IMG/VR virus record: IMGVR_UViG_3300032233_003111
Span: 1-47,583 of that record
DNA: 47,583 nucleotides
DNA from: a virus
Taxonomy: Duplodnaviria > Caudoviricetes
Strand: one strand, 5' to 3'
Part shown: positions 1 through 47,583 of the stretch, one piece after another
Numbering within the stretch: position 1 is the first letter of the stretch
Layout: every line of letters begins with the position of its first letter
Position numbers and translations under genes: made by a program
Notes under the pieces: generated by a model
What the model was told of the DNA's origin: nothing
Databases searched by the model: none
Seen by the model: only the letters and a program-made list of their open reading frames with translations

Positions 1-1
1 C

Positions 2-364
2 AATTGCTATGCCCTCACTTCAGTATCACTTTCTGATACTTCTTCAGTGACAGATATGAGTAGTATGTTTGGATATTGTACTTCACTCACTTCAGTATCT
101 CTTCCTGATACTTCTTCAGTGACGAGTATGAGTTATATGTTCCCCGGTTGCTATGCCCTACAAGAAGCAACTATGCCTGGAACAGCGACTGATATTAGTT
201 ATGCAGACTGCCTCCTCGGTCGCCAAGCAATCGTAGACATCTTTAATGGACTTGGAACAGTTTCTGGACAAACCATAAATATTTCAAATAACTATGGTGT
301 TGCAGATTTAATCTCTGCAGATTATGATATTGCAACTGAAAAGGGATGGACTATAGTCGCTTAG
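2..364 (+). CDS. C-terminal part of BspA/DUF285-like leucine-rich-repeat protein (5' truncated by window)
   Basis: Frame is open from nt 2. Repeats DTSSVTxMSxMFxxCxxL. C-terminal cap (LLGRQAIVDIFNGLG...NYG...IATEKGW) is paralogous to the end of 1072..3066. Confidence 0.75.
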   Translation, partial: NCYALTSVSLSDTSSVTDMSSMFGYCTSLTSVSLPDTSSVTSMSYMFPGCYALQEATMPGTATDISYADCLLGRQAIVDIFNGLGTVSGQTINISNNYGVADLISADYDIATEKGWTIVA

Positions 365-396
365 TACCCATGTCTATTAATGGTTTAATAAATATC

Positions 397-405
397 GGAA
401 AACTA
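397..405 (+). promoter_or_regulatory. Putative late-promoter motif GGHAWHCTA (GGAAAACTA)
   Basis: Motif recurs intergenically about 20-35 nt upstream of starts at 397, 1028, 3077, 3396, 4078, 4419, 26347, 33923 and 35297(-). Confidence 0.6.
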
Positions 406-426
406 ATCTAGATTAGTCTTAGTAGC

Positions 427-882
427 ATGTCTGGATTTGGATCGCGTTCAACAAGAAAAAGCGGCTTCCTGGATGGCAAGGCTACTGGTCAATTTATTGA
501 TTCGCATAAAAACTGGTCAGAGGCCAATCCAGTATTACTGTCTGGACAACTTGGTATTGAAAGTGACACCGGTAGATTAAAATGGGGAGATGGTCGCACT
601 GACTGGAATGACTTGGCATACAGAAATGATGTTCCGTCTGATGAATATGAACTTGTTAGATCCGAAAAGGATGCCAATAACATTTTTACCGTGATTACAT
701 ATAAGCGTCGCTATAGTGCAACTATCTTCAAGACTAGCACCCTAACTGGCGGCACTTCCCCATCTTATACGACTCGTACAGTTCGTTATTTTGCAGAAGA
801 CGGTCAAACTATTATCAGTACAATTGTCTATAATTTAGAGTATGATGGAGATGGAGAACTTATTCGTCAAATTCTTGATTGA
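427..882 (+). CDS. Phage protein with major-tropism-determinant/hyaluronidase N-terminal-like domain
   Basis: WSEANPVLLSGQLGIESDTGRLKWGDGRTDWNDLAY matches the Mtd-N signature (NPxLxxGExGxExDTxxxKxGDG..W..L.Y). Confidence 0.7.
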   Translation: MSGFGSRSTRKSGFLDGKATGQFIDSHKNWSEANPVLLSGQLGIESDTGRLKWGDGRTDWNDLAYRNDVPSDEYELVRSEKDANNIFTVITYKRRYSATIFKTSTLTGGTSPSYTTRTVRYFAEDGQTIISTIVYNLEYDGDGELIRQILD

Positions 883-1071
883 TCCATCTAACGATCAAAA
901 ATGTATTCATTTTTAATGAAGTAGAAGCAGGTACTGTTATTACTACAGGCTAACCGTTCTTTGAAGAGTTTAAAGAAAAAACTGAAAAGAACGGTTAATT
1001 GACCTTGGCACTGATATTTCAAGTCTAGGTAATCTATTAATGCCAGAATTTAATGTTTAACTAATTAGGCC

Positions 1072-3066
1072 ATGAATAACGACCTGCAAGCACATGGCCT
1101 AATTGGCAACAAAAGCAGTACTGAGCAATATGCTAGTTGGATCAGGCCAACTGATTGGCTAGAGATGCCAACTATTGAATCAACAGAGCAAAAGTTTGCT
1201 GGACTATTTGCTATCTACAATCAACCACTAAATCTAGCAGCAGTAAAATTTGAAGGAGATTATACTGTCAACTGGGGAGACGGAACCACACAAAATTTCA
1301 GTTCTGGAGAAACAGCAGAACATGCCTACGACTGGACAGATATTCCTGCTAGTACCCTAACAACAGAAGGATACAGGCAGGCACTTGTTATCGTCACACC
1401 ACAGACGGGACAAGATCTGAATACGATGGATCTAAGTGTAAGGCATTCTGAACTGGCTTACTATAGTCAAACATCGTGGCTAGATATTAAACTATCAATG
1501 CCAAATGCAGATAATACGGAAACCGGAGCTCCCTTAGTATTTTCACAGTGGAATTCATGCCTAGAAAGCATAAATATTATCCACTCAGGTGGACAATATA
1601 ACTTCGGCAATTGCTTTAGCTATCTGTACAATTTAGGTAGTATAATTATAGAAAACTGGGACAATGTTGTTAATATAACTTCATGTTTTGAAGGCTGTTA
1701 TTCATTAAAAACCGTATCACTTGCTACGGCACCATTATTAACTACTGCAGAATATGCATTTTACGACTGCCCTTCACTTGAGCGCATAGCATTTCCTAGT
1801 ACACCATTGCTAGACAATGTTTACGAGACATTTTCATACTGTTATCGCTTAAAGTCAGTTTCTATACCAACTCTTGGCCTGGTTACAAATCCCGAATATA
1901 CTTTTTATGATTGCGTTGCATTAAAAACTTTGTCGATACAGGATATGTCATTAGTAACTGATGTAAGCACCATGCTTCCTTACTCTTCAGACGCTCTTGA
2001 CTCATTATCTATCGGCAATGCGTCTTCTCTAACCAGTCTCGATGCCTTGCTTGAAGACTGCAATGCGCTTACATCTTTCTCGATAGAAAATATGTCATCA
2101 GTTACTGACATAAGCAGTGCATTCAATGACTGTAATGCTCTTGAATCTGTATCTATAGGAGATATGTCATCGGTCACTAATGTATACAATGTATTTCACA
2201 TAGATGCGCTCAAATACATAACAATAGACAATATGTCATCCGTAACCGATGCAACACTTATGTTTCACAGTTATTCTATTCGCTCTTTATCCATAAATGA
2301 TATGTCATCAGTTACAGATGTGTCGCAAATGTTAACTGGCTATAATTATAACTTTATATCTATTAATGATATGTCATCAGTTATAGATACAACAAATATG
2401 TTTGGTAATGTTTATGGTGTTATTTCTGTATCAATAAATGATATGTCATCAGTGACTAATGCATCAAATATGTTTAAGGACCTTTATTCTCTTGAATCTG
2501 TAACAATTGGCAACATGTCCTCTGTAACAAACATGACACAAATGTTTTTATCCAACAGTAGTCTTAAATCCGTATCACTTGGTAGTACGCCACTGGCAAC
2601 AAACATGACTGGAACATTTCAATACTGTCGCTCCCTTAAATCAATTACAGGACTAGATACATCTTCTGCAATAAATATGAATAACATGTTTTCTAATTGC
2701 GATTCACTTCAATCTATAACATTAACCAATACATCTTCTGCGGAGAGCATGGCAGGAATATTTACTAGCTGCTGGAGTTTATCAAAAGTTGAACTATCGG
2801 ACATGTCAAATGTAGCTGATTGTGCTTACATGTTTAATGGAGGGGGTTACACCCTTAGGCGCCTTCAATCAATAAGTATTCCTGGACTAACAGTAGAGAT
2901 AGATCTCAGCAATCTTTTGCTTAGTCGCAATGCAATTGTTGATATATTTAACGACCTTGGCACTGCTTCTTCTTATATTAATGTAAGCGGAAATTACGGA
3001 GCACTAGAACTAACAGAAGCAGATATTGCAATTGCAACAGATAAGGGTTGGGCTGTTAGCTACTAA
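1072..3066 (+). CDS. BspA/DUF285-like LRR protein (664 aa), probably virion- or surface-associated
   Basis: Many ~22-23-aa repeats (SIxDMSSVTxxxxMF), N-terminal YTVNWGDG PKD-like motif, late motif upstream. Confidence 0.75.
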   Translation: MNNDLQAHGLIGNKSSTEQYASWIRPTDWLEMPTIESTEQKFAGLFAIYNQPLNLAAVKFEGDYTVNWGDGTTQNFSSGETAEHAYDWTDIPASTLTTEGYRQALVIVTPQTGQDLNTMDLSVRHSELAYYSQTSWLDIKLSMPNADNTETGAPLVFSQWNSCLESINIIHSGGQYNFGNCFSYLYNLGSIIIENWDNVVNITSCFEGCYSLKTVSLATAPLLTTAEYAFYDCPSLERIAFPSTPLLDNVYETFSYCYRLKSVSIPTLGLVTNPEYTFYDCVALKTLSIQDMSLVTDVSTMLPYSSDALDSLSIGNASSLTSLDALLEDCNALTSFSIENMSSVTDISSAFNDCNALESVSIGDMSSVTNVYNVFHIDALKYITIDNMSSVTDATLMFHSYSIRSLSINDMSSVTDVSQMLTGYNYNFISINDMSSVIDTTNMFGNVYGVISVSINDMSSVTNASNMFKDLYSLESVTIGNMSSVTNMTQMFLSNSSLKSVSLGSTPLATNMTGTFQYCRSLKSITGLDTSSAINMNNMFSNCDSLQSITLTNTSSAESMAGIFTSCWSLSKVELSDMSNVADCAYMFNGGGYTLRRLQSISIPGLTVEIDLSNLLLSRNAIVDIFNDLGTASSYINVSGNYGALELTEADIAIATDKGWAVSY

Positions 3067-3105
3067 TCTATGTGTTGGCAACCTACCATTAGTTAATGTT
3101 GTTTT

Positions 3106-3387
3106 ATGACTGAAATCATTGCCGCAGGTTTTTATAAACGCGAGGAAGAAGCAACGACTCTGTTATTTGCTCCAAATGCTGTTTACATGCCTGATAACAT
3201 CTCCCTTCTAGCTGAGCAGAAGACGGAGTACCAGTATCCTGTAAATGGGTGGAGCTGGTTTGATACCAAGGAGCAGGCCTATGCCTATTATGGCCTTGAA
3301 ATTCCTGTCGAACCAGGGCTGCCAACAGAACCCACGAAGATTCCCCCTGCCGATCGTCCCAAACGAACACGAGGCAACAATCCGTAA
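3106..3387 (+). CDS. Hypothetical phage protein
   Basis: ATG-started ORF preceded by the late motif at 3077. Contains YQYPVNGWSWFD. Confidence 0.65.
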   Translation: MTEIIAAGFYKREEEATTLLFAPNAVYMPDNISLLAEQKTEYQYPVNGWSWFDTKEQAYAYYGLEIPVEPGLPTEPTKIPPADRPKRTRGNNP

Positions 3388-3425
3388 ATCTAACCGGAAT
3401 ACTATCTAGCAGAGCAGAACATTCG

Positions 3426-3809
3426 ATGTATCTCCGTAACTTTCCTAGTGAGTTTGTCAAGGACGGCAAGAGTCGCCTTGCATATTACAGTGCGGAAGCT
3501 CGTGACCTGAAAGCCCTTGGCTGGAAGGAAAAACGCAAGGAAGAAAAGCGCGTCAAGCCCGTACAAGAGGCGCCTGCAGCACCCCCTGCAAAGCCGGTTG
3601 AACAGGCAGAAGTAACCGTTGAGCCCACTCCTGCTCCTGAGCCTGCTCCTGAGACTATTACGGTTTCCGAGATCGTTGTGGATGAAAAGCCTGACTTTAA
3701 TAGCTTTACCAGGGCTGAACTACTTAAGTACGCCTTGGATCGCGGTATCGACCTCCCTAATAATGCCCTCAAGGCAGAACTTGTCGAAGCTTGCAGCGCA
3801 CTGAAGTGA
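3426..3809 (+). CDS. Hypothetical protein with Pro/Ala/Glu linker and C-terminal HeH/Rho-N-like motif
   Basis: C-terminus FTRAELLKYALDRGIDLPNNALKAELV. Late motif at 3396. Confidence 0.6.
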   Translation: MYLRNFPSEFVKDGKSRLAYYSAEARDLKALGWKEKRKEEKRVKPVQEAPAAPPAKPVEQAEVTVEPTPAPEPAPETITVSEIVVDEKPDFNSFTRAELLKYALDRGIDLPNNALKAELVEACSALK

Positions 3810-3991
3810 ACGAAGTTCAGTATCTAGTTGGACCAAGGATTCTTCCTGATGGAAGAAACATGGATGCTGACATTATTGCCACGCATCCTATCGTTTCAAG
3901 GCGTCAGATTACTGATCCTGTATCTGACGGCAGCCTTGGCGAGCCCGGTTACGAACCAGGACAGTTTAATCAAGACGGATCTCCTCTTTGA
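3791..3991 (+). CDS. Hypothetical protein (start uncertain, possibly GTG 3806)
   Basis: Fills the gap between flanking same-strand genes. Confidence 0.5.
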   Translation: MQRTEVNEVQYLVGPRILPDGRNMDADIIATHPIVSRRQITDPVSDGSLGEPGYEPGQFNQDGSPL

Positions 3992-3993
3992 TC

Positions 3994-4074
3994 ATGGCAC
4001 TACCAAGAATTATTGCTATTCAAACTTCACAAGGTAACAAGCCAAAGCCTAAAAAGAAAGGCACAAAGCGTTGA
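3994..4074 (+). CDS. Tiny basic peptide MALPRIIAIQTSQGNKPKPKKKGTKR
   Basis: Read manually. ATG lies 2 nt after the upstream stop, and the ORF ends just before the late motif at 4078. Confidence 0.4.
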   Translation: MALPRIIAIQTSQGNKPKPKKKGTKR

Positions 4075-4107
4075 CGTGGAATACTAAGACAGGTCGATTC
4101 TTGTCTG

Positions 4108-4410
4108 ATGGCTGAATCTAAACGAAAAAGATCAACGGCAGATTTTTACGCCAGCCATCCAGAGTCTTACAAGAAAAAACTTGCCTACGATAAAAAGCGT
4201 AACGCTCGTTCTGATCGCAAAAAATATCGTGCTGAATTAGCACGAGAGCGCAGAGCGCGTGGAATTATGGGTAGGGGTGGACCGGATGTAAGCCATACTG
4301 CCGATGGTGGTTTCAAGCTAGAAAATCCATCCAAAAATCGTGCCCGTAATGGCCATGGCAACAATGGCAGGCTCGCTCCTGGAAAAGGTACTAAGCGCAG
4401 CAAACGCTAG
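4108..4410 (+). CDS. Small basic HNH-like protein
   Basis: GPDVSHTADGGFKLENPSKNRARN resembles a degenerate HNH core (DVxH...NRxRN). Arg/Lys-rich. Confidence 0.55.
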   Translation: MAESKRKRSTADFYASHPESYKKKLAYDKKRNARSDRKKYRAELARERRARGIMGRGGPDVSHTADGGFKLENPSKNRARNGHGNNGRLAPGKGTKRSKR

Positions 4411-4447
4411 TTCATCTAGGAAACCTAAAAGAGCATCGGAGCGAGCA

Positions 4448-4723
4448 ATGGGCACGCCTGTCCAATTTGCGAATTTAATCATTCGCTCAGTTATTGCTTG
4501 CTATGCTGTATGGGGAACGGTTGTAATCGCCGACCTCGCGGCATGTGAAGCAAGAAGGCCTGGGGAATGTGATTCACAAAGGGCAGAGCTACGTGGCGCT
4601 GCTACGACCATTCCTGCAACACTGCTTGCCTGGCTTGCTGACTCTCCAGTCAGCGCTGCTGGTGGCATCGTTCAGAAACTAACCAGTCGGAAGACACGTC
4701 AACAATCGGACGTGGAGTCATGA
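4448..4723 (+). CDS. Hypothetical membrane protein (possible holin)
   Basis: Two hydrophobic stretches, upstream of the endolysin. ATG 4448 follows the late motif at 4419. Confidence 0.5.
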   Translation: MGTPVQFANLIIRSVIACYAVWGTVVIADLAACEARRPGECDSQRAELRGAATTIPATLLAWLADSPVSAAGGIVQKLTSRKTRQQSDVES

Positions 4724-4724
4724 G

Positions 4725-5072
4725 ATGGATTCAAATGATCAATCTGTTTCACACGTAGACCTATATCATAAGCTAGGAAAACTTGAAGGATTAATGGAGA
4801 CGATGATGGCAAGCGTCTCTACGTTTCAACTTGCTATCAAAGATGTCCATAGTCGCATTGATGCACTAGAAAAAAGGCAAACAGAACTTGAAAATAAAAG
4901 ATCATCCCAAAATGGTGCGATGTCTGCGTTAGCAGTACTTGGCAAAGATTTTGCAATTCCTATATTAGCTGTAGTTGTTACTTGGTCTGTTGCTAAAAGC
5001 ACCTCACCACCGCCTGATGCATTGCCACAAATTTTAGAACAAACACCTCATCATTATAGGTTGGAAAAATAA
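4725..5072 (+). CDS. Coiled-coil protein with C-terminal TM segment (holin/XhlA-like candidate)
   Basis: Heptad region plus hydrophobic FAIPILAVVVTW, immediately upstream of the endolysin. Confidence 0.5.
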   Translation: MDSNDQSVSHVDLYHKLGKLEGLMETMMASVSTFQLAIKDVHSRIDALEKRQTELENKRSSQNGAMSALAVLGKDFAIPILAVVVTWSVAKSTSPPPDALPQILEQTPHHYRLEK

Positions 5073-5090
5073 GCAGGTTGTTTTATTTTT

Positions 5091-6212
5091 ATGTCAAGAT
5101 CATCGGACGCTATAAGAACAATAGCGATTAATGCTGGTGCAAAATGGCCAGAACTTGTTGTAGCACAATGGCATCTTGAAAGCGCCCAAGGGACTGCAAC
5201 TTCAGGAAAGAATAATTTCTTTGGCCTTAAGGGAGATGGTAGTATTAAGCAAACAACCGAATATGTAAACGGTATTCCTATTAACATAAAAGATGCATTC
5301 ATTGACTTTAATACACCACAAGAATGTATCGAATATTTGGTTGAAAGATGGTATAAAGACTGGAAAGGATATAAAGGAGTTAATAATGCTAAAACTGCAA
5401 AAGATGCTGCTAAAATGCTTCAATCGGAAGGCTATGCTACTGATCCTGAATATGCGGATAAGTTGATTCGCGTAATGGCTCAATATGATAATCAGCAACA
5501 ACCCATGACTGCTTCTAACTATGTCGACCTAGTTGATGTTCCTTCTAACTTTAAGGGACTAAAGCATCAGGTTGCAGCATTGCGTGACTTGAATGATTCG
5601 CTGACGAAAGAACAGCATGAGCAATTCACTAAAACCTGGCGATCTATTACTGCAGAAGAAAAGCCTGTTGCTAAACCCAAGTTTCCGCTAAACGTTCCAT
5701 ATTTCTACCAAAGAGATAGTAAGACTGGGCATGGTGAACGGATGTGCCAATCTAGTTCGATTGCAATGCGCATTGAACAAATTGATCCAAGTATTATTGG
5801 TGATGACGATAGTTACTTTTCTATTGTAAGCAGATTTGGTGATACTGTATCACAAACTGCACATCAAAAAGCTCTTGACTATCTTGGATTGAAGCATCAG
5901 TTCCGCCAGAATGGAAACGAGCAACTATTGTGCGATCTGCTCGACAAAGGAATTGCTGTTCCGATTGGAATTCTTCACAAAGGTTCTATTGATCGACCAA
6001 GCGGTGGCGGCCATTGGATTGTCCTAATCGGACATGATAAGGAATTTTTCTATTGCCACGATCCGTTTGGAGAGCTTGACCTGATCAATGGCGGATATAT
6101 CAAGACTGGTCCCACCGATGGAAAGAACCAGCGATATACTCGAAAAAACCTAATGAAACGTTGGCTTATTTCATCGAAGTCTGATGGCTGGCTGTGGATT
6201 ATCGAAAAATGA
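5091..6212 (+). CDS. Endolysin: GH73 glucosaminidase + C39-like cysteine peptidase domain
   Basis: AQWHLES, NNFFGLK and GYATDPEY are GH73 motifs. NVPYFYQRD, CQSSSIAM, GGHWIVLIG and HDPFG are peptidase C39-like motifs. Confidence 0.85.
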   Translation: MSRSSDAIRTIAINAGAKWPELVVAQWHLESAQGTATSGKNNFFGLKGDGSIKQTTEYVNGIPINIKDAFIDFNTPQECIEYLVERWYKDWKGYKGVNNAKTAKDAAKMLQSEGYATDPEYADKLIRVMAQYDNQQQPMTASNYVDLVDVPSNFKGLKHQVAALRDLNDSLTKEQHEQFTKTWRSITAEEKPVAKPKFPLNVPYFYQRDSKTGHGERMCQSSSIAMRIEQIDPSIIGDDDSYFSIVSRFGDTVSQTAHQKALDYLGLKHQFRQNGNEQLLCDLLDKGIAVPIGILHKGSIDRPSGGGHWIVLIGHDKEFFYCHDPFGELDLINGGYIKTGPTDGKNQRYTRKNLMKRWLISSKSDGWLWIIEK

Positions 6213-6424
6213 AACAAGCAATCCTAGACATCCTTCCTGGATATATGTTTGATGGCAGAAGGCTACTTTCTACTGGTGTAGCTATTCCACCTACTCAACA
6301 TATTGACAAAAAAACTGGAGAAGTTATGTACTATGTTAGACCGATCTATGAATTTGGTCCATCAGTTGGCATGTTTATTAGACATGAAGGCATCGTAAAC
6401 TATATAAATAGTCAAACTAATTAA
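6209..6424 (+). CDS. Hypothetical protein
   Basis: ATGA overlap with the endolysin stop. Confidence 0.55.
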   Translation: MKQAILDILPGYMFDGRRLLSTGVAIPPTQHIDKKTGEVMYYVRPIYEFGPSVGMFIRHEGIVNYINSQTN

Positions 6425-6864
6425 ACCGCGCTTTTATCATCAAAGTCATCTCCGGCCATGTAAACCATTCCGGGGATGCTTTCGATTAACTCCTTAAAAT
6501 ACTTATGAATTCTTGCTGGTTCCCACTTGCAAGATATATATAATGCATTACCAATTTTATTCATAGCAATTGTATGACCAATTGTCCAAGCCTTACCACT
6601 GATAGCATCTTCTTTTACTTTATTCGCTGCCACCAATAAATTCAACTCAGCCAGTTCGGTCGATTGACTTGATGTAAGATTGGCATGAGTATATCTATCT
6701 TCATCAATAGCAACAAGAATTTTTTCGCCACAGAATCTAACGACCGAGTTCAATGAATTGAAGGTCCAAGCAACTATAGATGTAATTGAATTACCTATGA
6801 ATAAATTCATGGTAATAATCGATCCAATAATGCTAGCGATCGTTTTAAAAGTAAAGTTCTTCAC
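6421..6864 (-). CDS. Hypothetical protein
   Basis: GTGA overlap with the helicase stop; 147 aa. Confidence 0.6.
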   Translation of the reverse strand: MKNFTFKTIASIIGSIITMNLFIGNSITSIVAWTFNSLNSVVRFCGEKILVAIDEDRYTHANLTSSQSTELAELNLLVAANKVKEDAISGKAWTIGHTIAMNKIGNALYISCKWEPARIHKYFKELIESIPGMVYMAGDDFDDKSAV

Positions 6865-8666
6865 GGTTCGTACTTACGACTTTTAAGCACAAGTGGATGT
6901 TGCATTGTATCATCAGCTTTTAAGGTGCAAGTAGAATACTCAATTTGAATAATTGACTTTTCGACCTGTCCTCCATTGATCATGGTGAGCTGATCATCGA
7001 ATCCAGACGACTCCCAGAATACCTGTCCCTCCCGTGCTTTAGAGTGCCAAACTTCAATTTTCTGTGAGGACGGTTCACCGACCGCTTGCCGTTGGCGACG
7101 CACAAGCCATACAGCATGGGAGACGTGGGCAAGCGCATCAGTACCACGAATCTGGTCCTGTTGTGGAGCAGGAGATGGCTCGTTTCTAGCGGCAGCAGCA
7201 GCCTCCGTCTTGATGCTAACTTGGTTCATTTGAGCCATGACAAACAGGTCAATGCCAAGCTCCTTCGCTGCACCCATCAACTTATAGGCACGTTCTTCAA
7301 GCATTGATGCTTCTCCGATAGGAGCACTCTTATGCCTTGTCAAGCTATGGAAGTGATCAAGAAAGACTGCCCTAAGCTCTGGATTGCGTGCCTTCATGGA
7401 GCGCATCGAGTTGATAACAGCGTCAACACATGCACCCCATGGAGCTTCGATCAAAAGCTTTCCCTTTGAATCCTGAATAGCACCAGCAAGAAGACCAAGA
7501 AGACTTGCAATGCCTGATCTATGTTCTTTGTTTGGGTTCTGCAGTTCTGTTACTGTAATGTAACCAAGCCCACTTTCGGTTGCTGTCCAGTGATAACCCT
7601 GTCTACCAAAAAGCTTTCTACTAAGCGAAGCAAAAAGCCTGGCCTCAATAGCTACCGAATCAAGCTCAGCAGAAATGAATCCAACAGTCAGCCCACCAGA
7701 AACAAGCGATGTTGCCATATGAACTGCGCATGCTGATTTGCCGACCGATGTTCTAGCAGCAAATGTAAATACGCGTCCACCTACTGGTGCATTGATCTTT
7801 GGCCTCGAAACACCACCACCAATATCAAGATCGATTGCTGGAAACGAGGTAGATACAGGTTTCTCAACATGCCCATCTTCGTTAAGCCTGTCGACCCAGT
7901 TTGCTCTTTGACTACCAAGATTACCAATGATAGAATCAATAGCATTTACAGCATGGCCTTGTGAGCCAATAGTGCCGCGAATCATTGCGACACCTTCCAT
8001 CGCACGCTTCTGAAGAAACTCTAATGCTTCTTCAAGCTTTGCGTCTGCTTTAATATTTTGCTTTGCTACATGCAGTGTTTCGAGATAAAGTGATCTTACC
8101 CTAAACTGCTTAAGAACATCAAGTGCAGTTGCCCATTCTGACTGGGACTCTCCGTATTGCTCCATGAGGAGCGGATCGGAAAGTTCAAAGATAACTTGAT
8201 TGAAATCAATAACTGTAATAATACGTGAAGCATCAGTTCTCATGCTGTAGTTAGCAACAAGAGAATCTCTTGAGATCAATTGATTATTTGCCTGACCAAT
8301 AAATGTCAGATCGATTTCGCTTGCAATTGCCTTAAATCTAATATCTGACCACAGGGAAGAAGGAACAGTTTGACCATTGCCAACACCAAATGCACTCCTG
8401 AGCTCAGCCCACCTTTCCCTGGCAAGACCAGAAGGAGAAGCAAGTACTTTGCTAAGTACAATTGCTTCTTGCGGTGTAGTATCTTCGCGCTCTTGGATAC
8501 TTGTTGGCTGGAGCTTATCAACAATCCTCGCAACCTGGATGGCATCATTAGCAATCTCATTATTGCAAGAGATGACCTGACCATCCTTGACGTCAAGAAG
8601 ACCAATGTCTACGGCCTTCTTAATGTAAAACGGAAGATCAGAATGCATGTCCATTTTCATCATCAT
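6861..8666 (-). CDS. dnaB: DnaB-like (SF4) replicative helicase
   Basis: Walker A AARTSVGKS, FISAEL, Walker B VFLDHFH, AQMNQ, IRGTDALAH, KAREG. Confidence 0.8.
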   Translation of the reverse strand: MMMKMDMHSDLPFYIKKAVDIGLLDVKDGQVISCNNEIANDAIQVARIVDKLQPTSIQEREDTTPQEAIVLSKVLASPSGLARERWAELRSAFGVGNGQTVPSSLWSDIRFKAIASEIDLTFIGQANNQLISRDSLVANYSMRTDASRIITVIDFNQVIFELSDPLLMEQYGESQSEWATALDVLKQFRVRSLYLETLHVAKQNIKADAKLEEALEFLQKRAMEGVAMIRGTIGSQGHAVNAIDSIIGNLGSQRANWVDRLNEDGHVEKPVSTSFPAIDLDIGGGVSRPKINAPVGGRVFTFAARTSVGKSACAVHMATSLVSGGLTVGFISAELDSVAIEARLFASLSRKLFGRQGYHWTATESGLGYITVTELQNPNKEHRSGIASLLGLLAGAIQDSKGKLLIEAPWGACVDAVINSMRSMKARNPELRAVFLDHFHSLTRHKSAPIGEASMLEERAYKLMGAAKELGIDLFVMAQMNQVSIKTEAAAAARNEPSPAPQQDQIRGTDALAHVSHAVWLVRRQRQAVGEPSSQKIEVWHSKAREGQVFWESSGFDDQLTMINGGQVEKSIIQIEYSTCTLKADDTMQHPLVLKSRKYEP

Positions 8667-9663
8667 AGCTCCAGTTTACAATCCTTGAAGATGCGGGTTC
8701 GGGTGTTTCTGTTGGCCAATCCTTAATGCCAAACTTAAATCTAAACTTTGCTGGATTGAGACCAATATCTACGATAGCTTTCTCTGTTCTAATGACATAC
8801 AAACGATGGTCGTCTGTTACGCTACGTTCTCTATATGCCTGACTATACAATGTTTGAGCAGCATCGTATTCATCAATAATGTTTCGATATGCGGCAGGAT
8901 AAACAGTAGTATCAGACCTTTCATCTTCCTCAACACTACTGGATGGTGCTTCTATGCCATCATTAAACAATGCATAAACATTTGCCTTCTTTTTATCTGT
9001 TGGTGCGCCGATACCAGTAATAGATTGAAGTGTCTTATTTGAATTTGTTTTGGACCAGAAATCAGAACGCTCTACACCAGTCTTCAGAACAGAAAAGAAC
9101 TCTTCATAGTCATGAGATTTTACACTCAAGTCTTTCATATGAAGATCAATAGCTTTTACGAGTTGACTGCTAATACGTCTAATCTTTCTATAATCTTTAG
9201 GACGATAACGGTTCCATGCATCAGTAGCTTCCTGCAGGTAATCCCTTGGCTTTGGCTTTTCCTCTGCTTGAAGCGTAGCCTGTTTTACTACTTCATTAGT
9301 ACCAGCAATTTCTTCGATTTGTGATTCAAGCCATTTCCTCTTCTTCTTGAGATTCAACAATATCGGCATGGGATCACAAACAACAATTTGTGTATCATTG
9401 CCCTTAATAAAACCAAGCTCTCTCAATTCAACTAGACATCTAGTTCTCGTGGATCTATGAATATTCAAGCAGCGATCCATGACACTATTGCTTACAGGCT
9501 TAAAACCTATCTGATTGATCAATAGCATCAACAAAAGTTTTGAATTTGAATGCAGTTCGTCACAGATAATCAGTTGAAAAGGAACCTTGACGAAGGAATT
9601 GACGTTCCAATCGCTCTCCTTTGAAACAATAAATGGCATTTGGCCCTTGGCGGTCTGGAGCAT
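8638..9663 (-). CDS. Putative replication initiator (N-terminal winged HTH)
   Basis: HTH-like CLNIHRSTRTRCLVELRELGFI. Lies upstream of the helicase and directly beside the repeat array. Confidence 0.55.
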   Translation of the reverse strand: MLQTAKGQMPFIVSKESDWNVNSFVKVPFQLIICDELHSNSKLLLMLLINQIGFKPVSNSVMDRCLNIHRSTRTRCLVELRELGFIKGNDTQIVVCDPMPILLNLKKKRKWLESQIEEIAGTNEVVKQATLQAEEKPKPRDYLQEATDAWNRYRPKDYRKIRRISSQLVKAIDLHMKDLSVKSHDYEEFFSVLKTGVERSDFWSKTNSNKTLQSITGIGAPTDKKKANVYALFNDGIEAPSSSVEEDERSDTTVYPAAYRNIIDEYDAAQTLYSQAYRERSVTDDHRLYVIRTEKAIVDIGLNPAKFRFKFGIKDWPTETPEPASSRIVNWSYDDENGHAF

Positions 9664-9678
9664 GGCAACGGCAGCTTA

Positions 9679-9858
9679 GCGCGAAAAATGCGACAGCGCA
9701 ACCGGGTGCGCAAAAACCGACAGGCTGGGGGGTGCGCAAAAACCGACAATGCTGCAAAATGTGGCAGTAACAGTGCTGCAAAATGTGGCAGCCAGGGTGC
9801 GCAAAATGTGGCAGTGCAGGTGCGCAAAATGTGGCAATGGGGTGCGCAAAATGCGACA
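9679..9858. repeat. Eight imperfect 17-bp direct repeats (GTGCGCAAAATGTGGCA-like); putative iterons/origin
   Basis: Copies start at about 9679, 9706, 9732, 9750, 9774, 9797, 9820 and 9842, followed by an AT-rich stretch at about 9860-9945. Confidence 0.8.
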
Positions 9859-9990
9859 CCATACTAAGATGTATAGACTAGATAGATATTCTTCTTAGGC
9901 TGTTCACTCTTCTCCTCTTACTCAAATCCAAAACTAAGATTGAAAACTCAGAGGGGGTTGGTATCGTTTTCGTTGGGGGGGGGGAGGCAA

Positions 9991-10272
9991 ATGGCAAACC
10001 AAGACGAGCCAAGCGGCTACCAGGAGATCGGCGAAAGCCTGGCCCAACCGGTCGCCGAGGGGCTGAAAAGCCTGTCGTGGGCAGTCGAGTTCGCCAAATT
10101 GCTTGGCTACACGACCGCCGACACCAAGGCCTGGGTCTCCCACTACAAGGCCCTGCACAGGTCGGAGCTTGACAAAATCGAGCGGAAGCGCGAACGTGTC
10201 TCCCGTAAGGTCAAGCGCTGGCAGCAGCGGTCTGACACCCTCAAGCGATCCGGTCCACTGCTTGACAGGTAG
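9991..10272 (+). CDS. Hypothetical protein
   Basis: ATG 9991 preceded by GGAGG. Confidence 0.55.
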   Translation: MANQDEPSGYQEIGESLAQPVAEGLKSLSWAVEFAKLLGYTTADTKAWVSHYKALHRSELDKIERKRERVSRKVKRWQQRSDTLKRSGPLLDR

Positions 10273-10290
10273 TGACCGATCCTGTAAAGT
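10262..10290 (+). promoter_or_regulatory. Sigma70-type promoter
   Basis: TTGACA-17nt-TAAAGT upstream of the Sak-like gene. Confidence 0.6.
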
Positions 10291-10311
10291 CCATCAGCAA
10301 CTAAAAGTTCA

Positions 10312-10989
10312 ATGCCTCAAGAACTCCCAAATCTCGCTGGCGTTGCCACTAAGAACCTGATCGAAAAGATCGGCAGTGGCAGCTACTCCGCTGAATACAT
10401 CAACTGGAGCCGCACCCTCAAGCTTCTGCGTGAGTACGCCCCTGGTTGGTGCATCGAGTCTGTCTTCAATGCTGAGGGTGGCCTGGTGCATCGTGCTCCC
10501 GGCAATGGCGGCTACCTTCTGCTGCGTTTCCGTCACGTTGATGGAACCGTCACGCCAGAGGTTCCTCAGGCAGTGATGGACAACAGAAACAAAGCGATTA
10601 TCTACGACAACATCAGTGCCCGCGATGTCACTGATACGCATCGTCGTGGTGCCTGCCTTGCCGCTGCCATGACATTTGGTCTGGCCTATGAGCTCTGGGC
10701 AAAGCTTCCACTGGAAAGCGGCTATGCGGATGAACAACCTGCCTCTGTAGCTACTGCCGCTCCTGCTGCTGCCGCAGCAACAGCACCTTCTGCGCAAACA
10801 GTCACGAAAGAGAAATTTCTTGAGGCTGCTATTGAAAAAGGTCTGACTACTCATGCAGCGGAAGCGCTGGCAGCTAAGCTCAATGGGAACTATGCTGGTG
10901 GCATTGATCGCCTGAAGGAAAAGGATCAGGATTGGGTAACTAAGTTCAATGAGGCATCCGCCCCAAAGAACAGCGGCGAGCAGTGGTAA
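10312..10989 (+). CDS. Sak/DUF1071-like single-strand annealing protein
   Basis: YINWSR, QAVMDNRNKAI...ARDVTDTHRR...AAMTFGLAYELW. Confidence 0.7.
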   Translation: MPQELPNLAGVATKNLIEKIGSGSYSAEYINWSRTLKLLREYAPGWCIESVFNAEGGLVHRAPGNGGYLLLRFRHVDGTVTPEVPQAVMDNRNKAIIYDNISARDVTDTHRRGACLAAAMTFGLAYELWAKLPLESGYADEQPASVATAAPAAAAATAPSAQTVTKEKFLEAAIEKGLTTHAAEALAAKLNGNYAGGIDRLKEKDQDWVTKFNEASAPKNSGEQW

Positions 10990-11113
10990 AGGGAGCGTAT
11001 CCCCAACTTGGCCCACTCGATGAGGTAGTGGGCCATTTAGACATGCTTAGCGCTGCTACTGCCGCATTCGCAACATTTTTTAATGGAACCATCATCGAGG
11101 ACTATCCAAAGCA

Positions 11114-11929
11114 ATGATTAATGACAGTGCAACAAGTGACGTTACTACGTGGCTTAATAATGCTGGAAGATTTGCAGTCCTTTCTCAGGATGAAGTGCTT
11201 TTGATTACACGAGAAATTCAATCACTTCCAGAGGATAGCCTAAAACGTAAAAAGCTTATCAATAAACTTGTTAGCCATAATCTTAGGCTTGTCATTAGAT
11301 TCGTTAAAAACTTTCTTAATACAACACCTCATATAAAGTGGGGAGATCCAGAGACTGTTGATTACCTGCAGGTTGGTGCTACTGGATTAATTCGTGCTGC
11401 CGAACTTTATGATCCTACTAAAGGATATACATTTTCTACATATGCAAATTATTGGATTCGCAGTAAGGTAGGTCGTTATAATATCAAAAATAGAAGTGTT
11501 GTTTCTGTTAGTGAATCTGTTTCAAGAAAGATCATCTTCTACGTAAGAAATGGATATGTCAAAAATAAAAAGACTGGTGAAAATTATGATGATAAGATTT
11601 TGATTCCTGTTCTCAAAGAGGCAAGTTCTGCCTTGTCATATTCATCCCTTAATGCTAAGAACCAATATGGCAATGAAATGATCAACAGTATTCCTGATGG
11701 TCCTCGTGATGCTGATAATGCCTGTCTGCATGAAGAGATCCATTTTGCGCTTGACAGGGCTGGTATCAGTCCGCTTGGCAAGGAAATCCTGTTTTCATTT
11801 TTTGTCCACAAAAATACGTGCCCAGAAATCGCCAGCATGCTCAATCTCAATGTTCAACGGGTGAGACGCGAAAAAGACGCAGCCCTCAGGCTCGCCAGGG
11901 AGAGCAAAGAGCTCCAGGAACTGGTATAA
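11114..11929 (+). CDS. RNA polymerase sigma-70 family factor (RpoD/SigA-like)
   Basis: Region 1.2 (LSQDE), LVSHNLRLV, GLIRAAELYDPTKGYTFSTYANYWIR, region 4 HTH. Confidence 0.9.
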   Translation: MINDSATSDVTTWLNNAGRFAVLSQDEVLLITREIQSLPEDSLKRKKLINKLVSHNLRLVIRFVKNFLNTTPHIKWGDPETVDYLQVGATGLIRAAELYDPTKGYTFSTYANYWIRSKVGRYNIKNRSVVSVSESVSRKIIFYVRNGYVKNKKTGENYDDKILIPVLKEASSALSYSSLNAKNQYGNEMINSIPDGPRDADNACLHEEIHFALDRAGISPLGKEILFSFFVHKNTCPEIASMLNLNVQRVRREKDAALRLARESKELQELV

Positions 11930-11960
11930 TGTGATTGCACACAAACCCTTTTGGGTACCG

Positions 11961-12320
11961 ATGGCTTCGATTTCTATTGTTGGTAAGGTCGTCTGCAAGG
12001 AAGGCACTGCCCCCGTTACTCTGAAAACTTTCGACAACGGCAATTCTATTGCCTCCTTCTCTGCTGTTGACAACGAGTATTTCTACGTCAAGGAAGGTGA
12101 GGACCGCTTTGGTCAGTTCTACAACGTTGAGGTGAATGGCAAGGCTGCGGCCATTTGCAGTGATCGCCTGCAACGTGGTGATCGGGTTGGCATCCATGGC
12201 CAACTCGTTCAGCGCCAGTACCAGGATAAAGTGTATCTGACCGTCAAAAACGCTCGGATCACGACCCTGGAACCTCGCCGTGATGCTGGTGGCTCCAGCT
12301 CCGAAGAGATCCCGTTCTGA
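11961..12320 (+). CDS. ssb: Single-stranded DNA-binding protein
   Basis: OB-fold motifs (LQRGDRVGIHGQL) and acidic tail EEIPF. Confidence 0.9.
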   Translation: MASISIVGKVVCKEGTAPVTLKTFDNGNSIASFSAVDNEYFYVKEGEDRFGQFYNVEVNGKAAAICSDRLQRGDRVGIHGQLVQRQYQDKVYLTVKNARITTLEPRRDAGGSSSEEIPF

Positions 12321-12335
12321 TAGAATGGACAGAAC

Positions 12336-12362
12336 GCCCCGCTTCGGCGGGGCTTCCCTCTT
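12336..12362 (+). terminator. Hairpin GCCCCGC-TTCG-GCGGGGC
   Basis: Perfect stem with UUCG loop after ssb; weak U-tract. Confidence 0.6.
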
Positions 12363-12374
12363 CCAAGAATAACC

Positions 12375-12680
12375 ATGACTCCTCAGATCGAACTCACTGA
12401 TACGATCGACCCACAGTCGATCCTTGACGCATTTGCAGATCCTGATCAAAGTGATAACATTGATCGGGAAGCAGAAAAAGAAACCGCGCTTCAAGCAATT
12501 GCTTATGTCCTTGGAAGGAATTTCAAGGCTGCAGAAGCAAGTGCAAACGAAGGTGTCTTTTCGCTGAATATCAAACTGACATTTGATCGGAATGATATTC
12601 CCACGACTATCAAAGCCGTGGCTCGTTGCTCTCGTGTTTCTAAGGCTGATATCGAACTCAGTTGCCCTAACAACGATTGA
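12375..12680 (+). CDS. Hypothetical protein
   Basis: 101-aa ORF in operon context. Confidence 0.6.
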   Translation: MTPQIELTDTIDPQSILDAFADPDQSDNIDREAEKETALQAIAYVLGRNFKAAEASANEGVFSLNIKLTFDRNDIPTTIKAVARCSRVSKADIELSCPNND

Positions 12681-12717
12681 ACGATAACAGCGAACTGAAA
12701 CAGTTTGCGGCAAAGAT

Positions 12718-13347
12718 ATGCGGCGCTTTAATAGGCGCCGCTTCTATCATCGTACCACTTGCTACGTTGCTGCTTTGAATACAATAGAACTGTTAGATCT
12801 CCCTCCTGGAAGCGTTGGCGCTTTCATCGAAGATCTTCCAATGTTGACTACAGCACACGTAAGGCCATTTGTTGTTGCCATATTGCTACATCGCGGTGCT
12901 GTTAAACCGCATGAAGTATGGGCATCGCTTACTCCTCATTGCTGCAGTGATGATCTCAAGGTTGGTGGATGGGATCCACTCGATAATGATTACTGCGAAG
13001 GAACCAGAGTTGAAAAACTTGTAGATGAGGTTCTTGGTGAATTTGTTTCAGAAGGACTTGTAAGATATAATGAAGAACAAGACCTTTGGGTTCTTACAGC
13101 AAATCATATTCCAAAAGTTATCTCATGGGTTACTGCTCTTGGAGCTAGAATGCCTCAACATCTTTTGTGTGAAATGACAAAGCAACAAGTCGCATCTCTT
13201 CCCGAAGAAAATATTTCAACAAATGCTGAAATGTGGGATGGAACTGATATAGAACCTACTTACCCGCGTAGCATTAAGAGGAGCAAGCCGGTTTCTGTTG
13301 ATGACTGCTACGTTGGAGAATATCAGGAGGGTGATCGATTCTCCTGA
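12718..13347 (+). CDS. Hypothetical protein (start uncertain)
   Basis: 209-aa ORF in operon context. Confidence 0.6.
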   Translation: MRRFNRRRFYHRTTCYVAALNTIELLDLPPGSVGAFIEDLPMLTTAHVRPFVVAILLHRGAVKPHEVWASLTPHCCSDDLKVGGWDPLDNDYCEGTRVEKLVDEVLGEFVSEGLVRYNEEQDLWVLTANHIPKVISWVTALGARMPQHLLCEMTKQQVASLPEENISTNAEMWDGTDIEPTYPRSIKRSKPVSVDDCYVGEYQEGDRFS

Positions 13348-13714
13348 TTACGTTCTTGACATTAGAATGCCTTTGCATTCAAAGGCGCGTCCAAGGCTTA
13401 CGAAAAGTGGACACGCTTATATGCCCGCAGCTTATCGCTTAGCACAAGCCGAAATGCAGCGTCAGGTCAAGGCTCAATGGGAAATGGAGTCACTCATTGG
13501 TCCGATTGCACTTTATATTAAGATCTACGGAGAAGGAAGAGGGGATGCTGATAATGTTGCTGGATTCTTGATGGATGCTGCAGGACCAGCGAAAGACAAG
13601 CCTGGAATCCTTTGGCAAGACGATCGACTGTCTGTCATACCACTGTTGATCGTCGATTGGGAAAAGGCCCCGAAAGCCGACTCTAGGTGGTTAATCCACA
13701 TCGCAAAGCTCTGA
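13298..13714 (+). CDS. rusA: RusA-family Holliday junction resolvase
   Basis: SKARPR, GDADNVAGFLMDA, GILWQDD. Confidence 0.85.
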   Translation: MMTATLENIRRVIDSPDYVLDIRMPLHSKARPRLTKSGHAYMPAAYRLAQAEMQRQVKAQWEMESLIGPIALYIKIYGEGRGDADNVAGFLMDAAGPAKDKPGILWQDDRLSVIPLLIVDWEKAPKADSRWLIHIAKL

Positions 13715-13748
13715 ATGTGCTAAACTGTAAGGCAAGCGCACTCAGTAA

Positions 13749-14633
13749 ATGTCATCATCAGCAGTCAGCTACATGCAAGCCGATCCGGCTTACAGGAAGG
13801 ATCCGGCCCATGCACAGTCTCATGTAAAACATATCCTGCGGTCCCCCGCCCACTACCTCGCAGCGAAGAGCCGCAGATTTGCTCCGACGATCTCAATGCA
13901 GATCGGATCCGCGCTGCATTGCCTTGTTCTCGAAGGGCAAGAGCAATTTGATAATGATTATGTGCTGAAACCAGAAGGCTTGTCGATGACGACGAAGGCT
14001 GGAAAAGAATGGAAGGAAGAAAATAGCAAGAAGACACCATTGTCAAAAACAGATCAGTATGCATCTTGGGATGCAGTCCATGGAATGGCTGAATCATTGC
14101 GCACTCTTGACTGGTTTAATCCATCTCAAGAGGAATATAGAAAGTACAATGAAGTTAGCCTGTACTGGGAAGCGGATGGCATCGATTGCAAATGCAGGCT
14201 TGATAGGCTTGTACTGAATAAAGATTCTGCAATCATTCTTGATCTTAAAACAACTGATAGCGTTGAAGAGTCTGATTTTCTTAAAAAGGTAATCAGTTCG
14301 ATGAATTACCTGTTTCAGTCTGCGTGGTATGTAGAAGGAGTAGAAGCTGTTTACCAAGTTCCTACATCTTTTGTCTTCATCGGTGTCGAACGGACTCCAC
14401 CGTATTCCATGGGTATCTTTGAGATTTCTTCAGAAATGCTTGCGGAAGGACTTCGGCAAACGCATGCCGCAAGAAAAAGCCTGGCAAGTTGCCTCAAAAA
14501 TAATGAGTGGAAGGCACCGGAGGTGACGAGTCAGAAGCTGTTCCTGCCGCCCTGGTACCGGTCTCCCTTGGACCGTGGTAATATGGTAGAGACTGAAAAG
14601 TCTGATGCACTCGAAGACGCATTCTCTATCTGA
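13749..14633 (+). CDS. RecE/exonuclease VIII-like PD-(D/E)XK nuclease (DUF3799-like)
   Basis: SPAHY, GSALHCLVLE, EVSLYW, CKCRLDRL, DLKTT, YLFQSAWY. Confidence 0.85.
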   Translation: MSSSAVSYMQADPAYRKDPAHAQSHVKHILRSPAHYLAAKSRRFAPTISMQIGSALHCLVLEGQEQFDNDYVLKPEGLSMTTKAGKEWKEENSKKTPLSKTDQYASWDAVHGMAESLRTLDWFNPSQEEYRKYNEVSLYWEADGIDCKCRLDRLVLNKDSAIILDLKTTDSVEESDFLKKVISSMNYLFQSAWYVEGVEAVYQVPTSFVFIGVERTPPYSMGIFEISSEMLAEGLRQTHAARKSLASCLKNNEWKAPEVTSQKLFLPPWYRSPLDRGNMVETEKSDALEDAFSI

Positions 14634-14634
14634 A

Positions 14635-14856
14635 ATGAGCAATTCTTCTCGTACTACTTCGACATCCGTGTCGTCAATTTCTACTACCGGCCTTCTCGGT
14701 GTTCTTTTTGTTGGCCTGAAGCTGACTGGTCACATCAACTGGCCTTGGCTTTGGGTTCTGTCGCCGTTCTGGATTCCAATTGCGATCCTTCTGGCTATCC
14801 TTGTCGTGGCTGGCCTGTTTCTTCTGATTGCTTACCTCATCGACCAAGCCAAATGA
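14635..14856 (+). CDS. Small membrane protein (Transmembrane Fragile-X-F-like phage family)
   Basis: LFVGLKLTGHINWPWLWVLSPFWIP signature. Confidence 0.75.
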   Translation: MSNSSRTTSTSVSSISTTGLLGVLFVGLKLTGHINWPWLWVLSPFWIPIAILLAILVVAGLFLLIAYLIDQAK

Positions 14857-15587
14857 CATTGATTGATTCGCGTTTCAAAGTTGTGGCAATTGCTGCTACT
14901 CCAAATCCACAGCGGTGTGTTTATGCCGCCATGCACCAGGACTACAGCGAGGGCTTTGTGGCTGATCAGGTCCATGAATGGCCTGATGAGAAACGGGCGG
15001 GCGAGGTCTGCGTTAAACGCCTCCTGGCGGGCGAGCGCGGCCACTACGGCCCGCTGGAGCACGCCCAGATCGTGCTCAACGTGGGCTGGTTTCCCCATTC
15101 GGTGATGCAGCAAGCCCGCACCCATCGTGTGGGTGTTAGCTTCGATGTGCAGTCGATGCGCTACACAGGAGATCGTATCTGCAGGGCAGCGACCGGTGGG
15201 CTCGACCTTGAGGAAGTCTTCTATCTGCGTCCTGTAGGTAGTTATAGCGACCGCAAGGGAAAGAAGTATCTCTATACTGAACATCAACGCAACAAAGATC
15301 TTATTCTTTGTGCCGAGGCTGCTAATCGCTACGCAGAGTTGATTAATGATGGCTTTGCGGAAGAACATGCCCGTGGCATTCTTCCCTTTGACTACCGTCA
15401 GCACTTTGTCGTTAGCTTCAGTCTGCGTGCATTTCTTCACTTCCTCGATCTTCGCGCCAAGCTCGATGCTCAGGAGGAGATCAGAGCACTTTGTGAACTG
15501 ATGCTGCCATGCCTCCGTGAATGGGCACCAGAGTTCGCTGAATGGTACGAAAAGACTCGCCTGCACAAGGCTCGTCTTGCTCCGTAG
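14853..15587 (+). CDS. thyX: FAD-dependent thymidylate synthase
   Basis: GHYGPLEH, QQARTHRVGVSFDVQSMRY, EEHARGIL, AQEEIR. Confidence 0.95.
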   Translation: MTLIDSRFKVVAIAATPNPQRCVYAAMHQDYSEGFVADQVHEWPDEKRAGEVCVKRLLAGERGHYGPLEHAQIVLNVGWFPHSVMQQARTHRVGVSFDVQSMRYTGDRICRAATGGLDLEEVFYLRPVGSYSDRKGKKYLYTEHQRNKDLILCAEAANRYAELINDGFAEEHARGILPFDYRQHFVVSFSLRAFLHFLDLRAKLDAQEEIRALCELMLPCLREWAPEFAEWYEKTRLHKARLAP

Positions 15588-15613
15588 CGGATCTGCTCTA
15601 GTATGGTAGAATG

Positions 15614-15635
15614 GGGGCAGCGGTGCCCCTTTTTT
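15614..15635 (+). terminator. Intrinsic terminator overlapping a -10 element
   Basis: GGGGCA-GCGG-TGCCCC-TTTTTT, with TGGTAGAAT immediately upstream. Confidence 0.6.
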
Positions 15636-16241
15636 ATGGCAACTCTTGCTCAAGGTTCTCAAAGAAAACTGATCCTTTTTAATGGACCACGCCATTCTGG
15701 CAAGGATACCGCAGCCTTGCGTTGCGTAGAAACTTTTGATGCTTATCATTTTAAGATGAGTGGTCCTACCAAGGCAGCAATCAAGGCAGCCTTTGAACTT
15801 CATGAAGACGAAGTAGAATATCTTGAATCGATCAAAACATTAGATTCTTCATTGTTATTTGGCAATAGCTACGTTAATACTCAGATCTCGTTCAGTGAAG
15901 ATTGGGCAAAATCATTCTTTGGCACTGAGGTGTTCGGTTGGCTTGCTGAACGCCATCTTCGCAAGGCAATTGAAAAATATCCAGATCAAGGATTGTTTGT
16001 CTGCAGCGATAGCGGCTTTGAATGTGAAGCCATTCCTGTTATCAAAATATTTGGTAGGAAGAACGTACTTCTTGTAAGGATTTTTAGAGATGGCAAAACA
16101 TTTGATGGAGATAGTAGATCATATATTCATCTTAATGGTCTGCCAACTATTACTGTTACCAATGCGACGATTGAGTCATACCATAAAACGATAGATGATG
16201 TAGTGACTTCATTTCTTGCTGAGGAAAAGTGCCCTGTATGA
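15636..16241 (+). CDS. Deoxynucleoside monophosphate kinase-like P-loop protein
   Basis: NGPRHSGKDTAA, VCSDSGFECE, DSRSY. Confidence 0.75.
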   Translation: MATLAQGSQRKLILFNGPRHSGKDTAALRCVETFDAYHFKMSGPTKAAIKAAFELHEDEVEYLESIKTLDSSLLFGNSYVNTQISFSEDWAKSFFGTEVFGWLAERHLRKAIEKYPDQGLFVCSDSGFECEAIPVIKIFGRKNVLLVRIFRDGKTFDGDSRSYIHLNGLPTITVTNATIESYHKTIDDVVTSFLAEEKCPV

Positions 16242-16459
16242 ATAAAGCAACCAAGGAATATGCAGAACTTGCTAAGCAGTATGGGTTTGTTCTTGTTAGA
16301 ACCAAACGCCATGCCGTATTTAAGCACGAAAATGGAGGAACATTGATCTGTCCACTTTCTCCTTCTGATTCAAAGCGTGGCCTGATGAATCTCAAAAGAG
16401 ACATAAAGAGAATCCTTTCCAGGAATAATAAGATGCTTCAGCCCGGTGATCGAGCTTAA
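16238..16459 (+). CDS. HicA-like (dsRBD fold) small protein
   Basis: GFVLVRTKRHAVFKHENG...SPSD...NLKRDIKR pattern. Confidence 0.55.
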   Translation: MNKATKEYAELAKQYGFVLVRTKRHAVFKHENGGTLICPLSPSDSKRGLMNLKRDIKRILSRNNKMLQPGDRA

Positions 16460-17078
16460 GGTGGAATGGAAAGAGGCTAAGCCCCCAGAAGGAGAGCCGG
16501 GGCCAATTTATGGCTTTAGAAGAGGCTATAAGGTAAGAGATGCTGGTCGACATGAGAATGCTGAACAGTTTGCTTGCTTTCAGCATTATCTAAAGATGAG
16601 CGGCAATCGCTCATTTGCGGAACTTGCTCGTATCACTGGTCATGGCGTTCCAGCCCTGACCAAGTGGTCCGAAAAATTCCAATGGGAACGCCGCACGGCA
16701 GCGTGGTACAAGGACCAAATGGCTCTGACATGGCGTGAGGCTGATCGGCTTGATCGCAATGCTCATCGAGAGGCGATTGCTGAATTCCGCATGACTTCGG
16801 AAAGACAGGCACGGATGATGTCTCGTGTTTCAGAAGACCTCGTGCGTGTACTTGGCAAGCGAATTGCTCAGGCTGAAGAGAAGAACGAACCGATTCCAAT
16901 GCATATGATTAGCGGCTTGCTACGTGCTGCCGCTAGTCTCAGTGAGCAGTCTCGTGAATCATGGGGCAATGCCCTTGGCATCAATGAGCTTCTTGATGTA
17001 GTCGACACAGAAGTCGAAAAAGTACGCATCGAGCAGGTAGACTTAGACGATCCGTATGAATTCGAGATCGATGAGTGA
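16446..17078 (+). CDS. Putative terminase small subunit
   Basis: HTH (FQHYLKMSGNRSFAELAR...KWSEKFQWERR), upstream of TerL. Confidence 0.6.
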   Translation: MIELKVEWKEAKPPEGEPGPIYGFRRGYKVRDAGRHENAEQFACFQHYLKMSGNRSFAELARITGHGVPALTKWSEKFQWERRTAAWYKDQMALTWREADRLDRNAHREAIAEFRMTSERQARMMSRVSEDLVRVLGKRIAQAEEKNEPIPMHMISGLLRAAASLSEQSRESWGNALGINELLDVVDTEVEKVRIEQVDLDDPYEFEIDE

Positions 17079-17277
17079 ACCCTTTGTTCTTCCTGAAGGA
17101 ATCGATCCGGCATTTCCATTTTGGGTTGTCGTGGAAGAGGATGATTCTATTACAATCAACTGGGATCCAGATCATCCAATTACTTCAGTCTTTAATGACT
17201 GGACTCCAGAAAGATTTATGGAAATGTTAAAAAATCATGCAGAAAAGATGATTGAAGAATGTATTGAAGTAGCATAA
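17071..17277 (+). CDS. Hypothetical protein
   Basis: Overlapping starts and stops with both neighbours. Confidence 0.6.
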   Translation: MSEPFVLPEGIDPAFPFWVVVEEDDSITINWDPDHPITSVFNDWTPERFMEMLKNHAEKMIEECIEVA

Positions 17278-18803
17278 TGGCTAAAACAGTAGGCAGTCGC
17301 TATCTTCAGCATCTTGCTGGACAGACAGAACTTGTTACCGAACTAAAAACTGCAAAGACGCAGCAAAAGAAAGGTGGCAAAGTTGTAATCTTGCACAAGA
17401 TGATCAGGGATGTATCGCCTGCCTATAAATTCTATAAAGTTCATGCTGAATTAATCAAGCAACTGCAGCGCGTGATTGATGGAGATTGCAAGAGATTAAT
17501 CGTCTCGATCCCTCCTCGTCATGGCAAAAGTTTGCTTTCTTCAAGATTACTTCCTGCAGCGTATCTTTTGGCACATCCAGATAGATATGTTGCTATCTGT
17601 TCATATAGCGCTGAACTTGCTGAAGGATTCAGTAGGGAAGCACGAGATTACTACCAGCAAGCAGGTGGATTGATTGATCCATTGAATAAATCTGTCAACT
17701 CCTGGGGAACAGAGGGAGGTGGTGGATGTTGGGCAACTGGTATTGGAGGCTCAGTTACTGGTCGTTCCGCAAGTCTAATTATTGCTGATGATACTGTTAA
17801 GGGGCGAGAGGAGGCAGATAGCAAAAGAACCATGGAAAAACTATGGTCCTTTTATCAAGGCTCTCTGTATACACGTCTTGAGCCAGGGCATGGAGCAATT
17901 GTTGTAGTAGCAACAAGGTGGGGAGAAAGTGACCTTACTGGTCGTCTCCTTGAGATGGAAGCAAACGCTCCTGAAGAGCTTAGAGAAGATTGGACGATTA
18001 TTGATCTTCCTGCTATTAGCGAAGATCTTGGATCTCGACCACCTCTCCCTCCAAATTGTACTGTTGTTCCAGACTGGAGAGAGGAATCTGGTATTGCTTT
18101 ATGCCCACAACGTTATGATGTTAGCGATCTAAATAGGATTCGCCAGGCTGTCGGCCCTAGAGAGTGGGCTTCTTTGTATCAACAAAGACCAGCGCCAGAA
18201 GGGGGAAATATGTTTAGTTCTGAGTGGTGGAAATATTATGAATCTCCAGATAAGTTGCCAGCAATGGATCGTATTATGCTGAGCGTTGATTGTACGTTCA
18301 CTGCAAATAGCGATTCAGACTATGTTGTTGGTCTTATAGTAGGCCAAGTTGGATCGTCTTATTATGTTATTGATATGCATCGAGAAAAAATGGATATAAA
18401 CGGAACAATTTCGATGATCCTACGATTTAATGACAAATATACTATCAATGGAACAATCATCGAACTTGCAGCAAGTGGTCATGCTGCCTACCAATTATTA
18501 CATTCTCGTATTCCTGGTATTATTGGATACAAGCCTGGCGACAGAAGTAAAGTAGCAAGACTTTCTGGAATTGTACCAGTAGTCGAAGCGGGTAATGTAC
18601 ACCTTCCGGAGTATGTACCTTGGTTGGATATATTCCTAAATGAGTTTAATTTGTTTCCTGCAGTTAAAAATGATGACATTTGCGATGCATTAGCTCAATG
18701 CATCAATTATATGAACCAACGTACAACTCCACAGGTTACTCAGGTACACTGGGGTCGTGCAGCAATGCTCCCAGAAGGCATTAAGCAAAACAATCCTTGG
18801 TAA
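17277..18803 (+). CDS. terL: Terminase large subunit
   Basis: PPRHGKS Walker A, IIADD Walker B, ATRW, LYQQRP, nuclease SVD...DY and NDDICDA. Confidence 0.93.
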   Translation: MAKTVGSRYLQHLAGQTELVTELKTAKTQQKKGGKVVILHKMIRDVSPAYKFYKVHAELIKQLQRVIDGDCKRLIVSIPPRHGKSLLSSRLLPAAYLLAHPDRYVAICSYSAELAEGFSREARDYYQQAGGLIDPLNKSVNSWGTEGGGGCWATGIGGSVTGRSASLIIADDTVKGREEADSKRTMEKLWSFYQGSLYTRLEPGHGAIVVVATRWGESDLTGRLLEMEANAPEELREDWTIIDLPAISEDLGSRPPLPPNCTVVPDWREESGIALCPQRYDVSDLNRIRQAVGPREWASLYQQRPAPEGGNMFSSEWWKYYESPDKLPAMDRIMLSVDCTFTANSDSDYVVGLIVGQVGSSYYVIDMHREKMDINGTISMILRFNDKYTINGTIIELAASGHAAYQLLHSRIPGIIGYKPGDRSKVARLSGIVPVVEAGNVHLPEYVPWLDIFLNEFNLFPAVKNDDICDALAQCINYMNQRTTPQVTQVHWGRAAMLPEGIKQNNPW

Positions 18804-18805
18804 CT

Positions 18806-19525
18806 ATGTCAAAACGCGACAAGAGATTTAGCTTAAGCAAAAAGCAGCAAGAGCTTGCTGCCGTAAATATTAATCTGGCTCGTAATGTTGCCTGGAAATA
18901 TCATAGATCTACAAATATTGAGTATATAATTCTTGAGTCTGCTGCTTTCGAGGGCTTATGCCAAGCGGCAGCAAAATATGACCCAGAATTAATCAATGAA
19001 CGGACTGGTAGATCGATGAAATTTTCATCTCTTGCAGTACCTTATATACGTGGCAGCATTCTTCATTATATTAGAGATAGAACATATTCGATGAGGCTCA
19101 CCCATCGAATGCGTGAAACATGGTCAAAAGGTCGTAAATTATTGAATAAAGGTGCTACTGATCTTGAAATCTCTGAATCTCTTGGTATTCCAATTGAGGA
19201 ATGGCAGGATGCGAAATCTGCCTGCTCCGGCCCGCCTCTAGAGCTCAAAGATCAAGCCACGCCATGTGATGCTCCGGAGATCGATGAGGTCGACAACCTG
19301 GGGGCATTCAAGCTTGAGGCCGAAGAGCGTCTTGCAGAGATGCCAGCACCCATTAAGAGGCGTCTCCTCCGCTTTTGCCGCAGTAGAACACTTGAGGTTC
19401 CTCTTTCGATCTCCAGTGAACTCCCTGGTTGCCTTTGGCCCATGCTAGAATCCGAAGGAGCCGAAACTGCTTATGCTAACCAAAGAATCAACAGTACAGA
19501 AGATCAGGCAGGTTCCGATCAGTGA
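18806..19525 (+). CDS. Alternative sigma factor (SigF/FliA-like)
   Basis: NINLARNVAW, GLCQAAAKYDP, FSSLAVPYIRGSILHYIRD. Confidence 0.85.
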   Translation: MSKRDKRFSLSKKQQELAAVNINLARNVAWKYHRSTNIEYIILESAAFEGLCQAAAKYDPELINERTGRSMKFSSLAVPYIRGSILHYIRDRTYSMRLTHRMRETWSKGRKLLNKGATDLEISESLGIPIEEWQDAKSACSGPPLELKDQATPCDAPEIDEVDNLGAFKLEAEERLAEMPAPIKRRLLRFCRSRTLEVPLSISSELPGCLWPMLESEGAETAYANQRINSTEDQAGSDQ

Positions 19526-21050
19526 AATCTTAGTAGCTGAAAATATAGCCTTTAAAAGAATTGGTCGTGAGGTTGTAACGATTTGCCCATGGCATTCTGA
19601 TACAAATCCGTCTCTTACGGTTAATGATGACAAGAATATTTGCTTCTGTTTTGCTTGCGGTGGTGGCAGCGATGGCATCGCCTATGTGCAGCAGAAATTT
19701 GGCTTAACATTTTCTGAGGCTATTGAAAGAATTGCGCAAAAGCACGCAATCGTAATAGAGTATGATGATATTGATATAGAAGAATCATTGCGACTTGCTG
19801 CAGAACGCAAGAAGCTTGTTGACTCTGTGAAGTCTGATCACGAGAAGTATAGAATTTGCCTGCGTAATGAGGTAACAGGCTTCAGGGCTCGTCAATGGCT
19901 GATCGGTAGAGATATCGAGCCATCTACATCGAGAGAATTTGGGATTGGGTGGGCGCCAAGTGGCTACTTTGCTGATCGTGTCGTGGTTCCAATTCATGAC
20001 CATCGAGGTACGATCGTCGGCTTTACTGGAAGACGTATTTCTGAAGATAGTTCACCCCAGAAATATAAGAATTCAGCGTCCAGCCAACTCTTCGACAAGG
20101 GTGCATTGATATTCAATGAGCACAGAGCTCTAGAGCAAGCTAGAATAGCTGGTTATGTTGTTTTTGTAGAGGGGCATTTTGATGTTATTTCCCTGTGGCA
20201 ACATGGGATCAAGAATGTCGTGGCCACGCAAGGCACTGCTGGACCGTCAAGGGAATCAATCAAGAGACTGATGAGGCAATGCCGTAGATTTGTTCTTTGC
20301 TATGACGGGGATAGTGGTGGCAACAAGGCTATCGAGCATTTCCTAAAGGTTGCAGGACCATTGGCCTGTCAGGGTGAGCTTACTATTACAATTGCTCAAT
20401 TACCTGAAGGAAAGGATCCTGATGATTGCATTAGGAATGGAATTGATATTCATGCTATTATTGAGTCTGCTCCGCAATGGCTTGACTGGCAAATAGATTG
20501 CTGGCTCAGGAATGTTGACAGATCTGATACTCACAGATTTTCGCTTATCGAGAAAGCGATTCGAGAACTTGTTGAGTCTATTAAGTCACCCGCTCTGCGT
20601 CAGTTTTATGTCGATAAGGCCTCTAAGGTATTAGCCGAAGATAGCAAAAGCGCCGCCAAGCTTGCACAATCTTGGAATAAAACACTTCCCAAAATTTTTC
20701 ATGCGGGAAGTTGGTCAAGGCCAGTTCCTTCCTGGGTGAGAACACAAGTAGAAAGGCGAGTACTGCGATCCTATATTCATATTCCAGAAACTCGTCAAAA
20801 GCTTAAGCCATTAATGGATAGGCTTAATGGGCCATCTCATATTTGGCTTTGGAAAAGACTCGAAGAGCTCGAACGGTTTGCTGCTGACGTAACACCAGAT
20901 ATGGTCATGTCAATTCTCGCCGTTTGCGAACCGCACTACACTCGTACGCTTAGGTCTATTGTTGTTCCAACCATTAAGGTGCTCAATCAGGATGGTATAA
21001 TCGAACATGCAGAGCATGTGCTGTCGAGCACCATTGAAGCTGATGTCTGA
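19473..21050 (+). CDS. dnaG: DNA primase
   Basis: CHC2 zinc finger (CPWH..CFAC), KYKNS, TOPRIM VEGHFDV, CYDGD, KDPDD. Confidence 0.95.
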   Translation: MLTKESTVQKIRQVPISEILVAENIAFKRIGREVVTICPWHSDTNPSLTVNDDKNICFCFACGGGSDGIAYVQQKFGLTFSEAIERIAQKHAIVIEYDDIDIEESLRLAAERKKLVDSVKSDHEKYRICLRNEVTGFRARQWLIGRDIEPSTSREFGIGWAPSGYFADRVVVPIHDHRGTIVGFTGRRISEDSSPQKYKNSASSQLFDKGALIFNEHRALEQARIAGYVVFVEGHFDVISLWQHGIKNVVATQGTAGPSRESIKRLMRQCRRFVLCYDGDSGGNKAIEHFLKVAGPLACQGELTITIAQLPEGKDPDDCIRNGIDIHAIIESAPQWLDWQIDCWLRNVDRSDTHRFSLIEKAIRELVESIKSPALRQFYVDKASKVLAEDSKSAAKLAQSWNKTLPKIFHAGSWSRPVPSWVRTQVERRVLRSYIHIPETRQKLKPLMDRLNGPSHIWLWKRLEELERFAADVTPDMVMSILAVCEPHYTRTLRSIVVPTIKVLNQDGIIEHAEHVLSSTIEADV

Positions 21051-21273
21051 GCAAAGTCCTAACTATTATCTTCTTCACGTTAGTGAAGACTGCCCATGGT
21101 GCCTTCGAGCAAAGGCGCTCCTGGAGCACTATAGTGCGTCCTATCAGACGACCATAGAAAGGTGTGAGGAGTGGGCAACCGTACCGGCGATCTACAAGGT
21201 AGGACCAGATGGCCAGGAGCTCATTGGCGGATACGACCAGCTTTGCGCCCTTTCATTTGAAGGCGAGCTCTGA
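21043..21273 (+). CDS. Glutaredoxin
   Basis: CPWC, TVPAI, IGGYD. Confidence 0.85.
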   Translation: MSEQSPNYYLLHVSEDCPWCLRAKALLEHYSASYQTTIERCEEWATVPAIYKVGPDGQELIGGYDQLCALSFEGEL

Positions 21274-21333
21274 AGGTTGTGCTTGACGACAGTTGGGATC
21301 CTATGCTACGCTACGTAGGCCCAACCGAATTTT

Positions 21334-21540
21334 ATGTCTGAAACAAATCCGCTAAAACTGTCCTTGAACCAAGAGTTCGAGAAGGAACGTTTCGGCAGAG
21401 CAATCGAAGATTCAACAAGTGTTGAAGAACTTCGGAAGATTGCTCGCGTGCTCCTCGATGGATGGTACACTCAACGCGCTGCAACGCAATGGATGCTGAA
21501 GCAAGCGCTTAGCGGTCCCGTCAGCAACACCAAATCCTAA
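21334..21540 (+). CDS. nblA: NblA-like phycobilisome degradation protein
   Basis: 68 aa, LSLNQEF (cf. NblA LSLEQQF), two-helix pattern. Has its own promoter TTGACG...TGCTACGCT. Confidence 0.6.
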   Translation: MSETNPLKLSLNQEFEKERFGRAIEDSTSVEELRKIARVLLDGWYTQRAATQWMLKQALSGPVSNTKS

Positions 21541-21557
21541 TCCTACTTGACACAGCA

Positions 21558-21695
21558 ATGAAATCCTCTAACAAGAAAACCCTGAGCGGCGCAACTATCC
21601 GAATCGAGCGGATTGGAAAGAAAAGTCGGCAAGGAAACGGTCTTCGCTCTAAGCCTAAAGTTGGCAAAAAGCGTTATCGCGGACAAGGCCGCTAA
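21558..21695 (+). CDS. Small basic protein (45 aa, KKSRQGNG...KKRYRGQGR)
   Basis: Read manually (below ORF-track cutoff). TAATG coupling to the next gene. Confidence 0.65.
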   Translation: MKSSNKKTLSGATIRIERIGKKSRQGNGLRSKPKVGKKRYRGQGR

Positions 21696-21997
21696 TGACG
21701 ATTGATTCTTCATTTGAATCAACAGTTGATCGCAGTGTCCAGCTTGTGCTGGACATGATCAACAATTTCAGGTACGACGAAGCGTCATTGTTTCTTTTTA
21801 ATCTTCATAAGCTTCATGTTGAAGAGTGGAGCAATGTAAAGAAACAATTGATAAAAGTTGCTGATCAACACCAGCTCTCAACACTAGCAACAATTATTGA
21901 TTGTTCTTGTAGACAAGAACTTTCTTCATGTAATGCGTTGATTCCTGGTCTTAGCCAGTATACTCATTACGTCGAGGATATCGAACTGTTCGACTAA
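21695..21997 (+). CDS. Hypothetical protein
   Basis: 100-aa ORF coupled to the previous stop. Confidence 0.55.
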   Translation: MTIDSSFESTVDRSVQLVLDMINNFRYDEASLFLFNLHKLHVEEWSNVKKQLIKVADQHQLSTLATIIDCSCRQELSSCNALIPGLSQYTHYVEDIELFD

Positions 21998-22044
21998 TTT
22001 TGTTTGCCTTAAGGCAGACTAACTTTGCTGTCTCTTTTTCTAAA

Positions 22045-25000
22045 ATGTCCGAATTTCGCGATTCTGCGCCATCCGCTCCTGCAGTTTTCTATCGAAGCTA
22101 TTCTCGCCGTAAGCAAGATGGCACTCGTGAATCATTTGCTGAAGCCATCACTAGAACAGTTAATGATCTTGCTGATGTTGGTCAATTGACGGATGCTCAA
22201 CGTGAGCTTTGTCTTGAAATGGGCCTCAAGCAGCATGCATTTCCCAGTGGTCGTGCGCTGTGGGTTGCTGGCACTAATTGGTCTAAGCAACCGGAAAACT
22301 TCCCCGGCTACTACAACTGCCAGTCTGGCTTTATTGATGAAGTCTCCATGTTTGGCCTGCTCATGGAGCTTGCCATGTGCGGCACTGGAACTGGTGCCGT
22401 TCTTGAACAGGATGTAGTAGATAAGCTTCCTGTCGTCGTCAATAATATTTCAGTCGCTGGCCACGTCGATAACGAGGGTAAGGAAGGTGGACAGGAGAGT
22501 ACGGAGATCTACTACGATGATGAAACAGGCCTGTTTGTTATTACTGTTGGCGACTCACGTCGTGGCTGGGTAGACGCTTACCAAGGTCTTATCGAGCTTT
22601 CCATGGGCTTGCGTGAGGAGCTTGCTGAACACTACGAGGCGCTGGATGGTAACATTGATGTTCTGCTCGACCTGAGTCAGGTAAGGCAGGCTGGTGAGCC
22701 TTTGAAAGGCTTTGGTGGTGTTGCCAATCCGATCAGGCTGCTCACGACACTGGAGCGGGTTGCGGCAGTACTCAGCAAGGCGCATGGTCGCAAGTTGACT
22801 GCACTGGAGTGTTGCTTGCTGATTGATGAAGCAGCAAGTGCCGTTGTTGCTGGAAATATTCGTCGCAGCGCAGGAATGCGTCAGTTCAGTGAGCACGACG
22901 AAGAAGCTGCCAGTGCCAAGCTCAACCTGTATTGCCAAGATGAAAATGGCAACTGGAGCGTCGATCCAGAGCGCGAAGCATTGCGTATGGCAAATCATAC
23001 CCGTACGTGGCATCACAAGCCGACGTACGAGGAGATCCTGGATGCTGTAACCAAGCAGTATTATAGTGGTGAAGGGGCTATCCAATATGTTCCAGAAGCC
23101 ATTGCCAGGGCTAATGCAGATCTTCTCGATACAAAAGACAAAAAGTCTTTGTTCTTGAATATCTACTGCAATGATGGCAAGGAATTGGCGACAAATTATC
23201 TTGCACAACTTGCCGAAGAAAAAGGTGAGCCATTCGATGATAAGATTATCTACCATCGGATGCATCGCTATGGCCTTAATCCGTGCGCTGAAATTCTTCT
23301 TAAGGATAACTTATGCGTGGCTGGGGATACTCCGATTATTACGTCTGATGGAATTCATGAAATCAGAGACATTGTTGGCAAAGAGGTCAAAATTTGGAAC
23401 GGTGAGGAGTTCAGTCAAGTCACTCCATTTAAGACTGGTGAAGCAGACAAGCTTTATAGGGTAGAGTTTAGCGATGGAACATTCCTCGATGTAACTAGCG
23501 CTCACAAGTTTTGGGTTAAGCATCGCTTTATGAAGGACTATGTAGAGAAAACGACAGAAGACCTTATGGATCTTGTCGCTTCTTCAAGGTACAAGTTCCA
23601 TACAGAGCCCTTTGTTATCTCTGATCATCCCGGTATCAGCAATCCGCTTGCCTATACGATCGGAGTATTGGTCGGTGATGGAACTGTTCATCCCGATGGA
23701 TATGTATATCTTAAATTGTACGGTAAAAAATCGGAACTTCCTGTTAAGTGTTCTAACAAGGTTGGGCCTATCTATCAAAAGGGTTATAATGTTGAGCGCT
23801 TTGATTGTAAGGGTTTTGACGGAATTTCGCCGACAATGATCAAAGCAGCGAAATATGATCATAAGGCGTTGCTGGAAATTGGAAAGTGGGACAGGGAATC
23901 AATTCTCCAATTCATTGCTGGACTGGCTGATACCGATGGAAGCAATACGGATCACAATGGTATCAGAATTTATGTCTCTAACCGGAAACGCGCAGAGGCA
24001 ATTTACTTGCTTCTGCTGAAATGCGGCATTGGTTCTTCGGTTAATTTAATGGCAAGAGCTGGCGAAGTTACCATTATGGGAGTTAGGTCAGACGACATCT
24101 TCTATTTGCAGGTAACTGACTGTCGGACCATTCCCTGCAAGAGGCTTGATACATCGAAAGGATGCAAGCCAACCCACAAGGGCAAGAATCAGTGTATTAA
24201 CGCTGTCTACCCACTTGCCGGTCGCCATGAAACATATTGTTTCACTGAAGACAAACGTCACAAAGGTGTTTTCAAGGGCACGCTGACTGGGCAGTGCAAT
24301 CTTTCTGAGGTGCATCTTAACACATTATCTTTTAATGGCATTGAGGAGCAAAAACGCGCATTCTATGCTGGTGGACTTCAGGTAGCATCACTTCTTCAGC
24401 ATCGTTTTGTTAATGATCGTCTTCAATACAGTCGCGAAAATGATCCAATCGTTGCAGTAAGTTTTACTGGCTTGTTTGACTTCTTTGTTCATACTCTTGG
24501 CGTGAACTGGTTATCCTGGATGATGAAAGGACGGCCTACCGGCAAGGCTTACAAGGAATTTACTAAAAAGGAACAGTTGTACCTTGAAGCGTGGCGTGAT
24601 GCTGCTAAGCAAGCAGTCATTGATTACTGTACCGAGCAAAACATTCGCATTCCAAATCGTTATACGGCAGTACAGCCCGCTGGTTCAAAGTCATTGCTGA
24701 CTGGAGCATCATCTGGTTGGCATCCGCCAAAAGCACAACGCTTTATCCGACGTATTACCTTTGGAAAACATGATCCGCTTGTAGCGGCACTTCGTGACTA
24801 TGGTTACAATGTAATCCCAGCACAATCTGCTCGCGACGAAGACGGTAATCTTCTCAATGATATTAATGACGAACGCGTGCATGAAGTACTGGTAGAAATT
24901 CCTACAGAAGTATCATGGGCAAATCTGCCAGGAGCTGATCAGTATGATTTAAACCAATTGCCCATCGAAGCGCAATGGGGTCTTTACATGCAAGTACAGC

Positions 25001-25371
25001 GTCATTATACTACGCATACGACGAGTGCAACCCTTGAATACAGGGAGCATGAAATTGAAACCCTTGCGCGTCTTGTCTTTAATGACATTAAGAGCGATGG
25101 TGGTTATATTTCTGTTGCACTTCTTGCACGTTTTGATGCAAATGCAACATTCCCTCGTTTGCCATTTGAGCCAATCGATAAGAATGCTTACGATCGGCTC
25201 ATGGCACAGATCAAAGCCTATCGGTCAGTTCTTCCTGCTGATACATCGATCCTTGATCTGCTTGAGCCCTACGACCGGCCTGATCATATCCTTGAACCCC
25301 AAGATACGGCATGTACGAACGCAGCGTGTCTCGCTAAGGCTGAGCAAGACGAAGCCAGGGGCTTGACCTGA
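22045..25371 (+). CDS. nrdJ: Class II (adenosylcobalamin) ribonucleotide reductase, monomeric RTPR-type, with intein
   Basis: PSGRALW, YNC, VAGNIRRSA, NPCAEI...CNLSEV, TAVQPAGSKSLL, C-terminal CxxxxC. Confidence 0.92.
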   Translation: MSEFRDSAPSAPAVFYRSYSRRKQDGTRESFAEAITRTVNDLADVGQLTDAQRELCLEMGLKQHAFPSGRALWVAGTNWSKQPENFPGYYNCQSGFIDEVSMFGLLMELAMCGTGTGAVLEQDVVDKLPVVVNNISVAGHVDNEGKEGGQESTEIYYDDETGLFVITVGDSRRGWVDAYQGLIELSMGLREELAEHYEALDGNIDVLLDLSQVRQAGEPLKGFGGVANPIRLLTTLERVAAVLSKAHGRKLTALECCLLIDEAASAVVAGNIRRSAGMRQFSEHDEEAASAKLNLYCQDENGNWSVDPEREALRMANHTRTWHHKPTYEEILDAVTKQYYSGEGAIQYVPEAIARANADLLDTKDKKSLFLNIYCNDGKELATNYLAQLAEEKGEPFDDKIIYHRMHRYGLNPCAEILLKDNLCVAGDTPIITSDGIHEIRDIVGKEVKIWNGEEFSQVTPFKTGEADKLYRVEFSDGTFLDVTSAHKFWVKHRFMKDYVEKTTEDLMDLVASSRYKFHTEPFVISDHPGISNPLAYTIGVLVGDGTVHPDGYVYLKLYGKKSELPVKCSNKVGPIYQKGYNVERFDCKGFDGISPTMIKAAKYDHKALLEIGKWDRESILQFIAGLADTDGSNTDHNGIRIYVSNRKRAEAIYLLLLKCGIGSSVNLMARAGEVTIMGVRSDDIFYLQVTDCRTIPCKRLDTSKGCKPTHKGKNQCINAVYPLAGRHETYCFTEDKRHKGVFKGTLTGQCNLSEVHLNTLSFNGIEEQKRAFYAGGLQVASLLQHRFVNDRLQYSRENDPIVAVSFTGLFDFFVHTLGVNWLSWMMKGRPTGKAYKEFTKKEQLYLEAWRDAAKQAVIDYCTEQNIRIPNRYTAVQPAGSKSLLTGASSGWHPPKAQRFIRRITFGKHDPLVAALRDYGYNVIPAQSARDEDGNLLNDINDERVHEVLVEIPTEVSWANLPGADQYDLNQLPIEAQWGLYMQVQRHYTTHTTSATLEYREHEIETLARLVFNDIKSDGGYISVALLARFDANATFPRLPFEPIDKNAYDRLMAQIKAYRSVLPADTSILDLLEPYDRPDHILEPQDTACTNAACLAKAEQDEARGLT
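23314..24294 (+). mobile_element. Intein (327 aa) with LAGLIDADG homing endonuclease, C-terminal Gln
   Basis: Starts CVAGDT. Block B VTSAHKF. LAGLIDADG motifs IGVLVGDG and IAGLADTDG. Block F TYCFTE. Ends GTLTGQ|CNL. Confidence 0.9.
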
Positions 25372-25393
25372 AGGTGGTTGCTGGGTTAGACTG

Positions 25394-25417
25394 ACGGGGC
25401 CTTGAGCCCCGTTTTTT
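25394..25417 (+). terminator. Intrinsic terminator
   Basis: ACGGGGC-CTTGA-GCCCCGT-TTTTT after nrdJ. Confidence 0.65.
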
Positions 25418-25693
25418 ATGATCGATCCAAAAACGCTAGAAAAGTGGGGATACACGCTAGAAAGACACAGCCATTACAGTGCAAAAACGCAAGCTGCAGT
25501 ACATGCTTTTCAAGTTTGTTTTGCAAGCTTCCAGGCACTGAAAAAGTCTGATTGGAATGCAGCGACTTACTGGTCCAATGAAGCACAAGATGCGTGGAAC
25601 AGGTTGGTAAAATGTCGTCGAGAGGAAACCGGCCAAGCTTTTTACCTCGATTCAAAACAGTACCAGGAGGCAGTACATGAGCTCGCTCGTTGA
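25418..25693 (+). CDS. Hypothetical protein
   Basis: 91-aa ORF overlapping the dcd start. Confidence 0.6.
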   Translation: MIDPKTLEKWGYTLERHSHYSAKTQAAVHAFQVCFASFQALKKSDWNAATYWSNEAQDAWNRLVKCRREETGQAFYLDSKQYQEAVHELAR

Positions 25694-26189
25694 TTGGCAA
25701 ATTGAAGAATTGTGCAAAGAGCATCAACTTGTATCTCCTTACAATGAACTTCAATTAAATCCTGCATCTTACGATGTCTTGCTTGGCGACAAGATCTTGA
25801 TCGAGCGTCCGCCTGTTAATGGTCTTCGAGCATGGCAAGAAATCGATATTCTTGAAAAGCCATATCAACTTGTGCCGGGAGAGCTTATCCTTGGCTGTAC
25901 TAACGAATTAGTTAATATACCAAGTCATCTTGAGGCCGTGTTCTGCCTTAAAAGTAGCCGTGGTCGCGAGGGATTTGATCATGTGCTTAGCGCATATATC
26001 GATCCTGGCTTCAGTGGAAAGATTACCTTAGAATTGCACAATAGCAATAGGTTTAATAATTTAAAGCTTTACGCAGGTCTTCGGATCGGTCAACTTCGGT
26101 TTTCCACCTTAAGTGAAAGACCTCGCAAGTCATACGATGTTACCGGTCGGTATCATTTAGACATGAAAGCCGAACCTTCCAAGGGGTGA
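25677..26189 (+). CDS. dcd: dCTP deaminase
   Basis: LNPASYDV, KSSRGREG, IDPGFSGKITLE, RIGQL, GRY. Confidence 0.9.
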   Translation: MSSLVDWQIEELCKEHQLVSPYNELQLNPASYDVLLGDKILIERPPVNGLRAWQEIDILEKPYQLVPGELILGCTNELVNIPSHLEAVFCLKSSRGREGFDHVLSAYIDPGFSGKITLELHNSNRFNNLKLYAGLRIGQLRFSTLSERPRKSYDVTGRYHLDMKAEPSKG

Positions 26190-26388
26190 TCATACTTATT
26201 GAATTCTATCGTAGAAGTCCGTCTTGGTATTGGCTTCGTTACATAACAAGCGATCCGCTAAGGCTTTCCCTTGGCGGACGTTTTTATGGTGAAGACTTTT
26301 GGTTTCGTTTGAATATAGGTTGGTATGATATGCAGCCATGATTACTGGAAACCTAATCTAGGCCGATGCGCAGCGGCCATATAGAGGC

Positions 26389-27846
26389 ATGGAAGTTACG
26401 CATCCAATCAACGATGAGTCGTTGGTCAGTTATCATCGTCCAGAGCTTATCGCCTTATTGCCTGGGCTTGAACTGGCTTTAGATTGCTGGAATCTTCTTG
26501 ATACCGGTGGAAGAGGATCCGAGAAAAGTAAGTATCTTCACAAGGAAGTAGGCGAACCTAAGTCTGCCTATGAAGAAAGATTACATAGATCTACTTACAC
26601 GCCTATCTTTCGAGATTCAATTAGAGCATACGCTGGTCTTTTAAGTAGATTTCAGTTAATAGATGTTCCATCGACGATGCTGTCGGCAGAACAAAATATT
26701 GACACGCAAGGATCTAGTGTCCAAAGTTTTTGGAATAGTTGTGACGAGCTAGCAATTAGAGATGGTGGTGTGTATATCATGGTCGATATGCCTCCTTCTG
26801 ATGGCGAGACAAATTATATTGATGAAATGCGTAATAATAGAACACCATATCAAATTCAAATAGAAAGACGTGATGTTATTAATTGGTCTGTCGAATACAT
26901 TCGTGGCAGAGAATTTGTTCGCCACGTAACTGTTAGACAAATTAGATCAATGATGTCACCAAATGGTTATGGTGCAATTATTGAGCCGGTTTATCTTGTG
27001 ATGAAGCCTGGTTCTGTTGAAACATTTAGATTAGAAAGACGCGATAATCGCTGGATTCAAATTAGTGAAGGAATTATTCCAACAACTCTTCCTGTCGTTC
27101 CAATTAAATGGTACGGAGCTTCAAGTTCTAGATTTGCTCAGGGTGATCTTCCAATGAATGGATTAGCTGAATTAAGTATTCAGCATTATCAAATGCGGAG
27201 TGATCTTCAGGAATTGTTGCATAAATGCGCAATGCCAGTCCCCGTAAGGAAAGGAGCGCCAATTGGAGCGAATGGCAGGCCAGCACCGCTTGTTATCGGC
27301 CCCAATACCGCTGTTGATCTTCAGGACAATGGTGATTTTGGATTTGCTGAGCCAACTGGCAGAAGCCTGGAACGTCACCAGGCTGAGATCAATCACGTCG
27401 AAGCCTTGATGGATAGATCTGGTCTTAATTTCCTTTATGGAGCAAATATTAAGACTGCAACGGAAGCATCTCTGCGAGCCTCGCAGATTTCCAGTCAAGT
27501 AAGCTCCCTAATCAGGAACAAGGTTTCCAGCTTCTCTGGTGTGATGAGACTTTGGGCTGCTTATGCTGGTGAACTTGGTACTCTGAAACCCGAGTCTGGT
27601 ATTGCTATTAATGATTCGTTGATTAATCGTCCGATTGATCCGAGTGGCATTGCTCAAATGGTTAACCTATACAAAACTGGCCTCCTTAGTAGGAAAACAG
27701 TGCTCGATGAGTTGCAAAGGGGTGGTATTCTGGATCCGGACATGAAAATTGACGCTGAACTGCAGCGCATTGACGATGAGCAAAACCCAGAGCCGCAACC
27801 CCAGCAACCGGCAGTACCAGAAGCGGCTCCCGTCGCCAAAGCCTGA
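26389..27846 (+). CDS. Portal protein (DUF4055-like)
   Basis: KYLHKE..E..SAYEERL, LAELSIQHYQMRSD, KTATEA, LSRKTVLDELQRGGIL. Late motif at 26347. Confidence 0.75.
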   Translation: MEVTHPINDESLVSYHRPELIALLPGLELALDCWNLLDTGGRGSEKSKYLHKEVGEPKSAYEERLHRSTYTPIFRDSIRAYAGLLSRFQLIDVPSTMLSAEQNIDTQGSSVQSFWNSCDELAIRDGGVYIMVDMPPSDGETNYIDEMRNNRTPYQIQIERRDVINWSVEYIRGREFVRHVTVRQIRSMMSPNGYGAIIEPVYLVMKPGSVETFRLERRDNRWIQISEGIIPTTLPVVPIKWYGASSSRFAQGDLPMNGLAELSIQHYQMRSDLQELLHKCAMPVPVRKGAPIGANGRPAPLVIGPNTAVDLQDNGDFGFAEPTGRSLERHQAEINHVEALMDRSGLNFLYGANIKTATEASLRASQISSQVSSLIRNKVSSFSGVMRLWAAYAGELGTLKPESGIAINDSLINRPIDPSGIAQMVNLYKTGLLSRKTVLDELQRGGILDPDMKIDAELQRIDDEQNPEPQPQQPAVPEAAPVAKA

Positions 27847-27847
27847 T

Positions 27848-28048
27848 ATGGTAACCGCCAGAATTGAGTTCAAGTCTGGCTACGGCAAAGATTTTTGTCC
27901 TGGCACGAACCAAGACGTCATTGAAATGCGTTTTGAGTCTGTTGAGTCTTTGATTGAGACGCTCCGGGAATTCGAGCAGTACATCTACAACTGCACAGCC
28001 CAGGTCAATGGTAAGATCATTGATCTGAGAAATATCTCTGGCAATTGA
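27848..28048 (+). CDS. Hypothetical protein
   Basis: ATG 1 nt after the portal stop; 66 aa. Confidence 0.6.
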   Translation: MVTARIEFKSGYGKDFCPGTNQDVIEMRFESVESLIETLREFEQYIYNCTAQVNGKIIDLRNISGN

Positions 28049-28049
28049 T

Positions 28050-29369
28050 CACTGGCTGTTCTGGGATACAAACCCCGTCCTTCAGGACGGCTTTTCCTGA
28101 GACTCCACATACTCCCTGAAAGGATGAAGCAACGCTACCGCTACCGGCTCTACCCCCACCCGCATCAGCAGGTGGCGCTGGCTCGTGCGTTCGGCTGCGC
28201 CCGTGTGGTGTGGAACGACGCCCTGGCCAAGAGCCGTGAGCTGTATGCCGCTGGGCAAAAGACCAGCTACCCCGTCCTGGCCAAGCTCTGCATCACGCAG
28301 GCCAAACAGACGCCAGAGCGGCAGTGGCTGGCGGAGCCCAGTAATGTGGTGCTGCAGCAGTCCGTGCGCGACCTCGATCAGGCGTACCGCAACTGGTGGG
28401 CCAGCCTGAAAGGCAAGCGCAAGGGCGCGAAGGTCAAACCACCACGCTTCAAGAAGCGCCGGGGTGCGCAGTCCGTTCGCTTCATGTCCCATGTGTTCCG
28501 CACAGGGGAAAGGACACTGACGCTCAGCAAAATCGGCCCGGTGCCGATTGAGTGGAGCCGGGATCTGCCTTCGGACCCAAGCAGTGTCACCGTCATCCGC
28601 GATGCAAGCGGGCGATTCTTCGCCAGCTTCGTTGTGGAGGTTGAGCCGACTCCCCTACCAGCGAATGGCAAGGCGGTTGGTATCGATCTGGGCTTGGCAT
28701 CCCTCGCCGTCACTTCCGACGGTGAAAAGCTGGCCCCGCCAAGGTTCCTGCGCTCTGCGCTTAAGCGACTGCGGCGGCTACAGCGCAACCTGAAGCACAA
28801 GCAACGGGGCTCCAATCGCTTGGCCATCGCCAGGCGCAAGGTAGCCAAGCTGCACGCCAAGGTTGGCGATCGGCGCCTCGACTATCTGCATCAGCTTTCG
28901 ACTCGCATCATCCGTGAGAACCAAACGGTGGTGCTGGAAGACCTGAATGTGTCGGGGATGCTGAAGAACAGGAAGCTGGCCCGCTCGATTGCCGATGCAG
29001 GCTGGCGTCAGCTACGGATCCTGCTGGAGTCCAAGGCTGAGCAGTACGGGCGTGAAGTGGTGGTCATCAACCGATGGCTCCCCACCAGCCAGGTGTGCTC
29101 AACCTGCGGACATCACGACGGCAAGAAGGATCTGTCGGTTCGGGAGTGGCAGTGCCCGAGCTGCGGAACGGTCCACGACCGTGACATCAACGCTGCTTTG
29201 AACATTCTCGCCGCCGGACTGGCGGAGAGTCGAAACGGGCGTGGAGCCACGCATCAGTCCACCGCTTCGGTGGCAGCAGGCTGTGAAGCGCCAACCCACC
29301 CGATCGCTGAGGCATCCCCATGCGCAGCGTAGAAGGAATCTCCGCCGTTCACGGCGGGGAGGAAGTCAA
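28050..29369 (+). mobile_element. Non-autonomous IS200/IS605-family (IS1341-type, TnpB-only) element
   Basis: Target TTGAT at 28045-28049. Left hairpin CCGTCC-TTCA-GGACGG at 28075-28090. Right guide GAAT at 29336, hairpin 29340-29359, terminal TCAA 29366-29369. GC-richer than flanks. Confidence 0.88.
28124..29332 (+). CDS. tnpB: RNA-guided endonuclease TnpB
   Basis: YRYRLYP HTH, FGCARVVWN, RuvC GIDLG / VVLEDL / DRDINAALNI, zinc finger CSTCG...CPSCG. Confidence 0.95.
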   Translation: MKQRYRYRLYPHPHQQVALARAFGCARVVWNDALAKSRELYAAGQKTSYPVLAKLCITQAKQTPERQWLAEPSNVVLQQSVRDLDQAYRNWWASLKGKRKGAKVKPPRFKKRRGAQSVRFMSHVFRTGERTLTLSKIGPVPIEWSRDLPSDPSSVTVIRDASGRFFASFVVEVEPTPLPANGKAVGIDLGLASLAVTSDGEKLAPPRFLRSALKRLRRLQRNLKHKQRGSNRLAIARRKVAKLHAKVGDRRLDYLHQLSTRIIRENQTVVLEDLNVSGMLKNRKLARSIADAGWRQLRILLESKAEQYGREVVVINRWLPTSQVCSTCGHHDGKKDLSVREWQCPSCGTVHDRDINAALNILAAGLAESRNGRGATHQSTASVAAGCEAPTHPIAEASPCAA

Positions 29370-29721
29370 CCATCCAGCAAAGGCGGGAGAGTGGTTCCGC
29401 TCTCCAGGTGGCGGCTTCGCCTACAAGGTTCTTGGCCCTGTCTGCAGACTCTATGACAGGGAGGATCTTCCATGGCCCAGTTGCTCGCTTGCGTGGCGCG
29501 GTAAGCAGCCTTCGTGGAATCGGGTTGGCATTCGACTTGTGCCAGATATGGCAGCGAGCCGGTGCCCAAGTTATGCTGTAGAATGTCTTGACCAATGGGG
29601 TTGTCGATGGATTCAAGTGATAACGCTGTACCCTCACAGGCTGTCAAGGCAGGAAAAGTACTGGTGGGTAACGAAAAAGCCAATGGACAAGCCGTACCCA
29701 GAAACTCCTGGCGACCAGTAA
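29320..29721 (+). CDS. Phage hypothetical protein whose original start was separated by the IS
   Basis: Removing 28050-29369 gives TTG ATC CAT CCA GCA (MIHPAKAGEWF...). An in-frame ATG at 29320 lies inside the IS. Confidence 0.65.
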   Translation: MRSVEGISAVHGGEEVNHPAKAGEWFRSPGGGFAYKVLGPVCRLYDREDLPWPSCSLAWRGKQPSWNRVGIRLVPDMAASRCPSYAVECLDQWGCRWIQVITLYPHRLSRQEKYWWVTKKPMDKPYPETPGDQ

Positions 29722-29903
29722 CCGGGCTTGACTGGAGGGATATTTTCGCAAAACGTCCAGACCTGATACCACCTGGCTACGAAGAAGCTGCAGAAGCGAG
29801 CAGGGAGAAGCTGAGACAGCGTAGACTGGCTGAACTGCAGGCTTTACAGGATAAAAAAGCCAGCAAATCACCACCGAAGTCAAAATCCAGGAGAAAACGT
29901 TGA
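29595..29903 (+). CDS. Hypothetical basic protein (true start probably downstream)
   Basis: DWRDIFAKRPDLIPPGYEEA plus a basic tail. Confidence 0.5.
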   Translation: MGLSMDSSDNAVPSQAVKAGKVLVGNEKANGQAVPRNSWRPVTGLDWRDIFAKRPDLIPPGYEEAAEASREKLRQRRLAELQALQDKKASKSPPKSKSRRKR

Positions 29904-30175
29904 TGGCGATATTTTGCACTATTGTGAATCTTTCCGCCAGTCTTGGCGAAGAATTTATTGGATCTTTGCAAACGGTTGATCTTGACGGATGTCTTGCTTT
30001 TTATTGGCTGGCAAAAGATGATACTCTTTACAGGATTGTTTTGCCAACGATGCTTGGAGAGCATGGGCGTGTCATCACATGGCGCGTTACTGGCCCAATA
30101 GAGGTGATCAACAGAAAATTCGAAAGGAAAATTATTTGCTTTTCCAAGGGCAGGCTCATCTCTCCGTGTTGTTGA
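29900..30175 (+). CDS. Hypothetical protein
   Basis: Overlaps the upstream stop. Confidence 0.45.
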   Translation: MMAIFCTIVNLSASLGEEFIGSLQTVDLDGCLAFYWLAKDDTLYRIVLPTMLGEHGRVITWRVTGPIEVINRKFERKIICFSKGRLISPCC

Positions 30176-30200
30176 CAGAACTTGTTTGATGGTGTAGGAT
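30172..30200 (+). promoter_or_regulatory. Sigma70-type promoter
   Basis: TTGACA-17nt-TAGGAT. Confidence 0.6.
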
Positions 30201-30225
30201 ACTTCTGTTGTTTGAGGGAAACCCC

Positions 30226-30729
30226 ATGACCGTTCTGCAAGTAAAGTCCATCGCTAAAGGTCGCTCGAATCGACCGCTTACCACATTCGCGTGCAAATGC
30301 CTTGAGGAATTCATGCTTTCAAGGCAAGTCGATAGCTACCAATCGGAGCAAAAGAACACCACCGTAAGGGTTCTTAATGATGGCAGTCTTAGTACCATTA
30401 CGATTTGCCTGTTTGAAGAAGAAATCTTCAGGCTTGCAAAGCTCAAAGATTCTGCCGTTTCTATCAAGATTTCCTTTACATCCTTCTTTGATTCCTACGG
30501 ACAACCAACGTCAACAACAGCAGAGCGTCTTAATGGCCTGCTTGATCGCCTTGGTTCTCTTGGTGTAATTCCTGAAGGTGTTCGCCTCTTCCGCGACCAA
30601 GAGTATTATACTACTTATATTGGAAAAGGTGACAACAAGGTTGCTATTGGCAAAGATCTTGTTACGTCTGTCTACATTAAGCCAAATAGTACAGAGCTCA
30701 TCTTTTCTGGTTTCTCTTCGGTTCTTTGA
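30226..30729 (+). CDS. Hypothetical protein
   Basis: ATG preceded by GAGGG, downstream of the promoter. Confidence 0.65.
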   Translation: MTVLQVKSIAKGRSNRPLTTFACKCLEEFMLSRQVDSYQSEQKNTTVRVLNDGSLSTITICLFEEEIFRLAKLKDSAVSIKISFTSFFDSYGQPTSTTAERLNGLLDRLGSLGVIPEGVRLFRDQEYYTTYIGKGDNKVAIGKDLVTSVYIKPNSTELIFSGFSSVL

Positions 30730-30732
30730 TCA

Positions 30733-31263
30733 ATGACATCACGTAGAAAACCTGACTGGATATGCCACGCATGTGGCACTAGGTTCTGCATCAACCCACC
30801 GAGTCCCGGAACAACCTATTCATTGGGAAAATGTGAATGCTGCAGAGCTGACGATGTGCCTTGTACCGAGCCGCGAGACTATGGCGGCTTCAAGCAGTGG
30901 CCGCTTGCTGAGGACATCGATCCATGGCCTTCTCCAAAAACTCTTGACGACCTGATTGAGCCAGTGCTCAATCATTTTGAGTTTGAGAAAGTTCATCGAG
31001 CAATGAAAGTTCTTGACTGGAAATGGATTGGACTGGGAGGTGAAGATTTTGATGTGCCAAGTATCGATCGAATGAGAGAAACAGCACGGAATCTTCTTGT
31101 TAGTGTCGTCAAAAGCCGTTCCCAGTATCGTATAGCCGCAACAGGTGGCTTTTATGCTGAAAAAATAGAAGATATTGACCCAGCGGATAACGGTCTTATC
31201 CTTCGGTTCGTTCTTTCTGAGTCTGAGTCTTATTTTGCGGACTTTCATGACAATCCGTTCTAG
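30733..31263 (+). CDS. Hypothetical protein with N-terminal zinc-binding motif
   Basis: CHAC...CECC...TEPRDYG, then FEFEKVHRAMKVLDWKW...ATGGF. May be a two-domain fusion. Confidence 0.65.
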   Translation: MTSRRKPDWICHACGTRFCINPPSPGTTYSLGKCECCRADDVPCTEPRDYGGFKQWPLAEDIDPWPSPKTLDDLIEPVLNHFEFEKVHRAMKVLDWKWIGLGGEDFDVPSIDRMRETARNLLVSVVKSRSQYRIAATGGFYAEKIEDIDPADNGLILRFVLSESESYFADFHDNPF

Positions 31264-31426
31264 TGTTAATTACTATCGAGTGTCGTTCTCGGATGGTACG
31301 ATCGAAAAAGTCCCAGGCAACTATGCTGCTCATGCCTGGGCAGTAGCTCGTCAATTATGGCCAAGCAAGGACATTTCTGGTCTGCAACTGGTCGAAAAGC
31401 CTTCTGAGACCGCCCCGGTACCCTAA
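31247..31426 (+). CDS. Hypothetical protein
   Basis: Short ORF overlapping the upstream stop. Confidence 0.45.
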   Translation: MTIRSSVNYYRVSFSDGTIEKVPGNYAAHAWAVARQLWPSKDISGLQLVEKPSETAPVP

Positions 31427-31526
31427 GTCTGTGCTAACATGCACACATTGATCCCATTCATGGGATCACCAGATTTACCTGGCGGGTGGCACTACCGATG
31501 CAGTGTCGTTGAGTTCTATTAATTTA

Positions 31527-31991
31527 ATGCTTTTTACTAAACAACTTCTTGCCATTACAGCATCCGCCTGTTTAGCTTCTCCCGTTCTTGCTACTCCATC
31601 TTCTGACATCAGAATGCCTGGAGTGGTTTTCGGTGACAAGCCTGGCATGGCAAGCTGGAATCCCTCTAGCCTTAATCAAGTTCGTTCCACTGGTGCCGAA
31701 CTTGCATCAACAGCTAGTTGGTATGGCGTTCCCGATGGCTTCCATGGTCGTCGGACCGCCAATGGCGAGATCTTTGATGCCTATGGCTTGACTGCCGCGC
31801 ACCGCTATCTTCCTTTTGGGACGATGGTTCGTGTTACCAATCTGAATAACAACCGTAGCGTCGTGGTTCGCGTCACCGATCGCGGTCCTGCCGTACCTGG
31901 TCGCATTATCGATCTTTCTCAGGGAGCTGCGGCAAAGATCGGAATGATTTCTTCTGGTACTGCTCCGGTAAGTCTTCAGGTTTTGCGCTGA
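31527..31991 (+). CDS. rlpA: RlpA-like lytic transglycosylase (DPBB domain) with signal peptide
   Basis: [41 protein letters not shown]. Confidence 0.92.
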
Positions 31992-32042
31992 CCGTAAACC
32001 CTGGTTGTAACTGATCGCGGCCCAATAGTTAAAATACTGCCT

Positions 32043-32070
32043 GGCCCTCGGTACACTATGAGGGCCTTTT
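32043..32070 (+). terminator. Intrinsic terminator with TACACT in the loop
   Basis: GGCCCTC...GAGGGCC-TTTT. Confidence 0.6.
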
Positions 32071-32079
32071 ATTAGATTT

Positions 32080-32913
32080 ATGCCAGCTCGCTTAAAAGAA
32101 GACGAGTACGATAGACGGCTTGAGATTATCGGGAAAGTGAAAAGGCTTGAGCCGTATATAAATAACAACACTAAAATACTCCACGAATGCTTAATTCATG
32201 GAGAAAGGCATTTATCAAATCCTGTTGACCTCTTAGCTGGTCATGGTATTGCATGTTGTGGTTCAGGTGAAGCAAATAAAGAGGCCAGAGCAATGTATGA
32301 TTCAAGACTCAAAAATGTAGGTTATATTGAAAGAATAGAAGAATATCAGACCAGAAGGAAAGCGATATTGCATAAATGCTTGATTCATGATAAAGAATTC
32401 CTGATGGAACCAAGAAGGGCCTTGGAAGGAAGACTTCCTCCTTGCTGTTCAAAACTTAGTCGCGGATCGATATATTTTATGCTTCTTACTCCAGAAAGAT
32501 GGAATAAGAGGCAGCCTTGTGATGTTTACGCATTCTCGTTGAAACGTTTTGAAGGATTTTTCAAGATAGGTATTTCGGTTAGGACTCTAGAGCGTGGCAA
32601 GGATGAAGAGTACGGTAACTTTATCTGTTCTTGGCGCAGAGACAATAGGTTTGAGGCGTTTCTTATTGAACAGGCTTCTCTAAAGGATCAGGCTTTGGAA
32701 CATATCTGTCCGGCAGAACTTGAAGAAAAAAAGTGGGCCGGATGGACAGAGGTTAGAAAGAGCAAATCCTGTAAAATTGTTGAAACAATTCAATACTATG
32801 TTGACAAAATGAATGAGATTGGTGTCTATCGTTTTATCTTGGAGTATCTTGAGCCAAATTTTGTTGAGGCCAGTTTATGCAGGAAGGCAATCGACAACAT
32901 GGCTTCATGTTAG
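32080..32913 (+). CDS. Putative free-standing homing endonuclease (two Cys/His repeats + GIY-YIG/T5orf172-like C-terminus)
   Basis: Repeated ILHxCLIH...CC units, then VYAF...FKIGIS...E...GWTE. Lies between two copies of the rlpA 3' end. Confidence 0.6.
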   Translation: MPARLKEDEYDRRLEIIGKVKRLEPYINNNTKILHECLIHGERHLSNPVDLLAGHGIACCGSGEANKEARAMYDSRLKNVGYIERIEEYQTRRKAILHKCLIHDKEFLMEPRRALEGRLPPCCSKLSRGSIYFMLLTPERWNKRQPCDVYAFSLKRFEGFFKIGISVRTLERGKDEEYGNFICSWRRDNRFEAFLIEQASLKDQALEHICPAELEEKKWAGWTEVRKSKSCKIVETIQYYVDKMNEIGVYRFILEYLEPNFVEASLCRKAIDNMASC

Positions 32914-33011
32914 TTGGTGGTCGTGCAATCGACATCTCTCAAGGTGCTGCGGCGCGGATTGGGATGATCTCTACGGGCACTGCGCCCGTCAGGCTCGAAG
33001 TAATCCGTTAA
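32913..33011 (+). pseudogene. rlpA: Orphaned second copy of the rlpA 3' end
   Basis: Translates VGGRAIDISQGAAARIGMISTGTAPVRLEVIR*, versus [32 protein letters not shown] at 31893-31991. Both are 99 nt. Confidence 0.9.
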
Positions 33012-33028
33012 TCACCAAGTAGGTATTG

Positions 33029-33061
33029 GCCGCTAGACTGTAACGGGTCTAGCGGCTTTTT
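33029..33061 (+). terminator. Intrinsic terminator
   Basis: GCCGCTAGAC...GTCTAGCGGC-TTTTT. Confidence 0.7.
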
Positions 33062-33062
33062 C

Positions 33063-33743
33063 ATGTCTATTGATTTCATCCTAACAGACGACCAGCTCAT
33101 CCTGGCTGAAAATGAAGCAATACGCAGACAGACATCTAATGAAATGCGCGGTATTAAAGGCAGGAACAGGGCTCCAGCCAAGGGGGATACAGCACTGCAG
33201 TTGCATAGGCTTGGCTGTATAGGTGAAGTTGTTATAGCTTCGTTTCTTGGTCTTGAAAAATATTTGTTTGAAGCCCAGGAAGCAATTGCTGGATCCGATG
33301 ATCTTCCAGGCCGTCTTGAAGTTAAAACTCGTAGCAAATATAATTATGATCTTTTGATTCAATTGAACGATGATCCAACAAAGCTTTATGTTCTTGTTGC
33401 GTATGAAAGAGATAAAAATAAAAACTTGGCAAAAATTATTGGCTGGGTTCGAGGAGGCGACGTAATGAAAAGCACTTTTGTAAGAGAATTTGTAAGGGGA
33501 AGACCATGTTATGCTATTCCTCATTCATTGCTTAAGTCTCCAGAGACTATTAAGGCCGAAATTGATGGTGGTATCAAGGGCCAACGTGTATTAGGTCATG
33601 ATGAGGCGTGGATTGCGAAGCAAGACGAAGATATTATGCTAAATTTAAGCGAAACGCTGCTTAATGAGTTAGGATGGAAACCTGGAGACACGTTGACATG
33701 GTATGTCGACGAGCAAAGCAATTCATGCTACCTTAAGAAGTAA
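33063..33743 (+). CDS. Hypothetical protein, PD-(D/E)XK-like N-domain + AbrB-like C-terminus
   Basis: GCIGE...DDL...LEVKT; C-terminal LLNELGWKPGDTLTW. Confidence 0.6.
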   Translation: MSIDFILTDDQLILAENEAIRRQTSNEMRGIKGRNRAPAKGDTALQLHRLGCIGEVVIASFLGLEKYLFEAQEAIAGSDDLPGRLEVKTRSKYNYDLLIQLNDDPTKLYVLVAYERDKNKNLAKIIGWVRGGDVMKSTFVREFVRGRPCYAIPHSLLKSPETIKAEIDGGIKGQRVLGHDEAWIAKQDEDIMLNLSETLLNELGWKPGDTLTWYVDEQSNSCYLKK

Positions 33744-33919
33744 TGACAGCTAACCGTCAATCTATTGAGCTAACAAAAGAAGAACGTCTTGAGCTCGATA
33801 CTTTATTTCGTCAAATTAAGTCAAATATGACGTCTTCAAGTGTTCTTGAACTTGAGCGTTTCACTGATTTATTTACCAGGACACTTTCTGGGAAGGGAAA
33901 TGATGCGCCCATTTCTTAG
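33743..33919 (+). CDS. Hypothetical protein (58 aa)
   Basis: Read manually. TAATG coupling; MTANRQSIELTKEERLEL... Confidence 0.55.
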   Translation: MTANRQSIELTKEERLELDTLFRQIKSNMTSSSVLELERFTDLFTRTLSGKGNDAPIS

Positions 33920-33950
33920 ATCGGCAATCTACGGATATTGCTGCTAGGAC

Positions 33951-34154
33951 GTGGCAAACGAACGTAGGACGTGGGATTCTCCGGTTCGAGAGCCATGGAA
34001 TCCCAAAATTCATGTTATGTTAAAATCTATTGATCTGCACGTAGATTTATATCTACAAACAGGCGAGTCATTTCACTTAGAGATGGCTAATGCTTTGCGT
34101 ATTTATGTACGACAACTTAAGGATTGGATCCATCAGCAAGAAGGTCGTCAATAA
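33951..34154 (+). CDS. Hypothetical protein
   Basis: GTG start after the late motif at 33923. Confidence 0.6.
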   Translation: MANERRTWDSPVREPWNPKIHVMLKSIDLHVDLYLQTGESFHLEMANALRIYVRQLKDWIHQQEGRQ

Positions 34155-34405
34155 AGACCACAGTAATTATCAACGAATCGCTTTGCGCTTCTAATTGTAT
34201 GATTTTTAGGACGAATGTCTTCATTCTGTCCTTCTCGAATCATTACATCATTCACGAAGCCGCCAGGCGAGAACTGCACCTCAAATCCCTTTGCGCGTGC
34301 TTCGCTTGCTAGTTGGATAACAGTTGCGCAATGTCGGAGTTGTTCTCTTACGACAAGAACAGGACGATTATCGTAGAGTTCTGCAAAAGGTTCGTATTGT
34401 GTCAC
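34148..34405 (-). CDS. Hypothetical protein
   Basis: Last gene of a coupled minus-strand operon. Confidence 0.55.
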   Translation of the reverse strand: MTQYEPFAELYDNRPVLVVREQLRHCATVIQLASEARAKGFEVQFSPGGFVNDVMIREGQNEDIRPKNHTIRSAKRFVDNYCGLY

Positions 34406-34551
34406 TTTTTCTTCCTTTTTGGACGCTTCTTTGCCCTAGAGGCTTCCGAAAGAGCAATGGCCAAAGCTTGTTGACGAGGCCTTCCTTCGTCTATTAGCTT
34501 TTTTATATTTTTTGAGACAGTCTTTTTACTGCTACCTTTCTTAAGTGGCAT
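34402..34551 (-). CDS. Small basic protein MPLKKGSSKKTVSKNIKKL...QALAIAL (49 aa)
   Basis: Read manually; resembles a common phage small-protein family. Confidence 0.75.
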   Translation of the reverse strand: MPLKKGSSKKTVSKNIKKLIDEGRPRQQALAIALSEASRAKKRPKRKKK

Positions 34552-34553
34552 GA

Positions 34554-34826
34554 TCATTTCTTCAAGGTTGCCCTATTGGTTCTAGGATTATATTTAAAAT
34601 CACTTGGTTTACGATTAAGTTTATCAGCGGCTCTTTGCTTTGCTCTGCCTGCAGCACCAAGTGCTTGTTTTTCTTTGCCTTTAGCAGTAAGGCCAGCACC
34701 ATTCTTTTTTAATGAACCAGTATTGCGTAGTCTTGCTACAGCAATAGCCTGGGCATCTTTCTTAGATTTGCCTTGTGCTTGGATTTGCGACGTAAGCCGC
34801 TCAACTATAGATCTTTTTACAGCCAT
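34554..34826 (-). CDS. Small basic protein (90 aa)
   Basis: Lys/Arg/Ala-rich; ends FKYNPRTNRATLKK. Confidence 0.7.
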   Translation of the reverse strand: MAVKRSIVERLTSQIQAQGKSKKDAQAIAVARLRNTGSLKKNGAGLTAKGKEKQALGAAGRAKQRAADKLNRKPSDFKYNPRTNRATLKK

Positions 34827-34991
34827 TTACTTACTCCTTTTGCGTTTTGGTTTTGCGGCAGCACGGAAATCTGCAGCGGATGGCGCACCTTTGCTGCCTG
34901 GTGTACGCATGCGTTCTTTAGAGCCAGCGGCGATCCGAGCACGCTTGTCTTGGATGTTTTTCCAAAGACCAGGGCGACCTGCTTTTGCCAT
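34827..34991 (-). CDS. Small basic protein MAKAGRPGLWKNIQDKRARI...PGSKGAP (54 aa)
   Basis: Read manually; tightly coupled to neighbours. Confidence 0.75.
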   Translation of the reverse strand: MAKAGRPGLWKNIQDKRARIAAGSKERMRTPGSKGAPSAADFRAAAKPKRKRSK

Positions 34992-35266
34992 CACCACTTA
35001 AATTCTGAGGACCAAAATGCCGCCGACATCTTGCCCTTGGCAATATTTTTGGCATGACGGGCCTTAAAAGATGCCCTACGTTGCTTATCTGCCTGGCTTT
35101 CTCCTTTATGAGGTGGTGAGCCAGTAACGCCTTGCTGGCCAAATCGAATTAGGCGAATGTTATCACCCTCTTTAGCCAAGACAGCATGAGATTTGGTTTT
35201 ATGGTCAGGTGTTCGCTTTGGCTTATTATAGCCAGCAAAACGCTCGCCACGGTATTCAATAGCCAT
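34991..35266 (-). CDS. Small basic protein (DUF6321-like)
   Basis: GYNKPKRTP, IRFGQQG, RRASFKARH, SAAFWS...KW. Late motif at 35297-35289. Confidence 0.7.
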   Translation of the reverse strand: MAIEYRGERFAGYNKPKRTPDHKTKSHAVLAKEGDNIRLIRFGQQGVTGSPPHKGESQADKQRRASFKARHAKNIAKGKMSAAFWSSEFKW

Positions 35267-35398
35267 TAGCACTGGCGGCAATCTGTTATAGGATTCCGTT
35301 AACTTATAACAGATTATTTAGAGAGCGCTATCTTAAATGGCAGATTGATACCTAAGAGCTCTAGAAGAGAACCGAAGAGGTGCTGGTATAATATGCAT

Positions 35399-35490
35399 AT
35401 CGGCCGGTCAGAACAGGTGTTCAGAGTCGCCTTATAAGCGATTTGCCCCAGATTAGGGCCTTTGGCAGGGATCGTTACCCTGGATCGGTA
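35399..35490 (+). tRNA. Atypical tRNA-like gene, anticodon UAU, long variable arm
   Basis: Anticodon arm GTCGC-CTTATAA-GCGAT. D arm GAAC-AGGT-GTTC. V arm GCCC...GGGC. T arm CAGGG-ATCGTTA-CCCTG. Imperfect acceptor. TGGTATAAT promoter just upstream. Confidence 0.6.
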
Positions 35491-35543
35491 TAGTGACGAT
35501 ATCTTCCAGTAAAGCACTCAAACTGAGTCGGTATGCTGAGAGT

Positions 35544-35617
35544 GCTCGCGTAGCCCAACGGCAGGAGGCAAGGGAATTAGAATCCCTACAGTGCGCGTTC
35601 GAATCGCGTCGCGAGCA
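35544..35617 (+). tRNA. trnL: tRNA-Leu(UAG) with short variable loop
   Basis: Acceptor GCTCGCG/CGCGAGC-A; AGGGA-ATTAGAA-TCCCT; GTTCGAATC. Confidence 0.85.
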
Positions 35618-35638
35618 TGCTATACTGTGCAGGTACCA

Positions 35639-37710
<2,072 letters not shown>

Positions 37711-37711
<1 letters not shown>

Positions 37712-37887
37712 TAAAACGTTAATTTTGCTATGGAAGAGTCAGCTTTGCTTTGCTCTTCTTCATCCATAGAGTTCCACAGATTATCAAGCTTTTGAAGTAA
37801 TACTTCTTCGATATCTGCGTAACTATGTTTCCTTAATTCAAGAATCTGGCGTGTAATAACAAGGTATTCAGTAACTGCTTCACTCAT
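37711..37887 (-). CDS. Hypothetical protein (58 aa)
   Basis: Read manually: MSEAVTEYLVITRQILELRK...LDNLWNSM. TAATG coupling. Confidence 0.55.
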
Positions 37888-37894
37888 GGCTAAT

Positions 37895-38140
37895 TAGGCA
37901 GAATGGTTGCCTGGGTGACCAACCCAGGACTTGCCTCAAGTCTATCATGATCGACTTGAAATAGCGAGTCCCATCCTCGCTGGGTTCATCCGTAAGGCCG
38001 ATGAACGTTTCCCTCCTATAAACCCAGTGAGTTGGGCCTCTGTAACCCGTGAGGCGGGGCTTTTGTTTTTTGCGTCCGGATTGCTACCAGACGTTCCGCG
38101 CTTGTTTGCTGGTCGCTGGGACAACGGCGGCGTTAACCCA
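37895..38140 (-). ncRNA. Candidate structured non-coding RNA or leader
   Basis: TGGTATAAT at 38154-38146(-), dense hairpins and pseudoknot-compatible segments, no convincing ORF. Confidence 0.4.
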
Positions 38141-38159
38141 CATACATTATACCAAGCAA

Positions 38160-38233
38160 TGGCGGGAGCTGGATTTGAACCAGCGGCCTTCAGGTTATGA
38201 ACCTGACGAGCTACCGAGCTGCTCTATCCCGCT
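38160..38233 (-). tRNA. trnM: tRNA-Met(CAU), initiator-like
   Basis: AGCGGGATAGAGCAGCTCGGTAGCTCG-TCAGG-TTCATAA-CCTGA...GGTTCAAATCC...TCCCGCCA, with a 1:72 mismatch. Confidence 0.9.
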
Positions 38234-38249
38234 AAGACCCCGATTTTAA

Positions 38250-38616
38250 CCATCATACGGGGTAAGGGTACCTTCTCCTTGAGGGGCCATGCCCGGTCCG
38301 GGACGGTTGGCCAACCGTGTTGATGGCATGAGTGTGCAAAGCAGTGACTCATGCTCCATCCATTTAACGCCACCGGGGAACAACTGCAGAGAGCTGGACT
38401 GGGCAGACCGGTGACGGCTTCGATTCGGACTTTGTTCCAGAGAACTGCGTCAACCTTCGAAGACTCCGAGCCCGATGCGTCGATTAGAAATTTCCAATCC
38501 ATACAGAGCGGGATGCGCCTCCAGTAGCCAGTCTTCCTTCCCGATGGAAAGGGCAGGCATCGAACCTGCAAGGGCCGGTCCCACTGGAACCGCCGGGAAT
38601 TCCACCCGGAGCGCAC
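38250..38616 (-). ncRNA. Candidate structured ncRNA with a circularly permuted tRNA-like 5' domain
   Basis: Own promoter (38634-38619). T arm GCAGG-TTCGATG-CCTGC followed by acceptor-like hairpin CCTTTCC-ATC-GGGAAGG. Many further hairpins; 3' boundary uncertain. Confidence 0.55.
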
Positions 38617-38630
38617 TAATATTATACCAG

Positions 38631-38665
38631 CACCCCGACCCAGATTTGCACCTGGGACCGATTCT
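38631..38665 (-). pseudogene. 3' fragment of a disrupted tRNA gene
   Basis: AGAAT-CGGTC-CCAGG-TGCAAAT-CTGGG-TCGGGGT-G. TCGGGGT pairs with GCCCCGG at 39117-39111. Confidence 0.65.
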
Positions 38666-38676
38666 TTGGTTAACAA

Positions 38677-38748
38677 CAGCCCCAGTTCGATTCGAACGAA
38701 CGAAACGGTCTTAGAAGGACCGGGTTATATCCACTTAACTATGGGGCC
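38677..38748 (-). tRNA. trnR: tRNA-Arg(UCU)
   Basis: GGCCCCA/TGGGGCT-G acceptor; CGGTC-CTTCTAA-GACCG; GTTCGAATC. Confidence 0.88.
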
Positions 38749-38806
38749 ATGACTTCAGTTTACCAACTTCTAGCATCAGGTCGCTAGAATGTCATAGATC
38801 TAGTCG

Positions 38807-39106
38807 ATGAAAATGGCAACATACAGAGACATGACACCAGAGCAGAAAAGCAGGTTTAATGCGTACTGCGTTGAAAGGTGGAAAAGAAGAAAACGTGAAG
38901 CAATTCAATACAAGGGAGGGCAATGTGAGAACTGTGGGTATTCTAAATGCCAAGAAGCTTTAGAATTTCATCATGTCAATCCCTCAGAGAAAGAGACTGA
39001 CTGGCAAAAATTGCGTCTTCGAAAGTGGAGTAAAATTATGTTAGAGCTTGATAAGTGTCAACTGCTTTGTGCAAATTGTCATAGAGAAGCTCATCGCTTA
39101 CTCTGA
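38807..39106 (+). CDS. HNH endonuclease
   Basis: CENCGY, ALEFHH, ELDKCQLLCANCHREAH. Confidence 0.88.
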   Translation: MKMATYRDMTPEQKSRFNAYCVERWKRRKREAIQYKGGQCENCGYSKCQEALEFHHVNPSEKETDWQKLRLRKWSKIMLELDKCQLLCANCHREAHRLL

Positions 39107-39117
39107 GCTACCGGGGC
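39103..39117 (-). pseudogene. 5' fragment of a disrupted tRNA gene
   Basis: GCCCCGG-TAGCTCAG (acceptor 5' strand + D-arm start), preceded by a TGCTATACT promoter. Confidence 0.65.
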
Positions 39118-39232
39118 AAGTCATAGGCAGTATAGCACATATACCAAAGGCCCCCGAAGGGAGCCGATGGAAGACCAGGATGTCGGACCCGGTTGTGATG
39201 GCTGCTGTGGGGGCGGTGCCATCACTCATACA

Positions 39233-39787
39233 TTATACAGCGATCCAACCAGATTGTGCAACCTGTGCTGAAAAACGCTGCTTGATCTCCTCCCAAGCAA
39301 TAGGAGTATAGTTCGTATGTTCTACACAAACGCAGAAGTACCGAGGATCGATCTGACCAAGATCCATGACGCGCCCCCAGTGGAGGTGACCATGAATATT
39401 GCCATCAAAATTCCGCAGGCTATCAGGATGGATTGGAACGTGACTCAGCGTGAAGTTATCAAGCTTCCAGTAAGCCCTGACTGAGCGAAAGTGCTTGCCA
39501 AGGTGCTTCTCCCAAGGCCAGTCATGATTACCAGCGATAAGAACCTTGTCGCCATTCAGTCTATAGAGGACGTCGAGGCCAACGCGAGGCATTGCTACAT
39601 CGCCAAGGTGATAGACCTTATCAGTGGGCTTGACTACGGCGTTCCACCGTCTGATCATTTCTTCATCGGCTTCATCGGCAGAACGCCAAGGACGCAGCGG
39701 TGTACCATCAGCCCGCAGGAAGGGCCTCTCGTACATCGCCTTGTGGCCGAAGTGCGTATCTGAGACTAGGAAGACGTTTTTTGACAT
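39233..39787 (-). CDS. Calcineurin-like metallophosphoesterase
   Basis: SDTHFGH, YHLGDV, GNHD, LSHVP, HGHLH. Confidence 0.9.
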   Translation of the reverse strand: MSKNVFLVSDTHFGHKAMYERPFLRADGTPLRPWRSADEADEEMIRRWNAVVKPTDKVYHLGDVAMPRVGLDVLYRLNGDKVLIAGNHDWPWEKHLGKHFRSVRAYWKLDNFTLSHVPIHPDSLRNFDGNIHGHLHWGRVMDLGQIDPRYFCVCVEHTNYTPIAWEEIKQRFSAQVAQSGWIAV

Positions 39788-40007
39788 GGTTGCACGGCTA
39801 ACGCGCAAATTTTAACACGGTGGCGATGGCAAAGCAAAGCATTGCGAGACCGATGCAGTCAAGGGCAGCCTTGGTGTATTCTGGGTTGACCATTTGAAGT
39901 GAAATCGACATAAGTAAGACTACCTACCTTCTTAAAATATCAGCATTTGCTGATCTTGACACCTGTGCTAGACTGCATTTTTCAGGGCTAACCCAAATTC
40001 AAGATTT

Positions 40008-40175
40008 ATGAAAAATTCAATGCACGACTACACTATTCGTGGATTGGTAAACGGAGAAGTTACAGTTCTGCAACTTCGCGGTACACGAATAGGCGTCTAT
40101 TGGGCTGCAAAAGAATTTGTTCCAGGAATTGATATTAAATCAGTATCTAGAGACGTAGACTGGGATGACAAATGA
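40008..40175 (+). CDS. Hypothetical protein (55 aa)
   Basis: Read manually. Follows TGCTAGACT; ATGA overlap with the next gene. Confidence 0.5.
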   Translation: MKNSMHDYTIRGLVNGEVTVLQLRGTRIGVYWAAKEFVPGIDIKSVSRDVDWDDK

Positions 40176-40549
40176 TTATTACTTCAATGGCAATCGTTAA
40201 TTACAAAACTTGGTCTTTTAGATTTGCTGAGATTGTAGAAAGATTTATAGCTGCAAATTCGGTAACTGCTAATGCAAAGGAATTAAACTCTGTCTTTAGT
40301 GATGCGCTCAGTGCGCTTCTTTCTTATAAAAAAGAAACGGAATTTATCGAGAAAATTCCGCTGAAAGAATCTATTAAAAGAGCATATGAATTGGCAGTAG
40401 AAAACCAGATCGATCCATGGAGCGTCGTATTAAGAACAATCGCTGAACGAGCGGAAGATTGGGCTGATCATATCAGCGAAGAGAATGAAGTCACTCAGGA
40501 CATCAAGGATTGGCTGAATTCGGAGGCCCTGAGGGATCAGATCCGCTAA
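40172..40549 (+). CDS. Hypothetical protein
   Basis: 125-aa ORF. Confidence 0.6.
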   Translation: MIITSMAIVNYKTWSFRFAEIVERFIAANSVTANAKELNSVFSDALSALLSYKKETEFIEKIPLKESIKRAYELAVENQIDPWSVVLRTIAERAEDWADHISEENEVTQDIKDWLNSEALRDQIR

Positions 40550-40703
40550 TTCTTCGCATCATTTCTTTCATCATCTCTTTGTCTCCTAGTTCTGCCTCCC
40601 AGAATGGTGGAACATCGGATTTCTTCCAGACCCTTTCCCTTTGCTCCTTTCTGCGCTGCGCAATGGACTTCCTGGTAGCCTTATACCCTGTTGGCTTGAC
40701 CAT
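40503..40703 (-). CDS. Hypothetical basic protein
   Basis: 66-aa ORF filling the gap. Confidence 0.45.
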   Translation of the reverse strand: MVKPTGYKATRKSIAQRRKEQRERVWKKSDVPPFWEAELGDKEMMKEMMRRISGSDPSGPPNSANP

Positions 40704-40757
40704 TGCACAACCACGGTGTCGGTGCTAGTATTCCGTCGTTAACCTGACTGGCAAGCC

Positions 40758-40946
40758 ATGTTTGATTTCTTCAAGAAAAAATCTGAGGTAAGGGCTGAAG
40801 TGGCCCTGATGGCCGCCTTTGCCGCTGGCCTCGATGCTGGCATTGCTATGGTAAGGATCGCTGCTGCTAGAGATGCAGAGATGAGTCTTGATCATGTTGC
40901 TAACACTATGCAACAAACACTCGACGAGTTCCTTGCCGTGAAATGA
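40758..40946 (+). CDS. Hypothetical protein
   Basis: 62-aa ORF after a promoter-like sequence. Confidence 0.5.
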   Translation: MFDFFKKKSEVRAEVALMAAFAAGLDAGIAMVRIAAARDAEMSLDHVANTMQQTLDEFLAVK

Positions 40947-41112
40947 GCGAAAAGCGCTGCCAATGTGACTGTATTGACGAGAAAACGCTGCATGAAGCGA
41001 TTAAGTCGGCAATTGTGGCGCATGAAATACGTGTAGCCATTGGCAGCGGCATCATCGGCGCCATGCTGCTTATTGGTACATGGCATGCAATCTGGATCCT
41101 TCACAAACAACA

Positions 41113-41625
41113 ATGAAACCCAAAAAACTTGGCTGGCTTGACCCAGCAATTATCCCATCACAAGATAGGAAAACAGCCAAAATTGTTAGTAGTTCAAGTC
41201 GTCGCTACTTTGGCGATGTTGATCCGGTGGGGCTGCCAACAAGCAACCCATACATGAAGGAATTGCTAAAATTTGGGGCAAAACATGGTCTTAAGTATAG
41301 ACCATCTCGTTACTATACTGGTCCCTGCTTGCTGCCAATTCATGGAAGTGTCCTTTGGCATGATGATGCGGGAATTGGTTATATCTTGAATTGGGTTGTT
41401 GAAGTTAATAAAATCAGTAGGTCTATTACGGAAAATCTTAGTACACCATCCTTGTTGTCAGTATTCAAGCGTGAGATCATCCAGATCGAAAGTCTTCGCC
41501 CTGGAGATATTTTTATTTTTAATGGAAATGTTGGCCATGCGTGGCAAAGCAACGAATCCTGCCTGCTTGCACAGGTGACAGTCTCTGTTCCTCGTGCTAT
41601 GGTTAAGACTAGCTCCGGCCAATGA
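41113..41625 (+). CDS. Hypothetical protein, possible cupin/2OG-Fe(II) oxygenase fold
   Basis: WHDD ... LRPGDIFIFN...HAW spacing. Confidence 0.5.
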   Translation: MKPKKLGWLDPAIIPSQDRKTAKIVSSSSRRYFGDVDPVGLPTSNPYMKELLKFGAKHGLKYRPSRYYTGPCLLPIHGSVLWHDDAGIGYILNWVVEVNKISRSITENLSTPSLLSVFKREIIQIESLRPGDIFIFNGNVGHAWQSNESCLLAQVTVSVPRAMVKTSSGQ

Positions 41626-41903
41626 CCTACTGTCGTTCACCCTGGAATCCAATGATTGACGAATTTGATGCCGCATGCGTCGCAGCCTTGCTCTTCAACC
41701 AGGAAGAGCCTGATTACGACGAAGACATCGATGCTATGGACGACCTGATGGCCGAACACTTTGGCATTGATCTTCGAATCTTTGCTGAGTTGATCGAAAA
41801 ATTGCTTCCATTCTGCGCTTCTGGCACTAGCCCTCTTACGGGAGCCTCTTATCGTGGTTTCGCAAAGGATGGTTGTTTCGTTGTCAAAACGGAGGCTAAC
41901 TGA
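41622..41903 (+). CDS. Hypothetical phage protein
   Basis: Ends SPLTGASYRGFA; coupled operon. Confidence 0.65.
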   Translation: MTYCRSPWNPMIDEFDAACVAALLFNQEEPDYDEDIDAMDDLMAEHFGIDLRIFAELIEKLLPFCASGTSPLTGASYRGFAKDGCFVVKTEAN

Positions 41904-41905
41904 TC

Positions 41906-42130
41906 ATGCCAGTTACAACAATTAAACATTGCGAAACCGTTCCAGACTACTGGTATACAGTAGAAGATCGAGATCGAAATCGGCAATGGGATCATGAAAC
42001 CAAAGCGCTAGTTATCACATATTATGATGATAACTTCCCCGAAGGTCAACGCAAATTGGTGCTTCCCGAAGAAGATGCTCTGCTAATTCGCGATGCTATT
42101 AATCAACTGTTTCCACCTAATCAATCATGA
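41906..42130 (+). CDS. Hypothetical protein
   Basis: Coupled operon. Confidence 0.6.
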   Translation: MPVTTIKHCETVPDYWYTVEDRDRNRQWDHETKALVITYYDDNFPEGQRKLVLPEEDALLIRDAINQLFPPNQS

Positions 42131-42396
42131 AACACTACAAGACGCGCCACGAGCCTGCTAAAAAAGTAGAAGTCTGCGATAAAACGACTTGTGACTTCTG
42201 TGGGAGACAAATTAATGATTGGGACTATGATATTGATACCGTAGAAATACAACGCGAGGTTGGCGCTGTATTTCCAGATAGTGTAACTGGCTCGCGTTAT
42301 ATTGTAGATATGTGCGGTGAATGCTGGGATGAAAAATTTGTTCCGTGGCTTCATGGGAATGGTGTTATTCCAACACAGGAAAAATGGGACTACTGA
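42127..42396 (+). CDS. Hypothetical zinc-binding protein
   Basis: CDFCG...DMCGECW. Confidence 0.65.
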   Translation: MKHYKTRHEPAKKVEVCDKTTCDFCGRQINDWDYDIDTVEIQREVGAVFPDSVTGSRYIVDMCGECWDEKFVPWLHGNGVIPTQEKWDY

Positions 42397-42397
42397 A

Positions 42398-42865
42398 ATG
42401 ACAATGAATTACTATCTTCATACAAGGGCTCACTGGGTAACAACCCATCTTTCATCAAGTATTCATCTTGGCATGTCTGCTTATGGCTGGACATTTGCAT
42501 TGCACGTCATGCCTGAATGTGGCATTCTGGATCTTGCTGATATGATCAAATGGATCGAAAGCAAGCTTGGTAGCGATAGATCTAGAATTATGGATGAATA
42601 TGGCTCCAATTATTCATTACTACAATTCTTGCAGGTTATAACAATGCGCAGTAATGCAGCAAGGATTAAAAATGGTTGGGATTATGACTGGTGGTCATTG
42701 CCAGAAGTTTCTGAAGTACGCAACTACAATTCAGAATATCAATTTCATGAGATCAATAGATCTGAACGTGGGCCAAGCGGTCTTCTGAGACGTCAAATCG
42801 ATGGAGAGCACTGCATTGGTCACGGCAATGGAACATGGGATCTTTGCATTGGTGATTTCTCCTAG
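42398..42865 (+). CDS. Hypothetical phage protein
   Basis: MNYYL...IHLGMSAYGWTF...IMDEYG...GDFS. Confidence 0.65.
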   Translation: MTMNYYLHTRAHWVTTHLSSSIHLGMSAYGWTFALHVMPECGILDLADMIKWIESKLGSDRSRIMDEYGSNYSLLQFLQVITMRSNAARIKNGWDYDWWSLPEVSEVRNYNSEYQFHEINRSERGPSGLLRRQIDGEHCIGHGNGTWDLCIGDFS

Positions 42866-42871
42866 TTATCA

Positions 42872-43060
42872 ATGTATTGCATTAATCCGGACTGTAACAA
42901 AGAGCGACTTTCGTGCCTTGAAAGTCGTTACAATAAAAATCAAATAGTTGACATAACCGCCAACAGAAGGCGGCGCTATGAGTGCCCAGTATGTAAATGG
43001 CGCTTTAGTTCCATCGAAATGATCATCAATGTACGAAAAGTCGGCAACTCAAATCAATGA
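42872..43060 (+). CDS. NrdR-N-like zinc-ribbon protein
   Basis: C...C...ESR...RRRYECPVCKWRFSSIE. Confidence 0.65.
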   Translation: MYCINPDCNKERLSCLESRYNKNQIVDITANRRRRYECPVCKWRFSSIEMIINVRKVGNSNQ

Positions 43061-43064
43061 TCAA

Positions 43065-43385
43065 ATGAACAAAGATCAAATCACAAAAAGAAAACAATCA
43101 TCACAGCAAGTCACAACCGATGTTGTTGGAGATTTTTATTGGACGAGCGCAATAGCTCGTTCCGCTGTGAAAAGTGGAATTTCGCAGCAAGAATTTATCC
43201 TCTTGCTTCTGAAGGAGGTCCATGACACTCAGGAGCTCTTGATCAAGGTTCTTTCTGAGCGCCCTCCGAGCTTTAGTATCGACATGAACACTTTTAAGGA
43301 AAGAGCTGATGCCGATCGCCTTGACAAGGCATTGCGCTATGCTACGATGATCCAGTCCACCACAGAGGAGGTTCCCTTTGTCTGA
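43065..43385 (+). CDS. Hypothetical protein
   Basis: ORF in operon context. Confidence 0.5.
   Translation: MNKDQITKRKQSSQQVTTDVVGDFYWTSAIARSAVKSGISQQEFILLLLKEVHDTQELLIKVLSERPPSFSIDMNTFKERADADRLDKALRYATMIQSTTEEVPFV
43321..43348 (+). promoter_or_regulatory. Sigma70-type promoter (extended -10)
   Basis: TTGACA-16nt-TACGAT with TG; RBS GAGGAGG downstream. Confidence 0.6.
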
Positions 43386-45345
43386 CTTCAAAGTTTTTTC
43401 TGATGCCGTTTCCTATCGGCTTAAGGAGATTCAGAAGAACGCCACCGAATTTTTTGTTGTCGATGTACCAGATCTTTTTGAGACTTATCTCAATGCTTTT
43501 CCCGAAGGTACAAATCCAATCTTTCGGGAACGAACCGAGCACGATTGTAATACCTGTAAGCATTTTGTACGAAACCTTGGAAAGGTTGTCACCATTCAGG
43601 CTGGTAAAATTAATACAGTCTGGGATCTCGAAGGTCTTCCGCATCCTTACGATGTTGTCGCAAAAACGCTGAGCGAAGCCGTTCGCTCTGCTGCTATTGT
43701 GTCTGTATTTCGTACAGCATACGATACTTATGGGCACGCAAAGAATACTGACAATCATGATCCGTCGATTACATGGAATCACTTCCATGGAAAGGCTCCT
43801 GCTAAGTGCGTGACCAAGGATCCTGGTGCTGAAAAGTCACGCGCTGAATCAAAGGCTGCAGTTTTCAGGCGTGGTCTTGACGAAATTCGTCAAGATGATC
43901 TGGATTCGGTGCTTGATCTGATCAAGCAAAATGCGATCTATCGCGGTCGCGAATTCGAGAAGTCCATCCAAGATTTCAAGAAACTGCAAAAGCAGTACAT
44001 CAAAGAAGGCCGCCAGCAAACCTTCTCCTGGGAGCACCTTTCGGCTCCGGCATCAACATTCCGCAATAGCGTCATCGGGACTTTGTTTACCGATCTTGCT
44101 GGTGGTGATGACATTGAAACTGCCGTCAAGAAGTTCGAAGCAAAAGTTGCGCCTGTCAACTACAGGCGCCCGACTGCTCTGATCACTCCTCGGATGATTG
44201 AAGATGCCGTTACCAAGCTTCGCGATCTTGAGCTTGAAGAAGCAATTGATCGTCGCCTGGCAACATTCGAAGACCTGAGTATCAACGACGTTCTTTTCGT
44301 TGATAACAGTGTGGCCTCCAGGATGAAAGATTCGCTGGTGGACTCGCTGCTTTCCTCGTCTTCTGTCAAGAAGACCAAGAAAGTGTCATCCAATCCGATT
44401 AAAGTATCGATCGATAACTTCATCAAGGCTCAACATAAGAGCATTGATCTGATTCTCGGCCCTGAGCATCTTGGTAACTTTGTTACCATTACTGCTCCCT
44501 TGCACAACAATGTAAGGAATCTCTTTAAGTGGGCCAATAACTTTGCTTGGTCTTATGACGGCGAAGTGACGGACTCTATCAAGCAGCGGGTGGCAAAAGC
44601 GGGTGGCAATGTGTACAATGCCAGGCTTCGTGTGTCACTGGCATGGTTTAACTACGATGACCTTGACATTCATGCGTACTGTCCCAATGGTCGTCACATT
44701 TTCTACGGCAATAAGTCAGGCATTCTTGATGTTGACATGAATGCTGGTGGCCGCAACTCCCGCGAGCCTGTAGAAAATCTTAGCTGGACAAATCTGAGGG
44801 ACGGCACCTATCGGATCGAGGTGAATCAGTTCAGTAAACGCGAATCAATCGATGTCGGTTTCCGCCTTCAGGTTGAGTCGGATGGTGTCACCCACGAATT
44901 CCAGTACACCTCTGGAGTAAGTGGATCCATTAAGGCCCTCGATCTTATTATTAGCAACGGCAAGCTTGTGGAGATCAAGACTGGCCCTAAAGTCAAAGGA
45001 AGCAGCGATGTCGTCATCGAAAAGTGGGGAGTTGCTACCAACACTCCCACGAAGGTGCAAACGATCTTGCTTTCTCCAAATCATTGGGAAAATGCCGGTG
45101 GAATTGGCAACAAGCACTGGTTCTTCCTGTTCGATAATTGCCGGGTGGACGCTCCCACCCCTGGGTTCTACAACGAATTTTTGATCAACGACCTGCAACC
45201 TCATCGTAAAGTGTTCGAGGTGCTTAAGTCCAAGATGAAATGCGAACCTACGAACAGCCAGTTATCCGGAGTAGGCTTCTCTGAGACAATTCCCACCTCT
45301 ATCAATGCCATCGCTGATGGCCGTCCCTACAAAATCACCTTTTGA
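43378..45345 (+). CDS. Large phage protein with YfaP/DUF2135-like motif
   Basis: HDCNTCKHF, KVAPVNYRRP, LRVSLAW..DDLDIH...LDVDMNAG..PVEN. Confidence 0.7.
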   Translation: MSDFKVFSDAVSYRLKEIQKNATEFFVVDVPDLFETYLNAFPEGTNPIFRERTEHDCNTCKHFVRNLGKVVTIQAGKINTVWDLEGLPHPYDVVAKTLSEAVRSAAIVSVFRTAYDTYGHAKNTDNHDPSITWNHFHGKAPAKCVTKDPGAEKSRAESKAAVFRRGLDEIRQDDLDSVLDLIKQNAIYRGREFEKSIQDFKKLQKQYIKEGRQQTFSWEHLSAPASTFRNSVIGTLFTDLAGGDDIETAVKKFEAKVAPVNYRRPTALITPRMIEDAVTKLRDLELEEAIDRRLATFEDLSINDVLFVDNSVASRMKDSLVDSLLSSSSVKKTKKVSSNPIKVSIDNFIKAQHKSIDLILGPEHLGNFVTITAPLHNNVRNLFKWANNFAWSYDGEVTDSIKQRVAKAGGNVYNARLRVSLAWFNYDDLDIHAYCPNGRHIFYGNKSGILDVDMNAGGRNSREPVENLSWTNLRDGTYRIEVNQFSKRESIDVGFRLQVESDGVTHEFQYTSGVSGSIKALDLIISNGKLVEIKTGPKVKGSSDVVIEKWGVATNTPTKVQTILLSPNHWENAGGIGNKHWFFLFDNCRVDAPTPGFYNEFLINDLQPHRKVFEVLKSKMKCEPTNSQLSGVGFSETIPTSINAIADGRPYKITF

Positions 45346-45347
45346 TC

Positions 45348-45749
45348 ATGTCTGAACTCTTTATCACTGCTTCTCGCAAAAAGTTTCGCTTTGCTTCCGA
45401 GCGTGGTGATCTTGTGGTCGAGCAACTGTGGGATCTTCCCCTTGTCTCCAAGAATGGCTTCAACTTGAATGCTGTTGCCATTGCTGTCAACTCTGAGCTC
45501 AAGAGCCTCGCCGAAGAGTCCTTCGTCGAAACGTCCTCCAACCCTCGGAGGCGCGATCTCGAAAACATGCTTGAAATCATCAAGTATGTCATTGCTACCA
45601 AGCAAGAAGAGGCCAAGGCTGCCAGCGAACGTGCTGCCAAGCAGAGCCTGAAGCACAAGCTCCAAGAGGCAATCGAGGCCAAGGAGAAGGAAGGCCTGTT
45701 CACTGCTAGCCTGGATGACCTGAGGGCTCAACTGGCAGCCCTCGACTGA
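45348..45749 (+). CDS. Phage coiled-coil protein
   Basis: ASRKKFRF..RG.L.VEQLWDLPL...EESFV. Confidence 0.7.
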   Translation: MSELFITASRKKFRFASERGDLVVEQLWDLPLVSKNGFNLNAVAIAVNSELKSLAEESFVETSSNPRRRDLENMLEIIKYVIATKQEEAKAASERAAKQSLKHKLQEAIEAKEKEGLFTASLDDLRAQLAALD

Positions 45750-45766
45750 TACAATTCAAATACACC

Positions 45767-45796
45767 GGGCGGATCAATATCCGCCCTTTCTCTTTT
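45767..45796 (+). terminator. Intrinsic terminator
   Basis: GGGCGGAT-CAAT-ATCCGCCC-TTTCTCTTTT. Confidence 0.7.
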
Positions 45797-45799
45797 GTC

Positions 45800-46213
45800 A
45801 TGAAGAATTTCAACGCAGAGTTTAGGATCAGTCGCTTTTCTTCTTCTAAGGGAGGAGAAGGTATTTCTATTTCAATTAATGATCAAGATGCAAGGATTGT
45901 TCTTTGCGAATTTGACTTAACACTTGAGCAATTTGGTCAAGTGATAAGTGGTTTGCTAATCCAAGATATTGAAGCAAAATCTTTCGTTACTGATGAAAGA
46001 CTTGGAACCAAACAACAAATTGATTTTCGTGAAGTTCTTTGTCCTGTAAAGCATGGAACTCGCGAATTTTATAAGAGATGGCTTGAAGAGAATGTAGAGC
46101 TTGGCAATGGCGAAATTGCATCATTTTACCTTGGTTCACATTCTTCAGTCTTACAAAGAGAAGACGGTGCAATATTGCGTTATACAGTAAAAAGTTGGCC
46201 TAGTGCTTCTTAA
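45800..46213 (+). CDS. Hypothetical protein
   Basis: 137-aa ORF. Confidence 0.55.
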   Translation: MKNFNAEFRISRFSSSKGGEGISISINDQDARIVLCEFDLTLEQFGQVISGLLIQDIEAKSFVTDERLGTKQQIDFREVLCPVKHGTREFYKRWLEENVELGNGEIASFYLGSHSSVLQREDGAILRYTVKSWPSAS

Positions 46214-46215
46214 GC

Positions 46216-47583
46216 TTAGCCTTCGTTAGAAGATAGCGCACCTTCAATGATATCTGCAACTTCTTGTGTCGTAGCAGTATTGCTAACCCTGCCAAGCTCT
46301 GCAGATATCTCTGTTCTTACCTGAGATGCAATTTCTTCAGGTGAAGGAACATCAGGGCTATTCGTTAATGTATCTACCGTTCCACCGGTAATTGTACGCG
46401 TAGTTGCATTCCAAGTTGCTGTTGCATTATCACTACTTGTTGGTGGTGTTACATAATCGCTATCTGCTAAACGTGTAGAAATTGCAGTATCAATTCGACT
46501 AAGTTCTGTAGATAGTTCAGCTCTTGTAGTAGAAGCATTTTCTGATGCAGTAGGTAGATTGCTTAACTGATCGTCTAAGTTAGCATTTGCCATGCCAAGA
46601 GCAGATCTAGTACTACTAGCATCAAGCGGCAGTTGGTAGTCAGAATCAGCAAGCCTAGACGAAATGCTTACATCAATATAACCCAGTTCAGGATTTAGCT
46701 CAGTTCTTACGGCTTGTGCTATCTCTGTTTCAGTCGGTACATCAGGACTATTGACTAATGTATCTACACTGCCACCAGTAATTGTGCGGCTACCATAGGT
46801 CCATACTGCTTCAGAATTATCACTTGCAGTAGGTGGTGCAGTGTAGTTATTACCTGCTAGTCGTGTAGAAATTGCTGCATCAATTCGACCTAATTCAGTA
46901 GATAGTTCTGTGCGTGTAGCACTTGCATTTTCTGTAGCAGTTGGAATGTTATCTAGTTGATTATCTAAATTAGCACTTGCCATACCAAGAGCAGATCTAG
47001 TGCCACTAGCATCAAGGGGTAATTGATAATCAGCATCAGCAAGTCTAGATGAAACATTTACATCAAGTCGATTTAGTTCAGTAGATAGCTCTGTGCGAAC
47101 AGCACTTGCATTTTCTGATGCAGTTGGAAGATTGGCCAATTGTGTATCGAGATTAGCAGACGCCATTCCGATAGAAGTACGTACACCATCTAATGCACCA
47201 GTGGCAAAATGACTAGCATTGATTACTGTAGGCTGAAGCTCATGGATATCAGCGGCAACATGATGTGATCCTGTTACCGCAACCTCACGCTGCGTATTGG
47301 ATGCAATCAGAATTTTGGCACCAAAACTGCCATTTATATGAAAGTTAGTTGTAAGTGCATTCCAAACAGCACTAGCAATATCTGAAGCGCTAGCGATCGT
47401 TGTTGTAAGTGTTCTACTACCTGCTGCCCAGACCGCTGTAGCTACGTCAGAAGCACTGGGGATGGTTGTAGTCAACGTGCGGGTGGCCGCGCCCCAAACT
47501 GTGGAGGCAATCGTTGCGGCCGTTGGCGCTGCAGTGGTCGGGATGGCTGCGAGCTGCGTGTCAAGGTTGGCGCTGGCCAGGCC
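46216..47583 (-). CDS. Repetitive Ala/Thr/Ser-rich probable virion/tail protein (5' truncated by window)
   Basis: Frame stays open to the window end (GLASANLDTQLAAIPT...). Repeats SANLDxQL, RTELSTEL, AVW...RT(L/I)T. Confidence 0.7.
   Translation of the reverse strand, partial: GLASANLDTQLAAIPTTAAPTAATIASTVWGAATRTLTTTIPSASDVATAVWAAGSRTLTTTIASASDIASAVWNALTTNFHINGSFGAKILIASNTQREVAVTGSHHVAADIHELQPTVINASHFATGALDGVRTSIGMASANLDTQLANLPTASENASAVRTELSTELNRLDVNVSSRLADADYQLPLDASGTRSALGMASANLDNQLDNIPTATENASATRTELSTELGRIDAAISTRLAGNNYTAPPTASDNSEAVWTYGSRTITGGSVDTLVNSPDVPTETEIAQAVRTELNPELGYIDVSISSRLADSDYQLPLDASSTRSALGMANANLDDQLSNLPTASENASTTRAELSTELSRIDTAISTRLADSDYVTPPTSSDNATATWNATTRTITGGTVDTLTNSPDVPSPEEIASQVRTEISAELGRVSNTATTQEVADIIEGALSSNEG

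Follow-up and report, generated by a model that had tools for sequence, protein, structure and literature searches.

The window analysed here, a stretch of 47,583 nucleotides that forms a virus record (47.6 kb, completeness 68%), contains terminase and portal genes and, on its minus strand between genes for tRNA-Arg(TCT) and tRNA-Met, a locus for a small RNA with a conserved unit of 100 nt. The features assigned to this region are listed below in the direction of transcription, with the evidence for each in brackets.

38676..38749, minus strand: tRNA-Arg(TCT), upstream neighbour (ARAGORN, Rfam)
38621..38629, minus strand: extended -10 promoter-like motif TGGTATAAT, with a predicted transcription start near 38617-38615 (sequence)
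38515..38614, minus strand: conserved permuted tRNA-mimic RNA, the whole 100-nt unit (alignments A1 and A2; model R1)
38610..38614, minus strand: P1 5' strand GCGCT, which pairs with GGCGC at 38519-38515 and closes the RNA (4 of 5 pairs compensatory)
38593..38609, minus strand: P2 hairpin CCGGG-TGGAATT-CCCGG (100% paired, C-G/U-A swap)
38576..38592, minus strand: P3 hairpin CGGTTCC-AGT-GGGACCG, with a variable loop of 2-4 nt (99% paired, 2 of 7 pairs compensatory)
38570..38575, minus strand: P4 5' strand GCC, which pairs with GGA at 38522-38520, and the 3-nt connector CTT (2 of 3 pairs compensatory)
38553..38569, minus strand: T arm GCAGG-TTCGATG-CCTGC (99% paired; loop TTCGATR in 43 of 44)
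38536..38552, minus strand: permuted acceptor helix with 3' strand CCTTTCC, ATC loop, 5' strand GGGAAGG and G3·U70 (99% paired)
38552-38546 and 38542-38536, minus strand: the acceptor strands CCTTTCC and GGGAAGG, on either side of the ATC loop (sequence)
38523..38535, minus strand: stemless D-type loop of 13 nt, AAGACTGGCTACT, consensus AAGANNGGCTAYT (13 nt in 44 of 44)
38515..38522, minus strand: 3' strands of P4 and P1, GGA-GGCGC (alignment)
38471..38512, minus strand: downstream module A, an irregular hairpin CCCGCTCTG...CATCGGG (80-86% matches in L123, L036 and L177)
38318..38470, minus strand: middle stretch of the downstream region (close relatives only)
38266..38317, minus strand: downstream module D, multi-hairpin, CCGTCCCGGAC...AAGG-AGAA (85% match in L123)
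38159..38234, minus strand: tRNA-Met(CAT), downstream neighbour (ARAGORN, Rfam)

A full-length, Synechococcus-like CTP synthase (pyrG) is carried by the phage at 35950-37554 on the plus strand. Its best match, at 79%, is a Synechococcus MAG (among 600 stretches scanned, in 1 of the 64 parts of GTDB), which points to a picocyanobacterial host for the window phage, and the viruses that carry the 100-nt RNA likely have small freshwater cyanobacteria as hosts. At 35641-35935, also on the plus strand, there is a tRNA-Leu gene that was missed by ARAGORN and is nearly identical in a related phage, L034; its anticodon loop is interrupted by a group I intron (Rfam Intron_gpI at 35664-35856, 44.4 bits, E 4e-10, cut-off 50). 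An older tRNA-Arg gene is present in two halves (39117-39085 and about 38667-38631, minus strand), split by an insert that holds an HNH gene (38807-39106, plus strand) and the replacement tRNA-Arg(TCT); an X3 contig joins 38667 to 39103 without the insert, and the tRNA-Arg gene of L034 is intact. Positions 5536-6385 of L034 correspond to window 35371-36148 and 38551-38629, with 99% identity over 778 nt and flanks of about 70%. Window 36149-38550, with the greater part of pyrG and the RNA's 3' half, is missing from L034 by deletion or misassembly, with a CTGCCC microhomology at the join. The extended -10 motif, in the form TG(G/C)TATA(A/C)T, is found before several non-coding stretches of the window (39137, 38629 and 38154 on the minus strand, 35384 and 35618 on the plus strand), and another small RNA may lie at 38150-38050 (minus strand), after tRNA-Met.

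Homologs and secondary structure

Homologs of the 100-nt RNA were found in about 80 IMG/VR contigs that belong to two phage groups. L034 has the first 79 nt of the RNA at 85% identity, followed by the deletion; motifs common to the window and L034 were used to reach full copies in L036, L037 and L068, and further full copies are present in L118, L119 and L121/L122 (four of five metagenome hits) and in large T4-like phages. The closest isolates of L126 are the Synechococcus myoviruses DSL-LC03, DSL-LC02 and S-SRM01. Scanning with a 5' motif gave at least 43 members among 115 loci, and with a 3' motif 76 members in 81 loci, each of which scores at least 103 bits with R1, a covariance model built from the phage homologs. 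The window copy scores 105.8 bits with R1, against a background of at most 25.8 bits in 870 kb of other phage loci, above which the partial copy of L034 (45.7 bits) is the lone exception. The first two pattern scans, which used the T arm and acceptor of the window, had returned 13 and 4 loci, and these were ordinary or YrlA-like tRNA elements, not homologs. The members form two clades with support of 100/99, a 9-row group that includes the window and a 35-row group mostly from larger phages; the two complete records checked in the small-genome group are of 79-93 kb. Of 45 distinct copies, 41 have a tRNA no more than 700 nt away.

BLASTN against 50,697 phage records gave no homolog of the 100-nt RNA or of the downstream 273 nt, a pattern scan of GTDB gave no match, and R1 gave none on 151 genomes of the host family, a weak test with 25 candidates scored per genome and without a positive control. 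The best R1 score on six isolated Synechococcus myoviruses was 22 bits, the level of the background. Within what was searched, the RNA appears to be confined to phages.

Folding of the single sequence was weak, with a z of -0.37 over 386 nt (no better than shuffles) and a modest -1.77 for the first domain, so that homologs had to decide on the fold. Alignment A1 holds 29 distinct members, with 55 locus hits collapsed and the partial copy and one truncated copy left out, and unaided RNAalifold recovered from it a fold with 12 of 32 pairs compensatory, in which P1, P2, P3 and P4 join in a four-way junction without unpaired bases; beyond P4 the chain runs through a 3-nt connector, the T arm, the loop-closed 7-bp acceptor helix and the 13 unpaired nucleotides back to P4. 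Counted on the alignment, 98.3% of 925 cells are paired and 13 of 32 pairs are compensatory, which was matched by none of 500 shuffles, with slid-partner controls at 40-54%. A larger, model-fitted alignment has 98.0% of its cells paired and 15 compensatory pairs, and 16 members outside the first alignment, all of the large-phage group, have 502 of 512 cells paired (79 of 81 rows used). As the members form two clades, independent covariation events are few and the compensatory counts overstate them.

Support is uneven among the helices. Single-sequence prediction returned the T arm, acceptor and P3 in 27-28 of 29 members, P1 and P2 in 14, and P4 in none; the 3'-strand GG of P4 could for that reason be the D-loop GG instead. 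Each compensatory pair of P4 likely reflects one event, about two events in total, and its first pair is G·A in the window copy. A helix of GCC with GGC in the D-type loop was dropped, since covariation supports GCC/GGM at the 3' end. No helix was found in columns 91-103, the D stem being absent from the alignment, and the D-type loop in A1 has an invariant AAGA and an invariant GGCTA, of which GGCTA was part of the selection filter and AAGA was not. Conservation of the RNA and its secondary structure are established, P4 only weakly.

These results bear on an initial annotation of the DNA, which had proposed a new RNA with a circularly permuted tRNA-like domain. That proposal is borne out by the covarying fold and the lack of an Rfam family, and the T arm and the ATC loop are present where claimed, as are the two acceptor strands, with their order reversed; P2 and P3, two conserved hairpins 5' of the T arm, had been missed. 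The domain had been drawn as closed by two helices, which use the same GGA. The GCGC core of GTGCGC-TCC/GGA-G-GCGCAT is retained, but not its TCC/GGA extension, with pair 9-106 broken in 8 of 29 members, and TCCAGTGG/CTACTGGA is discarded, with 64% of cells paired, no compensatory change and 500 of 500 shuffles as good.

A single RNA of about 385 nt had also been envisaged, of which a further 260 nt or so of hairpins would be part. The conserved unit is 100 nt (38614-38515, minus strand), and the hairpins are separate, shuffled modules. The RNA is taken to end at P1, since 10 of 45 copies have the start of a tRNA no more than 15 nt further on. Three parts make up the 280 nt downstream: module A (38512-38471), the middle stretch and module D (38317-38266). 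Modules A and D also turn up in L123, L036, L177 and L119, where their spacing differs and the order is not fixed, with the module D motif preceding module A in L119 and L177, and among 45 copies module A directly follows the RNA in the window only. The middle stretch has no match in the fetched loci and is collinear in Logan contigs of X3, X4 and partly X2. Because close relatives in these three other runs retain the window arrangement at about 90% identity (the whole stretch in X3, part of it in X4 and X2), the downstream region is, by these alignments, a real local array of separate small RNAs. Shuffled small structured modules, in arrays of 400-700 nt without Rfam matches, were also seen in L036 (2640-2100), L037 (3060-3650), L119 (740-1320), L123 (1980-2500) and L177 (650-1430), a set that includes modules A and D of the window.

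The promoter claimed upstream is upheld in so far as TGGTATAAT at 38629-38621 is an extended -10 motif, but a sigma-70 scan found no site at this position and no -35. Of the 10 distinct members of the small-genome group, 8 have the motif, equally spaced from the RNA; these are the only ones among the 45 copies, and copies outside the small-phage group, which lie inside tRNA operons, do not have it. The RNA would be transcribed from the motif or together with a tRNA operon. An overlapping 150-aa ORF (38676-38224), conservation of which had been named as evidence against an RNA, is not conserved: the frame has a stop in 22 of 29 homologs, length differences are not multiples of three in 22 of 29, single-base deletions shift the frame in the X3 and X4 contigs, and no PHROG match was found. 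The RNA locus is non-coding.

Identity elements and possible roles

G3·U70 is present in 27 of 29 members, which were chosen without regard to the acceptor, and in 43 of 44 of the larger set, where the scan pattern fixed G1-G3 and not U70. The pairs G1-C72, G2-C71, G3·U70 and A4-U69 are conserved, and acceptor pairs 5-7 vary with compensation (at 5:68, 6:67 and 7:66). At position 73 the 44 members have U (35), G (7) or A (2). The alanine identity set first claimed (G1-C72, G2-C71, G3·U70, A73) is therefore present in the window, and its wobble pair is kept in the family, but with A73 in 2 of 44 only, the complete AlaRS set fails. The acceptor closing loop is of 4 nt in 40 members, 3 nt in two, and 7 and 9 nt in one each (n=44). 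No CCA is conserved among the 44, and the connector (TTT, ATT, TCT or CTT) is GAC in none.

All 44 members carry G33 and a pyrimidine at 37 in the P2 loop, whose third base varies (UGGAA 38, UGAAA 4, UGCAA 1, CGGAA 1). Decoding tRNAs have U33 and a purine at 37 in a 7-nt anticodon loop, and by this feature of the P2 loop the RNA is, as judged from its sequence, not a decoding tRNA. The consensus of T loops is U(G/U)NR(A/U). Since the loop variants fit this consensus and P2 finds its best tRNA matches in T arms, the P2 loop is likely a T-loop motif rather than an anticodon loop; the motif is described in PMC4919913.

The best explanation at present, if one at slightly less than even odds, is that the 100-nt RNA is neither opened nor charged and works as a decoy of tRNA shape, titrating a host protein. 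The transcript, started at the extended -10 motif or made as part of the tRNA operon, would be released through processing of the flanking tRNAs and would fold like the top half of a tRNA, with the T arm stacked on the loop-closed 7-bp acceptor, beside the stemless D-type loop, on the four-way junction; the D-loop GG would dock into the T loop, and the second T-loop motif, in P2, would brace the fold. Its target, bound by the closed and uncharged decoy, would be a protein that recognises the elbow and acceptor helix of tRNA; candidates are a defence nuclease that attacks tRNAs and a factor that handles them, for example SmpB or AlaRS. This reading is suggested by selection that acts on the helix face and elbow and not on the discriminator or loop. 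Of the three roles offered in the initial annotation (a decoy, an RNase P/Z-processed RNA, a tmRNA antagonist), an uncut decoy is favoured by the variable discriminator and the 3-4-nt loop (42 of 44, vs A73 and a loop of at least 7 nt in the permuted tmRNA of the host lineage). Phage tRNAs that counter tRNA-cleaving defences are the subject of published papers. Weighing against the decoy, G1-C72, G2-C71, G3·U70 and A4-U69 seem over-conserved for a passive cap, which suggests recognition by AlaRS or RNase P; in addition, the YrlA of M. smegmatis, which also has a 7-bp acceptor, is cut by RNase P and gains CCA according to PMC4201824.

An abiF-like element adjoins the RNA in L068 (25.7 bits, below the cut-off of 37). 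At 4263-4346 and 4351-4416 of L068 this element, with a long insert, is followed by a second, unusual tRNA-like RNA whose D arm is short and whose loop reads CACATAG, and the two recur in the small-phage group (L037, L119, L121, L123, L177, L036), not in the window region that was read.

The main rival proposed, though an unlikely one, is a tag-less mimic of two-piece tmRNA, which would be cut by RNase P at G1, trimmed of its trailer and given CCA, charged by AlaRS through G3·U70, and then bound by SmpB or EF-Tu, to block host trans-translation or to free stalled ribosomes without a degradation tag. Its order and spacing are those of the permuted tmRNA of the host lineage, the acceptor varies at pairs 5-7 but keeps G3·U70 in 27 of 29 members, the features of a tmRNA tRNA-like domain (TLD) are those given in part of PMC3968760, and there is precedent for TLD-only RNAs in phage DS6A and jakobid mitochondria (parts of PMC4131195 and PMC3985003). 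On the other hand A73 is found in 2 of 44 and a 3-4-nt loop in 42, the connector is never GAC and the D-type loop never has TTCGA (n=44), R1 scores only 10.8-14.3 bits, a background level, on host tmRNA, and no Rfam tmRNA match was obtained; the conserved wobble need not mean AlaRS, because the U·G pair of P3 is as well kept, in 28 of 29. A more specific form is more doubtful again, namely an independently designed, phage-made mimic of two-piece tmRNA, which RNase P would open, which would be alanylated through G3·U70 and braced by the junction and a second T loop, and which would hijack cyanobacterial SmpB and trans-translation, for untagged release of stalled phage proteins or a shut-off of host ribosome rescue. 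It is quite improbable that the RNA acts instead in cis, its compact fold protecting the 5' end of the phage tRNA/ncRNA operon or offering an RNase P/Z cut site that separates its neighbours. In 8 of the 10 small-genome members it comes first behind the extended -10 motif, and in 10 of 45 copies a tRNA begins no more than 15 nt downstream, as would suit such an element, but a wide range of neighbours is seen (Arg, Leu, Val, Thr, His, Met, modules A and E), flanking tRNAs have cut sites of their own, and the near-invariant P2 loop with AAGA and GGCTA points to a specific partner.

The remaining readings carry little weight. A permuted tRNA gene, its product circularised and reopened as an Ala-charged tRNA that reads Phe codons through a GAA loop, would account for the order of anticodon-like arm, variable-like arm, T arm and acceptor and for the tRNA-Phe calls that ARAGORN makes on some members with their native flanks; once rejoined in silico all 29 were called, with the threshold relaxed and no control, a result that is not counted, native copies being called also. 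It is very improbable with G33 and pyrimidine 37 in every member, a middle triplet that varies between GAA, AAA and CAA, no D stem, and 6 nt between P3 and the T arm. Bacteria, moreover, are not known to have the tRNA splicing endonuclease that serves permuted tRNAs of algae and archaea. A divergent YrlA-type Y RNA that binds a Ro60/Rsr protein would have the same order of T arm, closed acceptor and D region, a weak Rfam YrlA match and an R1 score of 21 bits on an unrelated YrlA-like phage element; its probability is equally slight given the lack of the Ro60 motif and a D stem, of TROVE proteins in the phage records and host-family genomes searched, and the higher YrlA scores of ordinary tandem tRNAs. 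That the RNA has no function, being a decayed tRNA junction or conserved through the overlapping ORF, is scarcely credible: weak single-sequence folding scores, loss of the 3' half in L034 and absence from six isolated cyanomyoviruses fit this view, against which stand compensatory changes in all helices and an ORF with stops and frame-breaking lengths (each in 22 of 29), single-base deletions in close relatives and no PHROG match.

Relation to known RNAs

Searches of the window and members against Rfam, with gathering and E-value thresholds, returned only tRNAs, the only matches at gathering level, and sub-threshold noise. The best relevant of the latter is YrlA (RF02553; 14.2 bits, E 8.2, cut-off 69), with no YrlA match on other members, and ordinary tandem tRNAs reach 26.9 bits on the YrlA model. 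The likeness is one of architecture, with a T arm followed by a loop-closed acceptor, paired 5' and 3' ends, a size of about 100 nt and occurrence in phages (parts of PMC4201824 and 10.1101/312249), and most YrlA RNAs are held to keep the acceptor closed (bioRxiv 10.1101/312249, in part). However, the Ro60 motif GNCGAAN0-1G, as given in part of PMC4201824, is in 0 of 44 members, the D stem is missing, and a four-way junction with two hairpins takes the place of the long Ro60 stem. The initial annotation had found no Ro60 gene in the window, and TROVE/Ro60 is likewise absent from 22 phage records (with completeness of 90% or more in 6) and from 201 genomes of the likely host family. YrlA-like elements with a closed acceptor and a Leu-type D arm were noted in the unrelated phages L013 (1465-1570, minus strand) and L010 (1493-1568, plus strand), at 34 and 28 bits (below cut-off), and L001, L005, L009 and L012 have tRNA-like genes that start with GGGAAGG and have abnormal anticodon arms.

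The permuted tmRNA of Synechococcus and Prochlorococcus (RF01851) has the same permuted order, a 7-bp acceptor with G3·U70, a 3-nt connector, a 5-bp T stem, a stemless loop with GG (12 nt in tmRNA, 13 nt in the phage RNA) and no encoded CCA. In the host lineage, where both genes were read, the connector GAC precedes the T arm and the acceptor with A73, after which come a closing loop of at least 7 nt and a GGGG start, with the 12-nt stemless loop CAATGGTTTCGA and TTCGA at the D loop end. The phage RNA differs in lacking the GAC connector, as first reported for the window, and TTCGA (0 of 44 each), in not keeping A73, in its shorter closing loop, and in having neither pseudoknots nor a tag frame; ARAGORN and Rfam call no tmRNA, and a tRNA within 15 nt downstream in 10 of 45 copies likewise speaks against such a frame. 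R1 on the host tmRNA genes gives no sequence similarity above background. No SmpB was found in 15 records, nor a cyano_tmRNA match above cut-off in five. The resemblances pointed out at the start thus hold for the closed acceptor of YrlA and the TLD geometry of tmRNA, but the RNA belongs to neither family.

TLD-only tmRNAs, from mycobacteriophage DS6A and jakobid mitochondria, also have a tRNA-like domain without a message part, and one is phage-encoded (parts of PMC4131195 and PMC3985003). By description these are recognisable tmRNA derivatives, whereas the phage RNA has no tmRNA signatures and adds a four-way junction; the DS6A gene was not located by Rfam (second half of the genome) or by ARAGORN (both halves). 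RnaC and RnaD of phage T4 sit in the T4 tRNA cluster. They too are small phage RNAs of unknown function (part of PMC9697503), set apart from the phage RNA, by sequence comparison alone, in giving no match to it in the phage collection. In a test of origin from a tRNA junction, the T arm and acceptor 3' strand match the 3' ends of ordinary Asn, Ser and Tyr tRNAs with at most 28 of 43.6 bits, and the acceptor 5' strand and D region had an ungapped best of 0 bits against 1,062 tRNAs, with a gapped likeness of 21 bits to the Leu-type D arm in L013. No description of the RNA was found in the literature searched. Thousands of viral RNA candidates are reported in PMC10690425; seven files of its supplement gave no motif or contig match, and files 1 and 2, outside the comparison, may hold the RNA family.

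In summary, the phage RNA is, on present alignments, a well-supported and uncatalogued family of tRNA mimics. At 100 nt it is simple to make, probe, crystallise and use as bait, and being small and tractable it makes the role of non-tRNA genes in phage tRNA clusters directly testable; inventories of phage tRNAs are affected as well, through the tRNA-Phe miscalls by ARAGORN. Natural tRNA mimics in bacteria and phages are few, tmRNA and YrlA among them, and the RNA common to these two unrelated phage groups combines an acceptor closed as in YrlA with an elbow that is stemless as in tmRNA, without the protein-binding signature of either family.

Follow-up and report, generated by a model that had tools for sequence, protein, structure and literature searches.

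Likely break and replacement of a phage tRNA-Arg gene by an HNH nuclease gene with a spare isoacceptor

How does a phage come to carry two pieces of one tRNA gene, with a nuclease gene and a second, complete tRNA gene lying between them? This question is raised by a locus in the window analysed here, which is the whole 47,583-base virus record of an uncultured phage. The window encodes terminase, primase, helicase, class II ribonucleotide reductase and CTP synthase. The CTP synthase gene (pyrG) had its best match in Synechococcus sp. UW140 (79%; 1 of 64 parts of the genome collection was scanned), and this single gene suggests that the host is likely a picocyanobacterium.

The elements of the locus are listed in Table 1. 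Their positions agree with a preliminary description of this DNA: a promoter-like element (P1), a 5' tRNA fragment, the antisense HNH gene, a second promoter-like element (P2), a complete tRNA-Arg gene and a 3' tRNA fragment were all located there. The complete gene was called tRNA-Arg(TCT) by ARAGORN, scored 55.9 bits against Rfam RF00005 and folded into a cloverleaf in the MFE structure. When folded together, the two fragments gave a 7-bp acceptor stem, which bears out the pairing that had been claimed for them. The claimed match of the discriminator base was also found, since G73 occurs both in the carried gene and in the intact relative described below; these two tRNAs also have G1.U72 in common. 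P1, P2 and the third -10-like word are pattern matches, none of which was flagged by a sigma-70 scan, and the window contains 36 matches to TGnTAnAnT. The hairpin before the HNH start appeared in the MFE fold with a z of -1.35, which is not significant; similar hairpins were seen by eye upstream of the homologs at L018, L019 and L060. In free-standing HNH homing endonucleases, an RNA hairpin before the gene that restricts its translation is frequent but not a constant feature. The 7-mer CTATGAC lies at 39126, 39084 and 38797 (minus strand), all within 330 nt of the cassette; the rest of the window has three further copies.

Table 1. Features of the cassette site, in minus-strand order (window positions).
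Feature	Position	Strand	Basis
Extended -10-like element P1 TGCTATACT, upstream of resident tRNA	39129..39137	-	sequence; identical in L001
5' remnant, nt 1-15 of resident tRNA-Arg(UCU)	39103..39117	-	15/15 plus 4 leader nt identical to L001
Free-standing HNH endonuclease gene (predicted), 99 aa, antisense to the tRNAs	38807..39106	+	Pfam, PHROG, conserved residues
7-bp inverted repeat, possibly a regulatory hairpin, upstream of HNH start	38768..38789	+	MFE fold
Extended -10-like element P2 TGGTAAACT, upstream of carried tRNA	38757..38765	-	sequence pattern only
Carried tRNA-Arg(UCU), complete, with host-type anticodon loop and without encoded CCA	38677..38748	-	ARAGORN, Rfam, MFE
16-nt linker with Asn-anticodon-loop-like word, 4 nt out of register	38661..38676	-	sequence
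3' remnant: diverged T-arm, acceptor 3' strand and G73 of resident tRNA	38631..38660	-	L001 comparison
Third -10-like element, directly abutting 3' remnant	38629-38621	-	pattern only

Evidence that a resident gene was broken came from a relative. Using the neighbouring phosphoesterase as the query, we obtained 10 viral loci, in which synteny at the tRNA site was judged by sequence (L002-L004) or by tRNA calls (L005-L010) and was seen only in L001. The phosphoesterase of L001 shares 90% protein identity with that of the window, and the DNA flanks share 85.8% and 84.8%. At the same site, L001 contains an intact tRNA-Arg(TCT) gene (3939-4012), and the HNH gene of the window is absent there. At the left end, 19 contiguous nucleotides are identical between the window and L001 (4 leader nt and tRNA nt 1-15; chance expectation 1.5e-9 in 700 nt), and at the right end the last 10 nt are identical (3.7e-4); these expectations leave tRNA motif conservation out, and synteny is the stronger evidence. 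On these grounds, the arrangement of the fragments is more than chance. In comparison with L001, 462 window bases, with the HNH ORF as their sole ORF, occupy the place of 49 resident bases (nt 16-64), which is the most that the resident gene can have lost. The broken gene and the carried gene are both tRNA-Arg(UCU), with 46 of 74 positions identical, and the carried tRNA is identical to a host-family allele at 50 of 74. The identity of the resident gene was not evident from the fragments by themselves, because the eight matches to the joined-fragment pattern mix Arg(TCT) (two), Val (one) and Thr (five). A pattern built on the downstream RNA matched 16 loci, among which only the contig of L001 was related.

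Sequencing run X1 also contained the intact allele. There, the sequence of one contig follows the window up to 39103, departs from it at exactly this position and runs on as resident nt 16-45. On L001, a 335-nt contig of this run spans the whole tRNA with 3 differences at a depth of 3.8, and a 302-nt contig covers the next gene at a depth of 2.8. Window-type contigs in X1 had a depth of about 15, compared with 3-4 for the intact-allele contigs, and both tRNA-Arg alleles co-occur within this run. X1 may be the source run of the window, in which case it is not independent; in runs X2 and X3 the locus was not found. The intact allele is known from one genotype, namely L001 and the 98-99% identical X1 strain. 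The preliminary description had named in advance the comparison on which its reading would stand or fall, and the result went its way: an intact tRNA gene that joins the two fragments in a relative lacking the HNH gene is present in L001 and again in the X1 contig. In both, the anticodon of the uninterrupted tRNA is UCU, the same as in the carried gene. The site is thus well supported as the scar left when an HNH gene and a spare isoacceptor overwrote a tRNA gene. Two other candidates were rejected: a group I intron or split tRNA gene, with no intron match and with the D-loop, the anticodon arm and part of the variable region missing (at least nt 16-44), and an integrative element, with no integrase, no att direct repeat and a complete tRNA only 46/74 identical to the resident one.

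The right end of the insert is harder to place. Of the last 30 nt of the 3' remnant, 22 are identical to L001, and only the last 10 are identical throughout; the 20 nt before these, which form the remnant T-arm, match at 12 positions (P 0.006 at 85% flank identity). The tRNA-Leu common to the window and L001 is identical at 76 of 76 positions. In the remnant, the T-stem can be drawn with an A.G mismatch or, alternatively, with an 8-nt loop. A clean split would not leave a T-arm as diverged as this, and the position of the right junction is therefore uncertain: on the alignment, it may fall within the final 10-13 nt, in which case the T-arm would be of donor origin; alternatively, the resident gene may have differed from L001. 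The 3' fragment had originally been taken as a piece of the resident tRNA, which holds for the last 10 nt, whereas the T-arm may be donor-derived. A search for the origin of the remnant T-arm gave three matches, none of them within an ARAGORN-called tRNA. ARAGORN in relaxed mode returned 109 calls that amounted to noise. A tRNA-Asn origin, suggested by the word in the linker, was rejected because the spacing fails, the gap from anticodon-like loop to T-loop being 19 nt compared with 14-15 in 20 of 24 tRNA-Asn rows.

L001 itself is not an empty site, and no true empty site was seen among the loci examined. It has an extra tRNA-like RNA before the tRNA and an HNH-like ORF after it, both absent from the window, and differs further by a deletion into pyrG. 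The first of these (L001 3822-3937) is a degenerate tRNA-like RNA with a T-arm, lying directly before the resident tRNA-Arg and not called by ARAGORN. The second (L001 4049-4579) is an unrelated HNH-like gene 3' of the intact tRNA-Arg on the same strand, with a hairpin before it. Its match to HNH_3 (E 5e-05) is below the cut-off, only its last 92 codons are listed as an ORF and its 5' part seems out of frame. A search of IMG/VR for relatives of this second HNH found only L001 itself.

We then considered what kind of nuclease the window encodes. The protein matched Pfam PF01844 with 23.4 bits (cut-off 21.4) and PHROG 2255 with an E value of 1.4e-25. Its residues C40, C43, H55, H56, C88, N90, C91 and H92 are common to 90-100% of 83 distinct aligned proteins, and by these matches and residues the HNH domain is intact. 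The ORF ends three codons past the conserved His96, and its TGA stop (39104-39106) belongs to the tRNA remnant, which is what an insertion junction should look like; many members of the family likewise have their stop codon within an adjacent tRNA gene. Three features of free-standing HNH homing endonucleases can be examined at the sequence level, and the predicted protein has all of them: the HNH domain; a gene that is not part of an intron or intein, with no group I intron match at the cassette site and one elsewhere, at 35664-35856; and absence from the homologous locus of a relative, as L001 and the X1 contig lack the gene and L001 is not among the HNH homolog matches. A PDB sequence search with the protein gave nothing under E 0.4, and in a quick tree (74 of 107 rows kept after dropping duplicates and rows without the end motif) it fell in an unresolved basal fork.

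The homologs provided a genomic context for this nuclease. Our set of 106 homolog loci combines 26 from viruses with the 80 best of 177 from metagenomes; many are redundant, and they represent 82 distinct homologs, the closest of which shares 68% identity with the window protein. In 16 of the 17 best-scoring loci among these partly redundant 106, a same-strand tRNA-Arg(TCT) lies 33-74 nt upstream. Within 150 nt upstream of the 82 distinct homologs, there were 17 same-strand Arg(TCT) genes, 12 other same-strand tRNAs, 3 divergent other tRNAs and 50 cases without a called tRNA, the last including some short contigs or intron-borne genes. Judged by these neighbourhoods, the family favours tRNA-Arg(UCU). 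Among 374 tRNAs, the three Arg alleles closest to the carried tRNA (52-53 identities) are those of L096/L099, L022/L071 and L093, each of which adjoins a related HNH gene, and this fits a shared donor pool. The SegB-type T-arm motif GGTTCRANTCC is present in the resident allele, absent from the carried gene and the remnant, and kept by most alleles beside the closest HNH homologs. A DNA signature that would separate HNH-linked from unlinked alleles was not found for the GCTC D-stem (3/15 versus 5/12, p 0.40). At L076 (1139-1782), an HNH homolog and a tRNA-Arg(TCG) are divergent, and a tRNA D-stem word in antisense follows the stop of the homolog at the contig end; this locus possibly shares the window layout, cut off by the end of the contig.

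These observations are probably best explained if the HNH protein is a homing endonuclease of the free-standing kind, SegB-like in action, that overwrote the resident tRNA-Arg with a donor allele. In this scenario, a mixed infection would have exposed the resident tRNA-Arg gene to the predicted nuclease, which would have cut it, and the break would have been repaired from a distant phage donor via short tRNA-motif homologies, so that the HNH gene and a different complete tRNA-Arg(UCU) arrived together in the 462 bases. The carried allele would lack the recognition site of the nuclease in its DNA and would maintain the arginine tRNA supply, making the breakage cheap, and the tRNA remnants would be left as inert scars. 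Later spread into intact-allele phages could proceed as ordinary homing via the conserved flanks (about 85% identical). The two alleles in X1 indicate only an opportunity for biased inheritance in co-infection. The preliminary description had stated that the carried tRNA compensates for the lost one: it is indeed complete and of the same isoacceptor, UCU, while the maintained supply is presumed. We also tentatively consider a more far-reaching version, which is rather doubtful at present: in cyanophage strains that occur together, a single tRNA-Arg(UCU) locus might be contested by two unrelated HNH cassettes, each with a self-immune allele and each cutting that of the other, so that rival selfish genes rather than host selection would drive the turnover of phage tRNA alleles, and the window cassette would be the one that destroys the gene and supplies a whole spare with no intron.

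A unit of HNH gene and divergent tRNA had been proposed as the invader. The broken resident tRNA agrees with an invasion, but the unit was found nowhere else. Two patterns made from the carried tRNA matched 0 loci in IMG/VR; blastn of 38100-39300 against phage records gave only HNH and tRNA-Met pieces in the best 30 of 205 matches; and a divergent tRNA-Arg(TCT) was seen beside 0 of the 82 distinct homologs, all 17 that are linked to Arg(TCT) being on the same strand. The two genes may move as a unit.

Could the exchange have occurred without any activity of the nuclease? By passive recombination, a block of a donor tRNA array with an antisense HNH gene might have been swapped in between conserved tRNA motifs (the D-arm at the left and the T-arm/acceptor at the right), leaving the nuclease as a passenger. 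The foreign look of the remnant T-arm (12/20) would suit such a swap, as would the left junction, located where a highly conserved tRNA motif ends, one with which Val and Thr tRNAs begin as well (6 of the 8 matches), and antisense or divergent homologs do exist in tRNA arrays (L023, L076 and L080, 3 of 82). However, the lost and the gained gene are the same isoacceptor, the one favoured by the HNH family, which is not expected from random motif exchange; we thus regard this as unlikely, though as the most serious of the alternatives. A lower probability falls to an origin in two steps, where the HNH gene inserted alone and destroyed a dispensable tRNA gene, and a later gain or inversion brought in the second tRNA-Arg together with its promoter, so that the two are neighbours rather than one cassette. 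The divergent layout is unique to the window among 18 Arg(TCT)-linked proteins (its own included), the unexplained 16-nt linker and the diverged T-arm suggest more than one event, and the locus is unstable, with the extra RNA, the other HNH and the deletion into pyrG in L001. Against these points, no intermediate having the HNH gene without a spare tRNA occurred in the 106 homolog loci or the three runs, and the alleles to which the carried one is similar adjoin related HNH genes, which makes this history quite improbable.

The preliminary description had further suggested that the cassette could swap in a nuclease-resistant tRNA allele, and in this respect the data did not support it. The corresponding explanation is that the swap was selected since the new tRNA escapes a host anticodon nuclease, with the HNH protein serving as an allele-exchange tool of the phage. 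According to the available text of PMC10264068, phage tRNAs have been proposed to resist host tRNases by anticodon-loop changes, and that of PMC13096335 describes SegB as aiding T6 against a tRNA-cutting defence by amplifying tRNA-Tyr; AGA makes up 21% of the Arg codons in a crude ORF set of the window (171/810). However, the carried loop, CUUCUAA, is the host-family loop (71/71 matches, in 70 of the 81 likely-host-family genomes surveyed, with a pattern that required a canonical D-arm, U/C at position 32 and A/C at 38), whereas the displaced loop, UUUCUAC, deviates at positions 32 and 38. The swap thus ran in the wrong direction for loop-based resistance, and although resistance via the stems or the variable loop may be conceived, we consider this explanation highly improbable.

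How does the preferred reading, an overwriting homing endonuclease, compare with known systems? T4 SegB is encoded between tRNA-Arg and tRNA-Ile and cuts tRNA genes (PMC2330249, in the text available); its recognition motif lies in the T-arm, and conversion of the T2L tRNA region reaches 99.6% (PMC2330249, PMC2988022), and its homologs co-occur with tRNAs, with no isotype preference according to the accessible text of PMC13096335. As far as these three sources go, the window gene is like SegB in being an intron-free endonuclease gene beside a tRNA-Arg and in being absent from the matching locus of relatives, and SegB likewise replaces the tRNA region of a rival, including isoacceptor genes. 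Unlike SegB, the window nuclease is of the HNH and not the GIY-YIG type, as only HNH families matched, and it is not a member of the SegB family. Whereas SegB is intergenic and co-oriented, the window HNH gene lies inside the broken tRNA gene, antisense and with a complete divergent spare, and its family favours Arg(UCU), in contrast to the SegB family. HNH genes are also common in tRNA arrays of mycobacteriophages and cyanobacteria, where they have been proposed to spread and diversify tRNAs (PMC5966550, PMC6409571, PMC8421152, in their available portions). The likeness is an HNH gene tied to tRNA genes; the difference is that the window concerns a single tRNA gene for which both scars and the intact allele are known, and break-and-replace of one gene is not described in the accessible parts of these three papers. 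Our search of the openly accessible literature found no paper on break-and-replace of a phage tRNA gene by a free-standing HNH.

Two further comparisons come from outside the tRNA-linked nucleases. The mechanism of free-standing homing endonucleases in fungal mitochondria brings in a new 3' gene end. Their genes adjoin duplicated 3' ends of atp6 and cob (PMC6279837, available text). The likeness is that endonuclease genes are flanked by a working gene and a displaced portion of it. The difference is that the fungal elements put the 5' part of the resident back to use, whereas at the tRNA site a whole separate RNA gene takes the place of the destroyed resident. The rlpA region of the same phage (31503-33011, plus strand) has the displaced-3'-end layout of fungal atp6 and cob: rlpA is complete at 31503-31991 (Pfam DPBB_1) and is followed by a 277-aa ORF without a Pfam match and a diverged copy of the rlpA 3' end. 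The preliminary description had seen the same logic at both sites. The outcomes are related, but the parallel is loose: rlpA consists of a complete gene plus a duplicated 3' end, while the tRNA site has a whole second gene, preceded by a promoter-like element of its own, inside a broken one. Integrase-driven elements insert in tRNA genes and leave tRNA fragments flanking the insert. The window site resembles them in its target and in the flanking fragments, but it has no integrase and no att repeat, and the target gene was not regenerated.

We thus regard the locus as an unusual form of a known type of mobile gene, in which a selfish element likely broke an RNA gene and likely replaced it. If true, no self-splicing intron is needed for a homing endonuclease to capture an RNA gene, since a spare copy can be written over it. 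Some odd phage tRNA alleles would then reflect escape from selfish nucleases acting at the DNA level and not from host tRNases, with consequences for the interpretation of phage tRNA divergence. Free-standing endonucleases at tRNA genes were already known, and the gain in this respect is moderate. The locus also offers a compact test system with a 99-aa nuclease, two natural tRNA alleles and a mapped left breakpoint.

Several structured RNAs and other mobile genes were observed in the same genome. Downstream of the cassette, window 38620-38505 (minus strand) contains a promoter-led structured RNA with two hairpins, one of which has a compensatory change in L001, a T-arm-like hairpin and a 7-bp stem. 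This stem would be a circularly permuted acceptor stem with G3.U70 and A73, an alanine-like identity. This RNA had no relevant Rfam match, no phage blastn match and no credible tmRNA call, and its copy in L001 is shortened by the deletion into pyrG. On the other side, window 39228-39141 (minus strand; L001 3720-3810) encodes a three-hairpin non-coding RNA after a promoter-like site; it is conserved in L001, with changes mostly in the loops, and has no Rfam match. Another promoter-led, hairpin-rich non-coding stretch without an Rfam match lies 3' of tRNA-Met (38146-37900, minus strand). The group I intron mentioned above splits a tRNA-Leu(UAA) gene (35639-35933, plus strand; Rfam 44.4 bits, below gathering), adjoins tRNA-Leu(TAG) and lies before pyrG, in a region with 99% identity between the window and L001. 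Mobile nucleases are abundant in this phage; the class II ribonucleotide reductase has an intein-like LAGLIDADG insert (22000-25371, plus strand), and an IS605 TnpB-like gene lies at 28124-29332 (plus strand).
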